A DNA stretch of 63,753 nt from Candidatus Stercoripulliclostridium sp. (GTDB lineage: Bacteria; Bacillota; Clostridia; Christensenellales; DTU072). Below are positions 1 to 63,753 of the stretch, piece by piece (position 1 is the stretch's first letter; the number at the start of each line of letters is the position of its first letter). The position numbers and the translations under genes are program-made. Where the stretch lies: positions 1-63,753 of the forward strand of contig JAZSLG010000056.1 of assembly GCA_045535235.1 (NCBI GenBank). Reading direction: 5' to 3'. Under the pieces are notes generated by a model that searched no databases, was not told where the DNA came from, and saw only the letters and a program-made list of their open reading frames with translations.

Positions 1-441
1 TCCAATTAAAGTAGCGTTCAAAATAACGGCGACATCGCTATCTAAATCAGCATCGTTGATGGTTACTTTAATTTCGCTTGCGCCATCAATAACGTGACAA
101 CAAGTAACTACCATGGAGGCATCTTCGCCGGTAACTTTACCATATATAACGCCCGAACCCGCACCAACGTCGGTATTTATTATTACAACTGACGTTTGTA
201 TTGCATTAACGATTTCCGTAAGTGACGTTGCCGTATTTGACGGTGTTCCAATTTGGGTAGTTACGTCGTAATTATTTCCAGAATTATCCGTAGGAATATT
301 TGTGTTAGAATTGTTTGAATTATTATCGCTATCTACTTCGTCAAGTGGTTCAAAAGTAATACAAGCAGTTAAACTAAAAGAACATGCGATAATTATTAAC
401 GCTACTAAGACTATTGAAAAAATCTTATTACGCTCTCTCAT
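1..441 (-). CDS. Trypsin-like serine protease (HtrA/DegP-like, S1C), N-terminal 147 codons; gene continues beyond window start
   Basis: Not in ORF track (no stop in window). My reverse-strand translation from ATG at 441-439 gives MRERNKIFSIVLVALIIIACSFSLTAC... (signal peptide plus lipobox-like LTAC). It continues with GAGSGVIY, TCCHVIDGA (catalytic His context) and DSDVAVI (catalytic Asp context), typical of HtrA-type proteases. Frame is open to nt 1. Confidence 0.6.
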   Translation of the reverse strand, partial: MRERNKIFSIVLVALIIIACSFSLTACITFEPLDEVDSDNNSNNSNTNIPTDNSGNNYDVTTQIGTPSNTATSLTEIVNAIQTSVVIINTDVGAGSGVIYGKVTGEDASMVVTCCHVIDGASEIKVTINDADLDSDVAVILNATLIG

Positions 442-622
442 ACTTACTCCTTAACATATATTATACTTATATAGTATAACTTATTTGTGTAGGTTTTGTG
501 AATATTTTTTTACCGATTAATAAAATTTTATTCCTTTTCTACATTTTAAGTCGTTTTTCTTAAATAAAGTTTAAAATGTTTAGTCCTAACCCTTTTATAA
601 TGAGCTAAACGGAAGGTGAATT

Positions 623-925
623 ATGCTAAATCACGATATTAAGAACGGAACTTTAACTATTACTATGAGTGGTGAAATAGACCACTCTAACGCACCAAAA
701 TTTAGAGTTTGTGCCGATAGCATTATCAATAAGGGAGGGTTTAATAGGTTTGTATTCGACCTGAGTGGTATAACATTCATGGATTCTACTGCAGTAGGTC
801 TATTAATAGGTCGATATAAATTGCTCAAGAAAATGGGCATTCCCGTTTATTTTTATAATCCTTCCAGAGAGGCAGATAAAGTGCTAAAAGTAAGTGGTTT
901 ATATACGATTATAACAAAATTGTAA
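623..925 (+). CDS. spoIIAA: Anti-sigma-F factor antagonist SpoIIAA (STAS domain)
   Basis: 100 aa with a STAS-like sequence (FVFDLSGITFMDSTAVGLLIGRYK; the phosphorylatable Ser is in DST). GGAAGG RBS upstream. First gene of a spoIIAA-spoIIAB-sigF triplet. Confidence 0.85.
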   Translation: MLNHDIKNGTLTITMSGEIDHSNAPKFRVCADSIINKGGFNRFVFDLSGITFMDSTAVGLLIGRYKLLKKMGIPVYFYNPSREADKVLKVSGLYTIITKL

Positions 926-935
926 AGGAGCAAAA

Positions 936-1355
936 ATGGATATATTAAATATAAAAGTTAACGCCGTTAGTGCAAACGAAAGTTTTCTTAGAAGTACCGT
1001 TGGTGCTTATTGCACTAGAAAAAATCCCTCAATAGAGATTATTTCCGATATAAAAACCGCAGTTAGTGAAGCGGTAACTAATGCGATCGTTCACGGTTAT
1101 TCGGGCGACGTCAAAGGAATTATAGACGTATCTGCAAAAATTGAAGAAAACGTATTATATATAAATATTAGCGATTATGGTAAAGGTATTGAAAACGTTG
1201 AACAGGCCTTACAAGATTTCTATACCACTAAAGCCGACGAAGAACGCTCTGGGTTGGGCTTTACAATAATGCAAAGCTTTATGGATACATTAGAAGTATG
1301 TTCTGTCCTAGGAGAAGGTACGTCTGTTAAAATGAGCAAACGTTTGGTGGGATAA
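936..1355 (+). CDS. spoIIAB: Anti-sigma-F factor / serine kinase SpoIIAB (HATPase_c)
   Basis: 139 aa with an N-box-like AVSEAVTNAIVHGY and G-box DYGKGI...GLGFT. Position between spoIIAA and sigF. Confidence 0.85.
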   Translation: MDILNIKVNAVSANESFLRSTVGAYCTRKNPSIEIISDIKTAVSEAVTNAIVHGYSGDVKGIIDVSAKIEENVLYINISDYGKGIENVEQALQDFYTTKADEERSGLGFTIMQSFMDTLEVCSVLGEGTSVKMSKRLVG

Positions 1356-2074
1356 TGTTAAGCACTTGCGAAACACTACAACTGATAAAAGAGGCAAAAG
1401 AGGGTAATGATTCCGCAAAAGAAAAACTAATTAGCGAAAATTTGCCCTTAATTAAATCAATTGTACGCAGATACAAAAATAAAATGGTTGATTACGAAGA
1501 CCTTATTCAACTTGGTACGTTGGGTTTAATTAAAGCTATAAACAATTTTAATACCGAGTTCGGCGTTAAGTTTTCCACTTACGCAGTTCCAATGATAGCT
1601 GGTGAAATAAAAAGATTTATCCGTGACGACGGAGCGATAAAAGTAAGTAGATCAACAAAAGCACAAGCCTTAGAAATTAATAAATACGTTGACGAATATA
1701 GAGTAAAAGAAGGTGAAAGTCCGACAATAGAACATTTAGGAGAAAAATTCAACCTTGAACCCAGTGAATTGGTTTTCATATTGGATTCAACTAGATATCC
1801 CGTTTCTATATATCAAGAAGCCGAAGATGACGGTTTACCTCTTGCTGATAAAATCGCCACTAACGAAAATCCGGAGGACGAACTTGACAAACTAATCTTA
1901 AGAGACATTATTGCAAATCTTCCCGAACGTGATAAAAAAATTATTCTTTTAAGATATTTTAGGGATAAGACCCAAACACAAGTAGCAGAGGAACTGGGTG
2001 TAAGTCAAGTTCAAATATCAAGATTAGAGGCGAAAATATTACAAAAAATGCGAGAAAATCTAAAAGTAGATTAA
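1355..2074 (+). CDS. sigF: Sporulation sigma factor SigF (sigma-70 family, regions 2-4)
   Basis: 239 aa. Region 2 is DLIQLGTLGLIKAINNFN...FSTYAVPMIAGEIKRFIRD. Region 4 HTH is TQTQVAEELGVSQVQISRLE. ATGA overlap with spoIIAB. Confidence 0.85.
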   Translation: MLSTCETLQLIKEAKEGNDSAKEKLISENLPLIKSIVRRYKNKMVDYEDLIQLGTLGLIKAINNFNTEFGVKFSTYAVPMIAGEIKRFIRDDGAIKVSRSTKAQALEINKYVDEYRVKEGESPTIEHLGEKFNLEPSELVFILDSTRYPVSIYQEAEDDGLPLADKIATNENPEDELDKLILRDIIANLPERDKKIILLRYFRDKTQTQVAEELGVSQVQISRLEAKILQKMRENLKVD

Positions 2075-2101
2075 TAAGTATATTATTTGTAAATTTGTTA
2101 A

Positions 2102-2125
2102 AAATCTCCATAAAGGGGATTTTTT
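2102..2125 (+). terminator. Rho-independent terminator after sigF
   Basis: AAATCTCC-ataaa-GGGGATTT hairpin (one G-U pair) followed by a T-run. Confidence 0.5.
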
Positions 2126-2195
2126 ATGCGTAAAGAAGCATTAGAATTAGACGAAACATTTTCTCCAATCGTAGAAAATAGCTTGGAGGATAAAG

Positions 2196-2654
2196 ATGAA
2201 CGAGCCTAACAAAGAATATCTGGACTTGGTTAAAAGTAAAATGCCAAAATCCCAACACCTCAAAACCATGTTTAGAGCATTTTGGGTTGGGGGTTTTATT
2301 TGTTGCATAGGACAAGCTTTTAACGATATATATACCAATTTTTTGGGAGATAAAATGCCCGAAGATGAAATTTCGACTTTAGTAACGTTAACTTTAATAA
2401 CTATTACCGTTATTTTAACAGGACTAGGAATTTACGATAAAGTCGGTTCTTACGCCGGAGCAGGCTCTATTATACCCATTACAGGTTTTGCAAATAGTGT
2501 TGCTAGCCCTGCCATAGAGCATAAAAGAGAAGGGGTTGTATTAGGCCTTTGCGCCAATATGTTTAGCGTTGCAGGCCCGGTAATAGTCTTTGGCATTACC
2601 TCGTCAATTATAGTTGGTATAATCGTTCTTTTATTTAGAGGAGCTTTCGTATAA
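2196..2654 (+). CDS. spoVAC: Stage V sporulation protein AC
   Basis: 152-aa polytopic membrane protein (FWVGGFICCIGQ..., GAGSIIPITGFANS). Followed by spoVAD and spoVAE in the canonical order. Confidence 0.8.
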   Translation: MNEPNKEYLDLVKSKMPKSQHLKTMFRAFWVGGFICCIGQAFNDIYTNFLGDKMPEDEISTLVTLTLITITVILTGLGIYDKVGSYAGAGSIIPITGFANSVASPAIEHKREGVVLGLCANMFSVAGPVIVFGITSSIIVGIIVLLFRGAFV

Positions 2655-3652
2655 TGCAAAATCAAACCATTTTTTTTAAAAACGATATAAAAATTGAAAA
2701 TACCGCTACAATTGTTGGTCCAAAAGAACATGATGGTCCAATGGGAAAATATTTTGATAAATACGTTAAGGATGATTTACTTGGCCAAAAAAGTTATGAA
2801 AAAGCCGAAACTAAACTGCATATTTCGACAATCAAATATCTATTAAATAAATCGGGATACGAAGATAAAGATATCGACCTTTGTCTAATGGGTGACTTGA
2901 TGGATGAAATTAGCGGTTGTAACTTTACTATGCGAGAGTTGGATATTCCGTATATGGGTGTATATAATGCTTGCGCTACCTTTGCAGAAAGTTTGATTAT
3001 AGGTTCTAATTTGTTAGATAGCGGTAATTTTAAGAGAATAATATGTTCTACTTCCAGCCACTTTTCTACAGCGGAAAGACAATATAGATTTCCTTTGGAA
3101 CTAGGCAATCAAAGAACTCCACTTTCTCAATGGACTTGTACCGGCGTTGGAGCAACTCTAATTAATCGTGAAAAAGGTAGCGTTAAAATAGATTGTGCAA
3201 CAATAGGTAGAGTTATAGATTACGGCGTTACCGATGCAAACGATATGGGAGCTGCAATGGCTCCTGCTGCGCGAGAAACCTTGCTAGCTCACTTTGAAGC
3301 TACTTCTCGAGATCCGGACTATTACGATTTAATATTAACCGGAGATTTGGGAGAAGCAGGGCATAGATTACTTGTGTTGCTAATGGAAGAAAAGGGTATA
3401 CGATTAAAAGATAACTATACTGATTGCGGTATATTAATATTTAACCGCATGGGACAAGACGTTGGGCAAGGGGGAAGTGGAGCCGGTTGTTCTAGTTCTG
3501 TTTTTAATAGTTTCGTATACAAAAAATTGATGTGTGGTGAACTAAAACGTGTACTTTTAGTTCCAACAGGTGCGTTAGTATCTAAAACGAGTAACCTTCA
3601 AGGTGAAAGCATACCCGGCATTGCTCACGCAGTTAGTTTTGAAAGGATATAA
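2654..3652 (+). CDS. spoVAD: Stage V sporulation protein AD (thiolase-like fold)
   Basis: 332 aa, soluble, thiolase/KAS-like (YNACATFAESL, GGSGAGCSS). ATGA-type overlap with spoVAC. Confidence 0.8.
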   Translation: MQNQTIFFKNDIKIENTATIVGPKEHDGPMGKYFDKYVKDDLLGQKSYEKAETKLHISTIKYLLNKSGYEDKDIDLCLMGDLMDEISGCNFTMRELDIPYMGVYNACATFAESLIIGSNLLDSGNFKRIICSTSSHFSTAERQYRFPLELGNQRTPLSQWTCTGVGATLINREKGSVKIDCATIGRVIDYGVTDANDMGAAMAPAARETLLAHFEATSRDPDYYDLILTGDLGEAGHRLLVLLMEEKGIRLKDNYTDCGILIFNRMGQDVGQGGSGAGCSSSVFNSFVYKKLMCGELKRVLLVPTGALVSKTSNLQGESIPGIAHAVSFERI

Positions 3653-3658
3653 CTTAGT

Positions 3659-4018
3659 ATGGTAATTGATTATCTAAAGGTTTTTTTAGTTGGCGGTTTG
3701 ATTTGTTTAATAGGACAAGTGCTGATTAATACTACTAAAATGACTTCAGCAAGAATACTAGTAGGATTTTTATTAACCGGCGTTATTTTAGAAACTGTTG
3801 GCGTCTATAAGTACGTTAGAGAATGGGGACAAGCAGGGGCAACCGTACCTATAGTGGGTTTTGGCTCTAATTTAGCAAAAGGAGCTATTGAAGGAACGCT
3901 AGAGAATGGAATTTTAGGTGCAATTACAGGAGGCATCGAATCTGTTGCCGGTGGCATTGCAGGCGTTATTTTCATAAGCTTTATAGTAGGACTAATTGCT
4001 TCATCAAAAACTAAATAG
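3659..4018 (+). CDS. spoVAE: Stage V sporulation protein AE (SpoVAEB type)
   Basis: 119-aa membrane protein paralogous to SpoVAC (GGLICLIGQ, PIVGFGSNLAKGA). Confidence 0.75.
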   Translation: MVIDYLKVFLVGGLICLIGQVLINTTKMTSARILVGFLLTGVILETVGVYKYVREWGQAGATVPIVGFGSNLAKGAIEGTLENGILGAITGGIESVAGGIAGVIFISFIVGLIASSKTK

Positions 4019-4059
4019 CTATATTGACTTTTTAGGTGAGTTAGGATTATAATAATCCT

Positions 4060-5109
4060 ATGGAAAAATTATTTGAAAAACTTGATGCAATAGTAATAGT
4101 ATCACCGTCTAATTTATTTTACTTTACTCACTATTCCAACGACGATGCTGCCGTATTATTAACCAAAGAAAAAAAATATTATATTTGTGATAAGCGCGTT
4201 AGTGAAGAAGCAAGTCAACTTTTACAAGACTTTGAAATTGTAGATATAGGCAAGTCTGGTTATTCCGCGACTGCTAAAGAAATGATTTTAAAAATGGGTT
4301 TTAAAAAGATCGGTTATGAAGACTGGTCTATTTCTCATAAACAGTACAAAATTTTAGAATGTACAGGTCTCTTTAAGAAATATAAACTTTATCCTGTAGA
4401 GCATTTAATTAGTGAACTTCGTTCGGTTAAAACCGATTTTGAGGTAGAACTTATTAAATCCGCACAAAAAGTAACCGATAAGGTATTCTTAGATACGTTA
4501 GAGTATATTAAACCCGGAATGACGGAACTTCAAGTTGCCTCTTTTATGAATTCTAAAACGTATGCATATGGTTGTGAGTTAGCATTTCCACCTATAGTTG
4601 CTTTTGGTAAAAATACATCTAAGCCCCATGCACATCCCGGTGAAAACGTTTTACAAGAAAACGACGTAGTTACGTTGGACTTTGGCGCAAAATACAAAGG
4701 ATATTGTTCCGATATGACACGTTCGTTCGTCGTTGGAACGCCTCCAGAGGGCTACGTTGAATTATACAATGCAGTGCTTGAAGCCCAAGAAAAAGCATTA
4801 GCTAACCTTAAGGCCGGAATCAAAGGTAAAGAGGGGGACGCAATTGCACGTGACGTCCTCATTGATAAAGGATACGGTGAATATTTTACTCACTCACTTG
4901 GTCATAGTCTGGGCATAGACGTACACGAGGGACCCGGTTTGACTCCGAAATGTGAGGAGATTATTCCCATTGGTAGCGTTCTTTCCGTTGAGCCAGGAGC
5001 TTATATAGAGGGAAAATACGGTGTAAGAATAGAAGATATAGTACTTTTCCAAAAAAGTAGGGTGGATAACTTGACAAATTCAAATAAAAATTTAATAATA
5101 ATAAAGTAA
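4060..5109 (+). CDS. Xaa-Pro aminopeptidase / M24B family metallopeptidase
   Basis: 349 aa with M24 metal-ligand contexts [35 protein letters not shown] and RIEDIV. Usual position upstream of efp. Confidence 0.8.
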
Positions 5110-5131
5110 TACAACGGAGGTATATTTACTT

Positions 5132-5701
5132 ATGGCAAATAAACTAGCAGGCGATTTAAGAAAAGGCGATACTTTTGAAATGGACAACACCGTTCAAGTA
5201 GTTGTTGATTTCCAACACGTTAAACCCGGTAAGGGAGCAGCATTCGTGCGCGTAAAGATGCGTAACGTTATGACTGGTAGCGTTCTTGAAAAGACCTTTA
5301 ACCCCAGCGAAAAGTTTGATTTAGCATATATCGAGCGCAAAAAAATGAGCTATAGCTATTTTGATGGCGACGATTTATATTACTTTATGGATAACGAAAC
5401 TTACGATATGATTCCTATGAACGGCGTACTAGTAGCAGACGCTCTTCACTTTATCAAAGAAGGTTCTATCGTTGACGTTGCTTTCTACAAAGATTCTCCC
5501 TTTAGCGTTGAACCCGAAAACTTTGTAGTTCTCCAAGTTACTGAATGTGAACCCGCTATCCCCGGTGCAACTGCTCAACCCGGATCCAAGCAAGCAACTC
5601 TTGAAACCGGCTACGTAATCCAAGTTCCTTTGTTTATAGAAGAAGGTGAAATGATTAGAGTTGATACTCGTACCGGAGAATATATGTCACGCGCTAACTA
5701 A
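5132..5701 (+). CDS. efp: Translation elongation factor P
   Basis: 189 aa with [19 protein letters not shown] (the conserved loop). GGAGG RBS. Confidence 0.9.
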
Positions 5702-5719
5702 TAATTAGAAAATAAATAG

Positions 5720-5748
5720 GACGGAAGTTTTTACTTCCGTCTTTTTTT
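5720..5748 (+). terminator. Rho-independent terminator after efp
   Basis: GACGGAAGT-tttt-ACTTCCGTC perfect 9-bp stem followed by T7. Confidence 0.75.
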
Positions 5749-6591
5749 ATGCATTTTAGCATATTATTTCCCATGCTAACCAAACTTATCCCATTACATA
5801 TACTTGAAATAATAAAAAAAAGCGTTTCACTTTCGACAATTACCGAATTACGCTTAAGAAAGGGAAGAAAAACGGTAATTAAGACCGCTAATCGTGTTTA
5901 TATTTTAGATTATAAACCAAACGATGAAGATTTTACCTACGTTATTAAAATAGCGACTCGAAACTCTCTTTACTCATATCAAGATGAAATTAGAAACGGT
6001 TATATACCTTATCACGGTATTAGGATTGGATTATCCGGAAGAGGGGTTACGGATAAGGATAGATTAATAACTATTAAGGATTTTACTTCTCTTACGATAA
6101 GAATTCCACGCGAAATAATAGGTGTTAGCTCGCCTTTAACTAATCTTATAAATAATTTTGAAAATACTCTCGTAATATCTCCTCCGTATGGCGGAAAAAC
6201 AACTTTAATTAGAGATATTGCTAGAGTTTTAAGTAATAATTACGAGACTTTAATTATAGATGAAAGGGAAGAAATTTATAACGATAAATATACGTTTGGC
6301 GAAAAATTAGACGTTTTCCTTAATACACCTAAACATTTAATCGTTGAAGGCGTAATACGCTCTCTTTCGCCGGAAATAATTGTACTCGACGAATTATTTG
6401 CTAAAACCGATTTGGAGGTTTTAAGAGAGATTACACGTTGCGGTATAAAGATACTTGCAAGTCTTCACGGTGAAAATTTTAATTTATTAAATGCTCATTA
6501 TCCAAATATATTCGGCTACTTTACTAACGTGATTGAATTGAGTAATAAACCAAGAGTTGGTTCAATAAAATCAATAGTAAGGTTAAAATGA
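5749..6591 (+). CDS. spoIIIAA: Stage III sporulation protein AA (AAA+/secretion-type ATPase)
   Basis: Walker A PPYGGKTTLIRD and Walker B-like IIVLDE. First of eight co-oriented, overlapping spoIIIA-sized genes. Start is uncertain because the listed ATG abuts the efp terminator T-run; an alternative ATG is at 5773. Confidence 0.75.
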   Translation: MHFSILFPMLTKLIPLHILEIIKKSVSLSTITELRLRKGRKTVIKTANRVYILDYKPNDEDFTYVIKIATRNSLYSYQDEIRNGYIPYHGIRIGLSGRGVTDKDRLITIKDFTSLTIRIPREIIGVSSPLTNLINNFENTLVISPPYGGKTTLIRDIARVLSNNYETLIIDEREEIYNDKYTFGEKLDVFLNTPKHLIVEGVIRSLSPEIIVLDELFAKTDLEVLREITRCGIKILASLHGENFNLLNAHYPNIFGYFTNVIELSNKPRVGSIKSIVRLK

Positions 6592-7049
6592 TAAAAATCG
6601 TTCTGGCTATCGTTATCGTAGTTCTATTAGGATACATCGGTTACGGTATTGAAAAATACTATAAAACAAGACTTAAAATATTGTTTGATTATAAGAATTT
6701 TATTGATTTCGTAAGGCGTGAAACAGATTTTTTTAAGTCAAACGTTGAGGAATTAATCGAAAAATACGATTATAGTACCGAATATCTCAAAGCCTTGTTA
6801 ACTCGTGTTATCAACAACGAAAACTATGATCGTAAATTTCTATCAAAAGAGGAAAGTATAAAAATACAAAGCTTCGTTACTGAGTTATCAAAAGCCGACT
6901 ATTACTTTAAAAACGTTGTAATAAAGAATGCGGAGGAATTAGTAAATCAAATGATAAACCTTGCAGAAAAAGAAAAAATTCAAAAGGGGGAATTGGGTCG
7001 AAAGCTCATAATATTATTGGGAATCGGCTTAATTATATTAATTATATGA
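6588..7049 (+). CDS. spoIIIAB: Stage III sporulation protein AB
   Basis: 153 aa with N- and C-terminal TM segments. Second position in the operon, 4-nt overlaps on both sides. Confidence 0.6.
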   Translation: MIKIVLAIVIVVLLGYIGYGIEKYYKTRLKILFDYKNFIDFVRRETDFFKSNVEELIEKYDYSTEYLKALLTRVINNENYDRKFLSKEESIKIQSFVTELSKADYYFKNVVIKNAEELVNQMINLAEKEKIQKGELGRKLIILLGIGLIILII

Positions 7050-7246
7050 CGGGAATTGAAACAATACTTAAAATTGCAGGAGTTGGTATTCTTGCTACCG
7101 TTATCAATAGTATTTTAGAAAAAAGCGATAAGCGTGAGCTTGCAACTTTCGTTACTTTAACGGCGCTTGTGGTAGTGCTTATTATGGTTATTAGCTTAGT
7201 AAGCGAATTACTCGGCACCGTTCAGAACTTATTCGGTTTATTTTAA
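7046..7246 (+). CDS. spoIIIAC: Stage III sporulation protein AC
   Basis: 66-aa two-TM protein of the correct size and position. Confidence 0.7.
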   Translation: MTGIETILKIAGVGILATVINSILEKSDKRELATFVTLTALVVVLIMVISLVSELLGTVQNLFGLF

Positions 7247-7632
7247 TGACAATAATTAAAGTTATAGGTCTAGCTGTCCTCGGCATGGTTTGCGCCGGTT
7301 TATTAAAAGAAATAAAACCTTCTTTTGCTGTTTTTGTAGGAGTTATAACCGGTTTAGTAATACTTTTTAGTTTAATACCGGAATTAAAACAACTTATAAA
7401 TGAATTTAAGAAGATTGCAGATCTTGCAAATGTAGATACATCTTTAATTATAACCATAATTAAAATTATTGGTATAGGTTATCTTGCAGAATTTACGGCT
7501 TCTCTTGCAGACGACTATGGAGTAAGTACTATAGGAAAAAAAGTACTACTTGCAGGAAAAATATTGATTATGGTTTTAGCAATTCCAATTATTTCAAACG
7601 TTATTTTATCAATAGGAAGTATACTTACATGA
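7246..7632 (+). CDS. spoIIIAD: Stage III sporulation protein AD
   Basis: 128-aa polytopic membrane protein, paralogue-like to AC, at the correct position. Confidence 0.7.
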   Translation: MTIIKVIGLAVLGMVCAGLLKEIKPSFAVFVGVITGLVILFSLIPELKQLINEFKKIADLANVDTSLIITIIKIIGIGYLAEFTASLADDYGVSTIGKKVLLAGKILIMVLAIPIISNVILSIGSILT

Positions 7633-8807
7633 AAAAATTAATTCTTCTATTTTTGATTTTAATAGTAGTTTTTTTTAGTTTTTCTATATCCAAAACAACA
7701 AAAATTGCACTCGCGGATAATGAAGTAAAAGAAGAACTGGAAAAAGAAATAGAAGAAAACGTTAACTCTTTAATTGGAGATGATTTGAACCAATATTTTA
7801 GCAATATTGAGAAAAATTTTGGCGTTAATTTGAAAGATTTTATCAAAGGAATTATCAATGGAGAAATTGATATTAATGCTGAAAATATAATAGAAAATCT
7901 ATTAAATTCCCTAAAAAACGGATTAAAAAACTCTCTTTTATCTCTAATTAGTATTATAGTACTAACAATTTTATCTTCACTGTCCAAAAGTTTAACTTCG
8001 GGTTTCAAAAAAGAGGGGGTGGATACTTTAATTCACTATTCAATTTATGGCGCTATAATTTGCACACTTACTGTTATAGTGATCGATCTTGTTAAAGGGG
8101 TATCGGAAACGCTACGTAACGTAAACGATTTGATAGACGTAGTATTTCCTATTATTTTAACTATGTTAACTGCACTTGGTGGTGTTAACGGAGGTTCATT
8201 TTTACAATCGTTAACTTTGCTTCTATCAAATATCGTAATAAAATTAATACTAAATTTAATAATTCCGATATTTTACGCAACGTTAGTATTTACTTTCGTA
8301 GGGAACCTTAGCGAAACCGTAAAACTGGAAAAATTTAATAAGTCCTTAAAATCGATTGCAAACTGGATACTTGGAATAGTCTTTTCCTTAGTTACTTCAT
8401 TCGTAGCTGTACAAGGTCTCGTAGGAGCCAGTATAGATACGATAAGCATTAAAACTACTAAGTTTGCACTGTCGTCATACGTGCCGATTTTAGGTGGTTA
8501 TCTTTCCGAAGGATTTGATATTGTTATGGCTAGTTGTGTTCTAATCAAAAATGCCTTAGGATTATCGACTTTTTTATTACTAATAGGAGTTCTGGTTGCG
8601 CCTTTAGTCAAAGTGCTTCTCGTTTCACTTTCCTTAAAATTAATTTCGGCCTTCGTAGAGCCTATAGGCGAAAGTAAAGTAGCAAACCTCCTTTACGATA
8701 CTTCAAGTTGCTTAAGTTTACTTATATCTTCAATTGGTGGGGTCGCTTTTTTAATATTTATAATTCTTTCTCTAGTAATCAGCTCGTTTAATGGAGGAAT
8801 AGTATGA
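7629..8807 (+). CDS. spoIIIAE: Stage III sporulation protein AE
   Basis: 392 aa with a signal peptide plus multiple TM helices. Size and order match SpoIIIAE. Confidence 0.7.
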   Translation: MKKLILLFLILIVVFFSFSISKTTKIALADNEVKEELEKEIEENVNSLIGDDLNQYFSNIEKNFGVNLKDFIKGIINGEIDINAENIIENLLNSLKNGLKNSLLSLISIIVLTILSSLSKSLTSGFKKEGVDTLIHYSIYGAIICTLTVIVIDLVKGVSETLRNVNDLIDVVFPIILTMLTALGGVNGGSFLQSLTLLLSNIVIKLILNLIIPIFYATLVFTFVGNLSETVKLEKFNKSLKSIANWILGIVFSLVTSFVAVQGLVGASIDTISIKTTKFALSSYVPILGGYLSEGFDIVMASCVLIKNALGLSTFLLLIGVLVAPLVKVLLVSLSLKLISAFVEPIGESKVANLLYDTSSCLSLLISSIGGVAFLIFIILSLVISSFNGGIV

Positions 8808-9304
8808 GTAGCGCTTTTTCTACTTACGTTATGAGTATTGTAGGATGCATTTGTTTAACAATATTAATTGATTTATTACTCCAAGACGGCGAAACTAAAA
8901 AATACGTCAAAGGTATTAGCTCACTAATCATTTTTAGCGTTATCCTAGCCCCTTTACCTCAATTTATATCAAGTAGCGAGGTTTTGTCAAATGAATACTC
9001 TATAGATAAAAATGATATGATAACCTATCAAAATCAGGATTTTTTATACCAGATAAAACAAAAAGAATGTGAGAAAAATATAATTACAGCAAAAGAATTA
9101 TTGAAAAAAGATGGAGTATTTGGAGTTGATATAGAAGTTGTTTTAAGTTATGGAACAGAGATAAATATACTTAAAATTATTGCAGATAAGAAAAATGCTG
9201 TAATAACTAAAAACGAGGAGAATATAGATATTGTAGAGGTAATAAAAAGTTGCATATCAAGTTGTTTTTTTGTAGAAGAAAACTTAATTGAGGTAATAAA
9301 CTGA
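8804..9304 (+). CDS. spoIIIAF: Stage III sporulation protein AF
   Basis: 166 aa with two N-terminal TM segments and a soluble C-terminal domain, at the expected operon position. Confidence 0.6.
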   Translation: MSSAFSTYVMSIVGCICLTILIDLLLQDGETKKYVKGISSLIIFSVILAPLPQFISSSEVLSNEYSIDKNDMITYQNQDFLYQIKQKECEKNIITAKELLKKDGVFGVDIEVVLSYGTEINILKIIADKKNAVITKNEENIDIVEVIKSCISSCFFVEENLIEVIN

Positions 9305-9831
9305 TGGGAAAATTAAAAGATTTATGGCAAAAAGTTAAATCGATAAAAAATTACGAAATTATTTTATCTTTAATCATAATTGCAATAGTTCTACTAATAT
9401 ACTTTAGTGTAAGCGAAAATGGAAAGATTGAACAAAAGAATGTTGAAAAAACTTCTATTTCACTTACCGACGGGTTAGAAGAAAGGGTAGGTAACATTCT
9501 AAATAAAATCGACGGTGTTGGTGACGTAGACGTTCTTATTACGTTTAACTCTACCGTAGAACAAGTAACTGCGCAAACCGAGAATTCACATTCTACTACA
9601 ACCTCATCGGATAGTAATTCTACGACAACGTCTACATCCACTAGTTCACCAATAATTAGTAACCAAAATGTAATTGTGTTGCAAGAGAAAATGCCACAAA
9701 TTATTGGAGTTATAGTAGTTGCCGAAGGAGCAGATAACCCAAAAGTAAGAATGAATATATTAAGTGCTGTATCGACGGCACTGGATATAGATAAAAATTC
9801 AATACAAATTTTCACAAGGAGCGAACTATGA
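9304..9831 (+). CDS. spoIIIAG: Stage III sporulation protein AG
   Basis: 175 aa with an N-terminal TM, a Ser/Thr-rich linker and a C-terminal ring-building-like motif (IIGVIVVAEGADNPKVR). Confidence 0.65.
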   Translation: MGKLKDLWQKVKSIKNYEIILSLIIIAIVLLIYFSVSENGKIEQKNVEKTSISLTDGLEERVGNILNKIDGVGDVDVLITFNSTVEQVTAQTENSHSTTTSSDSNSTTTSTSTSSPIISNQNVIVLQEKMPQIIGVIVVAEGADNPKVRMNILSAVSTALDIDKNSIQIFTRSEL

Positions 9832-10349
9832 AACAAAACAGCAAACTTTACAAACTTGGTCAATCACTAAAAGCAAACAGAAAGAAAATAATCGTTGTTT
9901 GCACAATGGTTGCCTTATTAATCGGCACCGGTTGTCTTAATTATTTTCTAAACGTTAAGACAAGTGGAGATGGTAGCAGTGACGTTAACTCCACTCCGGA
10001 ACAAAGTTTCTTTGAAACTTATCGTATAGATAGAGAATCAACTAGAAACCAAGAAATTGCATATCTTGACGAAATAATTGCTTCCGCATCTTCTACCGAA
10101 ACTGCTATAGTTGATGCCGAGAGCCAAAAATTAAATATTACCTCTTCCATGGAAACCGAACTTGTGTTAGAAGGTTTAATTAAAGCAAAAGGCTTTGAAG
10201 ATTGTGTTGTAACCATGTCGACGGAAAACGTTAATATTGTTGTAATGGACGAAGATTTAACGCTTGAAGAGGCGGCTCAAATTCTTAATATTGTTGAAAC
10301 GGAAACCTCTTTTACCGCACCTGACGTTGTGATTATTCCTTACGTATAA
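9828..10349 (+). CDS. spoIIIAH: Stage III sporulation protein AH
   Basis: 173 aa with an N-terminal TM and a soluble domain. Last gene of the operon, followed by a terminator. Confidence 0.6.
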   Translation: MKQNSKLYKLGQSLKANRKKIIVVCTMVALLIGTGCLNYFLNVKTSGDGSSDVNSTPEQSFFETYRIDRESTRNQEIAYLDEIIASASSTETAIVDAESQKLNITSSMETELVLEGLIKAKGFEDCVVTMSTENVNIVVMDEDLTLEEAAQILNIVETETSFTAPDVVIIPYV

Positions 10350-10355
10350 TTGATT

Positions 10356-10383
10356 GAGCCGAATTAATCGGCTCTTTCTATTT
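10356..10383 (+). terminator. Rho-independent terminator after the spoIIIA operon
   Basis: GAGCCGA-attaa-TCGGCTC stem followed by TTTCTATTT. Confidence 0.6.
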
Positions 10384-10409
10384 GCGCACACGTAATTTAA
10401 TTTTATTTC

Positions 10410-10438
10410 TTGCAAATAATATATTAATGTGATATTAT
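10410..10438 (+). promoter_or_regulatory. Candidate sigma-A promoter for the asp23-nusB-xseAB operon
   Basis: TTGCAA-17 nt-TATTAT. The -10 element ends 6 nt before the ATG at 10445 and there is no Shine-Dalgarno sequence in between. Confidence 0.45.
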
Positions 10439-10444
10439 ACACGT

Positions 10445-10777
10445 ATGGAAGAAATTAAACCTCAAGCAATATCAAGATATACGTCTATAGTTGCCTCAAT
10501 AGCCAACGAGGCAATTAAAAAAGTTCAAGGCATTTCCAAAGAAGACGGAGTTGTAAAGTACCGTCTGGGTTTAACAGGCTTAAAAAATACTAATTGCCAC
10601 GTTTATATCGATGACGATGGAAAGGTTAGTATAGATATGGTCGTTAACGTAAACTTTGGTTTAAGCATTCCCGAAGTAGTTTGCGAACTCCAAGAAACAA
10701 TTAAACAAGACGTAGAATCTGCCACCAAATTCACCGTAAAAAGAATTAACGTAAACGTTGCTAACGTAAACATCTAG
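10445..10777 (+). CDS. Asp23/Gls24 family envelope stress protein
   Basis: 110 aa with IASIANEAIKKVQGI... typical of the Asp23 family (DUF322). Usual position upstream of nusB in Firmicutes. Confidence 0.75.
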   Translation: MEEIKPQAISRYTSIVASIANEAIKKVQGISKEDGVVKYRLGLTGLKNTNCHVYIDDDGKVSIDMVVNVNFGLSIPEVVCELQETIKQDVESATKFTVKRINVNVANVNI

Positions 10778-10781
10778 AGCC

Positions 10782-11189
10782 ATGCACCAAAGAAAAAAAT
10801 CACGCGACAGCGTTCTTAAACTTATATATGAATACTTGTTTTCCGGTGAAATAAACGAGAAAACTTTACTAATAATGACCTCCGGCGAAATGCCAATGTC
10901 AGAAGTTGATTATATTACCACCGTTTATAAAGGTGTTATTAAAAATTGTGATGAATTAAAAGAAATAGTTGCAAAATTTGCTAGAGGCTACGAAGTTGAT
11001 AGAATATATAAACTCGACCTCGCGGCTTTAATGCTTGCTATTTATGAAATGAAATACATGAGCGAGATTCCTCTTGGAACTTCGATTGCAGAGGCAGTAG
11101 AACTTGTCAAAACCTATTCTGCAGAAAAAAGTTATGCTTTTGTAAATGGTATTTTAAGCTCTTATTATAAAGAACTTACCGCAAAATAA
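10782..11189 (+). CDS. nusB: Transcription antitermination factor NusB
   Basis: 135 aa with a NusB-like C-terminal half (AIYEMKYMSEIPLGTSIAEAVELVKTYS...FVNGIL). Synteny with xseA/xseB. Confidence 0.8.
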   Translation: MHQRKKSRDSVLKLIYEYLFSGEINEKTLLIMTSGEMPMSEVDYITTVYKGVIKNCDELKEIVAKFARGYEVDRIYKLDLAALMLAIYEMKYMSEIPLGTSIAEAVELVKTYSAEKSYAFVNGILSSYYKELTAK

Positions 11190-11191
11190 TA

Positions 11192-12376
11192 GTGGAAAGA
11201 AATTATATTACAGTTACTGAGCTGAATTATTATTTGAGTCGTATTATTGATGCAGAAGAGTTACTGCACAATATGTACGTCCTTGGTGAAGTTAGCGGTT
11301 GCTCAATTCATAAGGGCAACCTTTATTGTACTCTAAAAGACGAAAATGCACAAATTAGTATAGTATGCTTTGCCGTTGATAAAACCTACGTTCCCGAAAA
11401 CGGTGAACAGGTTTTAATGTTTGGAACTCCAACTTACTACCAAAAAACGGGAAAACTTTCTTTTATTGCAAGACGTATAGAGCCTTTTGGTAAAGGTAAA
11501 CTGCATTTAGAATTAGAATTACTTAAAAAACGTCTTCTCGAAGAAGGTATTTTTAACGACGCTCACAAAACACCACCGCCCGCTTATACAAAAAATCTTT
11601 GCGTTGTCACCAGTCTTGAAGGTGCTGTAATACAAGATATTTATTCCACCATTCGTCGCTACAATAACCTCATTAATATTTGTATTATTAACGTTTCCGT
11701 CCAAGGTAAGAGTGCGGAAAGCGAAATTATTAAAGGTTTGGAATTGGCCGATAGGGGTGGATTTGATACAGTTATCCTAGCCCGTGGCGGTGGCTCGTTT
11801 GAAGATTTAATGCCCTTTAATAGTGAAGGTGTAGTAAGAGCTATATATCGCATGGACACCTATATAATTAGCGCAGTTGGTCACGAAACCGACGTAACGC
11901 TTTCCGACCTAGTTGCCGATACTCGTGCTTTAACTCCAACTGCCGCTGCGGAAATGGTTGCTTTCGATACCAAGCAAATGATAAAAGATATTGTTTCTCA
12001 AGTTCAAATTGCCGGTAGAAAGTTGGAAAATAAAATTAAAACGAAACAACTTATTGCTACCGATTTAACGAGAAAAGCTACCTATCTAATAGGCAATAAA
12101 CTCTCAATGATGCAAAATAGGGTTAATGGTTCACTCGATAAATCCAAATTCTTAATTCAAAATTTAGTTTACGAAAAGGATAAACAAATTGAAGTACTAT
12201 TCAACAAATTAGATGCTCTTAATCCATTACGCATATTACAAACAGGTTATATGAAAATGGAAAAAGAGGGTTACGTCGTTAATTCGGCAAAAGAGCTAAA
12301 TATTGGTGACGTGGTTAACCTTTACGCAAACGATGGAAAAATCAAAGCAACTATAGATGAAATAGAAATTAATTAA
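11192..12376 (+). CDS. xseA: Exodeoxyribonuclease VII large subunit
   Basis: 394 aa with a GTG start, an N-terminal OB fold (VTELNYYL...VLGEVSG) and the catalytic region ARGGGSFEDLMPFN, SAVGHETD. Confidence 0.85.
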   Translation: MERNYITVTELNYYLSRIIDAEELLHNMYVLGEVSGCSIHKGNLYCTLKDENAQISIVCFAVDKTYVPENGEQVLMFGTPTYYQKTGKLSFIARRIEPFGKGKLHLELELLKKRLLEEGIFNDAHKTPPPAYTKNLCVVTSLEGAVIQDIYSTIRRYNNLINICIINVSVQGKSAESEIIKGLELADRGGFDTVILARGGGSFEDLMPFNSEGVVRAIYRMDTYIISAVGHETDVTLSDLVADTRALTPTAAAEMVAFDTKQMIKDIVSQVQIAGRKLENKIKTKQLIATDLTRKATYLIGNKLSMMQNRVNGSLDKSKFLIQNLVYEKDKQIEVLFNKLDALNPLRILQTGYMKMEKEGYVVNSAKELNIGDVVNLYANDGKIKATIDEIEIN

Positions 12377-12389
12377 AGAGGTATAATTT

Positions 12390-12602
12390 ATGGGTTTTGA
12401 AAAAGACATTGAAAACCTAGAGCGTATCGTTAGTAAATTAGAACAAGAAAGCCTTACTATAGACGAAGGATTAACGCTATACGCCGAAGCAATTAAATTA
12501 GGCAAAAAATTGGTAGAAGAAATTAAAGAAAGTAAAGGTAAACTTGAACTTCTTAACCAAGACCTTTCTCGCATTAACCTTGAAGATTGCGAGGTAGAAT
12601 AA
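12390..12602 (+). CDS. xseB: Exodeoxyribonuclease VII small subunit
   Basis: 70 aa with FEKDIENLERIVSKLE...LTIDEGLTLYAEAIKL, typical of XseB. Confidence 0.8.
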   Translation: MGFEKDIENLERIVSKLEQESLTIDEGLTLYAEAIKLGKKLVEEIKESKGKLELLNQDLSRINLEDCEVE

Positions 12603-12632
12603 TTGGCATAATATGCATTAAATGCTAATTAG

Positions 12633-12661
12633 TTGCATATTTTTAGAATATATGCTATAAT
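12633..12661 (+). promoter_or_regulatory. Sigma-A type promoter driving the large ncRNA
   Basis: TTGCAT (12633-12638), a 17-nt spacer, then TATAAT (12656-12661). Predicted start is near 12668. Confidence 0.55.
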
Positions 12662-12667
12662 GAAAGC

Positions 12668-13259
12668 AACTTAATATGGTGGTGCAGTATTCTAGTCAGG
12701 TGCGATATAATTGAGGGCGGGGTTAAAATACCGTCAAAGAGCATATCGATGAAGTTTCTTGTGTTTGCTTGAGTTGCCCAAACTTGGGTGGATGCTGGGA
12801 GTTAAGGTTTCAGGGCGTCTGATAACGGCATATCGGAGCCGACCCTGTCACCATGGAGACCTATATCGGTGAAGGTAACGCCATAGGCAATCCTTTACTG
12901 AATAGGGTTAAACCTGCAATGCGGTAATAAATAACTGTGTGCAGTGTAGCTTGCCTTGAGTGGATACGCGAGAATTAGGGTGTCGGACCTTTTAGAGTAC
13001 GCGAACTCTTTGGGTCTTTGCCTATGAAACCGTATCTGCAAAAGAGGATAGGTTGTATCAAATCTGTTAAAGAAATTTTCTAGACTGTTTTAAGCCGAGG
13101 ATTATAGTGTGTACTAAGTGGCGATTCGGTTACGTAATGAGTAATCTTACGATGCGGGGTTTAAAAGGAAACTGCCCAGTCGGCGACGATGGGTAACCCG
13201 TAGGGAAATCCTACCGAACCTGATGGCGCAAGGTTTACTTGGTTTATTACCACCATTTT
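12668..13259 (+). ncRNA. ole: Large structured non-coding RNA, best explained as OLE (ornate, large, extremophilic) RNA
   Basis: The 700-nt gap has no ORF of 60 aa or more in any frame. G+C is locally 32/60 in lines 12781-12840 and 13141-13200, versus 21/60 in xseB line 12421-12480. A closing helix pairs ATGGTGGT (12676-12683) with ACCACCAT (13249-13256). Several local hairpins are present. Synteny xseB-[RNA]-4TM protein-tlyA-nadK-argR-recN matches the described OLE/oapA neighbourhood. The class call was not verified with a covariance model. Confidence 0.65.
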
Positions 13260-13299
13260 AAGCGCAACTTTATGGTTGCGCTATATTATTAATTAGACT

Positions 13300-13947
13300 A
13301 TGAAACACGAAAATAACGAAATCAATTCCCATATTTTGACTGAAAACTCGGAAAACCTTTCCGAGGAAAGTTGTAAAATAAAAAAAGACAAAGATAAAAA
13401 AACGGAATCTAAAAAGAAAATATCCGGCACTACTCTTTGGACTATTAAAATCACTGTTGTTACTTTGGTTTTAGGACTATTTTTCTCCTTTATCAGCGAG
13501 CTGACCTCGTCTTACGCTCACGTTAGCATTACAATATTGTTACTTTTCTTGCTTATAGCAATTAGTATCATTTGCGACGCAATTGGTATTGCAGCTACTT
13601 CGTGCGACTTAGCACCGCTGTTATCCATGGCTTCAAGGAAGGTCCCAGGTAGTAAGAAAGCCATAGCTCTCGTTAAAAACGCCGAAAAAGTTTCTAATAT
13701 ATGTTGTGACGTAATCGGTGATATTTGCGGTATTATAAGCGGTGCTTGTACCGTTGCCATCGTCGCAAAACTTGTAGTTGATAATTCTACCTTAAATTAT
13801 TGGATGAGTATCGTAGTTTCAAGTTTGGTGGGAGCAATTACAGTTGGCGGAAAGTCTTTCTTCAAAACAATTGCCATGAAAAATAGTAAGGAAATTTTGC
13901 TATTAGTTTCTCGAGTTCTATCAGTATTCAGTAAAAAAGAAAAATAA
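13300..13947 (+). CDS. oapA: Four-TM membrane protein, candidate OLE-associated protein A
   Basis: 215 aa with a Lys-rich hydrophilic N-terminus followed by four predicted TM helices. Two of the helices carry similar motifs, IICDAIGIAATSCD and ICCDVIGDICGII. It lies immediately downstream of the large RNA, as OapA does. Confidence 0.55.
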   Translation: MKHENNEINSHILTENSENLSEESCKIKKDKDKKTESKKKISGTTLWTIKITVVTLVLGLFFSFISELTSSYAHVSITILLLFLLIAISIICDAIGIAATSCDLAPLLSMASRKVPGSKKAIALVKNAEKVSNICCDVIGDICGIISGACTVAIVAKLVVDNSTLNYWMSIVVSSLVGAITVGGKSFFKTIAMKNSKEILLLVSRVLSVFSKKEK

Positions 13948-14666
13948 TGCGTATTGATTTATACCTTTCTGAAAATGGTTTAACTAAATCCCGCACACAC
14001 GCTCAAAACCTTATCAAACTTGGTAAGGTGATGGTTGACGGCACGATAATTTCCAAACCCTCGCTTGAAGTTACGGGCAATGAAAATATAATAGTGGACG
14101 ATAGGAACGATTACGCCTCTCTAGGTGGCCTTAAGCTTCAAAAGGCCATTAATCACTATAAAGTTGACGTTAATAATAAAATATGTATTGATATAGGTGC
14201 TTCAAACGGTGGATTTACCGACGTTCTTTTGCGAGCAGGTGCCAGTAAAGTTTATGCGGTAGATATTGGGGAGTGCGCACTTCCAATAGAAATGGTTGAG
14301 GATGATAGGGTAGTCGTAAAAGATAAAATTAATGCCAGATACATTTCTTTTGAAGACATTGGTATTAAAGCCGATATTATAACCGTTGACGTTTCTTTTA
14401 TATCATTAACTATGATACTGCCTGCTTTAACTCAGTTTTTGAAAGACGACTCCGTGATTATTGCATTAATTAAGCCCCAATTTGAGGTGGGAAAATCTAT
14501 GCTAACCAAAACGGGTATAGTAAAAAATCAAAAGGCAACTGAACACGCTATTAAGAAAATCACCGATTTTTCTCTTGGTTTAGGGCTGCGTTATAATCCT
14601 ATAATTGAAGCTCCTCATCCTTTTGAAAACAAAAACAAAGAATATCTTGTTCTTTTGCATAAATAA
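13947..14666 (+). CDS. tlyA: TlyA family rRNA 2'-O-methyltransferase (hemolysin A-like)
   Basis: 239 aa with an S4 domain (MRIDLYLSENGLTKSRTHAQNLIKLGKVMVDG) and a SAM-binding motif (CIDIGASNGGFTDVLL). Confidence 0.8.
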   Translation: MRIDLYLSENGLTKSRTHAQNLIKLGKVMVDGTIISKPSLEVTGNENIIVDDRNDYASLGGLKLQKAINHYKVDVNNKICIDIGASNGGFTDVLLRAGASKVYAVDIGECALPIEMVEDDRVVVKDKINARYISFEDIGIKADIITVDVSFISLTMILPALTQFLKDDSVIIALIKPQFEVGKSMLTKTGIVKNQKATEHAIKKITDFSLGLGLRYNPIIEAPHPFENKNKEYLVLLHK

Positions 14667-14752
14667 TCTTATTTTTTGCAACGATTTATTTGTATTTTTA
14701 TATTTTATAAAAATCTCTTGTATAAAAATTGCATTTGGTGTATGATAGTCGT

Positions 14753-15613
14753 ATGAAAATAGGACTTTATTCAAATTTAACGAGGGACATTGGCGCCCGC
14801 TACACCAAGGTTGTTTATAACATTCTTTTAGAAAAGAAAGTGACCGTACTTTTTTCTAACGACCTAATTGGAATAGACTTTGGCTCAGATAATGGCGTTA
14901 ATTATTACGACAACTATAATCTCGCAAAAGAGAGCGACGTCGTTATTGTCTTGGGCGGAGATGGTACCATTTTGGGTATCGCAAAAGAATGTGCCACCTT
15001 TAATACGCCCATTTTTGCGGTTAATCTTGGACACAAAGGCTTTTTGAGCGAGGGAAATAAAGAAGACCTTGTACGTGACTTTAACGACCTATTTAGTGGA
15101 AACTACATACTGGACAAACGTAAATTATTAAAAGCAACGATAGTAGGCTCTTCTACAGAATATTTTGCTCTTAACGATATTGTTGTAGCGCAATCCCTTT
15201 CTCGTATTATAAAAGCGGAAATTACGGTTAATGGTACCTTAGTTGACAAATATACTTCGGACGGTATTATTGTAGCAACTCCAACCGGGTCTACAGCATA
15301 TAGCCTCTCAGCGGGCGGACCTATAGTCGCGCCGGACGTTTCATGCTTTATAATTTCACCTATATGCGCCCATAGTTTACATTCACGTCCACTTATAGTA
15401 TCAAGTTCTAGTACCGTTACGGTTAAGATTTTGTCTGCGGAACCTTCCGCAAACGTTAACGTTGACGGTCAAATTGTTAATCTTATTACAAATGGCAACG
15501 AAGTTAAAATAACCGACTCCGAACTTTCGGTTTCATTCATTCGTCGTCCTAGTTTTAATTTCTACGAAAAATTATTAGAAAAAATGCGCTACTGGAGCTC
15601 TATCGAGGTATAA
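14753..15613 (+). CDS. nadK: NAD kinase
   Basis: GGDGT motif (VIVLGGDGTILG), NLGHKGFL and ATPTGSTAYSLSAGGP. The track ORF opens at TTG 14729; ATG 14753 (MKIGLY...) is the more likely start. Confidence 0.85.
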   Translation: MKIGLYSNLTRDIGARYTKVVYNILLEKKVTVLFSNDLIGIDFGSDNGVNYYDNYNLAKESDVVIVLGGDGTILGIAKECATFNTPIFAVNLGHKGFLSEGNKEDLVRDFNDLFSGNYILDKRKLLKATIVGSSTEYFALNDIVVAQSLSRIIKAEITVNGTLVDKYTSDGIIVATPTGSTAYSLSAGGPIVAPDVSCFIISPICAHSLHSRPLIVSSSSTVTVKILSAEPSANVNVDGQIVNLITNGNEVKITDSELSVSFIRRPSFNFYEKLLEKMRYWSSIEV

Positions 15614-15614
15614 A

Positions 15615-16058
15615 ATGGCTAGACAAGAAAGACAAAACAGATTATTAAAGTTAATTGAAGAAAGAGATATTGAAACCCAACAAGAATTAACCGATATTCT
15701 TTTGAGCGAAGGCTTTAAGGTTACACAAGCAACCGTTTCTCGCGATATACAAGAACTTGGACTTATTAAGACTTCGGCGGTTGGACAAAAATCAAGATAC
15801 GTTAAGCCTCTTGACCCAAGACTCCAACGTTTACGCATGTTATTCCACCAATCCGTTCTTTCGATTGACTATACCGAAAATTTTATAGTCATAAAAACGC
15901 TTGGAGGCTCGGCAAATAGTGCAGCAATGCTATTGGACCATTTAGATAATCCCGAAATTATGGGAACTATTGCAGGTGACGATACCATTTTTATGCTTGT
16001 TAAAACCAAAGATGAGGTCGTTAAAATCGTTAAACAACTGAATGATTTCCTAAATTAG
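15615..16058 (+). CDS. argR: Arginine repressor ArgR/AhrC
   Basis: 147 aa with an N-terminal wHTH (RQNRLLKLIEERDIETQQELTDILLSEGFKVTQATVSRDIQELGL) and a C-terminal GTIAGDDTIF motif. Confidence 0.85.
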   Translation: MARQERQNRLLKLIEERDIETQQELTDILLSEGFKVTQATVSRDIQELGLIKTSAVGQKSRYVKPLDPRLQRLRMLFHQSVLSIDYTENFIVIKTLGGSANSAAMLLDHLDNPEIMGTIAGDDTIFMLVKTKDEVVKIVKQLNDFLN

Positions 16059-16064
16059 TATAGT

Positions 16065-17768
16065 ATGATTACTTCGTTATACATAAAAAACATAGCTTTA
16101 ATACGTGAGCATACCCTAGAATTTTCCGAAGGGCTAAACGTTTTGAGTGGTGAAACGGGTGCAGGTAAATCCATTATCATTGACTCTCTTAATTTCGTGC
16201 TAGGAGATCGTGCGGATAAGTCATTAATAAGGCACGGTCAGTCAAGTGCAACGGTAGAAGCCGTTTTTAACGACAACAATAATGCTAACGTAATTAACGT
16301 TCTAGCAGAATTTGGCATTGAAAGAGATGAAACTCTTATCGTAAAACGCACAATGACGGAAAATGGTAGAAGTGATTGTCGTATTAACGGAAGAGCCGTT
16401 ACGCTTGCTCAATTGCGAAAACTCGTTGCTCATTTGGTTGATATTCATTCTCAACACGAAAATCAAGCACTCCTAAATGAAGCAAACCATATTCTTATTT
16501 TAGACAAATACGGTAAATCGCTAGGGGAATTAAAGGAAAAATTTAATCTTCATTATAACGCATATCTTAAAGCTAAAGCAGACATCAACGCTTTTGAAGA
16601 CGAAAGTTCCAGAGCAAGAAAAATTGATAACTTAGAATATCAAATAGCCGAAATAGAACGCATAAATCCCCAAATCGGAGAAGAAGAAGGTTTAATTACT
16701 CAAAGAAACAAATTCCAAAACTCAGAGAGAATAGCAAACGCACTCACGGCCTCTTATAGCGCTCTAGACGGCGAAGAATCGTTTGGGTCGATTAATCTTA
16801 CACAAATTGCAATTCGTGAGATTAACGCCGTTTTACGCTTTGATAACAAGTTTGAAGCTCTTAGCGAACGTCTAGAATCGGTAAAAATAGAACTTAGAGA
16901 TATTGCCGATGAATTAAGTAGTGAAATTGAAGGTCTGGCATACGACCCGCGGGAGCTTGAAAAAATTGAAGAACGTATCGCCGAAATCAGAAAAATTAAA
17001 AAACGCTACGGCCCGATCGAAGAATTGGCAGAGTTTTTAGAAAAAAATTACTCTGAACTTGAAAAACTGAAAAACGCCGAACAAAAAATTGCCGAGCTAG
17101 AAAACATTATGCAAAATGAAGGAAATTTAGCAATAAATTTCGCAATCAAACTGCACGAAGAACGTGAAAGGGTAGCTAAAAAATTTAACGAAGCTATAAT
17201 TAAAAATTTAAAAGAGCTTGGTATGAAAAATACTACCTTTGAAGCTGAAATTGCCTTCCCGCAAGATGAAAACTCCATTTTAACCAATGCAAATGAAAAC
17301 GGTGCTGACACGATAAGATTTTTAATTTCGCCAAACCTTGGAGAACCCTTAAAACCCTTATCCAAAATTGCTTCCGGTGGTGAAATGAGTAGATTTATGC
17401 TTGGATTAAAAAATATCACCGCAGAGCTTGAAGAAATCGACACTTTAGTTTTTGATGAAATTGATACTGGGATTAGTGGCTTAATAGCAAAAGTAGTTGC
17501 TCAAAAACTTAGCGACGTTTCAAAAAATAGACAAGTCCTTGCCGTAACTCACTTACCTCAACTAGCCTCCATGGCGGACCACCATTACTTGATTACTAAG
17601 TATGAAAAAGAAGGGCAAACTATTACAGAAGTACGTTTACTTGACGAATTTGGTTCGGTAAAAGAAGTGATGAGACTAGCTGGTAGCGACTCCAATAGTA
17701 TAGTAGGTGAACAAAATGCCATTGAACTTAAAAATTGGGCAAAAAGCTATAAAAATTCAAAAAAATAA
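16065..17768 (+). CDS. recN: DNA repair protein RecN
   Basis: 567 aa with Walker A GETGAGKSIIIDSL, a coiled-coil centre, the signature SGGEMSRFMLGL and Walker B LVFDEIDTGISG. Confidence 0.9.
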   Translation: MITSLYIKNIALIREHTLEFSEGLNVLSGETGAGKSIIIDSLNFVLGDRADKSLIRHGQSSATVEAVFNDNNNANVINVLAEFGIERDETLIVKRTMTENGRSDCRINGRAVTLAQLRKLVAHLVDIHSQHENQALLNEANHILILDKYGKSLGELKEKFNLHYNAYLKAKADINAFEDESSRARKIDNLEYQIAEIERINPQIGEEEGLITQRNKFQNSERIANALTASYSALDGEESFGSINLTQIAIREINAVLRFDNKFEALSERLESVKIELRDIADELSSEIEGLAYDPRELEKIEERIAEIRKIKKRYGPIEELAEFLEKNYSELEKLKNAEQKIAELENIMQNEGNLAINFAIKLHEERERVAKKFNEAIIKNLKELGMKNTTFEAEIAFPQDENSILTNANENGADTIRFLISPNLGEPLKPLSKIASGGEMSRFMLGLKNITAELEEIDTLVFDEIDTGISGLIAKVVAQKLSDVSKNRQVLAVTHLPQLASMADHHYLITKYEKEGQTITEVRLLDEFGSVKEVMRLAGSDSNSIVGEQNAIELKNWAKSYKNSKK

Positions 17769-17823
17769 CATTTTTTAGCATTAGAGTATTATAATAATTG
17801 ACATAATTTAGAATAGTTAAATC

Positions 17824-17852
17824 GTATAAATACCTTCCGTTGACACAAAATA
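17824..17852 (+). promoter_or_regulatory. Candidate forespore (sigma-F/G type) promoter for spoIVB
   Basis: GTATA-17 nt-CAAAATA resembles the sigma-G/F consensus (GhATr-N17/18-CAtxhTA). The match is weak, by eye only. Confidence 0.3.
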
Positions 17853-17868
17853 ATCGGGAGGTATTCGT

Positions 17869-18903
17869 ATGTTAAAGCATAATAAAGTAAATTTTCTTAC
17901 CGCTTTTTCTTTGGTGATTTTACTACTTATTTTATCACTTAGTATTTCCATTAGCTACGTTTCAAACGGAATTGCTTTTGCGGGAAATGATGAAGTTTAT
18001 TTAGGAGGTCAACCCATTGGCTTGAATATTCTTAGCGACGGTTTAATTATTATAGATTATAAGCCAATCATTACTGCTAGCGGTGCCGTTTGTCCCGCTA
18101 AAGATAGTGGATTAATGATAGGAGATATGATTATTAGTATAAATTCTACCAATATCAAAACGCCAAGTGATTTGCAAAAAGCAACAAATACTAACGATAA
18201 AAACTTTAATTTGACAGTAATTAGAGAGAATAAAAAGTTAAATTTTGTAATCTCTTCCGTTTTTGACCCACTTGCCGGGGCAAAAAAGCTTGGTTTAATA
18301 GTTAAAAACGATATTTCCGGCATAGGAACAATAACTTACGTCGATAATAATGGTAACTACTGCTCTTTAGGGCATAAGATTTGTGACCCCAAGCTTAATA
18401 ATTCCACCCTTTATCAAAATGGAAAATTATATTCGGCAAAAATACTGGGAGTATATAAAGGCAATAAAGACGAAGCAGGAGCATTAAAAGGTACTTTTGA
18501 TAAAAATTCCAAAGAAATAGGCATAACTACGCGTAATTGCGAATACGGCGTATATGGTAAAATTAACGATAAGAAATTTATAAGTAATACAACAAAGGTT
18601 AAATTGGGTTCAAAAAACGACGTTAAACCGGGTAAAGCCTATATTTATACAACAATAGAAGGCTCAACCCCGCAAAAATATGAAATAGAAATAATTAAAA
18701 ACTATTCACAAAATAGTCCTCAAATTAAAAGTATGGTAATCCGCGTAATCGATAAGCGACTTTTGGATACATGTGGAGGTATTGTGCAAGGAATGAGTGG
18801 TTCACCCATTATTCAAAACGATAAATTAGTCGGTGCAGTCACCCACGTATTTCTAAATGATGCTTCTATTGGATACGGGGTATATATAGATTGGCTCTTT
18901 TAG
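17869..18903 (+). CDS. spoIVB: SpoIVB signalling serine peptidase (S55) with PDZ domain
   Basis: 344 aa with a signal anchor, a PDZ-like segment (GLMIGDMIISINSTNI) and the catalytic Ser context GIVQGMSGSPII. Located after recN, as in Bacillus and Clostridium. Confidence 0.8.
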   Translation: MLKHNKVNFLTAFSLVILLLILSLSISISYVSNGIAFAGNDEVYLGGQPIGLNILSDGLIIIDYKPIITASGAVCPAKDSGLMIGDMIISINSTNIKTPSDLQKATNTNDKNFNLTVIRENKKLNFVISSVFDPLAGAKKLGLIVKNDISGIGTITYVDNNGNYCSLGHKICDPKLNNSTLYQNGKLYSAKILGVYKGNKDEAGALKGTFDKNSKEIGITTRNCEYGVYGKINDKKFISNTTKVKLGSKNDVKPGKAYIYTTIEGSTPQKYEIEIIKNYSQNSPQIKSMVIRVIDKRLLDTCGGIVQGMSGSPIIQNDKLVGAVTHVFLNDASIGYGVYIDWLF

Positions 18904-18937
18904 AGCATAAAATCAAGCTTTTTGAGTATATTTTATT

Positions 18938-19549
18938 ATGCTCAAAAAACTTGGTTTTTACATAAAAGAAAACGTTTTTTCACTAAAAAAGTGTCTTTTG
19001 GACAATAAAATTCATCTTTATATATGTCTTGGAGCTTTTGCTATTGGATTTTTATTAGCACTCAGCAAAAACTATGCCGACGTAACTTCTACTAATAACT
19101 TTGTTTACGTAGTTTTTAACGGAAATGGCTCTCCCATTCCTCAAATAATTAGACTTTTAATTTGGTGCTTGGTTATCTATGCCGTATGGTTCGTTACCGC
19201 GATTCATTTTTTATCTTTCGTAATAGTAGGCTATGGTAGTATCTTGCTTATTTCGTATATTGTTTTTGCAAACGCGTTTCAAGGCATTTGCGTTCACGTT
19301 TTGACAGGTTTGATTTATACAATCATCTACCTTTTACCAACAGTAATAATAGGTTTACTCGGCTTTATTTGCGCTCTTAAAGATATTTATTACATATTGA
19401 ACTACGACTGCAATAGAAAGAGTATTATTAACCTAGCTTTTCATCAAAAAAGTATAAGAAAAGCTATTACTCCCATTTGGATTTTGACTTCGTTATTGAT
19501 ATTTGCTTATTGGCTTATTTTTTACTTAATTTTAATAATTTTGGTGTAA
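18938..19549 (+). CDS. Polytopic membrane protein of unknown function (possibly SpoIIM-like)
   Basis: 203 aa with about 5 predicted TM helices. The N-terminal YIKEN...LYICLGAFAIGFLLA is loosely reminiscent of SpoIIM. No strong motif. Confidence 0.45.
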   Translation: MLKKLGFYIKENVFSLKKCLLDNKIHLYICLGAFAIGFLLALSKNYADVTSTNNFVYVVFNGNGSPIPQIIRLLIWCLVIYAVWFVTAIHFLSFVIVGYGSILLISYIVFANAFQGICVHVLTGLIYTIIYLLPTVIIGLLGFICALKDIYYILNYDCNRKSIINLAFHQKSIRKAITPIWILTSLLIFAYWLIFYLILIILV

Positions 19550-19608
19550 TTTTCTAAGTTTTAGCATAAAAATAGATACTCTCGACATACTAAGCCGAGA
19601 GGTTGAAT

Positions 19609-20820
19609 ATGAAAAGATTTTTAATTATTTTATTTGCTATTTGCTTTGCGGTTATATTAGCTTTAACACCGACTATTATTGCTGGTGCAAAGCCTGAAAA
19701 TGATGGTAAAACACCAAATAAATCTAACCTAAAAGCTATTGGGAATTATAATTCTCGCTCATCATTCGTAATCGATTATAATACTGAGCAAGTACTATAC
19801 GAAAGAAATGCCGACGCTAAATATCCAATTGCCAGCATGGTTAAAATCATGACGTTAAATATAGTTTTTGATGAAATCGACAAAGGAAGATTATCGTTTG
19901 ATGAAAAAATTACCATTAGTGAAAACGCATCTGGTATGGGTGGCTCTCAAATGTTCTTAGATACCGGTCTAGATTATTCCGTTAGCGATTTAATAAAGGG
20001 TGTAACCGTTGTTTCTGCTAATGATGCAAGCGTAGCTTTAGCCGAAAAAATAAGTGGATCAGTTGAAGTTTTTATTGAATTAATGAATGAAAAAGCATTA
20101 GAGTTTGGCATGCAAAATACACGTTTCGTAAACGTAACCGGACTACCTCAAGAGGGACAATACAGTACTGCTCGTGACGTTACGAAAATGATGAAAAATC
20201 TGCTAAAACATCCAAAATACTATGATTTTTCTACTATTTATTTGGAAAATTATACCCATCCAGACGGTAGGACCACAGAGCTTACTAATACTAACAAATT
20301 GGTAAGATTTTATAAGGGATGCGACGGTGGCAAAACAGGATTTACAAACGATGCAATGTTCTGCTTGTCAGCCACCGCTAAAAGAGAAGATACAAGAGTA
20401 ATCGCAACCGTACTTGGTGCCAAAAGCAGTAAGGAAAGAAACAAAGAAATAACCGAACTATTTAATTATGCCTTTGCCAACTATCGTAATGTTAAAATAT
20501 TAGATAAAAACAATCCAATCCCGACGGAAATAATCATTAAAGGCGCAAAAAATAATAAGGTTGAAGTTTCGGTTAATAAAGACGTTTTCATTCTTGCAAA
20601 ACGAGGAGAAAAGCCCGATTTTGATATTGAAATAAGTATTAATGAAAACTTAAAAGCTCCAATATCAAAAGGTGAGAAAATAGGGGTGATTAATCTTGTC
20701 GATACTAAAACAAAGGAAATAAAAGAACAAGCCGACTTAGTAACGCTAAACGATATTGAATGTAAATCCTATTTAGATGGACTCAAAGAAATTCTTGAAA
20801 ATTGGTTCATTGGGGCGTAA
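19609..20820 (+). CDS. D-alanyl-D-alanine carboxypeptidase (S11, DacB/DacF-like)
   Basis: SxxK (ASMVKIMT), SxN (SANDAS) and KTG (GKTGFT) motifs plus a signal peptide. ATG 19609 follows GAGAGG; the track ORF opens at TTG 19603. Confidence 0.8.
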   Translation: MKRFLIILFAICFAVILALTPTIIAGAKPENDGKTPNKSNLKAIGNYNSRSSFVIDYNTEQVLYERNADAKYPIASMVKIMTLNIVFDEIDKGRLSFDEKITISENASGMGGSQMFLDTGLDYSVSDLIKGVTVVSANDASVALAEKISGSVEVFIELMNEKALEFGMQNTRFVNVTGLPQEGQYSTARDVTKMMKNLLKHPKYYDFSTIYLENYTHPDGRTTELTNTNKLVRFYKGCDGGKTGFTNDAMFCLSATAKREDTRVIATVLGAKSSKERNKEITELFNYAFANYRNVKILDKNNPIPTEIIIKGAKNNKVEVSVNKDVFILAKRGEKPDFDIEISINENLKAPISKGEKIGVINLVDTKTKEIKEQADLVTLNDIECKSYLDGLKEILENWFIGA

Positions 20821-20846
20821 TATCGGTATAATTTTAGTAAAATATA

Positions 20847-20876
20847 TAGCGCGTGTGTATGCACGCGCTATTTTTT
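20847..20876 (+). terminator. Rho-independent terminator
   Basis: TAGCGCGTG-tgtatg-CACGCGCTA 9-bp GC-rich stem followed by T6. Confidence 0.75.
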
Positions 20877-20901
20877 ATGTTAAATTAAGTGCGTACACGT
20901 G

Positions 20902-20930
20902 TTGACACGCGCACGTATTTATTATATAAT
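20902..20930 (+). promoter_or_regulatory. Consensus sigma-A promoter upstream of the M50 protease-scpAB genes
   Basis: TTGACA (20902-20907), a 17-nt spacer, then TATAAT (20925-20930). Confidence 0.6.
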
Positions 20931-20957
20931 GAGACCATAAATTACTAGTAGGTAGAC

Positions 20958-21692
20958 ATGTTTATACTTAACCTCCTCCGTGCCGAAGGTAGTATTTCGG
21001 ACAAAATCATAGTTGCACTTGCATTTGTTTTAGTTGCTACTTTCTCTATCGTAGTTCACGAAGTAGCACACGGTTTCGTTGCAAAACTTAATGGTGACCT
21101 TACCGCGAAGGAAAGAGGTAGGTTAACGCTTAATCCCGTTGCACACTTAGACCCCATCGGCGTTGCTATGATGCTTCTAGTAGGATTTGGTTGGGCTAAA
21201 CCCGTTCCTATCAATCCAAACAACTTTACCAAACGCAAAAGGGGAATATTTACCGTTTCTATTGCAGGCGTTTGCTCCAATCTTATAATAGCAGGCGTTT
21301 GCTTACTTTTGTATTTCTTGTTATATCCGGTTATAGTAAAAACAATGTATGCCTCAGGCACAAACGCGATAGTGAGCGTTTTATTAAATTTTGTATATTC
21401 TTTGTTAATATTAGGCGTTCAACTCAATTTTATGCTCGCACTATTTAATCTTTTACCAATATATCCGCTTGATGGCTTTAACGTAGTTAATTCGTTTTTA
21501 CCCTATGGTAACGGATACCAAAAGTTTATGGTAAAATACGGCTCGTTCGTATTAATTGGGTTAATAGTCATAGGAAACGTTGGAAACATATTTGGAATTA
21601 AATGGCTAAACATTTTCTCATTGTTTGGTGATTTGATTTCCACAATGATAGATAAAGTAACGATACAATCGATAAAAATATTCTTAATGTAA
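20958..21692 (+). CDS. Site-2 protease family membrane metalloprotease (peptidase M50)
   Basis: 244 aa, polytopic, with HExxH (VHEVAHG) and a second motif NLLPIYPLDG. Confidence 0.75.
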   Translation: MFILNLLRAEGSISDKIIVALAFVLVATFSIVVHEVAHGFVAKLNGDLTAKERGRLTLNPVAHLDPIGVAMMLLVGFGWAKPVPINPNNFTKRKRGIFTVSIAGVCSNLIIAGVCLLLYFLLYPVIVKTMYASGTNAIVSVLLNFVYSLLILGVQLNFMLALFNLLPIYPLDGFNVVNSFLPYGNGYQKFMVKYGSFVLIGLIVIGNVGNIFGIKWLNIFSLFGDLISTMIDKVTIQSIKIFLM

Positions 21693-21694
21693 AA

Positions 21695-22564
21695 ATGATA
21701 GAAGAAATTACCACTACAAACGAAGAGTTAATCACGGATAGCGTAGAAATCGAACCCGAGGTAAGCACTTCCAAATTATCCTTCTTAAACCTCTCGTATC
21801 ACTTGTACGAAGAGGACGTTGCTCTTGATAAATTACTTGATATTTGCAAGCAAAATAAAGTAGCAATAAGGGATATTTTTATTTCCGATATAACCCAACA
21901 ATATTTGGATTACGTTGTTGAATTGACCAAAGAAGAGCGCAATTACGACGATATTGCGGACTTTTTAGTATTGGCAGCGACTTTAATTGAGTTTAAGGCT
22001 AACTCTTTACTACCCAATTTGGACTTTGACGATAGTGATTTGGACGAGTTTATTTCTGACGAGGAACTATTCTTTAGACGCGCAGAAGAGTACGCCGCTT
22101 ATAGGAATGCCGCTGAAAAAATGCAAGAACTTGAAATCTTAAATCGCTTTTATCGCGAGCCCGTTTTTGGTGAAAACGAATATAAACTTGTTATAAAAGA
22201 CTTTTCTCTTCAAAAAATGATAGATGCTTTTTCAAGAATGTTGGAAAGGGCAGAGTTTGAAGAGGATAAGCACGTTGAAAAGACCATACCTAACGAACGT
22301 TTTACCGTTGCCGATAGGGTTATAGACGTAGTGGAAGCTTTAAGAGTATATCGCAAGCTAAAATTATTAGATTTATTCGATCCCGATTTTAGCAAACTGG
22401 AAATCATTAACACTTTCCTTGCGGTTTTGGAGCTTTGTAAACAACAAGTAGCCACTATATCACAAGAAACCGCCGAAGCGGAAATCTTCGTTGAAGCAAC
22501 TCAAAATACCGATTCATTTAACGTACAGGAGGACGTATTAAACGATGCCGTTGAATATAATTGA
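21695..22564 (+). CDS. scpA: Segregation and condensation protein A
   Basis: 289-aa kleisin-like protein (DIFISDITQQYLDYV, LDLFD...EIINTFLAVLEL) followed by scpB. Confidence 0.8.
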   Translation: MIEEITTTNEELITDSVEIEPEVSTSKLSFLNLSYHLYEEDVALDKLLDICKQNKVAIRDIFISDITQQYLDYVVELTKEERNYDDIADFLVLAATLIEFKANSLLPNLDFDDSDLDEFISDEELFFRRAEEYAAYRNAAEKMQELEILNRFYREPVFGENEYKLVIKDFSLQKMIDAFSRMLERAEFEEDKHVEKTIPNERFTVADRVIDVVEALRVYRKLKLLDLFDPDFSKLEIINTFLAVLELCKQQVATISQETAEAEIFVEATQNTDSFNVQEDVLNDAVEYN

Positions 22565-23243
22565 GTCTTTGATATTTGCAAGCGGACACGGCATGCATCG
22601 TGACGATATTATCAAAGGTCTTAAAGATAAATATGCAAAAAAAGATATTGAGAAAGCTCTCGATACTCTTAAAGCACAATATTCGGGTGAACGCGGAATA
22701 CATCTAATCGTTGCAAATAACGTTTATCAATTCCAATCAAATCCCGCACATGGAGAATTGCTTGCTGACTTACTATTGGAAACCAGAGAACGTCAACTTT
22801 CCAAAACCTTGTTACAAGTTCTAGCTATCGTTGCTTATAAGCAACCCGTTACTAGAACGGAAATAGAGGACTTGCGTGGCGTAGGTAGTGATTACGTTAT
22901 CGCCATGTTATTAAAACTTAACCTCATAGAAGCCGTTGGTAGAAAAGATACCATCGGTAAGCCAATTCTTTACGGAACAACCAATGAATTTCTAAAAAAA
23001 TTCGGTCTGGAAAGTTTGGAAGAGTTGCCCGATTACGACGACCTTATGCTTAAAATTAAGAACAACTTTGAAAAGTATTACGCAAAGGAAAACACCTTGT
23101 TCCGCGACCGTAATATTGATATGACACATCCGGACGACGATTCTGATGGAGACGATAGTTTACCTGATGAAGATTACTTTGGCGACGACAACGACGATAT
23201 TCCCGATTTCCTAGACGGTGAAGATATCGTAGAAATAGATTAA
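22545..23243 (+). CDS. scpB: Segregation and condensation protein B
   Basis: IESLIFASG start, LLQVLAIVAYKQPVTRTEIEDLRGV wHTH and an acidic C-terminal tail. 20-nt overlap with scpA. Confidence 0.85.
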   Translation: MPLNIIESLIFASGHGMHRDDIIKGLKDKYAKKDIEKALDTLKAQYSGERGIHLIVANNVYQFQSNPAHGELLADLLLETRERQLSKTLLQVLAIVAYKQPVTRTEIEDLRGVGSDYVIAMLLKLNLIEAVGRKDTIGKPILYGTTNEFLKKFGLESLEELPDYDDLMLKIKNNFEKYYAKENTLFRDRNIDMTHPDDDSDGDDSLPDEDYFGDDNDDIPDFLDGEDIVEID

Positions 23244-23255
23244 CAATTATTAACC

Positions 23256-23276
23256 AAACACTAAACACTAAACACT
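23256..23276 (+). repeat. Three tandem copies of the heptamer AAACACT
   Basis: Direct reading gives AAACACT AAACACT AAACACT, 30 nt upstream of the giant ORF start. Confidence 0.8.
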
Positions 23277-23306
23277 AAAAATTGACATCGATTAAGGAGC
23301 TAAACG

Positions 23307-26300
23307 ATGCAAAGAATATTTACTAACATTAAGTTCAACTATCGTACAGTTATTTCCATTGTGGTGATAATTTGCTTATTTGCGTTAGGTTTTGCCTTAT
23401 CTGCTACCCTTCCTCAAATAACCAATGAAGAGACTATCGTTGCAAAAGCGGATACAACCATAAATGCAGGTAACTACCGTCAAGTCATGCAAAATAACGG
23501 CGGTACTGGTACGATATCTGGCACTTTCGTTTTAAGTAGCGACATCAGTATATCACCTTCTATTGGATACAACGTTTCTACTTTTAACGGTACTTTTGAT
23601 GGGCAAGGACACACCATTTACGTTACCGGTTCCGCTAATCACGACGCTCCAAATAACCAAGACAATTATATCGGTTTTCTTTTTGGAACGCTAGGTAGTA
23701 GCGCTGTCGTAAAAAACGTTAATATCTCATGGTCCGCTTATTGGAACGTTAGAGAGTCTAACAACGTTACTTCTGGTTCTTATACAGGAAACGGAAGTAC
23801 AACGTTATACCTTGGTGGACTTTGCGCCCTAGCAAAAAGTGGGGCGAGAATAGAAAACGTTACCTTCACGTTAACTAGTACTATTGCAGGAATTGGTAAA
23901 GATACTGGTACAAACCACGAAACCCAAACCAGTGGACAAGGCGCTGTCGTTGGCGCCATGGTAGGCCGTTCACAAGGTGCGAGACTTACTAATATCCGTT
24001 TTAATAATAATGGCTCAGTTTATGCTAGAGGACATAACGTTAGTGCCGGTTCATACCGTAAGGGCGGTGGAGTTATTCTTTCTACGGACAACCGTCCTGA
24101 TAGGGCCGTTGCCGGTGGAATAATTGGTGAATTAGAATCTGGTTCAACCGTTATTAACAATCTTTATTATGGAGGCTCCGGCTTCGTTGGCGCTGCAACT
24201 ACGGGCTATACTACATACGTTAACGTTAGAAGCGGAGAGAATCAGGTTTTTGCTTTGCATGTTATTAATTTTGCCGGCGGAATTTTAGGCTTTAATTACG
24301 GTAGTAATGCTACCCTCACTATAAACGGTATGATTTACAATTACAGCGGTAGATGTTACGTAAAAGAATCAACCGAAAATTCCGGTAAAACTGTAGGAAC
24401 CATATTAGGTAAGGGTGGCGGTCTTACCATAAACGGTTTATGGCGTCGTACCGACGATAGCTCCAGTTCAAGTGGTGTTGGTACACTTTCTTACTTTAGT
24501 GAGACCTCCGGTCCTTCTTATACAGGGGCAGGCGCGTTAAGCGTTGAAAAAACTGTTGCTTCTTCTTCATTTACTAACGTAGCACAAGGTCCAACTTCTG
24601 CGCAAAGCAATACGTACAACTTGAAAGAATACAAACCAACAGCTTACTATTTGGGCGAATCGGTAAGCTTCGCTACCGGTATTATATCAGGTATTGAAAA
24701 CGGATATTTAACTATCGACGCCGTTTCCAACGATCCCAAATATTATATTTCCGCTTTAACTTACAATACTGTTTATAACGGCACTTACACATCACACAAT
24801 TATTATGAACATCTTGTAAATTCCGTTACCTTTGAGGCAAACGAATATAAAATACCTTACACTTGCTATGAGTTTAAGGTTGTTTTAGCAACAACTTCCG
24901 CTACTTTAGAATTTAAGCAAAGTACCGGTAATAAATCATACGATACTCTTGGTATAACCTTTGAAGGTGCAGCTAACAAAGATAATAAAAAGCTATTAAG
25001 TGATTTATATTGGGCTTCCGAACACGATACTAATCCTCAAAATAACACAAGAGGTCTTTTGGGTAGTTACCAAGTAACGACTAGCCCGAACGTTGGTACG
25101 TACAGTATGGCGCTTTACCGTTATGATGCTAAAACCGGTACTTCAACCAAACTTAAAAACGGCGATGGTCTCGGTTCTAACTTAGAAGACGCACCATCTA
25201 CGATTTATATTTATAACGACGACCTAATCGCCGATTGTAAGTATACAATTTCTCGTGCCGAAGTAGATCTAGTTCCACTTTCTAACCCATACACAAGACA
25301 ATACGACGCTACTTCAAAGGTAGATGGCAACAGCTTAATTTATAAATCACATTATGGTTTTTATCTAGCAGGAACAACTAACGAACCTAAAGATACACCG
25401 CAATTTACTATTGGTTCAGGTGATTTCTACGATTCAACAGGCACCACCCTAGACGGCTCCGTTGGAGCAAATAAAATAGTTAAAATATCGGGTATTGAAG
25501 TAACCGGTAACTATATTCTTTCTAAAAATTCCGGTACTACTTTAACGTTATATAATTGTATTATTACCGAAAGAGTACTCGATTGTCAGTGGCTAGAATA
25601 TTCTCTTTCCCAAACTTACAATGGTTCTTTATTAACACCCAGCATTGAAGCTACCAACTTGATTCCCGGCGATACCGTATTCTTCACTGTAACAGTTTAC
25701 GATACCATCCAAGATGCTATTAGTAAAAATCCCGTTACCGGAGTAACGAATGTTAAAGACGGTAGTAAAGGTGATACCGACTATTACGTCGTTAGGGCGA
25801 CGATAGCCTCTAACCCCAACTATATTATTCAAGGTGGTTACGCTCAAGCATACATGTACGTAACGAAGAAAGAAATAGGGCTCACTTGGACTTCTTTTGA
25901 AAAGACTTTCGAATATGCAGACCAACAAGTTACTTGCGTGGTAACCAACGCCAATACCGTAATACCTTCCGGCGAAGACGTAGGTTTACAAATTTCATAT
26001 TATCACAATGAGACAGCACAAACGACGGCACTACGAAACGCCGGCACTTACGTTGCAACTGCTTCTATCACCAATGAAAACTTCGTTTTAAGCGAGGCTA
26101 CTCGTACCTTTAGTAACATTAAGATTAATCCAATTGCGCTTGACGTGGTTTTCTATACCGGCAAAGATTACTCCAGCAACGTCGTTCAAAGTTTAGTTTA
26201 TAAAGGAGCTTCTTACGTTGGCGACGAGGAGGGTTTACATGCTAAAATAGCACCCAACTCAACCGGTAAAGGTCTAATTGACGCCAATATTAGTATTTCT

Positions 26301-29300
26301 TATAGCGGTGACGTGAAGAACGTAGCTACCTATACCGCAACCGCTTCCTTCGTTGATAGCGACGAAAACTTGAACGAAGACATTATTATCACGAATTATT
26401 CCGTAAAAAATTCTCAACAAGCATTGCAAGTAGTTCAACGCGACATTACTTTAACTTACGGACAAGATAGTTTTGAATATGACGGAGATATTAATGGTAA
26501 GACCATTACCGCCTCAATAGACGAAGGTAGATGCGATGGTGATATTATTACCGTCCGTGGCGACGTTTACGTTTTGTCGGGCTCTGAGTACGTTAAAACG
26601 ACAGCAATCAATGCCGGAAGCTATATCGTACAATACACTCTAAACAATTCAAATTACAAAATTAAATCCGGTTACGCTTCACGTAACTTAACTATTACGC
26701 AATACGACATATCACAAGCAAATACTAAAGCTCAAATTGAAGATATTGCCGACGTAGAATATACCGGTTATGAAATTACTCCTAACGTTATTGTTAAATT
26801 TAACGGCAATCAAATGCAATCTGAAAACTTTGTTGTATCCGTTACTAATAATAAAGTAGTAGGTACCGCTAACGTTACCGTTACAGGAAAGAACAACTTC
26901 AAAGGTAATTTGTATTCCACCTTCACCATTACCAAGGCATTACTAACCGTTAAGTTTACTTCACCCACCTCCTTACAATATAACGGCAACGTTCAAAACG
27001 TTACGGCTATCTTTGAAGGATACAAAGCAAACGACCCGGAAATTGCCATGTTGATTAGCTACGAAGGTAGTAAAATACCAAAGGATAAAGGTACCTACAC
27101 GGCCACCGTGTCCTTTGATGGAAACCCACAAAACTATACTCTTTCCGAGTACGAAAAAGATAGACAACACACCTTTGAAATTACCGAAAAACCCATAGAA
27201 ATCACCTTTAGCGGTTATAACGGTTTAATCTACAATGGTACAAACCGTAAATATAACGCAACTACTAATCCTGATGGTATTAAAGTAGCCTTCAAAGACG
27301 ATAGCAGTATTTATCCTAACGATAAACTTAGCTTAAGTTTGGAATTTAGAAACGTTTCTACCAACCAAATTGAAGACCCCACTAATGCCGGCACCTATAC
27401 GGCAACAGCTGAATTAACAGGGGACTCAAAAGCAAACTACACGTTGAGTAAAGACAATCCCACAAGTATTAGATTTACTATTGATAAATATCTAATCGAT
27501 ATAATTTATAATCTCGCGACAGTAAGTCACGTCTATTCTGCATCCGAGAAAAAAGCAACCTATACTATTTCCGAAGAAACTCCTTTAATTATCAACCCAA
27601 CTACGGGACTTGAAGAAGGAGCCAATATAGTACTAAGGTATAAGAACTTGGATTCCGAGCAAACAATTAACGGCAATCCCGTTAATGCAGGTAGTTATCA
27701 AATCGTAGCAAGTATTGGAAATAGCAACTATACCACCGATACGACGAAAGTACAAAACTTTGTAATTCGTAAAGCTCCATTGGAAGTATCTCACAACTTA
27801 GTAAACGGCGGTGTTTACTACTACGAGGCTAAAGAAATTAACATTAGCTATAGTTACACTAACTCCACGGGAACCTTTGGTGGCGATACGTTTAGCTTAG
27901 TATCCACTTACTACGATGCAACTAATACGATTACCGATGCTTGCATCAATGCAGGAAGTTACAAAGTAACCTCACAACTTCCTACAAATAACGTAATGGC
28001 TAATAACTATTACATAAGCAATCCCGACGAGGAAGGTGGCCTTACCCACAGTTCGACCTTTGTTATTAAGCCCAGATATATTAGCGTTAAGTTCGATATG
28101 AACAGTAACAATAATACCTATTACTATAACGGACTAGAACGCGTTGTAACCGCTGATATTGGAGAAAACAACGGCTTTATTGACGATAGCGAATATACTA
28201 ATAATAGTGGCGTAATGAACGATGAAAATGAAAGGGTTGAGGCAGTTACGTTCTTGGTTAAAACCTATCTTGGTACCGTTATAAGCGATGAATACCTTGT
28301 TCCTTATATTAAGGATAAAGGAACTTATACGGCTACTGCGGTACTTGATCCAAACAATCCCGTTAACGTCAACTATACCATATACGAAGGAGATCAAAGG
28401 GTTTACCCAACGACTTCTACCATAATAATCAACCCAAAAGAAATCGTATTTAAGTCCAATACCGTAAACTTCTCCAAAACCTACGGTGATAACGACCCAA
28501 GATTTATTCTACAACTTACCTCCGAAAATACTAACGGTGGTTTGTACGATACCGATGAAATTTACGTTCAAATGATACGTATCCCCGGCGAAACAGTCGG
28601 TAGTTACAATTATAGCGGTTTCAATTTCGTTAAAAAGATAGTGGGCGAAAACAATAACGTTTCTTACGAAACCATTAATCCCGAAGACGTGGATAGCAAC
28701 TATGATATTCAATATTATGGAAATAGTGGTGAAACCGATAGATTTGTAATAAACGTTAAGAGAATTTCATTCGACGCTCAAAAATTTGAGTTCGATTACA
28801 AAACCGATATTGTAAATCTAATTCAAGAAATACAACTTAACCTTCCCGCAATAGGAGACGTACTAGTAAGAATAAAACTTCAACCTATTAACGAACTAAT
28901 TAAGAATGGTATTGATGCAGGCACCTACGACCTTGCTTCTTCATTCAAAGAAGTAAACGCTTTGGGCGATGAAGAAGATAACCCCAACATTGAATGTGAA
29001 ATGAACGAGGGTTCTAATAAGGGCAAGTTAATCGTTATTGGACGTAGCGTTAAAGTATTGCTTTATAACGTTCCTAATGATATTGAAAAAGACATTTATA
29101 CTTTCACAAACAATACTTATTATATTACCTACGGCGACACATTTGAACACGAAGATGGTACGACTTCCTACGACCCCGATTATTACTATGGTATATCAAT
29201 TGATTACGCAAATTGCGACCCCAGTATAACCGAGACTACCTATAAGAGCTTCGTGCGCATTACTCGTGAAGCAATTACTAACTCTTATATCCAAGGTATT

Positions 29301-31508
29301 CCTTATAAAGAAACCGGATATACGCTAACGATTGACTTCCTAAAATTTGAAAATGGAGTATACGTAGTTGATAAGAACTATCGTGCTGTAGATGAAAACG
29401 GTAGGAACGTAAACTACAAACTTTTCGTTAACAAGTTTAATTTGAATAACGTATTTAGCAATTCGACGGAAAACAAAGAAAACTGGCCCGTTGTAAACCT
29501 CGAAAAATCTTACGATGGTAATAAATCGGCAAAAATCGACCCCGCTTTCACTAATATACCTGAAATATTCGAAAGCCACCACCTTTCCGTATATGCCGAG
29601 TATGACAATGCTAATGCAGGTGTAAACAAGATTGTAAACGTAATCTACAAGTTTAAGGTTAACGATTATGCTAACAACTATATTTTGCCCGGTGACGATG
29701 GTAAACTGGTTTATTCCGAAGAGGGTATCATAAATAAGGTTAAATTAACGCTTACATTCAATCAAGCAGATTACGCGTTAACTTACGGTGAATATTATTC
29801 CTTTAATCCTAACGGAGAATATGAGGTCGCTTACCCCACGTTGCTTTACAAAGGCTTCGTAAATAACGAAACCCCTGAGCATCTAAACCTTGCCGACAAT
29901 ATTGTATTAACGTATCAAAACAGTCAATCTCTTGCATCCATTCAAACAGCAGGCAGTCATACGATTATAATTTATGACAAGAAGGGCGTATACGACAACT
30001 ATTATTTGGATTGTTCAGCAACTCAATCGGTAATCGTTTCCGAAAGAATGGTTACCATTACCTCCGGAGCAACGTTCGTTAAAACCGTTGATGGAACTAC
30101 CTCTGCAGAAATTAGTAGTGAAAACTACGTTATAAACGGTATAATTCCCTCAGATGAAAACACCACTAACGCTCTTAACGTGGTCTACGATGCATATTTG
30201 AATTCATCTAACCCCGGTAAAGCAACCGTAATTATGAGAGTAAAAGGGTTGACCGGCACTAAAAATGAAAACTATAAATTACCGGATGACGAAGATAGTA
30301 AGACCATACTAATTCCTGCAATAATCAACGAACTTGCAGTTGTTAAGTTTAATAGCGAGTCTTATTCGTTCGACTTTGATAATACACCAAAATCAGTTGC
30401 TCCCACGATTGATGAAAGTACCGTACAAGAAAACGTTGAATATATTCTAAAATACGTTGGAAAGCGTTATGATGGTAAAGATTATCTACTACAAACGAGC
30501 GCACCCAAATCGGCCGGCGTTTATACAATTAATTGTTATTTCTACCATATTGCTGATAAGAACGACACTACGAAGTATCGTTTACTAGCTTCCACGGAAA
30601 TGATTATTAATAAGATAACGCCCACGCTATACTTTACCGGTAATTACTCTCAAACATATGGCTCGTTTACGCCCATTAACGCTACTGTAATTGCTCCCGG
30701 CCTAAACCAAAGCGTGGAAGTTCGCTACTCGTTTGAAAACGAGGACGGCTCCTTGCCCACGTTCCCGCCGGCAGGAAGACATACCGTATACGCTTCCTAC
30801 GATGAAACCAACGATTATTTGGACGTAGAAGGCGAACAAATAGTACAAATTAAAACCAAGACCATCAGCGTATCATTCGACGGTTATAAGGGGCTAATCT
30901 ACAACGGTTACACTCGTAATGATGACATTAATGTAACGTTTAACGGCATCGTAGAAGGCGATACTTGTACGCCTGTTAAGATTTATAACGTTGATGAAGT
31001 AAGAAATGCAGGAACTTATAGATTAATCGTAACCCCCTCAAATAGCTCGTATACTATTTCGGGTTCAAACTCTATAGAGTTTGCGATAGCTAAAAAAGTA
31101 CTCCAAGTTTCGGCACCCTCAGAAATAACTACCACAGCTGGTAATACTCCCAAAATTGAACTCATTTATACCGGTTTCGTTGAAAATGAAGGGGTAGAGG
31201 ACATTAGCGTTCTACCTACTCCCAAGATATCTAGCGGTAAAGTTGGTATAAACGTAATCGAATTTAACGATGGCTTTGACGAAAACTATTCGTTTAACTA
31301 TATCAACGGTGTATATACTATAGTATACGAATCCGCGAATGAAGATAAACCCAACGTAGCTCCCTACGTTGTAACCGGTTGCGCAGTAGGAGGAGTAGCC
31401 ATTGTCTTCGTATTGGGCTATCTCGTAAAGATTGGCAACTACAAAGCAATCACCAGTGGTGTAGCAAAACGTAAGATTAGAAAGGAAATGATGGGTAAAA
31501 AGAAATAA
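23307..31508 (+). CDS. Giant (2733 aa) cell-surface adhesin-like protein: signal peptide, GLUG-motif region, tandem MBG/YDG-type repeats, C-terminal TM anchor
   Basis: AAGGAG RBS. N-terminal hydrophobic signal. GLUG-like motifs include LGGLCALAKSG, VAGGIIGELESG and FAGGILGFNYG. At least a dozen modules of about 80-100 aa end in (N/K)AG(T/S)Y...NY (for example NAGTYTATAELTGDSKANYTL), several with TYG...Y.GFVN.ET. The C-terminus has a TM helix (VVTGCAVGGVAIVFVLGYLV) plus a basic tail. No LPXTG motif. Confidence 0.85.
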   Translation: MQRIFTNIKFNYRTVISIVVIICLFALGFALSATLPQITNEETIVAKADTTINAGNYRQVMQNNGGTGTISGTFVLSSDISISPSIGYNVSTFNGTFDGQGHTIYVTGSANHDAPNNQDNYIGFLFGTLGSSAVVKNVNISWSAYWNVRESNNVTSGSYTGNGSTTLYLGGLCALAKSGARIENVTFTLTSTIAGIGKDTGTNHETQTSGQGAVVGAMVGRSQGARLTNIRFNNNGSVYARGHNVSAGSYRKGGGVILSTDNRPDRAVAGGIIGELESGSTVINNLYYGGSGFVGAATTGYTTYVNVRSGENQVFALHVINFAGGILGFNYGSNATLTINGMIYNYSGRCYVKESTENSGKTVGTILGKGGGLTINGLWRRTDDSSSSSGVGTLSYFSETSGPSYTGAGALSVEKTVASSSFTNVAQGPTSAQSNTYNLKEYKPTAYYLGESVSFATGIISGIENGYLTIDAVSNDPKYYISALTYNTVYNGTYTSHNYYEHLVNSVTFEANEYKIPYTCYEFKVVLATTSATLEFKQSTGNKSYDTLGITFEGAANKDNKKLLSDLYWASEHDTNPQNNTRGLLGSYQVTTSPNVGTYSMALYRYDAKTGTSTKLKNGDGLGSNLEDAPSTIYIYNDDLIADCKYTISRAEVDLVPLSNPYTRQYDATSKVDGNSLIYKSHYGFYLAGTTNEPKDTPQFTIGSGDFYDSTGTTLDGSVGANKIVKISGIEVTGNYILSKNSGTTLTLYNCIITERVLDCQWLEYSLSQTYNGSLLTPSIEATNLIPGDTVFFTVTVYDTIQDAISKNPVTGVTNVKDGSKGDTDYYVVRATIASNPNYIIQGGYAQAYMYVTKKEIGLTWTSFEKTFEYADQQVTCVVTNANTVIPSGEDVGLQISYYHNETAQTTALRNAGTYVATASITNENFVLSEATRTFSNIKINPIALDVVFYTGKDYSSNVVQSLVYKGASYVGDEEGLHAKIAPNSTGKGLIDANISISYSGDVKNVATYTATASFVDSDENLNEDIIITNYSVKNSQQALQVVQRDITLTYGQDSFEYDGDINGKTITASIDEGRCDGDIITVRGDVYVLSGSEYVKTTAINAGSYIVQYTLNNSNYKIKSGYASRNLTITQYDISQANTKAQIEDIADVEYTGYEITPNVIVKFNGNQMQSENFVVSVTNNKVVGTANVTVTGKNNFKGNLYSTFTITKALLTVKFTSPTSLQYNGNVQNVTAIFEGYKANDPEIAMLISYEGSKIPKDKGTYTATVSFDGNPQNYTLSEYEKDRQHTFEITEKPIEITFSGYNGLIYNGTNRKYNATTNPDGIKVAFKDDSSIYPNDKLSLSLEFRNVSTNQIEDPTNAGTYTATAELTGDSKANYTLSKDNPTSIRFTIDKYLIDIIYNLATVSHVYSASEKKATYTISEETPLIINPTTGLEEGANIVLRYKNLDSEQTINGNPVNAGSYQIVASIGNSNYTTDTTKVQNFVIRKAPLEVSHNLVNGGVYYYEAKEINISYSYTNSTGTFGGDTFSLVSTYYDATNTITDACINAGSYKVTSQLPTNNVMANNYYISNPDEEGGLTHSSTFVIKPRYISVKFDMNSNNNTYYYNGLERVVTADIGENNGFIDDSEYTNNSGVMNDENERVEAVTFLVKTYLGTVISDEYLVPYIKDKGTYTATAVLDPNNPVNVNYTIYEGDQRVYPTTSTIIINPKEIVFKSNTVNFSKTYGDNDPRFILQLTSENTNGGLYDTDEIYVQMIRIPGETVGSYNYSGFNFVKKIVGENNNVSYETINPEDVDSNYDIQYYGNSGETDRFVINVKRISFDAQKFEFDYKTDIVNLIQEIQLNLPAIGDVLVRIKLQPINELIKNGIDAGTYDLASSFKEVNALGDEEDNPNIECEMNEGSNKGKLIVIGRSVKVLLYNVPNDIEKDIYTFTNNTYYITYGDTFEHEDGTTSYDPDYYYGISIDYANCDPSITETTYKSFVRITREAITNSYIQGIPYKETGYTLTIDFLKFENGVYVVDKNYRAVDENGRNVNYKLFVNKFNLNNVFSNSTENKENWPVVNLEKSYDGNKSAKIDPAFTNIPEIFESHHLSVYAEYDNANAGVNKIVNVIYKFKVNDYANNYILPGDDGKLVYSEEGIINKVKLTLTFNQADYALTYGEYYSFNPNGEYEVAYPTLLYKGFVNNETPEHLNLADNIVLTYQNSQSLASIQTAGSHTIIIYDKKGVYDNYYLDCSATQSVIVSERMVTITSGATFVKTVDGTTSAEISSENYVINGIIPSDENTTNALNVVYDAYLNSSNPGKATVIMRVKGLTGTKNENYKLPDDEDSKTILIPAIINELAVVKFNSESYSFDFDNTPKSVAPTIDESTVQENVEYILKYVGKRYDGKDYLLQTSAPKSAGVYTINCYFYHIADKNDTTKYRLLASTEMIINKITPTLYFTGNYSQTYGSFTPINATVIAPGLNQSVEVRYSFENEDGSLPTFPPAGRHTVYASYDETNDYLDVEGEQIVQIKTKTISVSFDGYKGLIYNGYTRNDDINVTFNGIVEGDTCTPVKIYNVDEVRNAGTYRLIVTPSNSSYTISGSNSIEFAIAKKVLQVSAPSEITTTAGNTPKIELIYTGFVENEGVEDISVLPTPKISSGKVGINVIEFNDGFDENYSFNYINGVYTIVYESANEDKPNVAPYVVTGCAVGGVAIVFVLGYLVKIGNYKAITSGVAKRKIRKEMMGKKK

Positions 31509-31536
31509 ACGAAAGTTTGAATTGTAAGTAGAATTA

Positions 31537-31570
31537 CTGCCATACTATAAACGGTATGGCAGTTTTTTTT
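31537..31570 (+). terminator. Rho-independent terminator after the giant ORF
   Basis: CTGCCATAC-tataaacg-GTATGGCAG perfect 9-bp stem followed by T8. Confidence 0.85.
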
Positions 31571-31621
31571 AGAATAAAAAATATAGGTAATATTATACAC
31601 GTTGAAATAAAATCAAAAGTA

Positions 31622-32068
31622 ATGCAATATAGGTTTGATTTAACCGTGCAAAAAAACACCATAAAAATAATTACTAAAAATAAATCGAAAATTATATCCT
31701 TTAATAGAAAGAAGAAAACAAAACTAGAAAAAGTAGAGAGGTATAATTTACCAACTCCACAATATCCGCTATGTACAATACTCACGCAAAACTCATATTT
31801 TTGGATTAGTTTTGGTAAAGACTTTTTCTACCATACAAACGGCTCGATAAAAAGCTATTTAATTCTAATAATCGACCTAATTAAGAATACTAGGGGATTG
31901 ATTTTTGATGAAAAACTCAAAAATCTGACAATAAATCATATATTCAATAAAATTCAATCTGAGCTTAAAATCGTACTGGATATTCATTATAATGGTATAT
32001 TATTTTACGTTTTTAAAATACTAAAATCACTATTAACAAGGAGGAAAAAATATGGAAGTAACTTTTAG
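31622..32068 (+). CDS. Hypothetical Lys/Ile/Asn-rich protein in an AT-rich island (start uncertain)
   Basis: The frame is open for 170 codons (31556-32068) in DNA that is about 23% G+C (14/60 in each of two lines counted), where stops should be frequent. There is no recognisable motif and no clear RBS. The first ATG lies inside the upstream terminator, so the ATG at 31622 is used. Confidence 0.3.
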   Translation: MQYRFDLTVQKNTIKIITKNKSKIISFNRKKKTKLEKVERYNLPTPQYPLCTILTQNSYFWISFGKDFFYHTNGSIKSYLILIIDLIKNTRGLIFDEKLKNLTINHIFNKIQSELKIVLDIHYNGILFYVFKILKSLLTRRKKYGSNF

Positions 32069-32219
32069 TATTAATTTAGATTTGTCAAAAAATAAACGTG
32101 ACGAAAAGTCAAAAAATAATTGTTTAACTAAGAGCAGTAATTGCGGATGCGGAGAATCAAATTTAGAGAAATGTTTAGACGTTGCACAAAAAGTGATAAA
32201 AATGATAAAAGTAAAATAA
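32052..32219 (+). CDS. Candidate 55-aa Cys-containing small protein (not in ORF track)
   Basis: AAGGAGG sits 7 nt upstream of the ATG. My translation is MEVTFSINLDLSKNKRDEKSKNNCLTKSSNCGCGESNLEKCLDVAQKVIKMIKVK, followed by a stop. It overlaps the 5' end of the carboxypeptidase ORF in another frame. Confidence 0.35.
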   Translation: MEVTFSINLDLSKNKRDEKSKNNCLTKSSNCGCGESNLEKCLDVAQKVIKMIKVK

Positions 32220-33340
32220 AATTTTCCATTCTAACGATTGTCGTTTTGTTGGTAATTTTTCTTTGCAATATTTTAGTTTTAGTAAAACCAAAGGAAAATA
32301 GCCTTGTCGTTAACGCAAAAGATAATAAAAGTTCTTACGTTTTAATAGAACAAAGCACCAATAGAGTATTAAAAGGAGAAAACGAGCATTTTGAACTTCC
32401 TATGGCAAGTACTACCAAAATTATGACTGCGCTAATAGTATTGGAAAAATCAAACCTAAACGATATAGTTACTATACCAAATGAAGCGGTAGGCGTTGAA
32501 GGTAGTTCAATATATCTTAAAAAAGACGAGAAAATGTCGGTTAAAGACCTTTTATACGGTTTGATGCTTCGTTCAGGTAATGATAGCGCCGTTGCTCTTG
32601 CAATTCATACGGCAGGAAGCGTCGATAAATTCGTTACACTTATGAACGAAAAAGCCAAAAGTATGGAGCTTAAAAATACTCAATTTAAAAATCCACACGG
32701 GTTGTCTAAAAAGGGGCATTACACTTCGGCATACGACCTAGCAATAATCGCATCAAACGCAATGAATAACCCGATTTTTAAGGAAATAGTTGGAACTAAA
32801 CTACACACGGTTAACGGAGATGAAAACGTAGAAACAAGGTATTTTGCTAATAAAAATCGCATTTTATATAATTATTCCGGGGGTAACGGTATAAAGACCG
32901 GATATACTACCGAAGCCGGGCGTTGTCTTGTTGCAAGTAGTGAAAGAAATGAAATGCAAGTCATTGCGGTTGCAATAAATCGCTATGATTACTTTGACTT
33001 TTGCTCTAAATTGATGGACTATGCATACGAGAATTATTGCATGGAAAAGATTTTAGATAAGAATAACGCCTATGCAGAAATCGCAGTTAAGAAAGGCGGA
33101 AAAATTAAAAAGGCAAAGGTATATCCGGCTTGCGACGTATACTACCCAATAAAAAAAGACGGTAGCGAGGAAATAAAAACAGAAATCACGACAGTAGAAT
33201 ATCTCATTGCTCCCCACAAAGCCCAAACTTCTTGCGGTACTATAAAAATTTATATCGGTAACCACTTGAAATTTGAAGAAAAATTATATACTATATATAA
33301 TATAGATAAGAAATTTAGTATTAGTGATATTTGGAGCTAA
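32171..33340 (+). CDS. D-alanyl-D-alanine carboxypeptidase (S11), second paralogue
   Basis: SxxK (ASTTKIMT), SxN (SGNDSA) and KTG (IKTGYT) motifs plus an N-terminal TM anchor. Start is ambiguous (TTG 32141, ATG 32146 or ATG 32171). Confidence 0.75.
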   Translation: MFRRCTKSDKNDKSKIKFSILTIVVLLVIFLCNILVLVKPKENSLVVNAKDNKSSYVLIEQSTNRVLKGENEHFELPMASTTKIMTALIVLEKSNLNDIVTIPNEAVGVEGSSIYLKKDEKMSVKDLLYGLMLRSGNDSAVALAIHTAGSVDKFVTLMNEKAKSMELKNTQFKNPHGLSKKGHYTSAYDLAIIASNAMNNPIFKEIVGTKLHTVNGDENVETRYFANKNRILYNYSGGNGIKTGYTTEAGRCLVASSERNEMQVIAVAINRYDYFDFCSKLMDYAYENYCMEKILDKNNAYAEIAVKKGGKIKKAKVYPACDVYYPIKKDGSEEIKTEITTVEYLIAPHKAQTSCGTIKIYIGNHLKFEEKLYTIYNIDKKFSISDIWS

Positions 33341-33341
33341 A

Positions 33342-34049
33342 ATGAGATTGAACAAATATATTGCTGAATGTGGCGTTGCCTCGCGTAGAGCCGCAGATAA
33401 GCTCATTACCGAAGGTAGAGTTAAAGTAAACAATAAAGTTGTAACCGCTTTAGGCACCGAGGTAAACGAATATAACGACACCGTTATGGTTGACGAGCGC
33501 AAAATCGCGCTCGTTAAGCGTGATATTTACATAATTTTGAATAAACCAAAAGGTTGTGTTACTACCGTTAAAGACGATAAAGGTCGCAAAACCGTTATGG
33601 ACTACGTTTCCGTCAAAGATAAAAGACTTTTCCCAATTGGTCGTCTCGACTACGACACCGAAGGGTTGGTAATTTTAACTAACGACGGTGATTTATCTTA
33701 CAAACTAACCCACCCCTCGAATGAAATACCAAAAACCTACGTTGCTAAGGTAGAAGGAACTATCTCCGAAGCAGATATTTCCAAACTTCGTAACGGTATT
33801 CCTTTGGACGGAGTTATGACTCATCGCTCTAAAGTTAAGATTTTAGGCGAAGAAGATGGTTTAACTCGCGTAGAAATCACTATTTATGAAGGCAAAAACC
33901 GACAAGTTAGACGTATGTTCGAATATATTGGAGCCAACGTGGTTTTCTTAAAACGTACTAAAATCGGCGACTTAAAACTTGGTGGATTAGGTAGGGGTAT
34001 GTCAAGATACCTTTCGGACAGAGAAATAGATATTTTGAAAAGGATGTAA
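33342..34049 (+). CDS. rluB: Pseudouridine synthase, RsuA/RluB family
   Basis: S4 domain (MRLNKYIAECGVASRRAADKLI) and catalytic Asp motif GRLDYDTEGL. GGAG lies before ATG 33342; the track ORF opens at GTG 33324. Confidence 0.8.
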   Translation: MRLNKYIAECGVASRRAADKLITEGRVKVNNKVVTALGTEVNEYNDTVMVDERKIALVKRDIYIILNKPKGCVTTVKDDKGRKTVMDYVSVKDKRLFPIGRLDYDTEGLVILTNDGDLSYKLTHPSNEIPKTYVAKVEGTISEADISKLRNGIPLDGVMTHRSKVKILGEEDGLTRVEITIYEGKNRQVRRMFEYIGANVVFLKRTKIGDLKLGGLGRGMSRYLSDREIDILKRM

Positions 34050-34802
34050 ATGAAGATTTTAATCGTTAACGACGACGGATATACTTCGATAGGAATTAGA
34101 AACCTCGCAAAAGCGCTTTCTACAAACCACGAAGTAACGGTTATTGCACCGCTAAAATGCAATTCCGGCATGGCTCACGCCATGACTTTTGGCAAACCTA
34201 TTTATCTCAAAAAAGTGGATAATCCTGGGGAAAATTACCATTGTTACTCTATTTCCGGGACTCCCGCCGATTGCGTTAAACTCGGTGCTGAATTAATGGC
34301 TCAAAATCCACCAGACCTGGTGATTTCCGGCGTGAATACCGAACCAAACATTGGTACGACAGTCGTATATAGCGGTACCGCTAACGCCGCAATGGAAGCA
34401 TCTTTATTAGGATATAAGGCCATTGCAGTATCCGGAAATCCAACTTGTGACGAAGATTTTGAATATATAATCAACTTTTTCATGGAGCATTTCGACTATT
34501 ATTTGTCTCTTTGCTCGGTTGATTATGCAATAAACGTTAACATTAATAACGAGAAAATAGGTAATATTTCTCATAAAATAACTCCTCTTGGCGTTCGAGT
34601 TTTTAGTGATATTTATCTAGTCGGCAAGCGTGATGAAAACGGTATTCCTCACACTTTAGTAGGAAATCCGTTAGCAATAGCAAACGCCCCGGATTGCGAC
34701 GTATCTTGGTATCAAAAGGGTTATGCGACCATAACGCCCCTTAGTTCCGACAACACTACTTTTACTGCGTTAAAAATCTTAAAAAGAAAGGGGAAAGCAT
34801 GA
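34050..34802 (+). CDS. surE: 5'/3'-nucleotidase SurE
   Basis: MKILIVNDDGYTSIGI N-terminal motif, GVNTEPNIG and YSGTANAAMEA. Confidence 0.85.
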   Translation: MKILIVNDDGYTSIGIRNLAKALSTNHEVTVIAPLKCNSGMAHAMTFGKPIYLKKVDNPGENYHCYSISGTPADCVKLGAELMAQNPPDLVISGVNTEPNIGTTVVYSGTANAAMEASLLGYKAIAVSGNPTCDEDFEYIINFFMEHFDYYLSLCSVDYAINVNINNEKIGNISHKITPLGVRVFSDIYLVGKRDENGIPHTLVGNPLAIANAPDCDVSWYQKGYATITPLSSDNTTFTALKILKRKGKA

Positions 34803-36055
34803 AAGTCGTAGTAATTGGAGGAGGCCCGGCGGGTATAATGTCCGCATTAACGGCAAGTGAAAATGGTCACGAAGTCGTTTTGGTTGAAAAAAACACGAAA
34901 ATTGGGCGTAAATTATACATAACAGGCAAAGGTAGATGTAACGTTACCAACGCTTGTGATAGTCGTGAATTTATACAAAATGTCGTTTCCAACCCCAAGT
35001 TCATGATGAGTTCTATACGCGCATTCGATACCACGGCTACTCAAGAGTTCTTTGAAAATTTGGGTGTGCCTCTAAAAATTGAACGTGGTAATCGCGTGTT
35101 TCCGCTTAGCGACAAATCAAGCGATATTATTGATGCGTTACTAAAAGCATTAAAATCTCACTCCATTGATATTAGGTTTGAAACAGAGCTTTTAGACGTA
35201 GTAATTAAAGATGATAGAATAGTAAGCGTAGTTACAAACAAAGGAAAAATAGAGTGTGAACATCTGGTTTTAGCCACCGGCGGTGTTTCATATCCAAAAA
35301 CCGGTAGCGACGGAAAGGGACTTAGTATTGCAAAAAAATTAGGGCACAACGTAATTCCTACGGTTGGTGGACTTAATGAAATTTTGTTAAAAGGGGTTTT
35401 GGATTATAAAAACAAGTTGATTTCCACCAAAGAAACGTTGCTACCCGAAGGCTTATCGCTAAAAAACGTTTCACTAAGCGTTATAAACAAAGACAACGGA
35501 AAGAGGCTTTCTTACGAGTTTGGTGAAATGCTTTTTACCGACCAAGGTTTATCCGGTCCCATAGCGCTTACCACCTCTTCTAGAATAAATAGGGCAGATT
35601 TTAACTCAATTTTGCTAAAAATCGACCTAAAACCTGCTCTCGACGAACAAACTCTAGACAAAAGAATACTATCTGACTTAGGTAGCCAAAGTAATCGTAC
35701 CTTCATAAATTCACTTACCGGTTTATTACCAAAAAGTATGATTCCTTACGTAGTTGCCGTCACAGGTATTCCTAAGGATAAAATAGTAAACTCTATAACT
35801 AAAGAAGAGCGTTTGAGACTACTAAAAGCCCTCAAAGAACTCACCTTCCAAGTAAAAGGTCTAGCGGATATTGACCGCGCCATAATCACGGCAGGTGGCG
35901 TCTCGACGAAACAAATTAATCCTAAAACCATGAAAAGTACCGTTATTCCTAATTTATCGTTTGCAGGAGAAATGATAGACGTTGACGCTTATACGGGTGG
36001 TTTTAATATACAAATCGCATTATCAACCGGTTATTCAGCCGGAACTAACATATAA
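34799..36055 (+). CDS. NAD(P)/FAD-dependent oxidoreductase, HI0933/YhiN (BaiN-like) family
   Basis: 418 aa with dinucleotide motif VVVIGGGPAGIMSA, GKGRCNVTN and a C-terminal GEMIDVDAYTGGFNIQ. Confidence 0.75.
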   Translation: MKVVVIGGGPAGIMSALTASENGHEVVLVEKNTKIGRKLYITGKGRCNVTNACDSREFIQNVVSNPKFMMSSIRAFDTTATQEFFENLGVPLKIERGNRVFPLSDKSSDIIDALLKALKSHSIDIRFETELLDVVIKDDRIVSVVTNKGKIECEHLVLATGGVSYPKTGSDGKGLSIAKKLGHNVIPTVGGLNEILLKGVLDYKNKLISTKETLLPEGLSLKNVSLSVINKDNGKRLSYEFGEMLFTDQGLSGPIALTTSSRINRADFNSILLKIDLKPALDEQTLDKRILSDLGSQSNRTFINSLTGLLPKSMIPYVVAVTGIPKDKIVNSITKEERLRLLKALKELTFQVKGLADIDRAIITAGGVSTKQINPKTMKSTVIPNLSFAGEMIDVDAYTGGFNIQIALSTGYSAGTNI

Positions 36056-36072
36056 CTTAAAGGAGATTACAA

Positions 36073-36735
36073 ATGACGTTAAACATCGCTATTGACGGAC
36101 CTTCCGGAGCAGGAAAAAGTACGATTGCTAAACTAATTGCTAAAAATATGGGGATAACCTATCTAGATACAGGCGCTATGTATAGAGGTCTTGCTTATTT
36201 TGCACTCAAAAACGGAGTCGAACCAAACGACCAAGCAAAAGTTTTACCATTGCTTGACACCGTAACCATGGACATTGAATATAATGAAAACGGTCAAAAA
36301 GTTATAGTTAACGGTGAAGACGTAACTCCTTATATTCGTGAACATCATATATCGATGGCAGCGTCTACAATTTCAAAAATACATGCGGTTAGACTCAAAT
36401 TGGCAGACCTACAACGTCAAATCGCTAAAAAGACCGATTGCGTTCTTGATGGTAGAGACATTGGAAGTTTCGTTCTTCCCGATGCCAACGTTAAAATTTA
36501 CATGGATGCCAGTGCAGAAGTAAGAGCCACAAGAAGAAAAGGCGACTTGGAAGCAAAAGGGGATTTTAGTCACACTTATGATGAAATTTTAGCCGATATT
36601 AAAGCGCGTGACTACCAAGATATGAATCGTGACTTTGCTCCCTTAAAAGTAGCCGACGGTGCTACCGTTATTGATACCTCTTATATGACGATTGAAGAGG
36701 TAGCAAACGAAGTTATCGCACTATGCAAAAAGTAA
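36073..36735 (+). CDS. cmk: Cytidylate kinase
   Basis: P-loop IAIDGPSGAGKSTIAK, LDTGAMYR and DGRDIGSFVLPDA. Confidence 0.9.
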   Translation: MTLNIAIDGPSGAGKSTIAKLIAKNMGITYLDTGAMYRGLAYFALKNGVEPNDQAKVLPLLDTVTMDIEYNENGQKVIVNGEDVTPYIREHHISMAASTISKIHAVRLKLADLQRQIAKKTDCVLDGRDIGSFVLPDANVKIYMDASAEVRATRRKGDLEAKGDFSHTYDEILADIKARDYQDMNRDFAPLKVADGATVIDTSYMTIEEVANEVIALCKK

Positions 36736-39002
36736 AAGTAACGGAGTTTATTGGCGTTTGTAATAGTGTCGATAGAGCTATAAAAATGGCATTTTCAGCC
36801 CAAAATGATAAAAAAGCCTACACTCTCGGCCCAATTGCACACAATAAAAACGTCGTATCTTCGCTTGAAAAAAAAGGCATATTAAAGGTTGATAATATTG
36901 ACGAATTGGAAAGCGGTGATACCCTTATTGTATCCGCACATGGTTGCCAAAAAGAAATCTATCAAAAAGCGGAGGAAAGAGGGATAAGAATAGTTGACGC
37001 TACCTGTCCATCCATACTAAAAATCCATAGTGAGGTAGAAAAATACGCTCTTGATGGCTATCATTTAATAATGATAGGTGATAAAAATCATCGCGAAGTA
37101 AAAGGCGTAGTTTCATACGCAAGCCACTATACGATTATCGGTGTTGAAGATGAAATCAACCTCCCGCTAGAACACGATCGATATCTTGTCGTTGCACAAA
37201 CCACTCTTCAGAGTGATAGGTACGATTTTATAGCAAAAAAAATAGAAAATTTGCTTAGCAACCTTAAAAAAATAGTTGTAATATTAAATACTATTTGTTA
37301 TACTACCATACGTAGGCAACTAGAAGCTCACGAACTATGCAAAAATGCTGAATGTGTTTTAGTAGTCGGAGATAGACAAAGTGCTAACGTTAATAAGCTT
37401 TTAGAAATAGCAAAATCATACTCTAAAAAAGCCTACCTAATAGAAAATGTAAACGACCTAAAGTCGATTGCAAAATACAATATCACAATGCCCACAATAC
37501 TATCGGGCGCATCAACTCCAAAAGAGTTGGTTATGGAGGTTATCAACATAATGGAACAAAACATCAACACTGTTGACGTCAACGAAGAAGTTGAAGTCAA
37601 AACCGAAGCAGTTGTTACTGCTGAACCCGTAGAAGTAAAGACCGCTAAAAAAGAGGTCGAAATCACCACCATGGAAGAAGCTCTTAAGCACGGTTTCGCT
37701 CCCCGTTCATATCGCGAAGGTATGACCGTTAAAGCTACTATCCAAACTATCGACCCCACCGGCGTTACCGTTTTCGTAAGTCTTAATGGTAAGAACGACT
37801 CCGGTTTCATCGCTGCAGATGAAATGGAACTCGACGGAAGTTACGATATGTCTAAATATGCTATCGGCGATAATCTCCAAGCAATCATTATCCCCAAGAC
37901 CGACGCTAAACTAAAGGCTATCAACCTTTCTAAGAAAAAGTTTGACGAAATCTTGGTTGCTGACGAAGCTGTTAAAGCAATCAAAGAAGGCGAAGAATTT
38001 ACTCTTACCATCCAAAGCGCAATCAAGGGCGGTTTGCTTGGTAAAATCGGTTCATATTCTATATTCGTTCCCGCTAGCCAAATTAGAATCGGCTACGTTA
38101 AGAACCTAGAAGAGTACGTTGGCAAAAAGCTACGTCTCCGCATCCTTCCTCCCAAGGCTGAAGAAGAAGGCGAAGAAAAGAGAAAGTCCAACCCCAAGAG
38201 AATCGTTGCTTCTCAACGCATCATCCTCGAAGAGGAAAAGCTTGCTAAAGAAGACGCTTTCTGGGATGCAATGCAAGTTAACAATATCGTTGAAGGTAAA
38301 GTTAAGCGTTTTGCAAAGAAAGATGACAAATACTTTGGTATTTTCGTAAGCATCATGAACAAAGATTGCTTGCTACACATCAGCGACCTCAGCTGGACCA
38401 AGGTTGAAGATCCCAGCACCGTTCTCGAACTCAATAAGAAATACGAATTTGTAGTTCTTAAGGCAGATAGAGAAGCTGACAAAGTTTCCCTCGGCTACAA
38501 GCAACTCCAAAAACAACCCTATGAACTCGCTGCTGAAAAATATCACGTTGGCGACGTTGTAAAAGGTAAAGTTGAAAGAATTAAGGACTTTGGCGCATTC
38601 ATTAGCATCGAGCCCGGCATCGACGGTTTGGTTCACGTAAGCGAAATTTGCCACAAGTGGATTAGCAACGCTAACGAAGCTCTTAAGATTGGCGACGAAG
38701 TTGAAGCTAAGATTATTTCCTTTGAAAAGAACAAGATTACTCTTTCCATTAAAGCACTTATCGAAGCTCCCGTAGTTGAAGAAGTTGTTGCTGAAGAAGG
38801 CAAAGAAGAGAAATCCAGCCGTACCGACCGCTTCAACAAGCGCGCTGCTAAAGCAGAAGACAAGGGCGAGAAGAAGGCAAGAAAAGAAAAGGTTGAGGAT
38901 GACGAACCCCATGAATACGTTACCAGCACCAACGGTGCAACCATGGCTGACCTATTCAAAGGTCTTGACCTTACCAAGTTCTCCGACGACGACGCTGAAT
39001 AA
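36723..39002 (+). CDS. ispH: Fusion protein: 4-hydroxy-3-methylbut-2-enyl diphosphate reductase (IspH/LytB) plus four S1 RNA-binding domains
   Basis: The N-terminal ~280 aa carry IspH Fe-S Cys contexts (GVCNSVDRA, DATCPSILK, NTICYTT). The C-terminal ~450 aa hold repeated S1 motifs (for example GDVVKGKVERIKDFGAFISI..GIDGLVHVSE) and a charged tail. Confidence 0.85.
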   Translation: MQKVKVTEFIGVCNSVDRAIKMAFSAQNDKKAYTLGPIAHNKNVVSSLEKKGILKVDNIDELESGDTLIVSAHGCQKEIYQKAEERGIRIVDATCPSILKIHSEVEKYALDGYHLIMIGDKNHREVKGVVSYASHYTIIGVEDEINLPLEHDRYLVVAQTTLQSDRYDFIAKKIENLLSNLKKIVVILNTICYTTIRRQLEAHELCKNAECVLVVGDRQSANVNKLLEIAKSYSKKAYLIENVNDLKSIAKYNITMPTILSGASTPKELVMEVINIMEQNINTVDVNEEVEVKTEAVVTAEPVEVKTAKKEVEITTMEEALKHGFAPRSYREGMTVKATIQTIDPTGVTVFVSLNGKNDSGFIAADEMELDGSYDMSKYAIGDNLQAIIIPKTDAKLKAINLSKKKFDEILVADEAVKAIKEGEEFTLTIQSAIKGGLLGKIGSYSIFVPASQIRIGYVKNLEEYVGKKLRLRILPPKAEEEGEEKRKSNPKRIVASQRIILEEEKLAKEDAFWDAMQVNNIVEGKVKRFAKKDDKYFGIFVSIMNKDCLLHISDLSWTKVEDPSTVLELNKKYEFVVLKADREADKVSLGYKQLQKQPYELAAEKYHVGDVVKGKVERIKDFGAFISIEPGIDGLVHVSEICHKWISNANEALKIGDEVEAKIISFEKNKITLSIKALIEAPVVEEVVAEEGKEEKSSRTDRFNKRAAKAEDKGEKKARKEKVEDDEPHEYVTSTNGATMADLFKGLDLTKFSDDDAE

Positions 39003-39018
39003 TCGATTAACCTTAAGA

Positions 39019-39048
39019 AAGACTACTCTAATGAGTAGTCTTTTTTTT
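39019..39048 (+). terminator. Rho-independent terminator after ispH-S1
   Basis: AAGACTACTC-taat-GAGTAGTCTT 10-bp stem followed by a T-run. Confidence 0.85.
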
Positions 39049-39120
39049 GTAACTTATCCTTTCTTTATAGGCTATCTTTATTCTTCCTTGACTTATCGTT
39101 TGGCGTAGTGTAAAATATCT

Positions 39121-39151
39121 ATAAATAAAAAAGCACTTGTAAACAAGTGCT
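39121..39151 (-). terminator. Rho-independent terminator after tRNA-Trp
   Basis: On the minus strand, AAGCACTTG-ttta-CAAGTGCTT is followed by TTTTATTTAT, starting directly at the tRNA 3' end. Confidence 0.6.
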
Positions 39152-39226
39152 TGGCAGGGGAGACGCGAGTCGAACACGCAACCGACGGTTTTGGAGACCG
39201 TTGCTCTACCATTGAGCCACTCCCCT
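39152..39226 (-). tRNA. trnW: tRNA-Trp (anticodon CCA), CCA end encoded
   Basis: The reverse complement folds as a cloverleaf: acceptor AGGGGAG/CTCCCCT, D arm GCTC-AATGGTA-GAGC, anticodon arm ACGGT-CTCCAAA-ACCGT, T arm GCGTG-TTCGACT-CGCGT, discriminator G and CCA. Length 75 nt. Confidence 0.9.
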
Positions 39227-39241
39227 AAATTCATTATTGCT

Positions 39242-39270
39242 ATTATAAACAAATTCTTTGTCTAAGTCAA
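39242..39270 (-). promoter_or_regulatory. Sigma-A promoter for tRNA-Trp
   Basis: On the minus strand, TTGACT-17 nt-TATAAT ends about 15 nt upstream of the mature tRNA 5' end. Confidence 0.55.
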
Positions 39271-39296
39271 TCATTATTACCAAAAAAGGAGTAATT

Positions 39297-40106
39297 ATGA
39301 AATATAAAATAGGTTTTATCGGTACGGGCGTTATGGCGGGAGCAATTATCAACCGTATTCTTTCCTCTATTGATACCCTTGAACTTAACGCTAGCGATAT
39401 AATAGTATATGACCTTGACGAATCCAAGCTCAACCAGTTTACCGCCAAAGGCGCCGTTAAAGGCAATTCTACGGACGAAATATTTAACGACGCTGAAATA
39501 GTAATGCTTGGCGTTAAGCCCCAATTCTACGCCGAAATTTTAGCTAATACTAAAGCCATAAAATCAAAATCAATTCTTTCCATAATGGCAGGAGTTAAAA
39601 TACAAACTTTAAGGGGATTTGTTGGAGGTAGCATCGGTATTGCTAGGATCATGCCCAATACTCCTTGCTCAATCGGCAAGGGCGTTATGGCGTTAACCTT
39701 TGATAATTGTGATAATTATACCCAATCTTTCGTATTATCTTTGCTCAAAACCTGTGGTACTACTTTAGTAATAGAGGAAAGTAAATTTGATGCAGTTACT
39801 TCTATTAGCGGTAGCGGTCCCGCTTACGTTTACACTTTTGCAAACGCTATGGTGCAAGCCGGGGTAAAGGGTGGACTTACCTTTGAAGAAAGTAAACTTC
39901 TTACTCTTGCAACGATAGAGGGTAGTGCATTGTACGCAAACGTTGCCGAATACGAACTGGAAACACTTGTCGAACGAGTATGCAGTAAAGGCGGTACTAC
40001 CATTGAAGCGGTTAACGTATTCAAAAATAGAGGACTCTCCGAAATTGTTGGCGAAGGAATAGAAGCTTGTAGAGAAAAATCCAAGCTACTAAGTGAAAAA
40101 TTATGA
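39297..40106 (+). CDS. proC: Pyrroline-5-carboxylate reductase
   Basis: MKYKIGFIGTGVMAGAII Rossmann start after AAGGAG, and a C-terminal CSKGGTTIEAV motif. The track ORF opens earlier at 39258. Confidence 0.85.
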   Translation: MKYKIGFIGTGVMAGAIINRILSSIDTLELNASDIIVYDLDESKLNQFTAKGAVKGNSTDEIFNDAEIVMLGVKPQFYAEILANTKAIKSKSILSIMAGVKIQTLRGFVGGSIGIARIMPNTPCSIGKGVMALTFDNCDNYTQSFVLSLLKTCGTTLVIEESKFDAVTSISGSGPAYVYTFANAMVQAGVKGGLTFEESKLLTLATIEGSALYANVAEYELETLVERVCSKGGTTIEAVNVFKNRGLSEIVGEGIEACREKSKLLSEKL

Positions 40107-40546
40107 AAAGAGTAGAAATATATACCGATGGTGCATGCTCCGGTAATCCGGGAATTGGAGGATGGGGTTCAATATTAATATATAAAGGTGTGGAAAAAAT
40201 TATTTCCGGTGGAGAACTTTCCACAACCAATAACCGTATGGAACTTACGGCTATTATAAAGGCACTAGAGGCTCTTAAAGAACCCTGTGAGGTTTTGATT
40301 TATAGTGATTCACAATACGCCGTAGACGCCGTTAGCAAGGGTTGGCTAACTTACTGGCGCTCGCATGGCTGGCGCACAAAAGGTAAAGATGACGTTAAAA
40401 ACGTTGATCTTTGGGAAAATCTATTGGACATGATGAATAAACACCACGTTAGCTTTGTAAAAGTAAAAGGGCACAGTGACAACGTTAACAACAATCGTTG
40501 TGACGAAATTGCCAGAGGTGAAATTACAAAGTTACAAAATTCATAA
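40103..40546 (+). CDS. rnhA: Ribonuclease HI
   Basis: 147 aa with VEIYTDGACSGNPGIGGWG, NNRMELTA, IYSDSQY and HSDNVNNNRCDEIA (DEDD catalytic contexts). Confidence 0.85.
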   Translation: MKRVEIYTDGACSGNPGIGGWGSILIYKGVEKIISGGELSTTNNRMELTAIIKALEALKEPCEVLIYSDSQYAVDAVSKGWLTYWRSHGWRTKGKDDVKNVDLWENLLDMMNKHHVSFVKVKGHSDNVNNNRCDEIARGEITKLQNS

Positions 40547-40559
40547 TGCTTGTAATCAA

Positions 40560-40581
40560 AAAGGGCTCTATCGAGCCCTTT
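40560..40581. terminator. Bidirectional hairpin terminator between convergent rnhA and the padR-like gene
   Basis: AAAGGGCTC-tatc-GAGCCCTTT perfect 9-bp stem flanked by A-run and T-run. Confidence 0.6.
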
Positions 40582-40587
40582 ATTTAA

Positions 40588-42300
40588 TTATTTTTTCAAA
40601 TGGTAATTGTTACTCTTATACAATAACCCATATATTGCCACTCCAATGGGAATATTGGAAGCAATTATTATTGGTGCATAAGTGCTACCAGTCTTCATAT
40701 TAACGTCCAATAACAAGCTAACAACGATAGTAATTGCACAAATTATAATAAAAGCAATAAATGAATTAGCAAGTGATTGCGTAAGATTAAACTGTGCGCG
40801 TATTCGTTTAGTAGGGTTAGTTGCCCAAACCAAAGTTGGAATAAGAGGGATTATGATACCCACAGCTCCAATAATAATATAGGTTAAAGGAGCGCCAAAT
40901 ACTTTTTTAGCAATTATCATAACTAGTAACTCGACAACAAGCATCAAGTAGGTTAATAAAGCAGTATCACGATTAATGCGATTACTATATATAAATTTCA
41001 AATAATAGTGGTTGAGACTATTGGCTTTTTGGTAAACCTTTAATTTGAAACCGTCTTCATATAATGACTGCTTAACGTCACCAAAATGGCGTGCTTTTTG
41101 GGAGTTTTCAACACGTTCAACCTCGGCTTGGTGAATTGCACTTGATTGTACGATTGCAACGTCCGAGGCACTTTCTTTACCGAAAAAAGCTGAAAGTGCT
41201 TCGCGATAATTAACGTTTTCCGTTGCATTATCGTAGGCGTATTTGAGGTCCGGTTGTGAAGATTTTTGCGAAGAAGAGGGGTTTTCCTCGTTATTTTGAC
41301 CCTCTTGGCTTTCAGTGGGGTCTTCCAGCAAATTACGATGGCGCGCAAATTCACCTATGCCAAGTAACTTACTAGCCTTGGTTTGTTGCTCCTTTATTAT
41401 AAGAGCTGTTTCCTCGTCCACTTCTTCCTTATCCTCAAGAGGTTTATCATCGTTCACAGCCTCCTTAAGCTCGATATTTTCAGAAGAGGTTTTATCTTTA
41501 TCTTCAAACTTGGAAGACAAGGAGGTAGGATCGGCGTAAAGCGCGTTTAACGCCTCTTGCTCGGTTGGCGTATTAATTACTTCCTTTTCATCGTTAAAAG
41601 CAGAAAAAAAGGAGAAAGACGGGATTGGGCGCTCGCGTTCTACAGGAGATTCAACCTCTGTTTTGTTAGCGGACTTTTCATCCGCTTCGTTAAGGTTAGT
41701 TAAATTTTCCACTTTGGCGCCATCTGGAACTTCACTTAGACTTGTAAAAACTGCACCCTCGGGTAACGTTCCGTTTTGAGGTAACGATTCTCCCGCGGGA
41801 ACGTGAATATATTGTGGAACGTAGACGTATTTTATAATAGGATCGGCGTTTTGGGTAGGCAAAACGGCGGAAGCAACCTCGTCATTAGCATCGTGAGCCT
41901 TAACTCTACGCGTTAAAGGGCGAAGTTCGTTGGGATCAAAAGGGGCTTCCACGGTTTTAAGGTCTATTTCTTTGTCAGAGAGAAGTTTGTTTATAATCGT
42001 TCTGGAAAATTCCCATTCACGTTGGTCTTGTTCCAAGGTTTCTCTACCCTTGTCGGTGAGTTTATAGTATCTTCTTCTACCACCATTGGACTCGTCGCCA
42101 TAATAGGAGTCAATAAAGCCTTGTTTTTCCAATCTTTTAAGGCAAGAGTATAGCGTGGGCTGTTTTATTTCATAACGACCCTCACTCAAATCGGAAATGA
42201 TATCCAAAATTTCGTAGCCGTAACGGTCTCTCTCTGCAAGAGAGTTCAAAATAATAGTATCTACGTGTCCTCTAATTAATTCAGTATTAACGGTATCCAT
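40588..42300 (-). CDS. PadR-family transcriptional regulator fused to a long acidic linker and a 4-TM C-terminal domain
   Basis: The N-terminal ~105 aa are PadR wHTH (GHVDTIILNSLAERDRYGYEI...KQPTLYSCLKRLEKQGFI...RRRYYKLTDKG). About 300 aa of Glu/Asp/Ser-rich sequence follow. Four hydrophobic helices then occur (LLTYLMLVVELLVMII, YIIIGAVGIIIPLIPTLVW, FIAFIIICAITIVVSLLL, PIIIASNIPIGVAIYGLLY). Confidence 0.75.
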   Translation of the reverse strand: MDTVNTELIRGHVDTIILNSLAERDRYGYEILDIISDLSEGRYEIKQPTLYSCLKRLEKQGFIDSYYGDESNGGRRRYYKLTDKGRETLEQDQREWEFSRTIINKLLSDKEIDLKTVEAPFDPNELRPLTRRVKAHDANDEVASAVLPTQNADPIIKYVYVPQYIHVPAGESLPQNGTLPEGAVFTSLSEVPDGAKVENLTNLNEADEKSANKTEVESPVERERPIPSFSFFSAFNDEKEVINTPTEQEALNALYADPTSLSSKFEDKDKTSSENIELKEAVNDDKPLEDKEEVDEETALIIKEQQTKASKLLGIGEFARHRNLLEDPTESQEGQNNEENPSSSQKSSQPDLKYAYDNATENVNYREALSAFFGKESASDVAIVQSSAIHQAEVERVENSQKARHFGDVKQSLYEDGFKLKVYQKANSLNHYYLKFIYSNRINRDTALLTYLMLVVELLVMIIAKKVFGAPLTYIIIGAVGIIIPLIPTLVWATNPTKRIRAQFNLTQSLANSFIAFIIICAITIVVSLLLDVNMKTGSTYAPIIIASNIPIGVAIYGLLYKSNNYHLKK

Positions 42301-42308
42301 AAAAATCC

Positions 42309-42941
42309 TTAATGAATTTCGGTACGAATTAGACCTACGACAATGCCCAAAACTTTTATATCTTCGGGATCATAGTACTTGTCTTGCATAAATTTGTTTT
42401 CCGGGTGGAGTCTAATTTTACCATTTTCTGCATAAAAACGCTTTACGGTACTCATTTCGTCACCGATTAGGGCAACAATAACTTGTCCGTTACGAGCATT
42501 AGGTTGTTGTTTAACGATAATTTTGTCTCCGTCGTTTATGCCTATATCAATCATAGAGGTACCTTCAACGGTAAGCATAAAGGTGTTTTCATCCACACGA
42601 CTAAACAAATTTTGGGGTAAGTATACGGATTCGTCATTATCTTCTACTGCAAGTTTAGGTATACCTGCGGTAACCGAGCCAACTAAAGGTACTCTGATTA
42701 CGTCACGAGAAGTCAAACGCTTACCAGTTACTTCCAACCCACGGCTTTTTTGTTTGTTTATACGGAGTTCACCGGCTTCCTCCAACTTACGCAAATAATA
42801 CGAAGCGCTAGAAGTGGACTTTATATCGAATTTATAACATATTTCTCTAATAGTAGGAGGACAACCACGTTCGTCTACCGTTTCGTAGATATAGTTTTTA
42901 ATCATCTCCATTTTTTGTTGCATCTCGACGTTTTTGGTCAT
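42309..42941 (-). CDS. lexA: LexA repressor
   Basis: 210 aa with an N-terminal wHTH (GCPPTIREICYKFDIKSTSSASYYLRKLEEAG), a cleavage-site context VTAGIP, catalytic Ser (VEGTSMID) and Lys (STVKRFY). Confidence 0.9.
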   Translation of the reverse strand: MTKNVEMQQKMEMIKNYIYETVDERGCPPTIREICYKFDIKSTSSASYYLRKLEEAGELRINKQKSRGLEVTGKRLTSRDVIRVPLVGSVTAGIPKLAVEDNDESVYLPQNLFSRVDENTFMLTVEGTSMIDIGINDGDKIIVKQQPNARNGQVIVALIGDEMSTVKRFYAENGKIRLHPENKFMQDKYYDPEDIKVLGIVVGLIRTEIH

Positions 42942-43021
42942 AAGTGAAACTCCGTGATAATTATAATATAATTAGAATAATTAAGCAATGGGCTTGACAA
43001 AAATTCTACTTACTTGATTAT

Positions 43022-43050
43022 ATTCTAACACAATATGACAAAAAATGCAA
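43022..43050 (-). promoter_or_regulatory. Candidate lexA promoter (extended -10)
   Basis: The minus strand reads TTGCAT-17 nt-TAGAAT, with TGt immediately upstream of the -10. This is about 75 nt upstream of the lexA ATG. Confidence 0.45.
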
Positions 43051-43068
43051 ACAAAAGTTTGCATTTTT
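43041..43068. promoter_or_regulatory. 28-bp perfect palindrome: SOS-box-like operator or weak bidirectional terminator
   Basis: AAAAATGCAAAC-aaaa-GTTTGCATTTTT. The core AAAC-N4-GTTT differs from the Firmicute LexA box GAAC-N4-GTTC at one position per half-site. It overlaps the predicted -35 of lexA. Confidence 0.4.
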
Positions 43069-43148
43069 ACTCTAATTATACCGCGGTTTACTCTAATTTA
43101 CAAAAATTTTTAGAATTATATAACCAAAATAGGGGTATAATGCCCAAA

Positions 43149-44216
43149 TTAATCGTCCTTACGGAGCTTTACCTTGGTAGAAGCTTCACGTTTAATATCT
43201 TCATCAATTGCTGCGTAGTGTTTCTTCGTAGTATTAACGTCGCGATGTCCAAGGACTTCAGCTACCATATATATATCTTTTGTTTGACGATATAGCGCAG
43301 TACCATAGGTAGAACGAAGTTTGTGTGGAGAAACAGATTTTAAAGGATTTACTACACCAGTATACTTCTTGACTAAATTTTCAACTGCTCTAACGGTAAT
43401 ACGCTTGTTTTGTAAAGAAATAAATAGGGTGTTTTCTTTTTCTAAAAGATTTGCCTTAAATAATCGTTGCTCGCGCCATACGAAATAAATATCAAGAGCA
43501 TCTTTGACTTCATCGGAAAAATATAATACGGATACGTTGCCACCTTTACGCGTTACCTTGAAGGCTTTATTGGATAAATCTACGTCTTCCATATTAATAC
43601 CAACCAATTCACTAACACGTATTCCCGTGCCTAAAAATAGGGTAACGATAGCAATATCACGGTCACGCGTGTTCATATTATAACTATTTTGAAACTGAGA
43701 ACCAAATTTTTGCTCACTTTCAACGGTATCAAGAACCTTTTCAACTTCATTATCATCAAGACGAACTATGGCTTTCTCGTGTAACTTGGGAGTAGCAACT
43801 TTAGTGGTTACGTTTTGACTGAGTTTGTTTTTGTTGTAGAAATACTTAAAAAGCGACCTAACTGCGCTAAGTTTTCTTGCTTTAGCTTTTTCTGCGTTAC
43901 GATAGGGCTTTCCCTTATAAGAATAATAGGATAAATATCTAAGAAAATATTCAATTTCCGTTGCAGTAATATACTCGTCTAAATCTTGTAGAGTAATATC
44001 CAAAACGGATTTTCCTACGAATCCCCGCACTTTGTGAACTAGAAAATCAAAAAATATTGAGAGGTCGGTAGCATAATTTAATTTGGTTAAAACAGAAGTC
44101 GTTGAATCAATACCCGTAAAATATTCATTACAAAAATAGGGTAGCTCATCTAACAAAGCATTAAACTTATCATATTTTTCTCTATTAAATTGGTCGTAAT
44201 ATCTTTCGTTTGCCAT
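43149..44216 (-). CDS. Tyrosine recombinase, XerC/XerD-like (SAM-like N-terminal domain plus catalytic domain)
   Basis: 355 aa with catalytic contexts GIRVSELVG (Arg), HKLRSTYGTALY (His-x-x-Arg) and LGHRDVNTTKKHYAA (His...Tyr). Confidence 0.8.
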   Translation of the reverse strand: MANERYYDQFNREKYDKFNALLDELPYFCNEYFTGIDSTTSVLTKLNYATDLSIFFDFLVHKVRGFVGKSVLDITLQDLDEYITATEIEYFLRYLSYYSYKGKPYRNAEKAKARKLSAVRSLFKYFYNKNKLSQNVTTKVATPKLHEKAIVRLDDNEVEKVLDTVESEQKFGSQFQNSYNMNTRDRDIAIVTLFLGTGIRVSELVGINMEDVDLSNKAFKVTRKGGNVSVLYFSDEVKDALDIYFVWREQRLFKANLLEKENTLFISLQNKRITVRAVENLVKKYTGVVNPLKSVSPHKLRSTYGTALYRQTKDIYMVAEVLGHRDVNTTKKHYAAIDEDIKREASTKVKLRKDD

Positions 44217-44231
44217 AATTAAATGATAACA

Positions 44232-44246
44232 TATCTATTCGTAAAA
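44232..44246 (+). repeat. 15-mer TATCTATTCGTAAAA, copy 1
   Basis: Identical to copy 4 and differs at one position from the palindrome arms. Lies 16 nt upstream of the recombinase start codon. Confidence 0.8.
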
Positions 44247-44510
44247 TACAACAATAATAATAAATATTAATAAAAAAATGAAAAATAGATGGGTGGATAA
44301 ACAATAAAAAAATTACAAAGCAAAATGAATAAATTTATTAAAACATTTTTTCACGATTAATAAAAATTTTCTTCAACGAATGCAGTATCCGTCAGCAAAA
44401 ATATGAAATTAAACTTTTCTTTTTTTCAATAAAATTTTTGAACTCGTATATGTATTAATCTATTTTTTTATGATAGGGCTAAGCAATTTTTACATGGGCT
44501 AATACGTATT

Positions 44511-44546
44511 TATCTATTCGCAAAACACCGATTTTGCGAATAGATA
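44511..44546. repeat. 36-bp palindrome made of two inverted copies of TATCTATTCGCAAAA separated by 6 nt
   Basis: TATCTATTCGCAAAA-caccga-TTTTGCGAATAGATA, with perfect 15-bp arms. Confidence 0.85.
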
Positions 44547-44630
44547 GTGGAACGAGAGGAGTAGATTATGGTCAAAAACTAAAATATTTCGGTAAAACTT
44601 GACGATTTCGATTTTTTAAGAAAATTTTTC

Positions 44631-44645
44631 TATCTATTCGTAAAA
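44631..44645 (+). repeat. 15-mer TATCTATTCGTAAAA, copy 4
   Basis: Exact repeat of copy 1 (identical over 16 nt, including the next T). Confidence 0.8.
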
Positions 44646-44979
44646 TTTTTCTTGGACTTAATTATTTGAGAAAAAACTTTAATTTATTGCATTGAATTTT
44701 TAGAATTTTATTAGATTTTTTGAGAAAGATTTTTAATAATTTTTTATTTGCTTTTAGTAAAACAAGTTAATCAATAACGTTGCATTTGACTTACTGATTA
44801 GTCATTATTTCGTTGAGATATTTTTCGTTTTTCTTTCAAGTTTTGCCTTAGAATTCATCGTAGAGGTTAGATATATTTTTGCATATACGTATTAAATTTA
44901 TTAAAGCTAAATCATTAAAAGAAAAAGGAAATAAAGTGCATGTTTTAAGATATAGACTCATAAAAATTTAATTTTACAT

Positions 44980-45023
44980 AAAATCAAAATAGGGCTTTAT
45001 TAATTTTTAACAAAGCCCCCTAT
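44980..45023 (-). terminator. Rho-independent terminator after the ynbB-like gene
   Basis: On the minus strand, ATAGGG(GG)CTTT-loop-AAAGCCCTAT is followed by TTTGATTTT. The stem has a 2-nt bulge. Confidence 0.5.
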
Positions 45024-45064
45024 TGGATTTTTAACGATTTTTTGCAATTTTAGCCAAAATTTTT

Positions 45065-46297
45065 CTATTTTTCAATAATTCGGTCAATACATTCCGTAAG
45101 TGCAATTTTGAAATGTTGGTAAGTAAGTCCACCTTGTAGATAAGCAATATATGGCTCTTTTATGGGTGCATCGGCAGAAAGCTCGATACTCGCTCCTTGA
45201 ACAAAGGTTCCTGCAGCCATAATTACTTCATGATCGTAGCCCGGCATAGCCCAAGGCTCGGGCGTTACGTAAGAGTCAACAGGTGAAGAATATTGAACGC
45301 CTTGGATGAACGTTATTAATTCCTCAGCCGTATTGAATTTTATTGAGCAAATTACGTCTTTCGGTAAAATATTGGGCGTAGGTTTTACGTCATATCCCAT
45401 CAAATTAAAGGCATTCGTTGCTAAAATAGTTCCTTTAACCGCGTTTGCAACCGTTACAGGAGCAAGGAATAACCCTTCGTAAAAAGGCATATATGAGGCA
45501 TTATAAGAGCCAACTTCCATACCAATTGAAGGTGCAGTCAAACGATAACCGACTTGGTCAACCCATTGTTTTTTTCCAACTATATAGCCACCGGTAGGAG
45601 CTATTCCACCACCTGCGTTTTTAATAAGCGATCCAACGCAAATATCGGCTCCAACTTGAGTAGGCTCCAGTTTATCAATAAACTCACCATAACAATTATC
45701 GACCATGATAACTGCATTTTTATCATATTTTCTCACGAAATTAACTATTTTTTCGATATCGGGAATGGACAAAGCATCGCGCCATTCATATCCACGAGAG
45801 CGAGTAATCATGACAACTTTAGGCGATTTATTTTCCAAATAACGCCCTATTGATTCATAATCAATTTCATAATTTTTGAGTGCGATTTCATCGTATTTAA
45901 CGCCGTAATCTTTGAGTGAACCAATATTTTCGCCACCAATAACCTCACGCAAAGTGTCGTAAGGCGCACCAGTAACACAAAGCAAAGTGTCGTTTGGACG
46001 AAGTAAACCAAACAAAGCAAGTGTCAAAGCATGCGTGCCGGATACGATATTGGGTGAAACTATGGCACTCTCAGCGCCAAATACCGTCGCAAACAAATTA
46101 CAAAGCGTATCTCTGCCAACGTCATCATAACCATAACCGGTCGTACCGGAAAAATGTCTGGTCGCAACACGATGTTCACGGAATGCGTTTAGCACTTTCT
46201 TTTGGTTATATAGTGCAATATCGTTGTCAATTATCTTAAAAAGTGGCTCTGCCAATTTTTCGGCTTTTTCGATGATTTCTTGTGTTTTTTGGCTCAT
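45065..46297 (-). CDS. PLP-dependent Met-gamma-lyase-like protein (YnbB / 'aluminium resistance' family)
   Basis: 410 aa with GSLIKNAGGGIAPTGGYIVG (PLP-Lys context typical of this family) and TGYGYDDVGRD near the N-terminus. Confidence 0.75.
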   Translation of the reverse strand: MSQKTQEIIEKAEKLAEPLFKIIDNDIALYNQKKVLNAFREHRVATRHFSGTTGYGYDDVGRDTLCNLFATVFGAESAIVSPNIVSGTHALTLALFGLLRPNDTLLCVTGAPYDTLREVIGGENIGSLKDYGVKYDEIALKNYEIDYESIGRYLENKSPKVVMITRSRGYEWRDALSIPDIEKIVNFVRKYDKNAVIMVDNCYGEFIDKLEPTQVGADICVGSLIKNAGGGIAPTGGYIVGKKQWVDQVGYRLTAPSIGMEVGSYNASYMPFYEGLFLAPVTVANAVKGTILATNAFNLMGYDVKPTPNILPKDVICSIKFNTAEELITFIQGVQYSSPVDSYVTPEPWAMPGYDHEVIMAAGTFVQGASIELSADAPIKEPYIAYLQGGLTYQHFKIALTECIDRIIEK

Positions 46298-46325
46298 TTC
46301 GTTTCCCTATTTTATAAATTTTGTG

Positions 46326-47234
46326 TTATTTTAGAATACTTTTATATTCGTTTAGCAACTTTCCCACAGCTTGGTCAAGCGGTTTATCCATATCTACAAA
46401 GCGTGCAATATCCTTGTAACGATTGTTAAACCAAGTATCCTGTCGCTTTGCGTATTGACGAGTATTAATATCAATTTGTTCTTTTACTTCCTCAAGCGTT
46501 TTTTCGCCTTCAAAGTACCCTTTCCATTCTTTATAACCAATTCCTTGCATTGATTGGAGTTCGAACCCATATCCTTTTTCCAAGAGCCCTCTAACCTCTT
46601 CCGCCAAACCTTCTGCAAACATTTGGTCAATGCGCAAAGTTATTCTTTCTCGAAGAATTGCCCTATCTCTTTTGGTAATAAACATGGTTACAGGCTCTAT
46701 AGGGCTAAATTCCGCACTTTGTGACGAAATAGGTTTTCCCGTATTCAAGACGACGAATAAGGCTCTTAACACCCGTACAGTGTTGTTATAATGATATTTT
46801 TCCGCACTGATTGGGTCTAGTTCTTTGAGTTTATCATGCATATATAATGCACCTTTTTCATCAAGCTCCTTTTGTAAGCTTTGCTTCAACTCAGGATTGT
46901 CCTTACCACCGCCGTACTCCATTTTGTACAATAGAGAATCCATATAAAGACCCGTTCCGCCAACGATAATCGGTATTTTACCGCGACTACGAATCTCCTT
47001 TATGGCAACGATTGCTCTTTCCTTAAAATCAACCACCGTAAAGGATTCGTTAGGGTCAACTACGTCGATTAAAAGCTGTCGCACCGGTATATCTTTCTCT
47101 TTTGCCGTACCAATATCCATTCCACGATAGATTTGCATGGAATCTGCCGATATAAGTTCTCCGTCAATTCTTTTTGCAAGCTCGATAGCAAGCGAAGATT
47201 TTCCGGTTGCCGTTGCACCTCCAACTATAATCAT
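46326..47234 (-). CDS. miaA: tRNA dimethylallyltransferase
   Basis: P-loop GGATATGKSSLAIELA, SADSMQIYRGMDIGTAK and IIVGGTGLY. Confidence 0.85.
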   Translation of the reverse strand: MIIVGGATATGKSSLAIELAKRIDGELISADSMQIYRGMDIGTAKEKDIPVRQLLIDVVDPNESFTVVDFKERAIVAIKEIRSRGKIPIIVGGTGLYMDSLLYKMEYGGGKDNPELKQSLQKELDEKGALYMHDKLKELDPISAEKYHYNNTVRVLRALFVVLNTGKPISSQSAEFSPIEPVTMFITKRDRAILRERITLRIDQMFAEGLAEEVRGLLEKGYGFELQSMQGIGYKEWKGYFEGEKTLEEVKEQIDINTRQYAKRQDTWFNNRYKDIARFVDMDKPLDQAVGKLLNEYKSILK

Positions 47235-49189
47235 ACACGTCTCCTAAAAAGTTTTTCAAACTCTTTGCGAGTATATACGATTGCAGTTGGTCTACCATGA
47301 GGACATTGTAGCGGTAGCTTGCCTTCATTAAAATACTCCATAACTAGTTCAATTTGTTCGTTATCGAAGGTTTTACCGCCTTTAATAGCAGATTTGCAGG
47401 CAATTGTTGCCAACTTATCCCTTCCAAGATCACGTATGCTTGAAGTTTTCCCTAGCTTAAGTTCCGTGGAAATTTCGGTTAAAATGGCGTTTACGTCTAT
47501 CTTATCGGCAATAAGTGAGGGTACTCCGGATACTTTTACAGCATTACCGCCAAAATCATCTATTTCAAAACCGATCTCAAGTAAAGCCTTTTTATTTTCC
47601 AAAAGGAGTAATATTTCTTCAACACCATTCTCATATACGTAAGGAATCATCAGCGTTTGAACGCTAATTTCTTTTTTCATCCAACTTTCAACGAGTCTAT
47701 CGTACAAAATGCGCTCGTGCATTGCATGTTGGTCAATAAAAATAACCTTATCTTCACACTCAATAGCAATATACGTATCAAAAAACTGACCTACTACCCT
47801 ATAATTTTTAACTTTTTCGGCTAGTTTAGGAGAATATTCATACTCTTCAATCGCTATTGGAGCTTTTTTAGTTAGACTTTCATCTCTTTTATTTTCTTCA
47901 ATGAAGGGATCAAGTTCGGTTATAATACTTGGTTTAGACGGAGGCATTACGGTAACGTTAGTTTTACCATACAACGGCGCACCGGGAGCATAGGTACTAA
48001 CGCGAGGCTCGGCAACTTCGTCCAAATTTCGACTTGATTTACCGCGTACTAAACTCAAAGCCTCTTCAAAGCTCATAACTGGTTTAGCTTCGTTAGTAAC
48101 GCTAGGTTTGCAGTCCCCTATCGGCTCCTCTTTTGCAACATTTTGACCGTTTTCGACCGAAACAGTGGAAAAATCTGCAACTAAATCTTGGCGTTTTTGA
48201 AATTCATAACCCTCCAACGCACGCATAACTACTCGATATATGTAGCCGTAAACCTTACGAGCATTTTGGAAACGCACCTCTTTTTTGCTAGGATGAACGT
48301 TGACGTCAACTTCGTCAAACGGCATAACTATATTAAGCACGTATATTGGAAAGCATCTACTCATTAATCTACTTCCATAGGCGTTTTGAATAGTAGCCGA
48401 TAACGTTTGGTCAACAATAACCCTACCATTTAATATAACAATTTGAAAATTACGATTATTTTTGTATACTTCAGGAGGTGAAACGAAACCGGTTACGCGA
48501 ATACCCTCATTTTCCACAGGCTCTTGGATTTCTATTAGATTTTTGGAAATTTGTGGTAAAAACACACTATCTACCGCACCTTTTAGACCGTTTCCTGCAG
48601 AAGAATAGGTCAAATTACCATCCACGTAGTAACTAATAGCTACCTCGGGATTAGCAAGAATAAGCCTAAAAATATGCTTGTTCACGTATCCTTCTTCCGT
48701 AGCCTTGGAAGATAGGAATTTATACCTTGCGGGAGTGTTATAAAACAAATTAGACACTCTTATAGCCGTTCCTTGAGAATGGGCGCAATCTCCCAGCTGG
48801 GTTTCTCCATTTTTAGCATAAAAATATGCGCCGTGTTCACTTTCATAATATTTGGAACGAATTTCAAACTCCGATACTGCCGATATGGATGCTAATGCCT
48901 CACCTCTAAATCCAAGAGTTGCTATTGTATTAAGGTCATCTGCTTCCTTGATTTTACTAGTAGCGTGAGGAAGTATGGTTTTGGGAAGTTCTTCTTTTTG
49001 AATACCGCAACCATCGTCGATAACCTCTATACTCTTGATACCGCCGTCTTCAATATAAACGGAAATATTTTTCGCACCGGCGTCAATAGCGTTTTCTACC
49101 AATTCTTTGACTACGGAGGCGGGATTTTCTACCACCTCGCCGGCTGAAATCAAATTATAGATACTTTTGTCTAATAGATTTATTTTCAT
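47231..49189 (-). CDS. mutL: DNA mismatch repair protein MutL
   Basis: GHKL ATPase N-terminus (VVKELVENAIDAGA, DDGCGI, LGFRGEALASI) and a C-terminal dimerisation/endonuclease region (DQHAMHERILY, CPHGRP). Confidence 0.9.
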   Translation of the reverse strand: MKINLLDKSIYNLISAGEVVENPASVVKELVENAIDAGAKNISVYIEDGGIKSIEVIDDGCGIQKEELPKTILPHATSKIKEADDLNTIATLGFRGEALASISAVSEFEIRSKYYESEHGAYFYAKNGETQLGDCAHSQGTAIRVSNLFYNTPARYKFLSSKATEEGYVNKHIFRLILANPEVAISYYVDGNLTYSSAGNGLKGAVDSVFLPQISKNLIEIQEPVENEGIRVTGFVSPPEVYKNNRNFQIVILNGRVIVDQTLSATIQNAYGSRLMSRCFPIYVLNIVMPFDEVDVNVHPSKKEVRFQNARKVYGYIYRVVMRALEGYEFQKRQDLVADFSTVSVENGQNVAKEEPIGDCKPSVTNEAKPVMSFEEALSLVRGKSSRNLDEVAEPRVSTYAPGAPLYGKTNVTVMPPSKPSIITELDPFIEENKRDESLTKKAPIAIEEYEYSPKLAEKVKNYRVVGQFFDTYIAIECEDKVIFIDQHAMHERILYDRLVESWMKKEISVQTLMIPYVYENGVEEILLLLENKKALLEIGFEIDDFGGNAVKVSGVPSLIADKIDVNAILTEISTELKLGKTSSIRDLGRDKLATIACKSAIKGGKTFDNEQIELVMEYFNEGKLPLQCPHGRPTAIVYTRKEFEKLFRRRV

Positions 49190-51828
49190 TATTTCTTCCT
49201 TCTACCAGTAGGTTTCGTCATTTTTTGAAGGTTTGAGAGTATGGTCAACGCGTGTAGAGGCGTTATATCGTTAAGGTCAATATCGTTTATAATACGCGCT
49301 ATCTCATCGTATTTACTATCCTCTTGGAAGAATCCTATTTGGCTAGTAGGTACGGCATCTTCCGAAATATTCGCACCAATTTTCGTGCTTAATTTACCCT
49401 CTTGACTCTCCTCGATGGAACTCATTATCATTTTTGCGCGGTTTGTAATTTTCTCATTGACGCCGGCAAGAGTAGCTACCTCTATACCAAAGCTCTTGTT
49501 TGCTCCACCACGGGCAATTTTATAAAGGAAAGTAATCTTTCCATCGGTATCTTTAATTAGAATATGATAATTTTTAAGACTGGGAAGTTCACTTTCCAAT
49601 TCACTAAGCTCATGATAGTGAGTTGCAAACAATGTTTTAGCCTTCAACTTTAATGCAAGATGCTCGACGATTGCCCAAGCAATAGAAAGTCCGTCTATCG
49701 TGGAGGTACCCCTACCGATTTCGTCCAAGATGAGTAAACTCTTTGGCGTGGCGTTATTCAAAATATTAGCCATTTCCGTCATTTCTACCATGAAAGTAGA
49801 TTGTCCGTATGCTACGTTATCACTTGCACCAACACGTGTAAATATGCGGTCAACAAGGCAAATTTCAGCCTCTCTTGCGGGTACGAAACTACCAACGTGC
49901 GCCATCAGTACGATTAAGGCTACTTGACGCATATAGGTGGATTTACCAGCCATGTTGGGACCGGTGATTATTAAAGTTCTACTGTCCTTCGTCATTACGG
50001 TATCGTTTGGAACAAAGGAATTTTTGCGCTTTAACGCCTCAACTACAGGATGCCTACCCTCTTTTATAACCAAATCATCCGAATTATCTTTAACTTTTGG
50101 ACGAACGTAACCGTTGGCAACCGCAGTGGTTGAAAGTGAATATAACAAATCAAGCTCGGCAACGGCATTGGAATTGGTTTGCAAAATTGCAACAACTTCC
50201 ATTAAACTATTCTTAATTTCACCAAACAAACTACTTTCCAAAGCAAGAGCTTTTTCTTCGGCACCAAGAATAACTTCTTCCATTTTCTTAAGTTCATCGG
50301 TAATAAAACGTTCCCCGGTAGTTAAAGTCTGTTTTCTTTCAAAACGGTAAGGAACCATGGGTAAATTTGAATTAGAAACTTCTATATAATAACCAAACAC
50401 CCTATTATAACCGACTTTTAATTGTTTAATGCCAGTTTCTTCTCTCTCTTTTGCTTCATATTCGGATAACCAACGCTTTGCAGAAGTCCTAGCGTTACGA
50501 TAGCTATCAAGCTCGGCACTATAACCATCACGGAAAATACCACCGTCCTTAATAGTAATGGGAGGCGTATCAACGAGCGCACCCATAATATGATTTGCTA
50601 AATCTTCCAAGGGATCAATTAAATCGCGGAGAATAATAATTCTTTGACTTTTCGCCTTACGAAGGGAATAAATAACACTTACTAGCTTTTGTAATGAAAA
50701 AGCTATTGATTGCGCTCCTCTAGGCGTAATAGTTCCGTATGCAATACGATTACACAACCTTTCTACGTCGTGTATGGAAGATAACGCTTCGCCCAATTCT
50801 TCACGCATACTTGCATTCTTAAAAAGGTCTTCAACCGCATCAAGGCGCTCGTTAATATCGCTCAAGCGCGCAAAAGGCTCGTCAATTGCTTTGCGAAGTA
50901 GTCTTGCGCCCATAGAGGTACGCGTTCTATCAAGTACCCAAAACAACGAGCCTACTTTTGAGCCGTCAAATAACGTTTTTGTTAGTTCTAGATTGCGTTT
51001 GGTGTTAAAATCGATAAACATTTTATCGCCTGAGCGCAATATTTTAGGAGTGCGAACGTGAGAAAGCTTTCTCTTTTGAGTCCCACTAACGTAGTCAAGT
51101 AATCCACCCAACGCACAAACTAACAAAGAGCCTTTTTCCAAACCCAGTGAACCAAGATTATTAAGATTATAAAAATTCAAAACCGTCTTTTCTGCTACTT
51201 CTTTATCAAAAGAATAGTCGTAATAAGACTGTGGACGAGGCAATTTACCAAGACTAACAGCCTCGTAATCCAATAATTCGGCGTATATTTTAGAGCTACA
51301 AATAATTTCACTTGGAGCAATAGAAAGAATGGTATCTTCCAAGGAAAAAGTAGAGTTAAGCGCCTTAACGTAAACCTCTCCCGTGGAAATATCCGTCCAA
51401 GCAAGGCCGACGCCAGATTTATCCGTAACTACGGAGATCAAATAACTATTAGCGGTTGCATCAAGCATTTCGTCATCGGTAACGGTACCGGGCGTTATAA
51501 CGCGAACTACGTCACGCTTAACCATTCCTTTTTGGTCCCCGGGAGCAGTAAGCTGTTCGCAAATAGCCACTTTTTTACCATTTTTAACAAGTTTTGAGAT
51601 ATATCCGTCAACTGCGTGGAAAGGTACGCCACACATGGGCGCTCTTTCATCCAATCCACAATCCCTTCCTGTTAAAGTAAGGTCGAGTATTTTACTGGCT
51701 TCCACCGCATCATCAAAAAACATCTCGTAAAAATCGCCCAATCTATACATTAGTATAGTATCGGGATATTGTTCTTTGAGCGATTTATAATGAACCATCA
51801 TCGGCGATAATTTTTGCTTAACACTCAT
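49189..51828 (-). CDS. mutS: DNA mismatch repair protein MutS
   Basis: 879 aa with an N-terminal mismatch-binding region (TPMMVHYKSLKEQYPD, GDFYEMFF), Walker A GPNMAGKSTYMRQ and DEIGRGTST. Confidence 0.9.
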   Translation of the reverse strand: MSVKQKLSPMMVHYKSLKEQYPDTILMYRLGDFYEMFFDDAVEASKILDLTLTGRDCGLDERAPMCGVPFHAVDGYISKLVKNGKKVAICEQLTAPGDQKGMVKRDVVRVITPGTVTDDEMLDATANSYLISVVTDKSGVGLAWTDISTGEVYVKALNSTFSLEDTILSIAPSEIICSSKIYAELLDYEAVSLGKLPRPQSYYDYSFDKEVAEKTVLNFYNLNNLGSLGLEKGSLLVCALGGLLDYVSGTQKRKLSHVRTPKILRSGDKMFIDFNTKRNLELTKTLFDGSKVGSLFWVLDRTRTSMGARLLRKAIDEPFARLSDINERLDAVEDLFKNASMREELGEALSSIHDVERLCNRIAYGTITPRGAQSIAFSLQKLVSVIYSLRKAKSQRIIILRDLIDPLEDLANHIMGALVDTPPITIKDGGIFRDGYSAELDSYRNARTSAKRWLSEYEAKEREETGIKQLKVGYNRVFGYYIEVSNSNLPMVPYRFERKQTLTTGERFITDELKKMEEVILGAEEKALALESSLFGEIKNSLMEVVAILQTNSNAVAELDLLYSLSTTAVANGYVRPKVKDNSDDLVIKEGRHPVVEALKRKNSFVPNDTVMTKDSRTLIITGPNMAGKSTYMRQVALIVLMAHVGSFVPAREAEICLVDRIFTRVGASDNVAYGQSTFMVEMTEMANILNNATPKSLLILDEIGRGTSTIDGLSIAWAIVEHLALKLKAKTLFATHYHELSELESELPSLKNYHILIKDTDGKITFLYKIARGGANKSFGIEVATLAGVNEKITNRAKMIMSSIEESQEGKLSTKIGANISEDAVPTSQIGFFQEDSKYDEIARIINDIDLNDITPLHALTILSNLQKMTKPTGRRKK

Positions 51829-53176
51829 TTACAATTTCTCCTATAAGGGCAGACGCCTTATTTTTTTCTATTTTAACGTTGACGAATTTGCCAACCATAT
51901 CCTTTTCACCCTTAAAATTGACGAGTCTACCGGAATTAGTTCTACCGCACAAATACCCTTCCCTGGGCGCGTCCTCGACAAGAACTTCTTCCACTTTACC
52001 AACGTAGGTTTCGCTAATTTCCAACGTGATTTTATTTTGAAGAGCAATCAAACGCTTTATTCTTTCACTCTTAATGGCATAGGGTATTTGCTCCATTTTT
52101 GCAGCAACGGTACCCTTTCTTGGTGAATATATGAAGGTAAACGCATTATGATAACGCACCTTTTCCACCAAATCGAGGGTGTCCAAAAAGTCTTCTTCCG
52201 TTTCTCCGGGGAAACCTACCATGATGTCTGAAGTAATACCACAGTCGGGCATATATTTTTTAATTAAATCTATAAGATAAAAGTATCTATCACGGTCGTA
52301 ACGGCGATTCATAGCCTTTAGAATCGCATTGGAACCGGCTTGTACCGGAAGATGAATATTATTGCAGAAATTGGGTGTTTCCGCTATTAATTTTATTACT
52401 TCTTCGGAGAGATCCTTGGGATGAGAAGTCATAAAACGCAAACGGAATTTAGTGGGAATTTCGGCTATTTTCTTTAATAAAGTGTAAAAATTAACACCAT
52501 CGGTGCGGTCTGAGCCGTAACTGTCAACGTTTTGACCAAGTAACGTAATCTCCTTATAACCGGAGTTGACGAGGGATTTGACTTCTTCTAGTATTAGCTC
52601 GGGGTCACGACTTCTTTCCCTTCCACGAACGTATGGTACAATGCAATAAGAGCAAAAATTATTACACCCATACATAATATTTACCCATGCGTTTGGATAG
52701 GAAGTACGATAAGGAACGACGTCCTCTATTACGGGAGGTTTTTCGTTAGTGTCAATTTCGATAACTTTTCCTCTTTTACGAGCGCGACGTTCTTCCAATT
52801 CTAAAATCTTGTCCGCAAGAAGATGAACGTTATTGGTTCCCAAAATTATATCAACAAAAGGAAACTTAGTAGCAACAAGTTCCGCCATACCTTCTTGCTG
52901 AGTCATGCAACCGAAAATTACTATAATACGGGATTTATCAAGGCGTTTGAGTATTTTTAACTCACCGATATTGCCAAAAATCTTCTTTTCCGCAGTATCT
53001 CGTATACAGCAAGTATTAAAAACGATAATTTTGGCTTGCGCTTTTTCTTTTGTTTCTTCATAACCCAATGCAACCAAAATGCCCGCCACCTTTTCAGATT
53101 CGTGAACGTTCATTTGGCAACCAAAGGTTTCGATATAATATTTATTCTCTAAACTAGTGTTATATAAATTTTCCAT
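51818..53176 (-). CDS. miaB: tRNA (i6A37) methylthiotransferase MiaB
   Basis: UPF0004 N-terminal domain (YIETFGCQMN), radical-SAM CNNFCSYCIVP and a C-terminal TRAM domain. Confidence 0.9.
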   Translation of the reverse strand: MENLYNTSLENKYYIETFGCQMNVHESEKVAGILVALGYEETKEKAQAKIIVFNTCCIRDTAEKKIFGNIGELKILKRLDKSRIIVIFGCMTQQEGMAELVATKFPFVDIILGTNNVHLLADKILELEERRARKRGKVIEIDTNEKPPVIEDVVPYRTSYPNAWVNIMYGCNNFCSYCIVPYVRGRERSRDPELILEEVKSLVNSGYKEITLLGQNVDSYGSDRTDGVNFYTLLKKIAEIPTKFRLRFMTSHPKDLSEEVIKLIAETPNFCNNIHLPVQAGSNAILKAMNRRYDRDRYFYLIDLIKKYMPDCGITSDIMVGFPGETEEDFLDTLDLVEKVRYHNAFTFIYSPRKGTVAAKMEQIPYAIKSERIKRLIALQNKITLEISETYVGKVEEVLVEDAPREGYLCGRTNSGRLVNFKGEKDMVGKFVNVKIEKNKASALIGEIVNEC

Positions 53177-53250
53177 ACGAAATTATTATATCTTATACGC
53201 GCGCGTAAATCAAGTATAAATTGTACGAAAAACTTAATACTAATACCACT

Positions 53251-55452
53251 ATGAAGGCAAAAAATATTCTTAAAATAACCGCATTAGTATTATTATTTAG
53301 CGTATTTTTTATAATACTCATCGCAAGTTTTTATGCATTTTCCGTCGTAAAAGGCGTAAAATTTGACAAAAATGCATTTGAAAGCACAAACGCAAAAAAA
53401 GCTGTTATATTTGACGCAAGCGGAGATGAAATAGACTTTTTCTCTTCTGTAAAGGAGGTAGTTCCTTACGAAGAGATCTCTCCTTATACTATTTATGCAT
53501 TCGTAAGTTTAGAAGACAAAAGATTTTTTGAACACAAAGGAATTGATTTTAGACGCGTTATTGGAGCTTCCTTAAGCAATATAAAAGCCGGATATTTTAA
53601 GGAAGGTGGCTCCACCATCACTCAACAACTTGCTAAAAACACTCTACTTACTCAAGAAAAAACAATCCAAAGAAAACTAAAAGAAGCTAAACTTTCTTTG
53701 GAAATAGAAAAAAACTATTCTAAACAAGAAATTATTACGAAATATCTTAATTCTATTTACTTTGGACATTCACTTTACGGTATAAGCGACGCTTGTAAAA
53801 GATTATTTAACAAAAAACCTAACGAGATTACCATTAGCGAAAGTGCAATATTAGCTGGAATAGTTAAAAATCCACTAAGAAATTCACCTCTTAATTCGGT
53901 TGAGAACGCTTTAGAAAGAAGAAATTTGGTATTAAAATTGATGTTAAACCAGGGTTATATCAATGAAGGACAATATGAATCGGCGTTAAAAGAGTGCTAT
54001 ACGCCCATTACTAGCCATGAAACAAAAGAGATTAATATTCCTTATACACAAACTGTAATTGAGGAGAGTGCAAAACTATTGGGTATAAATGAAAGAGAAA
54101 TAATTACAGGCGGTTATAAAATTTACACCTATTTTGATAAAAATGCACAAAAATCTCTTGATAACGCCTATTTAAACGAGGAATTAGAGGTTGAAAATGC
54201 CAACAAGTCCTATATGCTCGCTAATAATCAAAACGGTGGAATTTGTGCCTACGTGTCTAACCTATATTATTCCCCATATAGTTACAGAAGGCAAGGTGCG
54301 TCTACGTTAAAACCAATTATCGCTTATGCTCCGGCATTTGAGCAAAGAAAAATAATTCCTTGTAGTCCTATTCTTGACGAAAAATGTGAAATTAACGGAT
54401 ATTCTCCCAACAATTATCAAAACCAATACTTAGGTTGGACTACTATTAAGGAAAGTCTTACGACTTCCAGTAATGCATGTAGCATTAAACTATTAGATTT
54501 GGTAGGTCAAGATTATTCATTCAAATTAGCAACAGAATTAGGCTTAACTTTTAGCCCACAAGACGGTCTTGCCAGTGCACTTGGAGCTACCACTCAGGGT
54601 CAAACTATGCCCGAGTTAATTACTGCATACATGAGTATAGCAAACGGTGGAATAAAGCAAAACGTTAGTTTTATAAAGGCAATTTATAACAACTCCGGCA
54701 ATTGCGTATATAATCATGAGAGTGGTAGAAAACGAATAATTTCTAGCGAAACAGCCTATTTTCTTACCGATTGTCTACTTTCTTGTGCAAAAGAAGGTAC
54801 TGCAAAAAAGTTACGCAACTTAGATATACAAGTAGCTTCAAAAACGGGAACTAACGGAAATAGTGAAGGAAACTTTGATGCTTGGAATTTGTCTTATACG
54901 ACCTCGCACACTCTAGCCGTTTGGTATGGTAGCAACGATTACAAGAAAGGGCTTGATTTATCGGTTACCGGCGGTAGCTACCCAACCATTGGCGCTAAAC
55001 AAGTTTGGAGCACGATTGATAAACCTAAAGATTTTCATACTCCCAACTCAATTGAACAAGTCGAAATAGACGACTATATTTACAAAACCTCGCACGTTCT
55101 TATGCTTGCAAACGAAAATACTCCAATTGAATATAAAAGAAGTGTTTTATGTAGCGAAAAACATAATATTCCCGTTAGTAGTTACTTTGACAACGCAATA
55201 CCGAATGATTTTGAGGTAATTAACGGCGACGGCGAAATAATAATTACTTTTACTAGCAATCAAAAGTTCCCTTTAATTTTAGAAAATTCTTTGGGTGAAG
55301 TTCTTTCTAAAATAGAAAAAGGCTCGGGTAAAGTGGAAATCACCCTACCAAAGCCCTATCGTACTTTTGAGTTTTATTATTTGGCATCCTATACCGACGA
55401 CGGTATACTAATTAAAAAATCACAACCAAAAATGATAATTAACTTATATTAG
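53251..55452 (+). CDS. Class A penicillin-binding protein (GT51 glycosyltransferase plus transpeptidase)
   Basis: GT51 motifs EDKRFFEHKGID and GGSTITQQLAKN. Transpeptidase motifs SxxK (ASTLKP), SxN (SSNACS) and KTG (SKTGTN). The track ORF opens at TTG 53221; ATG 53251 precedes the TM anchor. Confidence 0.8.
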   Translation: MKAKNILKITALVLLFSVFFIILIASFYAFSVVKGVKFDKNAFESTNAKKAVIFDASGDEIDFFSSVKEVVPYEEISPYTIYAFVSLEDKRFFEHKGIDFRRVIGASLSNIKAGYFKEGGSTITQQLAKNTLLTQEKTIQRKLKEAKLSLEIEKNYSKQEIITKYLNSIYFGHSLYGISDACKRLFNKKPNEITISESAILAGIVKNPLRNSPLNSVENALERRNLVLKLMLNQGYINEGQYESALKECYTPITSHETKEINIPYTQTVIEESAKLLGINEREIITGGYKIYTYFDKNAQKSLDNAYLNEELEVENANKSYMLANNQNGGICAYVSNLYYSPYSYRRQGASTLKPIIAYAPAFEQRKIIPCSPILDEKCEINGYSPNNYQNQYLGWTTIKESLTTSSNACSIKLLDLVGQDYSFKLATELGLTFSPQDGLASALGATTQGQTMPELITAYMSIANGGIKQNVSFIKAIYNNSGNCVYNHESGRKRIISSETAYFLTDCLLSCAKEGTAKKLRNLDIQVASKTGTNGNSEGNFDAWNLSYTTSHTLAVWYGSNDYKKGLDLSVTGGSYPTIGAKQVWSTIDKPKDFHTPNSIEQVEIDDYIYKTSHVLMLANENTPIEYKRSVLCSEKHNIPVSSYFDNAIPNDFEVINGDGEIIITFTSNQKFPLILENSLGEVLSKIEKGSGKVEITLPKPYRTFEFYYLASYTDDGILIKKSQPKMIINLY

Positions 55453-56387
55453 CCAATCTTTATAATTATATCTCCAGTGTGCGTGGTTATTTTACATACG
55501 CCACCACTTGTCGTTTGAGGTACGTCAACCTTTCCGGTGGAAGTTCTAATGGCAAAAATCTTGTCACTAGTGAAAGAGCCTTTGACATCACCCGTGTCGA
55601 TAGTAATTTCCACCTCATTAACGTCCATTTTTGTAAAGTTCAAATCTCCTGTATCTATTACTGAGGTAAATTTATTATCAATCTTAGCGTTATCAACCTC
55701 TACGTCACCGGTATCGGATGTAATTGAAAGATTTTTACAAGTAATCAAATTTAATGATATATCACCGGTATCAACCTCTACTATTACGTCAGCGCCACAA
55801 GATAGCAAAGAGGCTTCAATTTCCCCGGTATCTCTTTTAATCGTTAGATTATTAGCGGTAACGACGTTTTCAAGCTCAACGTCACCTGTGTCGCCGGTAG
55901 AATTAAAAGTATCGAAAACACCGTTTTCAACTTCCAAATCGCCGGTGTCAACGGAACAATTAATGGTTTTTGCGCTAATGTTTTTTATATCAATATCTCC
56001 CGAGGTTGTTATTACGTCAACGGAAGTATATTCTTTTTCGGGCAAATAGACTGTTACAACAGTATTTCTATATCCAAAGAATACCTTTTTGTGGATTGCG
56101 GTTATTACTAGAGTATCGTTTTCTACATTTACTGAATGTTTATAATTATTACTTTCAAAACAAACTACTTTACACTCATCGTTATCTGCGGGAACAATTC
56201 TCACGTCTGTTCCTTTCACGTCGATAGCAATCTTACTAAAATGTTCCGACAACGCATATTCTCTATTTTCATACTTAAGATTATTCAAATCCCAGCCACT
56301 AACGGCAAATAATGCAATAAAAAGGCCTACCGCCAAAACGACGATGACAATAAATATTACAAGTAATATCTTTAGTAATTTAATCAT
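55449..56387 (-). CDS. DUF4097-type beta-repeat protein with N-terminal TM anchor (LiaG-like putative adhesin fold)
   Basis: 312 aa with an N-terminal TM helix followed by about ten iterations of a (D/S/H)TG(D/E/K)(I/V/L) motif at roughly 18-25 aa spacing (TSGDIDI, DTGDLEV, DTGDVEL, DTGEIEA, DTGDISL, DTGDVEV, DTGDLNF, DTGDVKG, STGKVDV, HTGDIII). Confidence 0.65.
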   Translation of the reverse strand: MIKLLKILLVIFIVIVVLAVGLFIALFAVSGWDLNNLKYENREYALSEHFSKIAIDVKGTDVRIVPADNDECKVVCFESNNYKHSVNVENDTLVITAIHKKVFFGYRNTVVTVYLPEKEYTSVDVITTSGDIDIKNISAKTINCSVDTGDLEVENGVFDTFNSTGDTGDVELENVVTANNLTIKRDTGEIEASLLSCGADVIVEVDTGDISLNLITCKNLSITSDTGDVEVDNAKIDNKFTSVIDTGDLNFTKMDVNEVEITIDTGDVKGSFTSDKIFAIRTSTGKVDVPQTTSGGVCKITTHTGDIIIKIG

Positions 56388-56410
56388 AAAGTCTCCTATA
56401 AACAGTAAAA

Positions 56411-57586
56411 CTAGTCTTCTACCGTAATTGTTTCAAATACAGTATCGTTTACGGCTTTTTCAATTAGCGCCTCAATATCAAGCCTATTTTCGTACTCTAT
56501 GGCATCTTGAAGCTTGGGTTTGATTACTGGATTTTTGGGTAAGAATACCGTGCAACAATCTTCGTAAGGACGAATAGAAATATCAAAAGTATCAATTTTG
56601 TTAGCAATATCGATGATTTCCGCCTTGTCGGAGCCAATCAAAGGTCTAAATACGGGAAGGGTTACAACGGAGTTGGTTACTTGAATACTTTGCATGGTTT
56701 GGCTCGCTACTTGTCCTAGTGCTTCGCCGGTTATGATGGCACCGCAATCGTTCTTAATAGCAACTCTTTCCGCAATACGCATCATAAATCTACGCATTAT
56801 GGTAATCATAAACTCCTCGGGGCAATGCTCGTGAATGGCATATTGAATTTCGGTAAAAGGAACAACTGCAAGTTTAATATCACCACAATATGCGGTAAGC
56901 TTCTTGGCTAAATCTTTTACTTTTTGTAAAGCAAGTTCGGAGGTGTAAGGGAAACTATGATAATGGATTGCAAAAATGCGCAAGCCCCGTTTTGCCATTA
57001 CATAACCAGCTACAGGGCTATCTATACCACCCGACAATAATAGCATTGCATTACCGGAGCATCCGGTGGGTAAGCCTTGCGCACCCATGATTTTATCATA
57101 AAACAAATATGAATATCCACTTTCACGCAAATCTACGAATAGTTCAAAATCGTAGTCAAAAAGGTCAACTTTTAGCCTACCGCCCGTCTTATTAAGCATA
57201 TAACCGCCTATTTTTGCGCCTAGTTCCATACTAGTCATGGGGAAGCGCTTGTCCGCACGTTTTACGGTTACTCTAAACGTACCTTCGGTAGGACTAATGG
57301 CGTGAGCGATTTTGCACATTTCTTCAACGTCGGTCTTTACTTTAACCGTAGGGCTAATGGAATGTATACCAAAGACTTTGGTTAGACGAGAAATAATTTC
57401 ATCCATATCTTCGGGAGCAAACTCTTCGATATAATATCTGCCCTGAGTCTTTGAAAAACGATAATTTAATCCATTCAAAGAGTTTTTAATGTTTTTAATA
57501 AGTAAACTTTCAAAATAATTACGATTGTTACCCTTCAAAAAGATTTCGCCAAATCTAATTAAAATACAATTATACTCAACTGCCAT
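56411..57586 (-). CDS. thiI: tRNA 4-thiouridine synthase ThiI
   Basis: N-terminal THUMP region and PP-loop LLLSGGIDSPVAGY. Adjacent to a cysteine desulfurase. Confidence 0.85.
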   Translation of the reverse strand: MAVEYNCILIRFGEIFLKGNNRNYFESLLIKNIKNSLNGLNYRFSKTQGRYYIEEFAPEDMDEIISRLTKVFGIHSISPTVKVKTDVEEMCKIAHAISPTEGTFRVTVKRADKRFPMTSMELGAKIGGYMLNKTGGRLKVDLFDYDFELFVDLRESGYSYLFYDKIMGAQGLPTGCSGNAMLLLSGGIDSPVAGYVMAKRGLRIFAIHYHSFPYTSELALQKVKDLAKKLTAYCGDIKLAVVPFTEIQYAIHEHCPEEFMITIMRRFMMRIAERVAIKNDCGAIITGEALGQVASQTMQSIQVTNSVVTLPVFRPLIGSDKAEIIDIANKIDTFDISIRPYEDCCTVFLPKNPVIKPKLQDAIEYENRLDIEALIEKAVNDTVFETITVED

Positions 57587-58703
57587 ATTTTTCTAACTCC
57601 TTATATACTTGGAGATATTCTTTAACAAATATTTCCGCCTCTTCCATAGTGTTATCAATAAAGAAACTTATTCTCGTTACGCCGTCTACGTACTTGCCTT
57701 GTAGTCCTAAAGCTTCGGCAATACGTGTGGAAGCCTTATTTGATGAGCAAGCGCTACCCGTACCTACCATTATTCCACGCCTTTCAAGAGCGTGTTGCAT
57801 AACCTCTCCGCGCACTCTTGGTACGGAAAAAGTTAAAATATATGGAGAACCTTCCAAAGGCGAAAGAAACTTAATCCCCTCTATATTCTTCAAATTATCG
57901 GCTATATAATTGCGAATTTCACTTAGTTTACGCTTTGTATCGGCAAGAGTTGCATATCTGTCAATAACGGCTTTTTCGTATGCCATAATTCCTGCGGTAT
58001 TCTCTGTTGAGGAGCGTAAACCGCCCTCTTGACCACCGCCAAATACGATGGGATTAACACTCACGCCCTTTGCTATATAAAGCGCACCTACGCCTTTTGG
58101 AGCGCCTATTTTGTGCGCGCTCATGGAATACAAATCGATACCGGCACCGCGTAAATTTACCTCGAGTTTACCAAAAGCTTGTACACCGTCGCTATGGAAA
58201 AGTGCTTTGGGACACTTGCTCTTTACAAGTTTACATAGACGTGCTATATCGTTAATGGCTCCGGTTTCATTGTTAACGTGTATTATGGAAACCAACGTGA
58301 CCGAAGGCGTTAAAAGTTTGATAAACTCTTCCTCATCTACTTTACCGTATCCGTCTACGGGAGCAAAAACCACGTCGAAGCCACGTGCTTTTAGTTCGTT
58401 TGCCGTTGCATAAATAGCAGCGTGTTCGGCGGAGGAAACAATAACCCTACCACCCTTTATTTTTTTTGAACCAAGTAAAGCGAGGTTATCGCTTTCAGTA
58501 CCGCCACCTGTAAACACAATTTTACCTTCACCACGTAGCTTTTTTAATATGTTTTGTCTTACACGCTCCATATCTTGCTTAATAGTAAGCGCATTATGGT
58601 AAAGTGCCGACGGATTAAAATACTCGTCGGTAAGGTATTTGTTAACTATCAGTACACTCTCTGGAGTGCATTTTGTCGTGCTAGCGTTATCAAAAAATAT
58701 CAT
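57576..58703 (-). CDS. iscS: Cysteine desulfurase (class V aminotransferase, NifS/IscS-like)
   Basis: PLP-Lys context SMSAHKIGAPKG and catalytic Cys loop GTGSACSS. Confidence 0.85.
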   Translation of the reverse strand: MIFFDNASTTKCTPESVLIVNKYLTDEYFNPSALYHNALTIKQDMERVRQNILKKLRGEGKIVFTGGGTESDNLALLGSKKIKGGRVIVSSAEHAAIYATANELKARGFDVVFAPVDGYGKVDEEEFIKLLTPSVTLVSIIHVNNETGAINDIARLCKLVKSKCPKALFHSDGVQAFGKLEVNLRGAGIDLYSMSAHKIGAPKGVGALYIAKGVSVNPIVFGGGQEGGLRSSTENTAGIMAYEKAVIDRYATLADTKRKLSEIRNYIADNLKNIEGIKFLSPLEGSPYILTFSVPRVRGEVMQHALERRGIMVGTGSACSSNKASTRIAEALGLQGKYVDGVTRISFFIDNTMEEAEIFVKEYLQVYKELEKYGS

Positions 58704-61048
58704 CTCTTTAATTTTACTATGGTTACACCGCGTTCACCCTCTCCGTATATTCCGTCACGATACTCTTTAACTGCGCTATGTTTTTTAAGACAATTTCTTA
58801 CTACTTCACGCAATTTTCCAGTACCATAACCGTGAACGATACGTACTTCGTTTACTCCTGCAAGCAAAGCTTTGTCAAGATATGCTTCTAAAGCGTGTAA
58901 AGCTTCGTCGGAACGCATACCTAGTAGCATTAACTCGGGACTAAACGCCTCGTTACGTAACGTATGGGTTGTTGGCGCAACTTCCTTCTTGATTTCTTTT
59001 TTTCGACCTTTAAGCTTTTGGAGTGCGTCAAGCTTAAAGTTACTGTTCATTTTACCCAGTCTTACGACCACGTTATTTTTGTTTATTTCTTTAACTTCGC
59101 CCTCAACCTTGAGTGCTTTTACCAAAACGATATCTCCAACCTTTATTTCACTATCGTCTTCTTCACCAAAACCTTCAAATTCGTTATCTTCTAAAACAAT
59201 ATATTTTTCCAAAGATTTGCGTAGCTTTCTCGCTTTGAAGAGGTTTTGTTCTGTTGGCTCTTCTAAAATATCGCGAAGGGTTTTTATTATCTCGTTGGCT
59301 TCTTCCATGGCGTCTTCAACCAGACGTTTGGTTTCCTTCCTAACGTTTTCGTTTAATCTTTCGCGTTGTATATATAGCCTATCACGTTCACGCTCTACCG
59401 CCTTTTGTGTTTCTTCCGCTTGTTTCAGCGCCAGTGCGGTTCTTTCTTCATTTTCAAGAGCATTTCTTCTTGCGATTTCCAAGGCTTGTAATACGTTTTC
59501 AAATTCCAGTTTGCCGTCTTGTATACCGGCTTGCGCTTTATCGATTATACATTCTTTTAGGCCAAGTTTCCTTGCAATCAAAAGAGCGTTTGAAGCACCG
59601 GGTGTACCAACAATAAGTTTATAAGTAGGATTATAGGTAATTGGATTAAAGTCCATAGAGGCGTTTTCACACCTTTCTGTTACTACTGCGTATTCTTTTA
59701 GCTCGTTATAGTGAGTGGTAATAATCGCTTTAGCTCCACTATCCTTAATATAGGTTGATATGCTCATAGCAAGGCTCGCACCCTCGGTCGGGTCAGTACC
59801 CGCACCTAGCTCGTCGAGAAGAACTAAGGAATTTTCACTCAAATTATCTATAATTCTAACTATGTTAGCAATGTGTGAGGAGAAAGTAGAAAGATTTTGC
59901 TCTATACTTTGCTCGTCACCAATATCGCAAAATACTTCGTCAAACAAAGCAAGTTCCGCCACTCTTGCAGGAACGTAAAGTCCACTTGCCCCCATTATCG
60001 TAAGCAAACCGACAAGTTTTAACGATACCGTTTTACCACCGGTATTTGGACCGGTAATAAATAAAATATCAAAATCGTCGCCTACCCTAATATCGGTGGG
60101 AACAACTTTATCTTTATCGATTAACGGATGTCTACCGCGTTCTATTTTTATTATTCCTTTTTCGTTAACGGTGGGACGTACGGAACGGGTAGCGTTAGCG
60201 TAATAAGCCTTTGCAAAAATAACGTCGAGACGAACTATTTTTTCAAAGCTTTCCTTAATTTGATCTACAGACGTAGATACCCTAACGGTAAACTTTCTTA
60301 ATATTCTTTCGATTTCCGCTTGTTCTTCTAAGATATGGGTTTTAAGAACGTTGTTAAGCTCAACGACTGCCATTGGCTCAACGTAGATGGTCTGCCCGGA
60401 AGCACTTTGGTCGTGAATAAGTCCGGGGATTGCACTCTTACATTCTGCCCGTACCGGAATAACGTAACGGTCACCTCTAACGGTAACTATGTTGTCTTGT
60501 AAATACTTGGAATAGGTTGGACTGGTAAGATAACTATATAGTTTCGATTTGATTTGTTCTCCGGTCTTTTTAATACGGATTCTAATAGCACGAAGCTCGT
60601 CGGACGCCCTATCGTGCATCTCGGTATCGGAAATAATGGCGTTATCAATGTCCTCTTCCAAGTCTTTATCTGTATAAATGGAATTGGCAAGGCCTTTTAT
60701 CAATTTAAGGTTATCGTCGGGAACCTTTGCAATAGTTGATTTTACGCTTCTTGCAACGCGAAGCATGCGTGATACTCTAAGCAGTTCACCCATAGTAAGC
60801 ACGCTCATAACGGAAGCTTTTTCCAATACGAAATCTATGTTATCAAAGGCAAAGCTCAAATTAGTTGCGTATTCAAAAGCAATTTTATCAGCTTCATACA
60901 CTTCTTCCAATAATTCGTTAACGTAGGAAAGCTCCCGCATGGGGCGTATATCTCTTACCGCCTCGCGGGCAGGCTCGGAACTTGCGTAAGATGCAACCGA
61001 GTCCAATATCTTATGAAATTCCAAAGCCTTTAGCGTTTTTTCTTGCAT
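58700..61048 (-). CDS. mutS2: Endonuclease MutS2 (MutS domain plus C-terminal Smr)
   Basis: 782 aa with Walker A GPNTGGKTVSLK, DELGAGTDP and a C-terminal Smr domain (VRIVHGYGTGKLR). Confidence 0.9.
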   Translation of the reverse strand: MQEKTLKALEFHKILDSVASYASSEPAREAVRDIRPMRELSYVNELLEEVYEADKIAFEYATNLSFAFDNIDFVLEKASVMSVLTMGELLRVSRMLRVARSVKSTIAKVPDDNLKLIKGLANSIYTDKDLEEDIDNAIISDTEMHDRASDELRAIRIRIKKTGEQIKSKLYSYLTSPTYSKYLQDNIVTVRGDRYVIPVRAECKSAIPGLIHDQSASGQTIYVEPMAVVELNNVLKTHILEEQAEIERILRKFTVRVSTSVDQIKESFEKIVRLDVIFAKAYYANATRSVRPTVNEKGIIKIERGRHPLIDKDKVVPTDIRVGDDFDILFITGPNTGGKTVSLKLVGLLTIMGASGLYVPARVAELALFDEVFCDIGDEQSIEQNLSTFSSHIANIVRIIDNLSENSLVLLDELGAGTDPTEGASLAMSISTYIKDSGAKAIITTHYNELKEYAVVTERCENASMDFNPITYNPTYKLIVGTPGASNALLIARKLGLKECIIDKAQAGIQDGKLEFENVLQALEIARRNALENEERTALALKQAEETQKAVERERDRLYIQRERLNENVRKETKRLVEDAMEEANEIIKTLRDILEEPTEQNLFKARKLRKSLEKYIVLEDNEFEGFGEEDDSEIKVGDIVLVKALKVEGEVKEINKNNVVVRLGKMNSNFKLDALQKLKGRKKEIKKEVAPTTHTLRNEAFSPELMLLGMRSDEALHALEAYLDKALLAGVNEVRIVHGYGTGKLREVVRNCLKKHSAVKEYRDGIYGEGERGVTIVKLKR

Positions 61049-63453
61049 TATCTTAATTCAATTCCTAATTTTTCTTTGAGTGCGGAGAGTACGTTTTCAA
61101 TTTCCTTGTTAACGTCGCCGTCTTTAAGCGTTCTGTCCTTAGATTGGAAGGTAAGTTTAACGGCAATACTCATCTTACCCATTTTGGTAAGTGCTTCGCC
61201 CTTATATACGTCGAATATCTTACTATCGATTAGTAACTCGGAACCAGCTTCGTTAATGGTGTCAAGTAAAGTATCGGCCTCAAGAGAAAGGTCGCAAACG
61301 AGAGCAAGGTCACGTTCCATAGCCGGGAACTTGGAAACTACCTTAAAGTAGGAGAACACTCTTGCATTGTCCTCTATATATTCTTCATCTATTTCGGCAA
61401 TATACAAGCGCTTATCAACGTCGTATTCTTTGGCAACGTCATATTTAACTTCACCCATATAGCCAACTACCTTTCCATCGGCAGTTACTATTTCCGCAGT
61501 ACGATAAGGATGCATATAAGCAATATCCGTAGCTCTAAATCTAACGTCAATACGTAAAATGTCGAATAAATCTTCTATTACGCTCTTGAAGCTATAAAAA
61601 TCTTCCTTGTCGCCGTATGCACCTAAACAGAGTTTATTTTCCTCGAGAGGCAAACGAGTTAAAGGTAATTCGTAAGGAATATAGGTTTTAGCTATTTCAA
61701 AGAATCTACCCTTTTTGTTTCCGCGTAGAACGTTAGTTGCCATGGTCTTAATCATACTATGGGCTAGAGTAGTTCTCATTACGCTGTAATCTTCCCCAAG
61801 AGGTGAAAGAAGTTTTACGTTACGACGAAGAATGGAATCTTCTTCAAGGTGTAACATGTCCCAAGCCTTGGGGCTAACGAAGGAATAAGTACAAATTTCG
61901 TAAGCACCCTTTCCTACGAGGAAGTTCTTAATCTTATCGGCACATTCTTGCTTTTTGGTCTTACCACCGGCAGTCATTTCGGCATCGGGCATAAGCGAGG
62001 TTTGTATTGCATCGTAACCGTACATACGAATTACTTCTTCCGCAATATCGTTTACACCAACTATATCTTCACGATAACCGGGAATAACGGTGTGAAGCTT
62101 GTCGCCATCTACGGTTGTAGTTAAGGTGAGAGAATTTAGAATGTCCACCATGCGCTCTTGAGGAACGGATATACCTAAAATGCGATTTACGTCGTTAGCG
62201 GTAAAATCGATTTCCAAGGTCTTTGCAGGAACGGGATAATTATCTACCGTACCGCTAACAAGTTTACCCCAACCGTTGTTAACTATCATACCAATAGCTT
62301 TTCTTAGACCGTATTCTTGGGAAATAAAATCTATACCCTTTTCAAATCTTGCACTACTGTCGGAACGAAGTCCCAAAGTGCGCGAAGTACGTCTAATATT
62401 GTCACGAGCAAATCTTGCACTTTCTAAAATTATTACGCTCGTATCGTCAAAAATAGAGTATTCTTTGCCACCCATAACACCTGCAATAGCCATGGGCTCA
62501 ACGGCGTTACAAATTGCAAGATTATCATTATTAAGAGTGTAAGTCTTGTCATCAAGAGCGACTATCTTTTCGCCTTCTTTTGCCCTTCTTACAACGATTT
62601 TGCCACCTTTGATGGTACGAAGGTCGAAAGCATGCATGGGTTGACCTACCTCAAGAAGAACGTAGTTGGTAACGTCAACTATATTATTTATGGGACGAAG
62701 ACCGCTGGATTTTAGTCTTCTCTTAATATATTCGGGAGACTCGGTAATTACTACGTCGGTAAGCATTGCTGCAAGATATCTTGGGCAAAGGTCGGTAGCT
62801 TCGTTTATTACTTCCAAATGTGCGTCAATATCGTTACCAACGGGAATTTCCGCGTAATCGGAAGGCATTTTTAACTCCTGCGAAGTAACTGCCGCTACTT
62901 CCCTAGCAATACCCAAAATACTATTAGCATCGGTACGATTTGCCGTAATACCTACGTCCAAAATAACGTCGTCGGTACCCATAACTTCGTTGATATCCTT
63001 ACCAATGGGAGTGCCGTCCAAAAGCTTTAGAACTTTATCTTCACCTGCGCCTTTATAGTCTGCTTCGGTGAGGTTAAGCTCACTACCACCACAAAACATA
63101 CCGTCACTATGTACGCCACGTAATGCGCCGGACTTAATCTCCATTCCGCTAAAGAGCTTAGCACCGTCAAGTGCAACGGGAACTATATCACCTACTTGTA
63201 TCCAACGATTGTTAGTAACGATTTGACGTTCTATACCATCTTCCAAATCAATTTTGCAAACTATAAGTTTATCTGCGTTGGGGTGTTGCTCTACAGCAAT
63301 AACTTTACAAGTCTTAACTCCTTTTACTAAATCGGCTTGATTAATAACCGCTTCGATTTCAAAACCACAAGAAACGAGCTTGTCAGCAAGTTCGGGAATA
63401 GAAATATTATCAATATTAACAAAATCTTTTAACCATTTTACGGGAACTAACAT
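61048..63453 (-). CDS. pheT: Phenylalanine-tRNA ligase beta subunit
   Basis: 801 aa with MLVPVKWLKDFV start, a tRNA-binding OB domain and B3/4 and B5 regions. Located downstream of the pheS 3' end. Confidence 0.9.
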   Translation of the reverse strand: MLVPVKWLKDFVNIDNISIPELADKLVSCGFEIEAVINQADLVKGVKTCKVIAVEQHPNADKLIVCKIDLEDGIERQIVTNNRWIQVGDIVPVALDGAKLFSGMEIKSGALRGVHSDGMFCGGSELNLTEADYKGAGEDKVLKLLDGTPIGKDINEVMGTDDVILDVGITANRTDANSILGIAREVAAVTSQELKMPSDYAEIPVGNDIDAHLEVINEATDLCPRYLAAMLTDVVITESPEYIKRRLKSSGLRPINNIVDVTNYVLLEVGQPMHAFDLRTIKGGKIVVRRAKEGEKIVALDDKTYTLNNDNLAICNAVEPMAIAGVMGGKEYSIFDDTSVIILESARFARDNIRRTSRTLGLRSDSSARFEKGIDFISQEYGLRKAIGMIVNNGWGKLVSGTVDNYPVPAKTLEIDFTANDVNRILGISVPQERMVDILNSLTLTTTVDGDKLHTVIPGYREDIVGVNDIAEEVIRMYGYDAIQTSLMPDAEMTAGGKTKKQECADKIKNFLVGKGAYEICTYSFVSPKAWDMLHLEEDSILRRNVKLLSPLGEDYSVMRTTLAHSMIKTMATNVLRGNKKGRFFEIAKTYIPYELPLTRLPLEENKLCLGAYGDKEDFYSFKSVIEDLFDILRIDVRFRATDIAYMHPYRTAEIVTADGKVVGYMGEVKYDVAKEYDVDKRLYIAEIDEEYIEDNARVFSYFKVVSKFPAMERDLALVCDLSLEADTLLDTINEAGSELLIDSKIFDVYKGEALTKMGKMSIAVKLTFQSKDRTLKDGDVNKEIENVLSALKEKLGIELR

Positions 63454-63465
63454 TGCTCTAATCTC

Positions 63466-63576
63466 CTATTTGAATTGTTTTGAATAACGAACGTCATTGT
63501 CAAATAGCAAACGCATGTCGGGTATGGAATACTTAATCATGGTTGCTCTTTCAACACCTACGCCAAAGGCGTACTG
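63466..63576 (-). CDS. pheS: Phenylalanine-tRNA ligase alpha subunit, extreme C-terminal ~36 codons only
   Basis: [35 protein letters not shown] matches the PheS C-terminus (compare the E. coli ending [35 protein letters not shown]). Upstream of about 63576 the frame stays open but PheS similarity is lost. Confidence 0.6.
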
Positions 63577-63753
63577 GGTGAGGCTGAAGCCGAGAGATAC
63601 CTGTGCCAGGCAGGGATGAGCGTTCTTGCAAGGCGTTACCGTTCCTCCTATGGCGAAATCGACCTCATAATGCTGGATGGCGATACGCTTGCTTTCATCG
63701 AGGTCAAGGCCCGCACACAGCATACGCTCGTTCAGGCCGCCCTGGCCGTAACG
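63565..63753 (+). other. GC-rich fragment encoding a YraN/UPF0102-family endonuclease-like peptide (no start codon, runs off window)
   Basis: My plus-strand translation is [69 protein letters not shown]...G...LARxxR...GEIDLI......L.F(I/V)EVK.R is the hallmark YraN pattern. G+C is 34/60 and 33/60 in lines 63601-63720, versus 17/60 in line 63421-63480. Confidence 0.55.

Follow-up and report, generated by a model that had tools for sequence, protein, structure and literature searches.

The window analysed here, a 63,753-nt stretch of DNA from Candidatus Stercoripulliclostridium sp., contains between xseB and the membrane-protein gene that follows it a gap of 697 nt, exceeded by only one other inter-ORF gap of the window, and the question raised by this locus is what such a gap holds. 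An earlier, sequence-only reading had pointed out that 12603-13299 carries no ORF of at least 60 aa, in which our ORF scan agrees, and had proposed that the gap contains a representative of OLE RNA, a family of which more than 2,800 members have been catalogued (PMC11332333). We find that the element does belong to this already known family and is an ordinary full-length copy. To our knowledge, OLE is among the largest bacterial RNAs for which no biochemical activity is known in any species.

Identity of the RNA in the gap

When the whole window was compared with all 4,227 Rfam families at gathering thresholds (cmscan), two matches were obtained in total, a tRNA at 39155-39226 and OLE (RF01071) at 12663-13269 on the forward strand. 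The OLE match reaches 434.6 bits (E = 2.7e-124; gathering score 50) and covers model positions 1-616 of 616. At 607 nt, it is of the size expected for this RNA, which is about 600 nt long with roughly 25 covariation-supported helices. GOLLD, ROOL, HEARO and raiA, suggested earlier as control models, resemble OLE in being large, highly structured non-coding RNAs whose function is unknown or known only in part, but unlike OLE none of these models reaches its gathering score anywhere in the window. A fallback had also been offered, namely that the OLE slot is taken up by a large structured RNA of a new class; the full-length model match, which lies about 385 bits above the gathering score and includes all signature sequences, excludes this fallback, and we give it no weight. 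The local rises in G+C content pointed out earlier were confirmed exactly (32 of 60 nt at both 12781-12840 and 13141-13200, against 21 of 60 at 12421-12480), and the OLE RNA as a whole has a G+C content of 44.6%, compared with 37.1% for the window.

Searching the GTDB species genomes with OapA, the protein encoded downstream, yielded 25 loci, which without exception belong to uncultured Clostridia of the gut (Candidatus Stercoripulliclostridium, Christensenellales, "Christensenella" and Catabacter). OLE lies directly upstream of oapA in 21 of them, at 401-487 bits (20 copies full-length, one cut by a contig end). The window copy is 96% identical to the copies of L001 and L002 and 58% identical to that of L022. 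We aligned the window with 20 homologous loci (21 sequences, alignment A1), projecting the Rfam consensus structure via the window row and adding the terminal helix. The OLE fold leaves 87.8% of the cells of this alignment paired, whereas sliding the 3' partners by 1-3 columns lowers this to about 41% (38-43%), compensatory changes on both sides occur in 92 of 160 pairs, and none of 500 shuffles matched the observed values on any measure, so that the covariation check proposed at the outset came out strongly positive. Furthermore, the near-invariant OLE blocks CAGUAUUCUAGUC, AUCGAUGAAG, GCCCA, GGCAU, CUAGACUGU, GGAUUAUAGUG and GGGAAAUCCUAC, among others, are all found in the window and are invariant or nearly so in A1.

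An alternative source of the conservation would be a short protein-coding gene in the gap, for which one could invoke a 48-aa ORF on the minus strand (12895-13041), one of only two ORFs of at least 40 aa in 12603-13299 (the other, of 53 aa and also on the minus strand, overlaps the start of oapA). However, no conserved reading frame was found in the OLE homologues, where the longest stop-free stretch shifts in strand, frame and place and no frame is open at the same position, and the substitutions are compensatory base-pair exchanges devoid of any codon-like pattern; this explanation was rejected. It could also be considered that the window carries a decaying, non-functional remnant of OLE. 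The only part of the model missing from the copy is a 12-nt hairpin at model positions 424-435 (missing in nearly the whole clade, L022 alone having it), non-canonical pairs occur at a few places in P6, P7 and P9, and some sister lineages appear to have lost ole outright. Against decay, the model is covered from end to end, all positions invariant in A1 agree with conserved positions of the Rfam consensus, and the differences among the 21 copies preserve the helices. Moreover, the copy is 91-96% identical to the OLEs of five related MAGs, the promoter upstream is conserved, and the OapA of the window retains a loop motif linked to OLE, which decays where ole has been lost. A pseudogene is, in our judgement, very improbable. 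We put at about 97% the probability that the gene is a functional full-length OLE RNA, with its partner gene oapA, in a spore-forming host from the gut Clostridia.

Architecture, probable promoter and 3' end of the RNA

The terminal helix of the RNA had been recognised from the letters as a perfect long-range pairing, and ATGGTGGT is indeed the exact reverse complement of ACCACCAT (Table 1). This helix has been described as P1 (PMC3413148, PMC12265935) and carries no annotation in the Rfam model; in A1, 96.4% of its cells are paired and both sides change in 7 of its 8 pairs. The local hairpins named in the sequence-only reading had different fates. GGACC..AGAGT-acgcga-ACTCT..GGTCT (12985-13017) is the tip of P9 and forms part of the covariation-supported model. 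For the hairpin at 12811-12847, the CAGGG/CCCTG helix stands (98.8% paired, with UA, CG and AU at its outer pair), but the middle pair of the GTC/GAC extension is broken in 10 of 21 sequences, and the extension was rejected for want of conservation. In GTAGG-gaaat-CCTAC (13200-13214), the outer pairs are broken in 7 and 10 of the 21 sequences with no compensation. As a conserved helix GTAGG/CCTAC was rejected; the bases on its 5' side show covariation with P14 instead, while GGGAAAUCCUAC serves as a conserved strand joining helices.

Table 1. Features of the ole-oapA locus, with positions in the window
Feature	Position	Strand	Basis
Predicted ole promoter: TTGCAT (12633-12638), 17-nt spacer, TATAAT (12656-12661)	12633..12661	+	Read directly; conservation
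OLE RNA gene, full-length type	12663..13269	+	cmscan; covariation, 21 sequences
P1, 5' strand AUGGUGGU	12676..12683	+	Pairs with 13249-13256
Conserved segment CAGUAUUCUAGUC adjoining P1/P2	12685..12697	+	(Nearly) invariant in A1; fits Rfam consensus
P4 hairpin, A-rich loop GUUAAAAU	12716..12735	+	Model structure; loop kept in 21/21
J4a/5 AUCGAUGAAG, predicted OapC k-turn strand	12745..12754	+	Conserved; k-turn assignment from literature
P5/P5.1 long hairpin, loop GCCCA (12776-12780)	12755..12801	+	97.9% of cells paired; 8 pairs covary
P6/P6.1, loop with GGCA (12825-12830)	12806..12852	+	Covariation; loop conserved
P7 hairpin	12860..12906	+	11 pairs with compensatory change
P8 hairpin	12914..12944	+	Covariation helix present
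P9 long arm, terminal loop ACGCGA (12999-13004) with palindrome CGCG	12953..13048	+	Five covariation helices
P13 hairpin, GNRA loop GUAA (13141-13144), single bulged A (13137)	13132..13152	+	8/8 pairs covary
P14.1 hairpin, GCGA tetraloop	13174..13194	+	Model; covariation
P1, 3' strand ACCACCAU	13249..13256	+	Exact complement of 12676-12683
3' hairpin AGCGCAAC-loop-GUUGCGCU	13261..13282	+	9 pairs, about -14.4 kcal/mol
oapA, 215-aa membrane protein	13300..13947	+	Pfam CNNM; DxxxD; hydrophobic segments

Full-length OLE has been distinguished from variant 1, with short P7-P9 and often no OapB site, and from variant 2, which has no P7 or P8 (PMC11332333). Since the window copy has full P7, P8 and P9 together with the P13 OapB site and the GCGA loop of P14.1, it is of the full-length type, and the presence of P7 means that it is not variant 2. 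Its host resembles those of the reduced variants, which are gut-associated uncultured Bacillota known from MAGs, but the full P7, P8 and P9 and the OapB site set it apart from them under the published definitions (PMC11332333).

Several of the conserved loops correspond to contact sites described for other OLE RNAs. In cryo-EM structures, the two RNAs of a dimer meet by A-A stacking of their P4 loops (PMC12286853, PMC12265935), and the J4a/5 strand would form the k-turn recognised by OapC (PMC9723947, PMC12286853). The P5.1 loop GCCCA, invariant in A1, is complementary to the GGC of the P6.1 loop, which is its kissing partner in the dimer (PMC12265935). The P13 GNRA loop and bulge form the predicted docking site of OapB, for which P14.1 would be a weak second site (PMC7936274). 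As for the tip of P9, every one of the 20 sequences retaining it has a palindrome as its loop tetranucleotide (CGCG in 16, GGCC in 2 and GCGC in 2), and such switching between CGCG, GCGC and GGCC is as would be expected for a self-kissing dimer contact. Published P9 palindromes are GGCC, GAUC and AGCU (PMC12286853), a series that the CGCG of the window and the GCGC and GGCC of its relatives extend. At the level of sequence, the features needed for dimerisation are present, namely the P4 loop GUUAAAAU, GCCCA facing GGCA, and CGCG in the P9 loop. The OLE RNAs of Clostridium acetobutylicum and C. botulinum have been seen as homodimers by cryo-EM, and the contact elements of such dimers all have counterparts in the sequence of the window copy: an A-rich P4 loop, GCCCA in P5.1 opposite the GGC of P6.1 and a palindromic P9 tip.

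The promoter proposed for the RNA, TTGCAT and TATAAT at 17 nt, is present in the sequence where it had been placed. The -10 element is of the extended kind, with TG preceding TATAAT (TGcTATAAT), and because the -35 element agrees with TTGACA at only 3 of 6 positions, the site is unlisted by a consensus scanner. The pattern TTGnnn, 17 nt, TGnTAnnnT lies upstream of 22 of 23 OLE copies, ending 16-25 nt before the invariant CAGUAU, and it persists even where the flanking sequence cannot be aligned; across the window it occurs 41 times in 127,506 positions. This conservation supports a dedicated promoter, with a predicted start near 12668, about 8 nt before P1. A precedent exists in Halalkalibacterium (Bacillus) halodurans, where the proximal OLE promoter is active by experiment and raises expression more than 100-fold (PMC3413148).

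At the other end, the mature OLE RNA, starting at about 12668, probably extends to about 13256-13282. The hairpin at the end of this range had been described as lacking a T-run, with read-through as the likely outcome. The hairpin is real and its tail ATATTATT (AUAUUAUU) has no uninterrupted T-run, but 5 of the 8 bases of the tail are T, which is why a terminator scanner labels the element terminator-like. Only the closest relatives (L001, L002, L007 and L019) retain this hairpin, their loops being altered; L003 and L004 have no counterpart of it, and other relatives have different 3' hairpins or none, the start of oapA then lying 20-35 nt past the RNA. The hairpin of the window is probably a leaky terminator or a stem protecting the 3' end. 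Because oapA follows so closely in relatives lacking the hairpin, we infer that ole and oapA would form one transcription unit.

The same arrangement raises the possibility that the RNA acts only in cis, as a long structured 5' leader regulating the oapA mRNA, instead of being an RNA of its own that acts in trans. The interval from the RNA to oapA contains no independent promoter-like site, the 3' hairpin lacks a strong T-run, and in several relatives oapA begins 20-35 nt after the RNA, all of which would fit a leader. However, the OLE of B. halodurans is a single, very stable and highly abundant species, and ethanol raises it about 7-fold while the oapA mRNA barely changes (PMC3413148). OLE can also dimerise without protein and has several protein partners (PMC12286853, PMC7936274), and co-transcription is compatible with a functional OLE RNA that has oapA as its partner gene. 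We regard the leader as very improbable, if marginally less so than a pseudogene, and retain the functional OLE RNA as our reading of the locus.

oapA, its neighbourhood and related loci without ole

The gene that begins 31 nt past the end of the OLE model match had been read as encoding a 4-TM protein equivalent to OapA. By its sequence hallmarks the 215-aa product is OapA, a protein typically of about 200 aa with four transmembrane helices and a basic cytoplasmic cluster: residues 80-212 weakly match the Pfam CNNM domain (33.7 bits, cut-off 28.4), the DxxxD motif (D137-VIG-D141) is invariant across homologues, the N-terminal region is rich in Lys, and the loop of residues 100-131, with a net charge of +4, contains the motif PLLSMASRK at residues 106-114. 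The count of four membrane segments holds less firmly, with three segments passing the hydropathy threshold and the fourth (residues 166-186) inferred by eye. A sequence search against solved structures gave no match at E <= 1, and a search of NCBIfam for a model naming OapA returned 0 families. The CNNM match is shared with the Mg2+ transporters MpfA, CorB and CNNM; unlike these, OapA is without CBS and CorC domains, and DxxxD is absent from CNNM domains (PMC11332333).

The gene order around ole is spoIIIAH, an Asp23-family (yqhY-like) gene, nusB, xseA, xseB, ole, oapA, tlyA, nadK, argR, recN and spoIVB, so that Pfam and NCBIfam bear out the neighbourhood of nusB, xseA, xseB, tlyA, nadK, argR and recN recognised earlier. 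Farther upstream lie efp, spoVA genes and spoIIAA/AB-like genes, and the spoIIIA genes are also in the window. The locus thus lies in the classical yqh-yqi region of Firmicutes, the usual insertion place of ole-oapA. In the window, ispA and dxs are not adjacent to ole, the order being xseB-ole-oapA-tlyA. The nearest relatives of the locus are in MAGs of Clostridia (Candidatus Stercoripulliclostridium, Christensenellales), which fits the host range of OLE, typically anaerobic or extremophilic Bacillota. As is known to be common among OLE carriers, this host lives anaerobically in the gut and does not count as a classical extremophile. Neither oapB nor oapC was found in the 64-kb window, where the small ORFs scanned encode other proteins; neither gene is expected near ole, and OapB and OapC are carried by about 60% and 45% of OLE species (PMC11332333).

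Some oapA loci of this group differ. Among the first 25, L011, L016 and L023 show no OLE by Rfam or by an nhmmer profile of A1, and in them xseB (or xseB-ispA) is followed by oapA after just 44-70 nt. In a second set of 80 oapA loci, OLE was found in 75 and in 5 there was none. The arrangement of L016, xseB-ispA-oapA-tlyA, recurs in L175 and L186. A search of a 596-Gb contig collection with the clade 15-mer AGTGGCGATTCGGTT gave, among the matches listed, chance matches in unrelated phyla, the pattern being too short.

A loop motif in OapA, P-[LIF]-x-[SA]-M-[AS]-[SA]-[RK]-K, occurs in 73 of the 75 proteins linked to OLE. It is lost in four of the five loci without ole in the same slot, whose loops read SAFTKAEREN (L011), APIAEAVKNN (L023), ASLFLAANMN (L016) and APLHLAENNK (L186), and is partly kept in the fifth (L175, APLLIMSNKK). 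L229, which also has no OLE and has a different upstream gene, keeps the motif (GPLTAMASKK). The proteins of L013, with OLE, and L016, without it, are 82% identical overall, yet differ at 6 of the 9 motif residues. DxxxD is unchanged in all loci, with or without OLE.

This looks like two independent deletions of ole, one in L011 and L023 and the other in L016, L175 and L186, that would have been followed by relaxed selection on an OLE-dependent loop. OLE could nevertheless be present elsewhere in these MAGs, and it has been suggested that OapA and OLE never occur independently (PMC11332333). We hypothesise, at somewhat less than even odds, that ole was cleanly deleted in two lineages of Christensenellales that kept oapA intact, so that OapA would function there without OLE and the PLLSMASRK loop would be its docking surface for the RNA.

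Comparison with studied OLE RNAs and proposed working of the particle

The OLE of H. halodurans, the experimental model, is of the same family and has the same full-length architecture of about 600 nt. In both, a proximal promoter places the start of transcription shortly ahead of P1, oapA is the next gene, and P13 combines a single-base bulge with a GNRA loop (GUAA in the window, GUGA in H. halodurans); the k-turn strands and a neighbourhood of xseA/xseB, nusB, tlyA, nadK, argR and recN are likewise common to the two. On the other hand, the ole of the window is without adjoining ispA and dxs, its host is an uncultured gut anaerobe, the model hairpin 424-435 is missing, and the copy is known from sequence alone. 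The departures of the window copy, that is, the lack of ispA and dxs as neighbours, the missing optional hairpin and the CGCG loop, are variation at the level of the lineage.

How the particle could work can be proposed from these parallels. A sigma-A-type promoter with an extended -10 element (12633-12661) would start transcription near 12668, as its conservation suggests, and the RNA of about 590 nt, closed by P1, folds into the canonical P1-P15 architecture, as the model match and the covariation show. The 3' hairpin with its weak U-rich tail may end or protect most transcripts, read-through then giving the oapA mRNA. OapA, CNNM-like and equipped with DxxxD and a basic loop, would bind the OLE RNA and hold it at the membrane, and two OLE RNAs would dimerise through the A-rich P4 loops, the kissing of P5.1 (GCC) with P6.1 (GGC) and self-pairing of the P9 palindrome CGCG. 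The P13 hairpin with its GNRA loop and bulge would receive OapB, and the k-turn beside P5 would receive OapC. By analogy with H. halodurans, the one species in which genetics has demonstrated this, the particle may aid tolerance of Mg2+, short-chain alcohols, cold and poor carbon sources.

The contacts themselves were described in other species. OapA recruits OLE to the membrane by binding it, the RNA dimerises, and the P3 stems may span the membrane (PMC12265935, PMC12286853); OapB and OapC bind P13/P12.2 and the k-turn near P5 (PMC7936274, PMC9723947). Knock-outs of H. halodurans show sensitivity to Mg2+ and alcohols as well as to cold and to poor carbon sources (PMC12265935, PMC7936274, PMC9723947, PMC10898510). 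The sequences required for the OapA, OapB, OapC and dimer contacts known from H. halodurans and Clostridium OLE RNAs are all found at the locus, and by analogy the same contacts may be made in this host.

With this assignment, the gene-free gap is annotated as a known non-coding RNA gene and is no longer an unexplained feature. One more standard OLE copy adds little in itself, since copies from gut Clostridia are already catalogued and the family is common in this clade, and what the locus contributes to published ideas are small confirmations: a proximal promoter kept across the clade, covariation of P1 and palindrome switching in P9. The related loci may carry more. If ole is truly absent from them, OapA can work without OLE, contrary to what has been suggested (PMC11332333), the PLLSMASRK loop would be pinpointed as the OLE-docking surface, and these loci would be natural knock-outs for what OLE adds to OapA. 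The decay of the loop motif could in turn help to locate the RNA-binding surface of OapA.

Translation start of OapA and its distance from OLE

In the window, the first 45 residues of OapA (13300-13434), the membrane protein partner of the large structured RNA OLE, form an N-terminal extension that is weakly conserved and varies in length across the clade, and that ends in the Lys-rich stretch KIKKDKDKKTESKKK, directly before the first hydrophobic segment. We found no clear Shine-Dalgarno sequence upstream of the oapA ATG (13300) in the window, nor in the loci of two relatives (L001 and L019), and AGGA-like sites precede the start in L002-L004. Separately, we observed that in some 'Christensenella' MAG loci OLE and oapA are not directly adjacent, with approximately 650-690 nt between the end of OLE and the oapA match. 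In two of these, L184 and L187, the tblastn match spans query residues 10-215 and 3-215, respectively, and the ORFs containing it are longer than the match (280 aa and 254 aa). OapA may carry a long N-terminal extension in these two loci, or else an intervening element may lie between OLE and oapA.

Positions of features in the window and of OLE or OLE-less gaps in oapA loci of relatives (L-numbers)
Locus	Feature	Position	Strand	Remark
Window	203-aa ORF	18938-19549	+	flanked by spoIVB and D-Ala-D-Ala carboxypeptidase gene
Window	giant ORF, 2,733 aa	23307-31508	+	
Window	tRNA gene	39155-39226	-	Rfam, 65.3 bits
Window	lexA homologue	42309-42941	-	adjoins integrase-family gene
Window	tyrosine-recombinase (phage-integrase family) gene	43149-44216	-	borders AT-rich gap
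Window	methionine gamma-lyase gene	45065-46297	-	borders AT-rich gap
L184	OLE	227-812		oapA match at 1501
L187	OLE	271-850		oapA match at 1501
L011	OLE-less gap	3957-4000		
L023	OLE-less gap	3902-3949		
L016	OLE-less gap	3877-3946		
L175	OLE-less gap	1381-1446		
L186	OLE-less gap	1377-1425		

The AT-rich gap and other window genes

The largest ORF-free gap of the window (44217-45064, 848 nt) is very AT-rich and gave no Rfam match. The sequence TATCTATTCG(T/C)AAAA occurs four times inside it, and two of the copies, at 44511-44525 and 44532-44546, make up a perfect 15-nt inverted repeat. These copies may be binding sites for a recombinase or a regulator. The lexA homologue stands on the side of the integrase-family gene opposite this gap, and the two genes may mark the edge of an integrated element. 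Elsewhere, the giant ORF had no Pfam match at E <= 0.001, and none was found for the 203-aa ORF, whose position is occupied by spo0A in B. subtilis. A 74-aa ORF (39028-39252, minus strand) was rejected as spurious because it overlaps the tRNA gene.

Sister loci with oapA and no OLE

In five sister loci oapA is intact and OLE RNA is absent from the slot, which keeps the same syntenic order, xseB or xseB-ispA followed by oapA and tlyA, with a gap of just 44-70 nt. These loci suggest that ole was lost from the slot twice, independently. The loop motif PLLSMASRK (window residues 106-114), found in 73 of the 75 OLE-linked OapA homologues, has decayed in four of the five and is partly kept in the remaining one, L175; the hallmark DxxxD motif is retained in all five. 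This pattern of sequence conservation suggests that the PLLSMASRK loop would be the OLE-dependent part of OapA.
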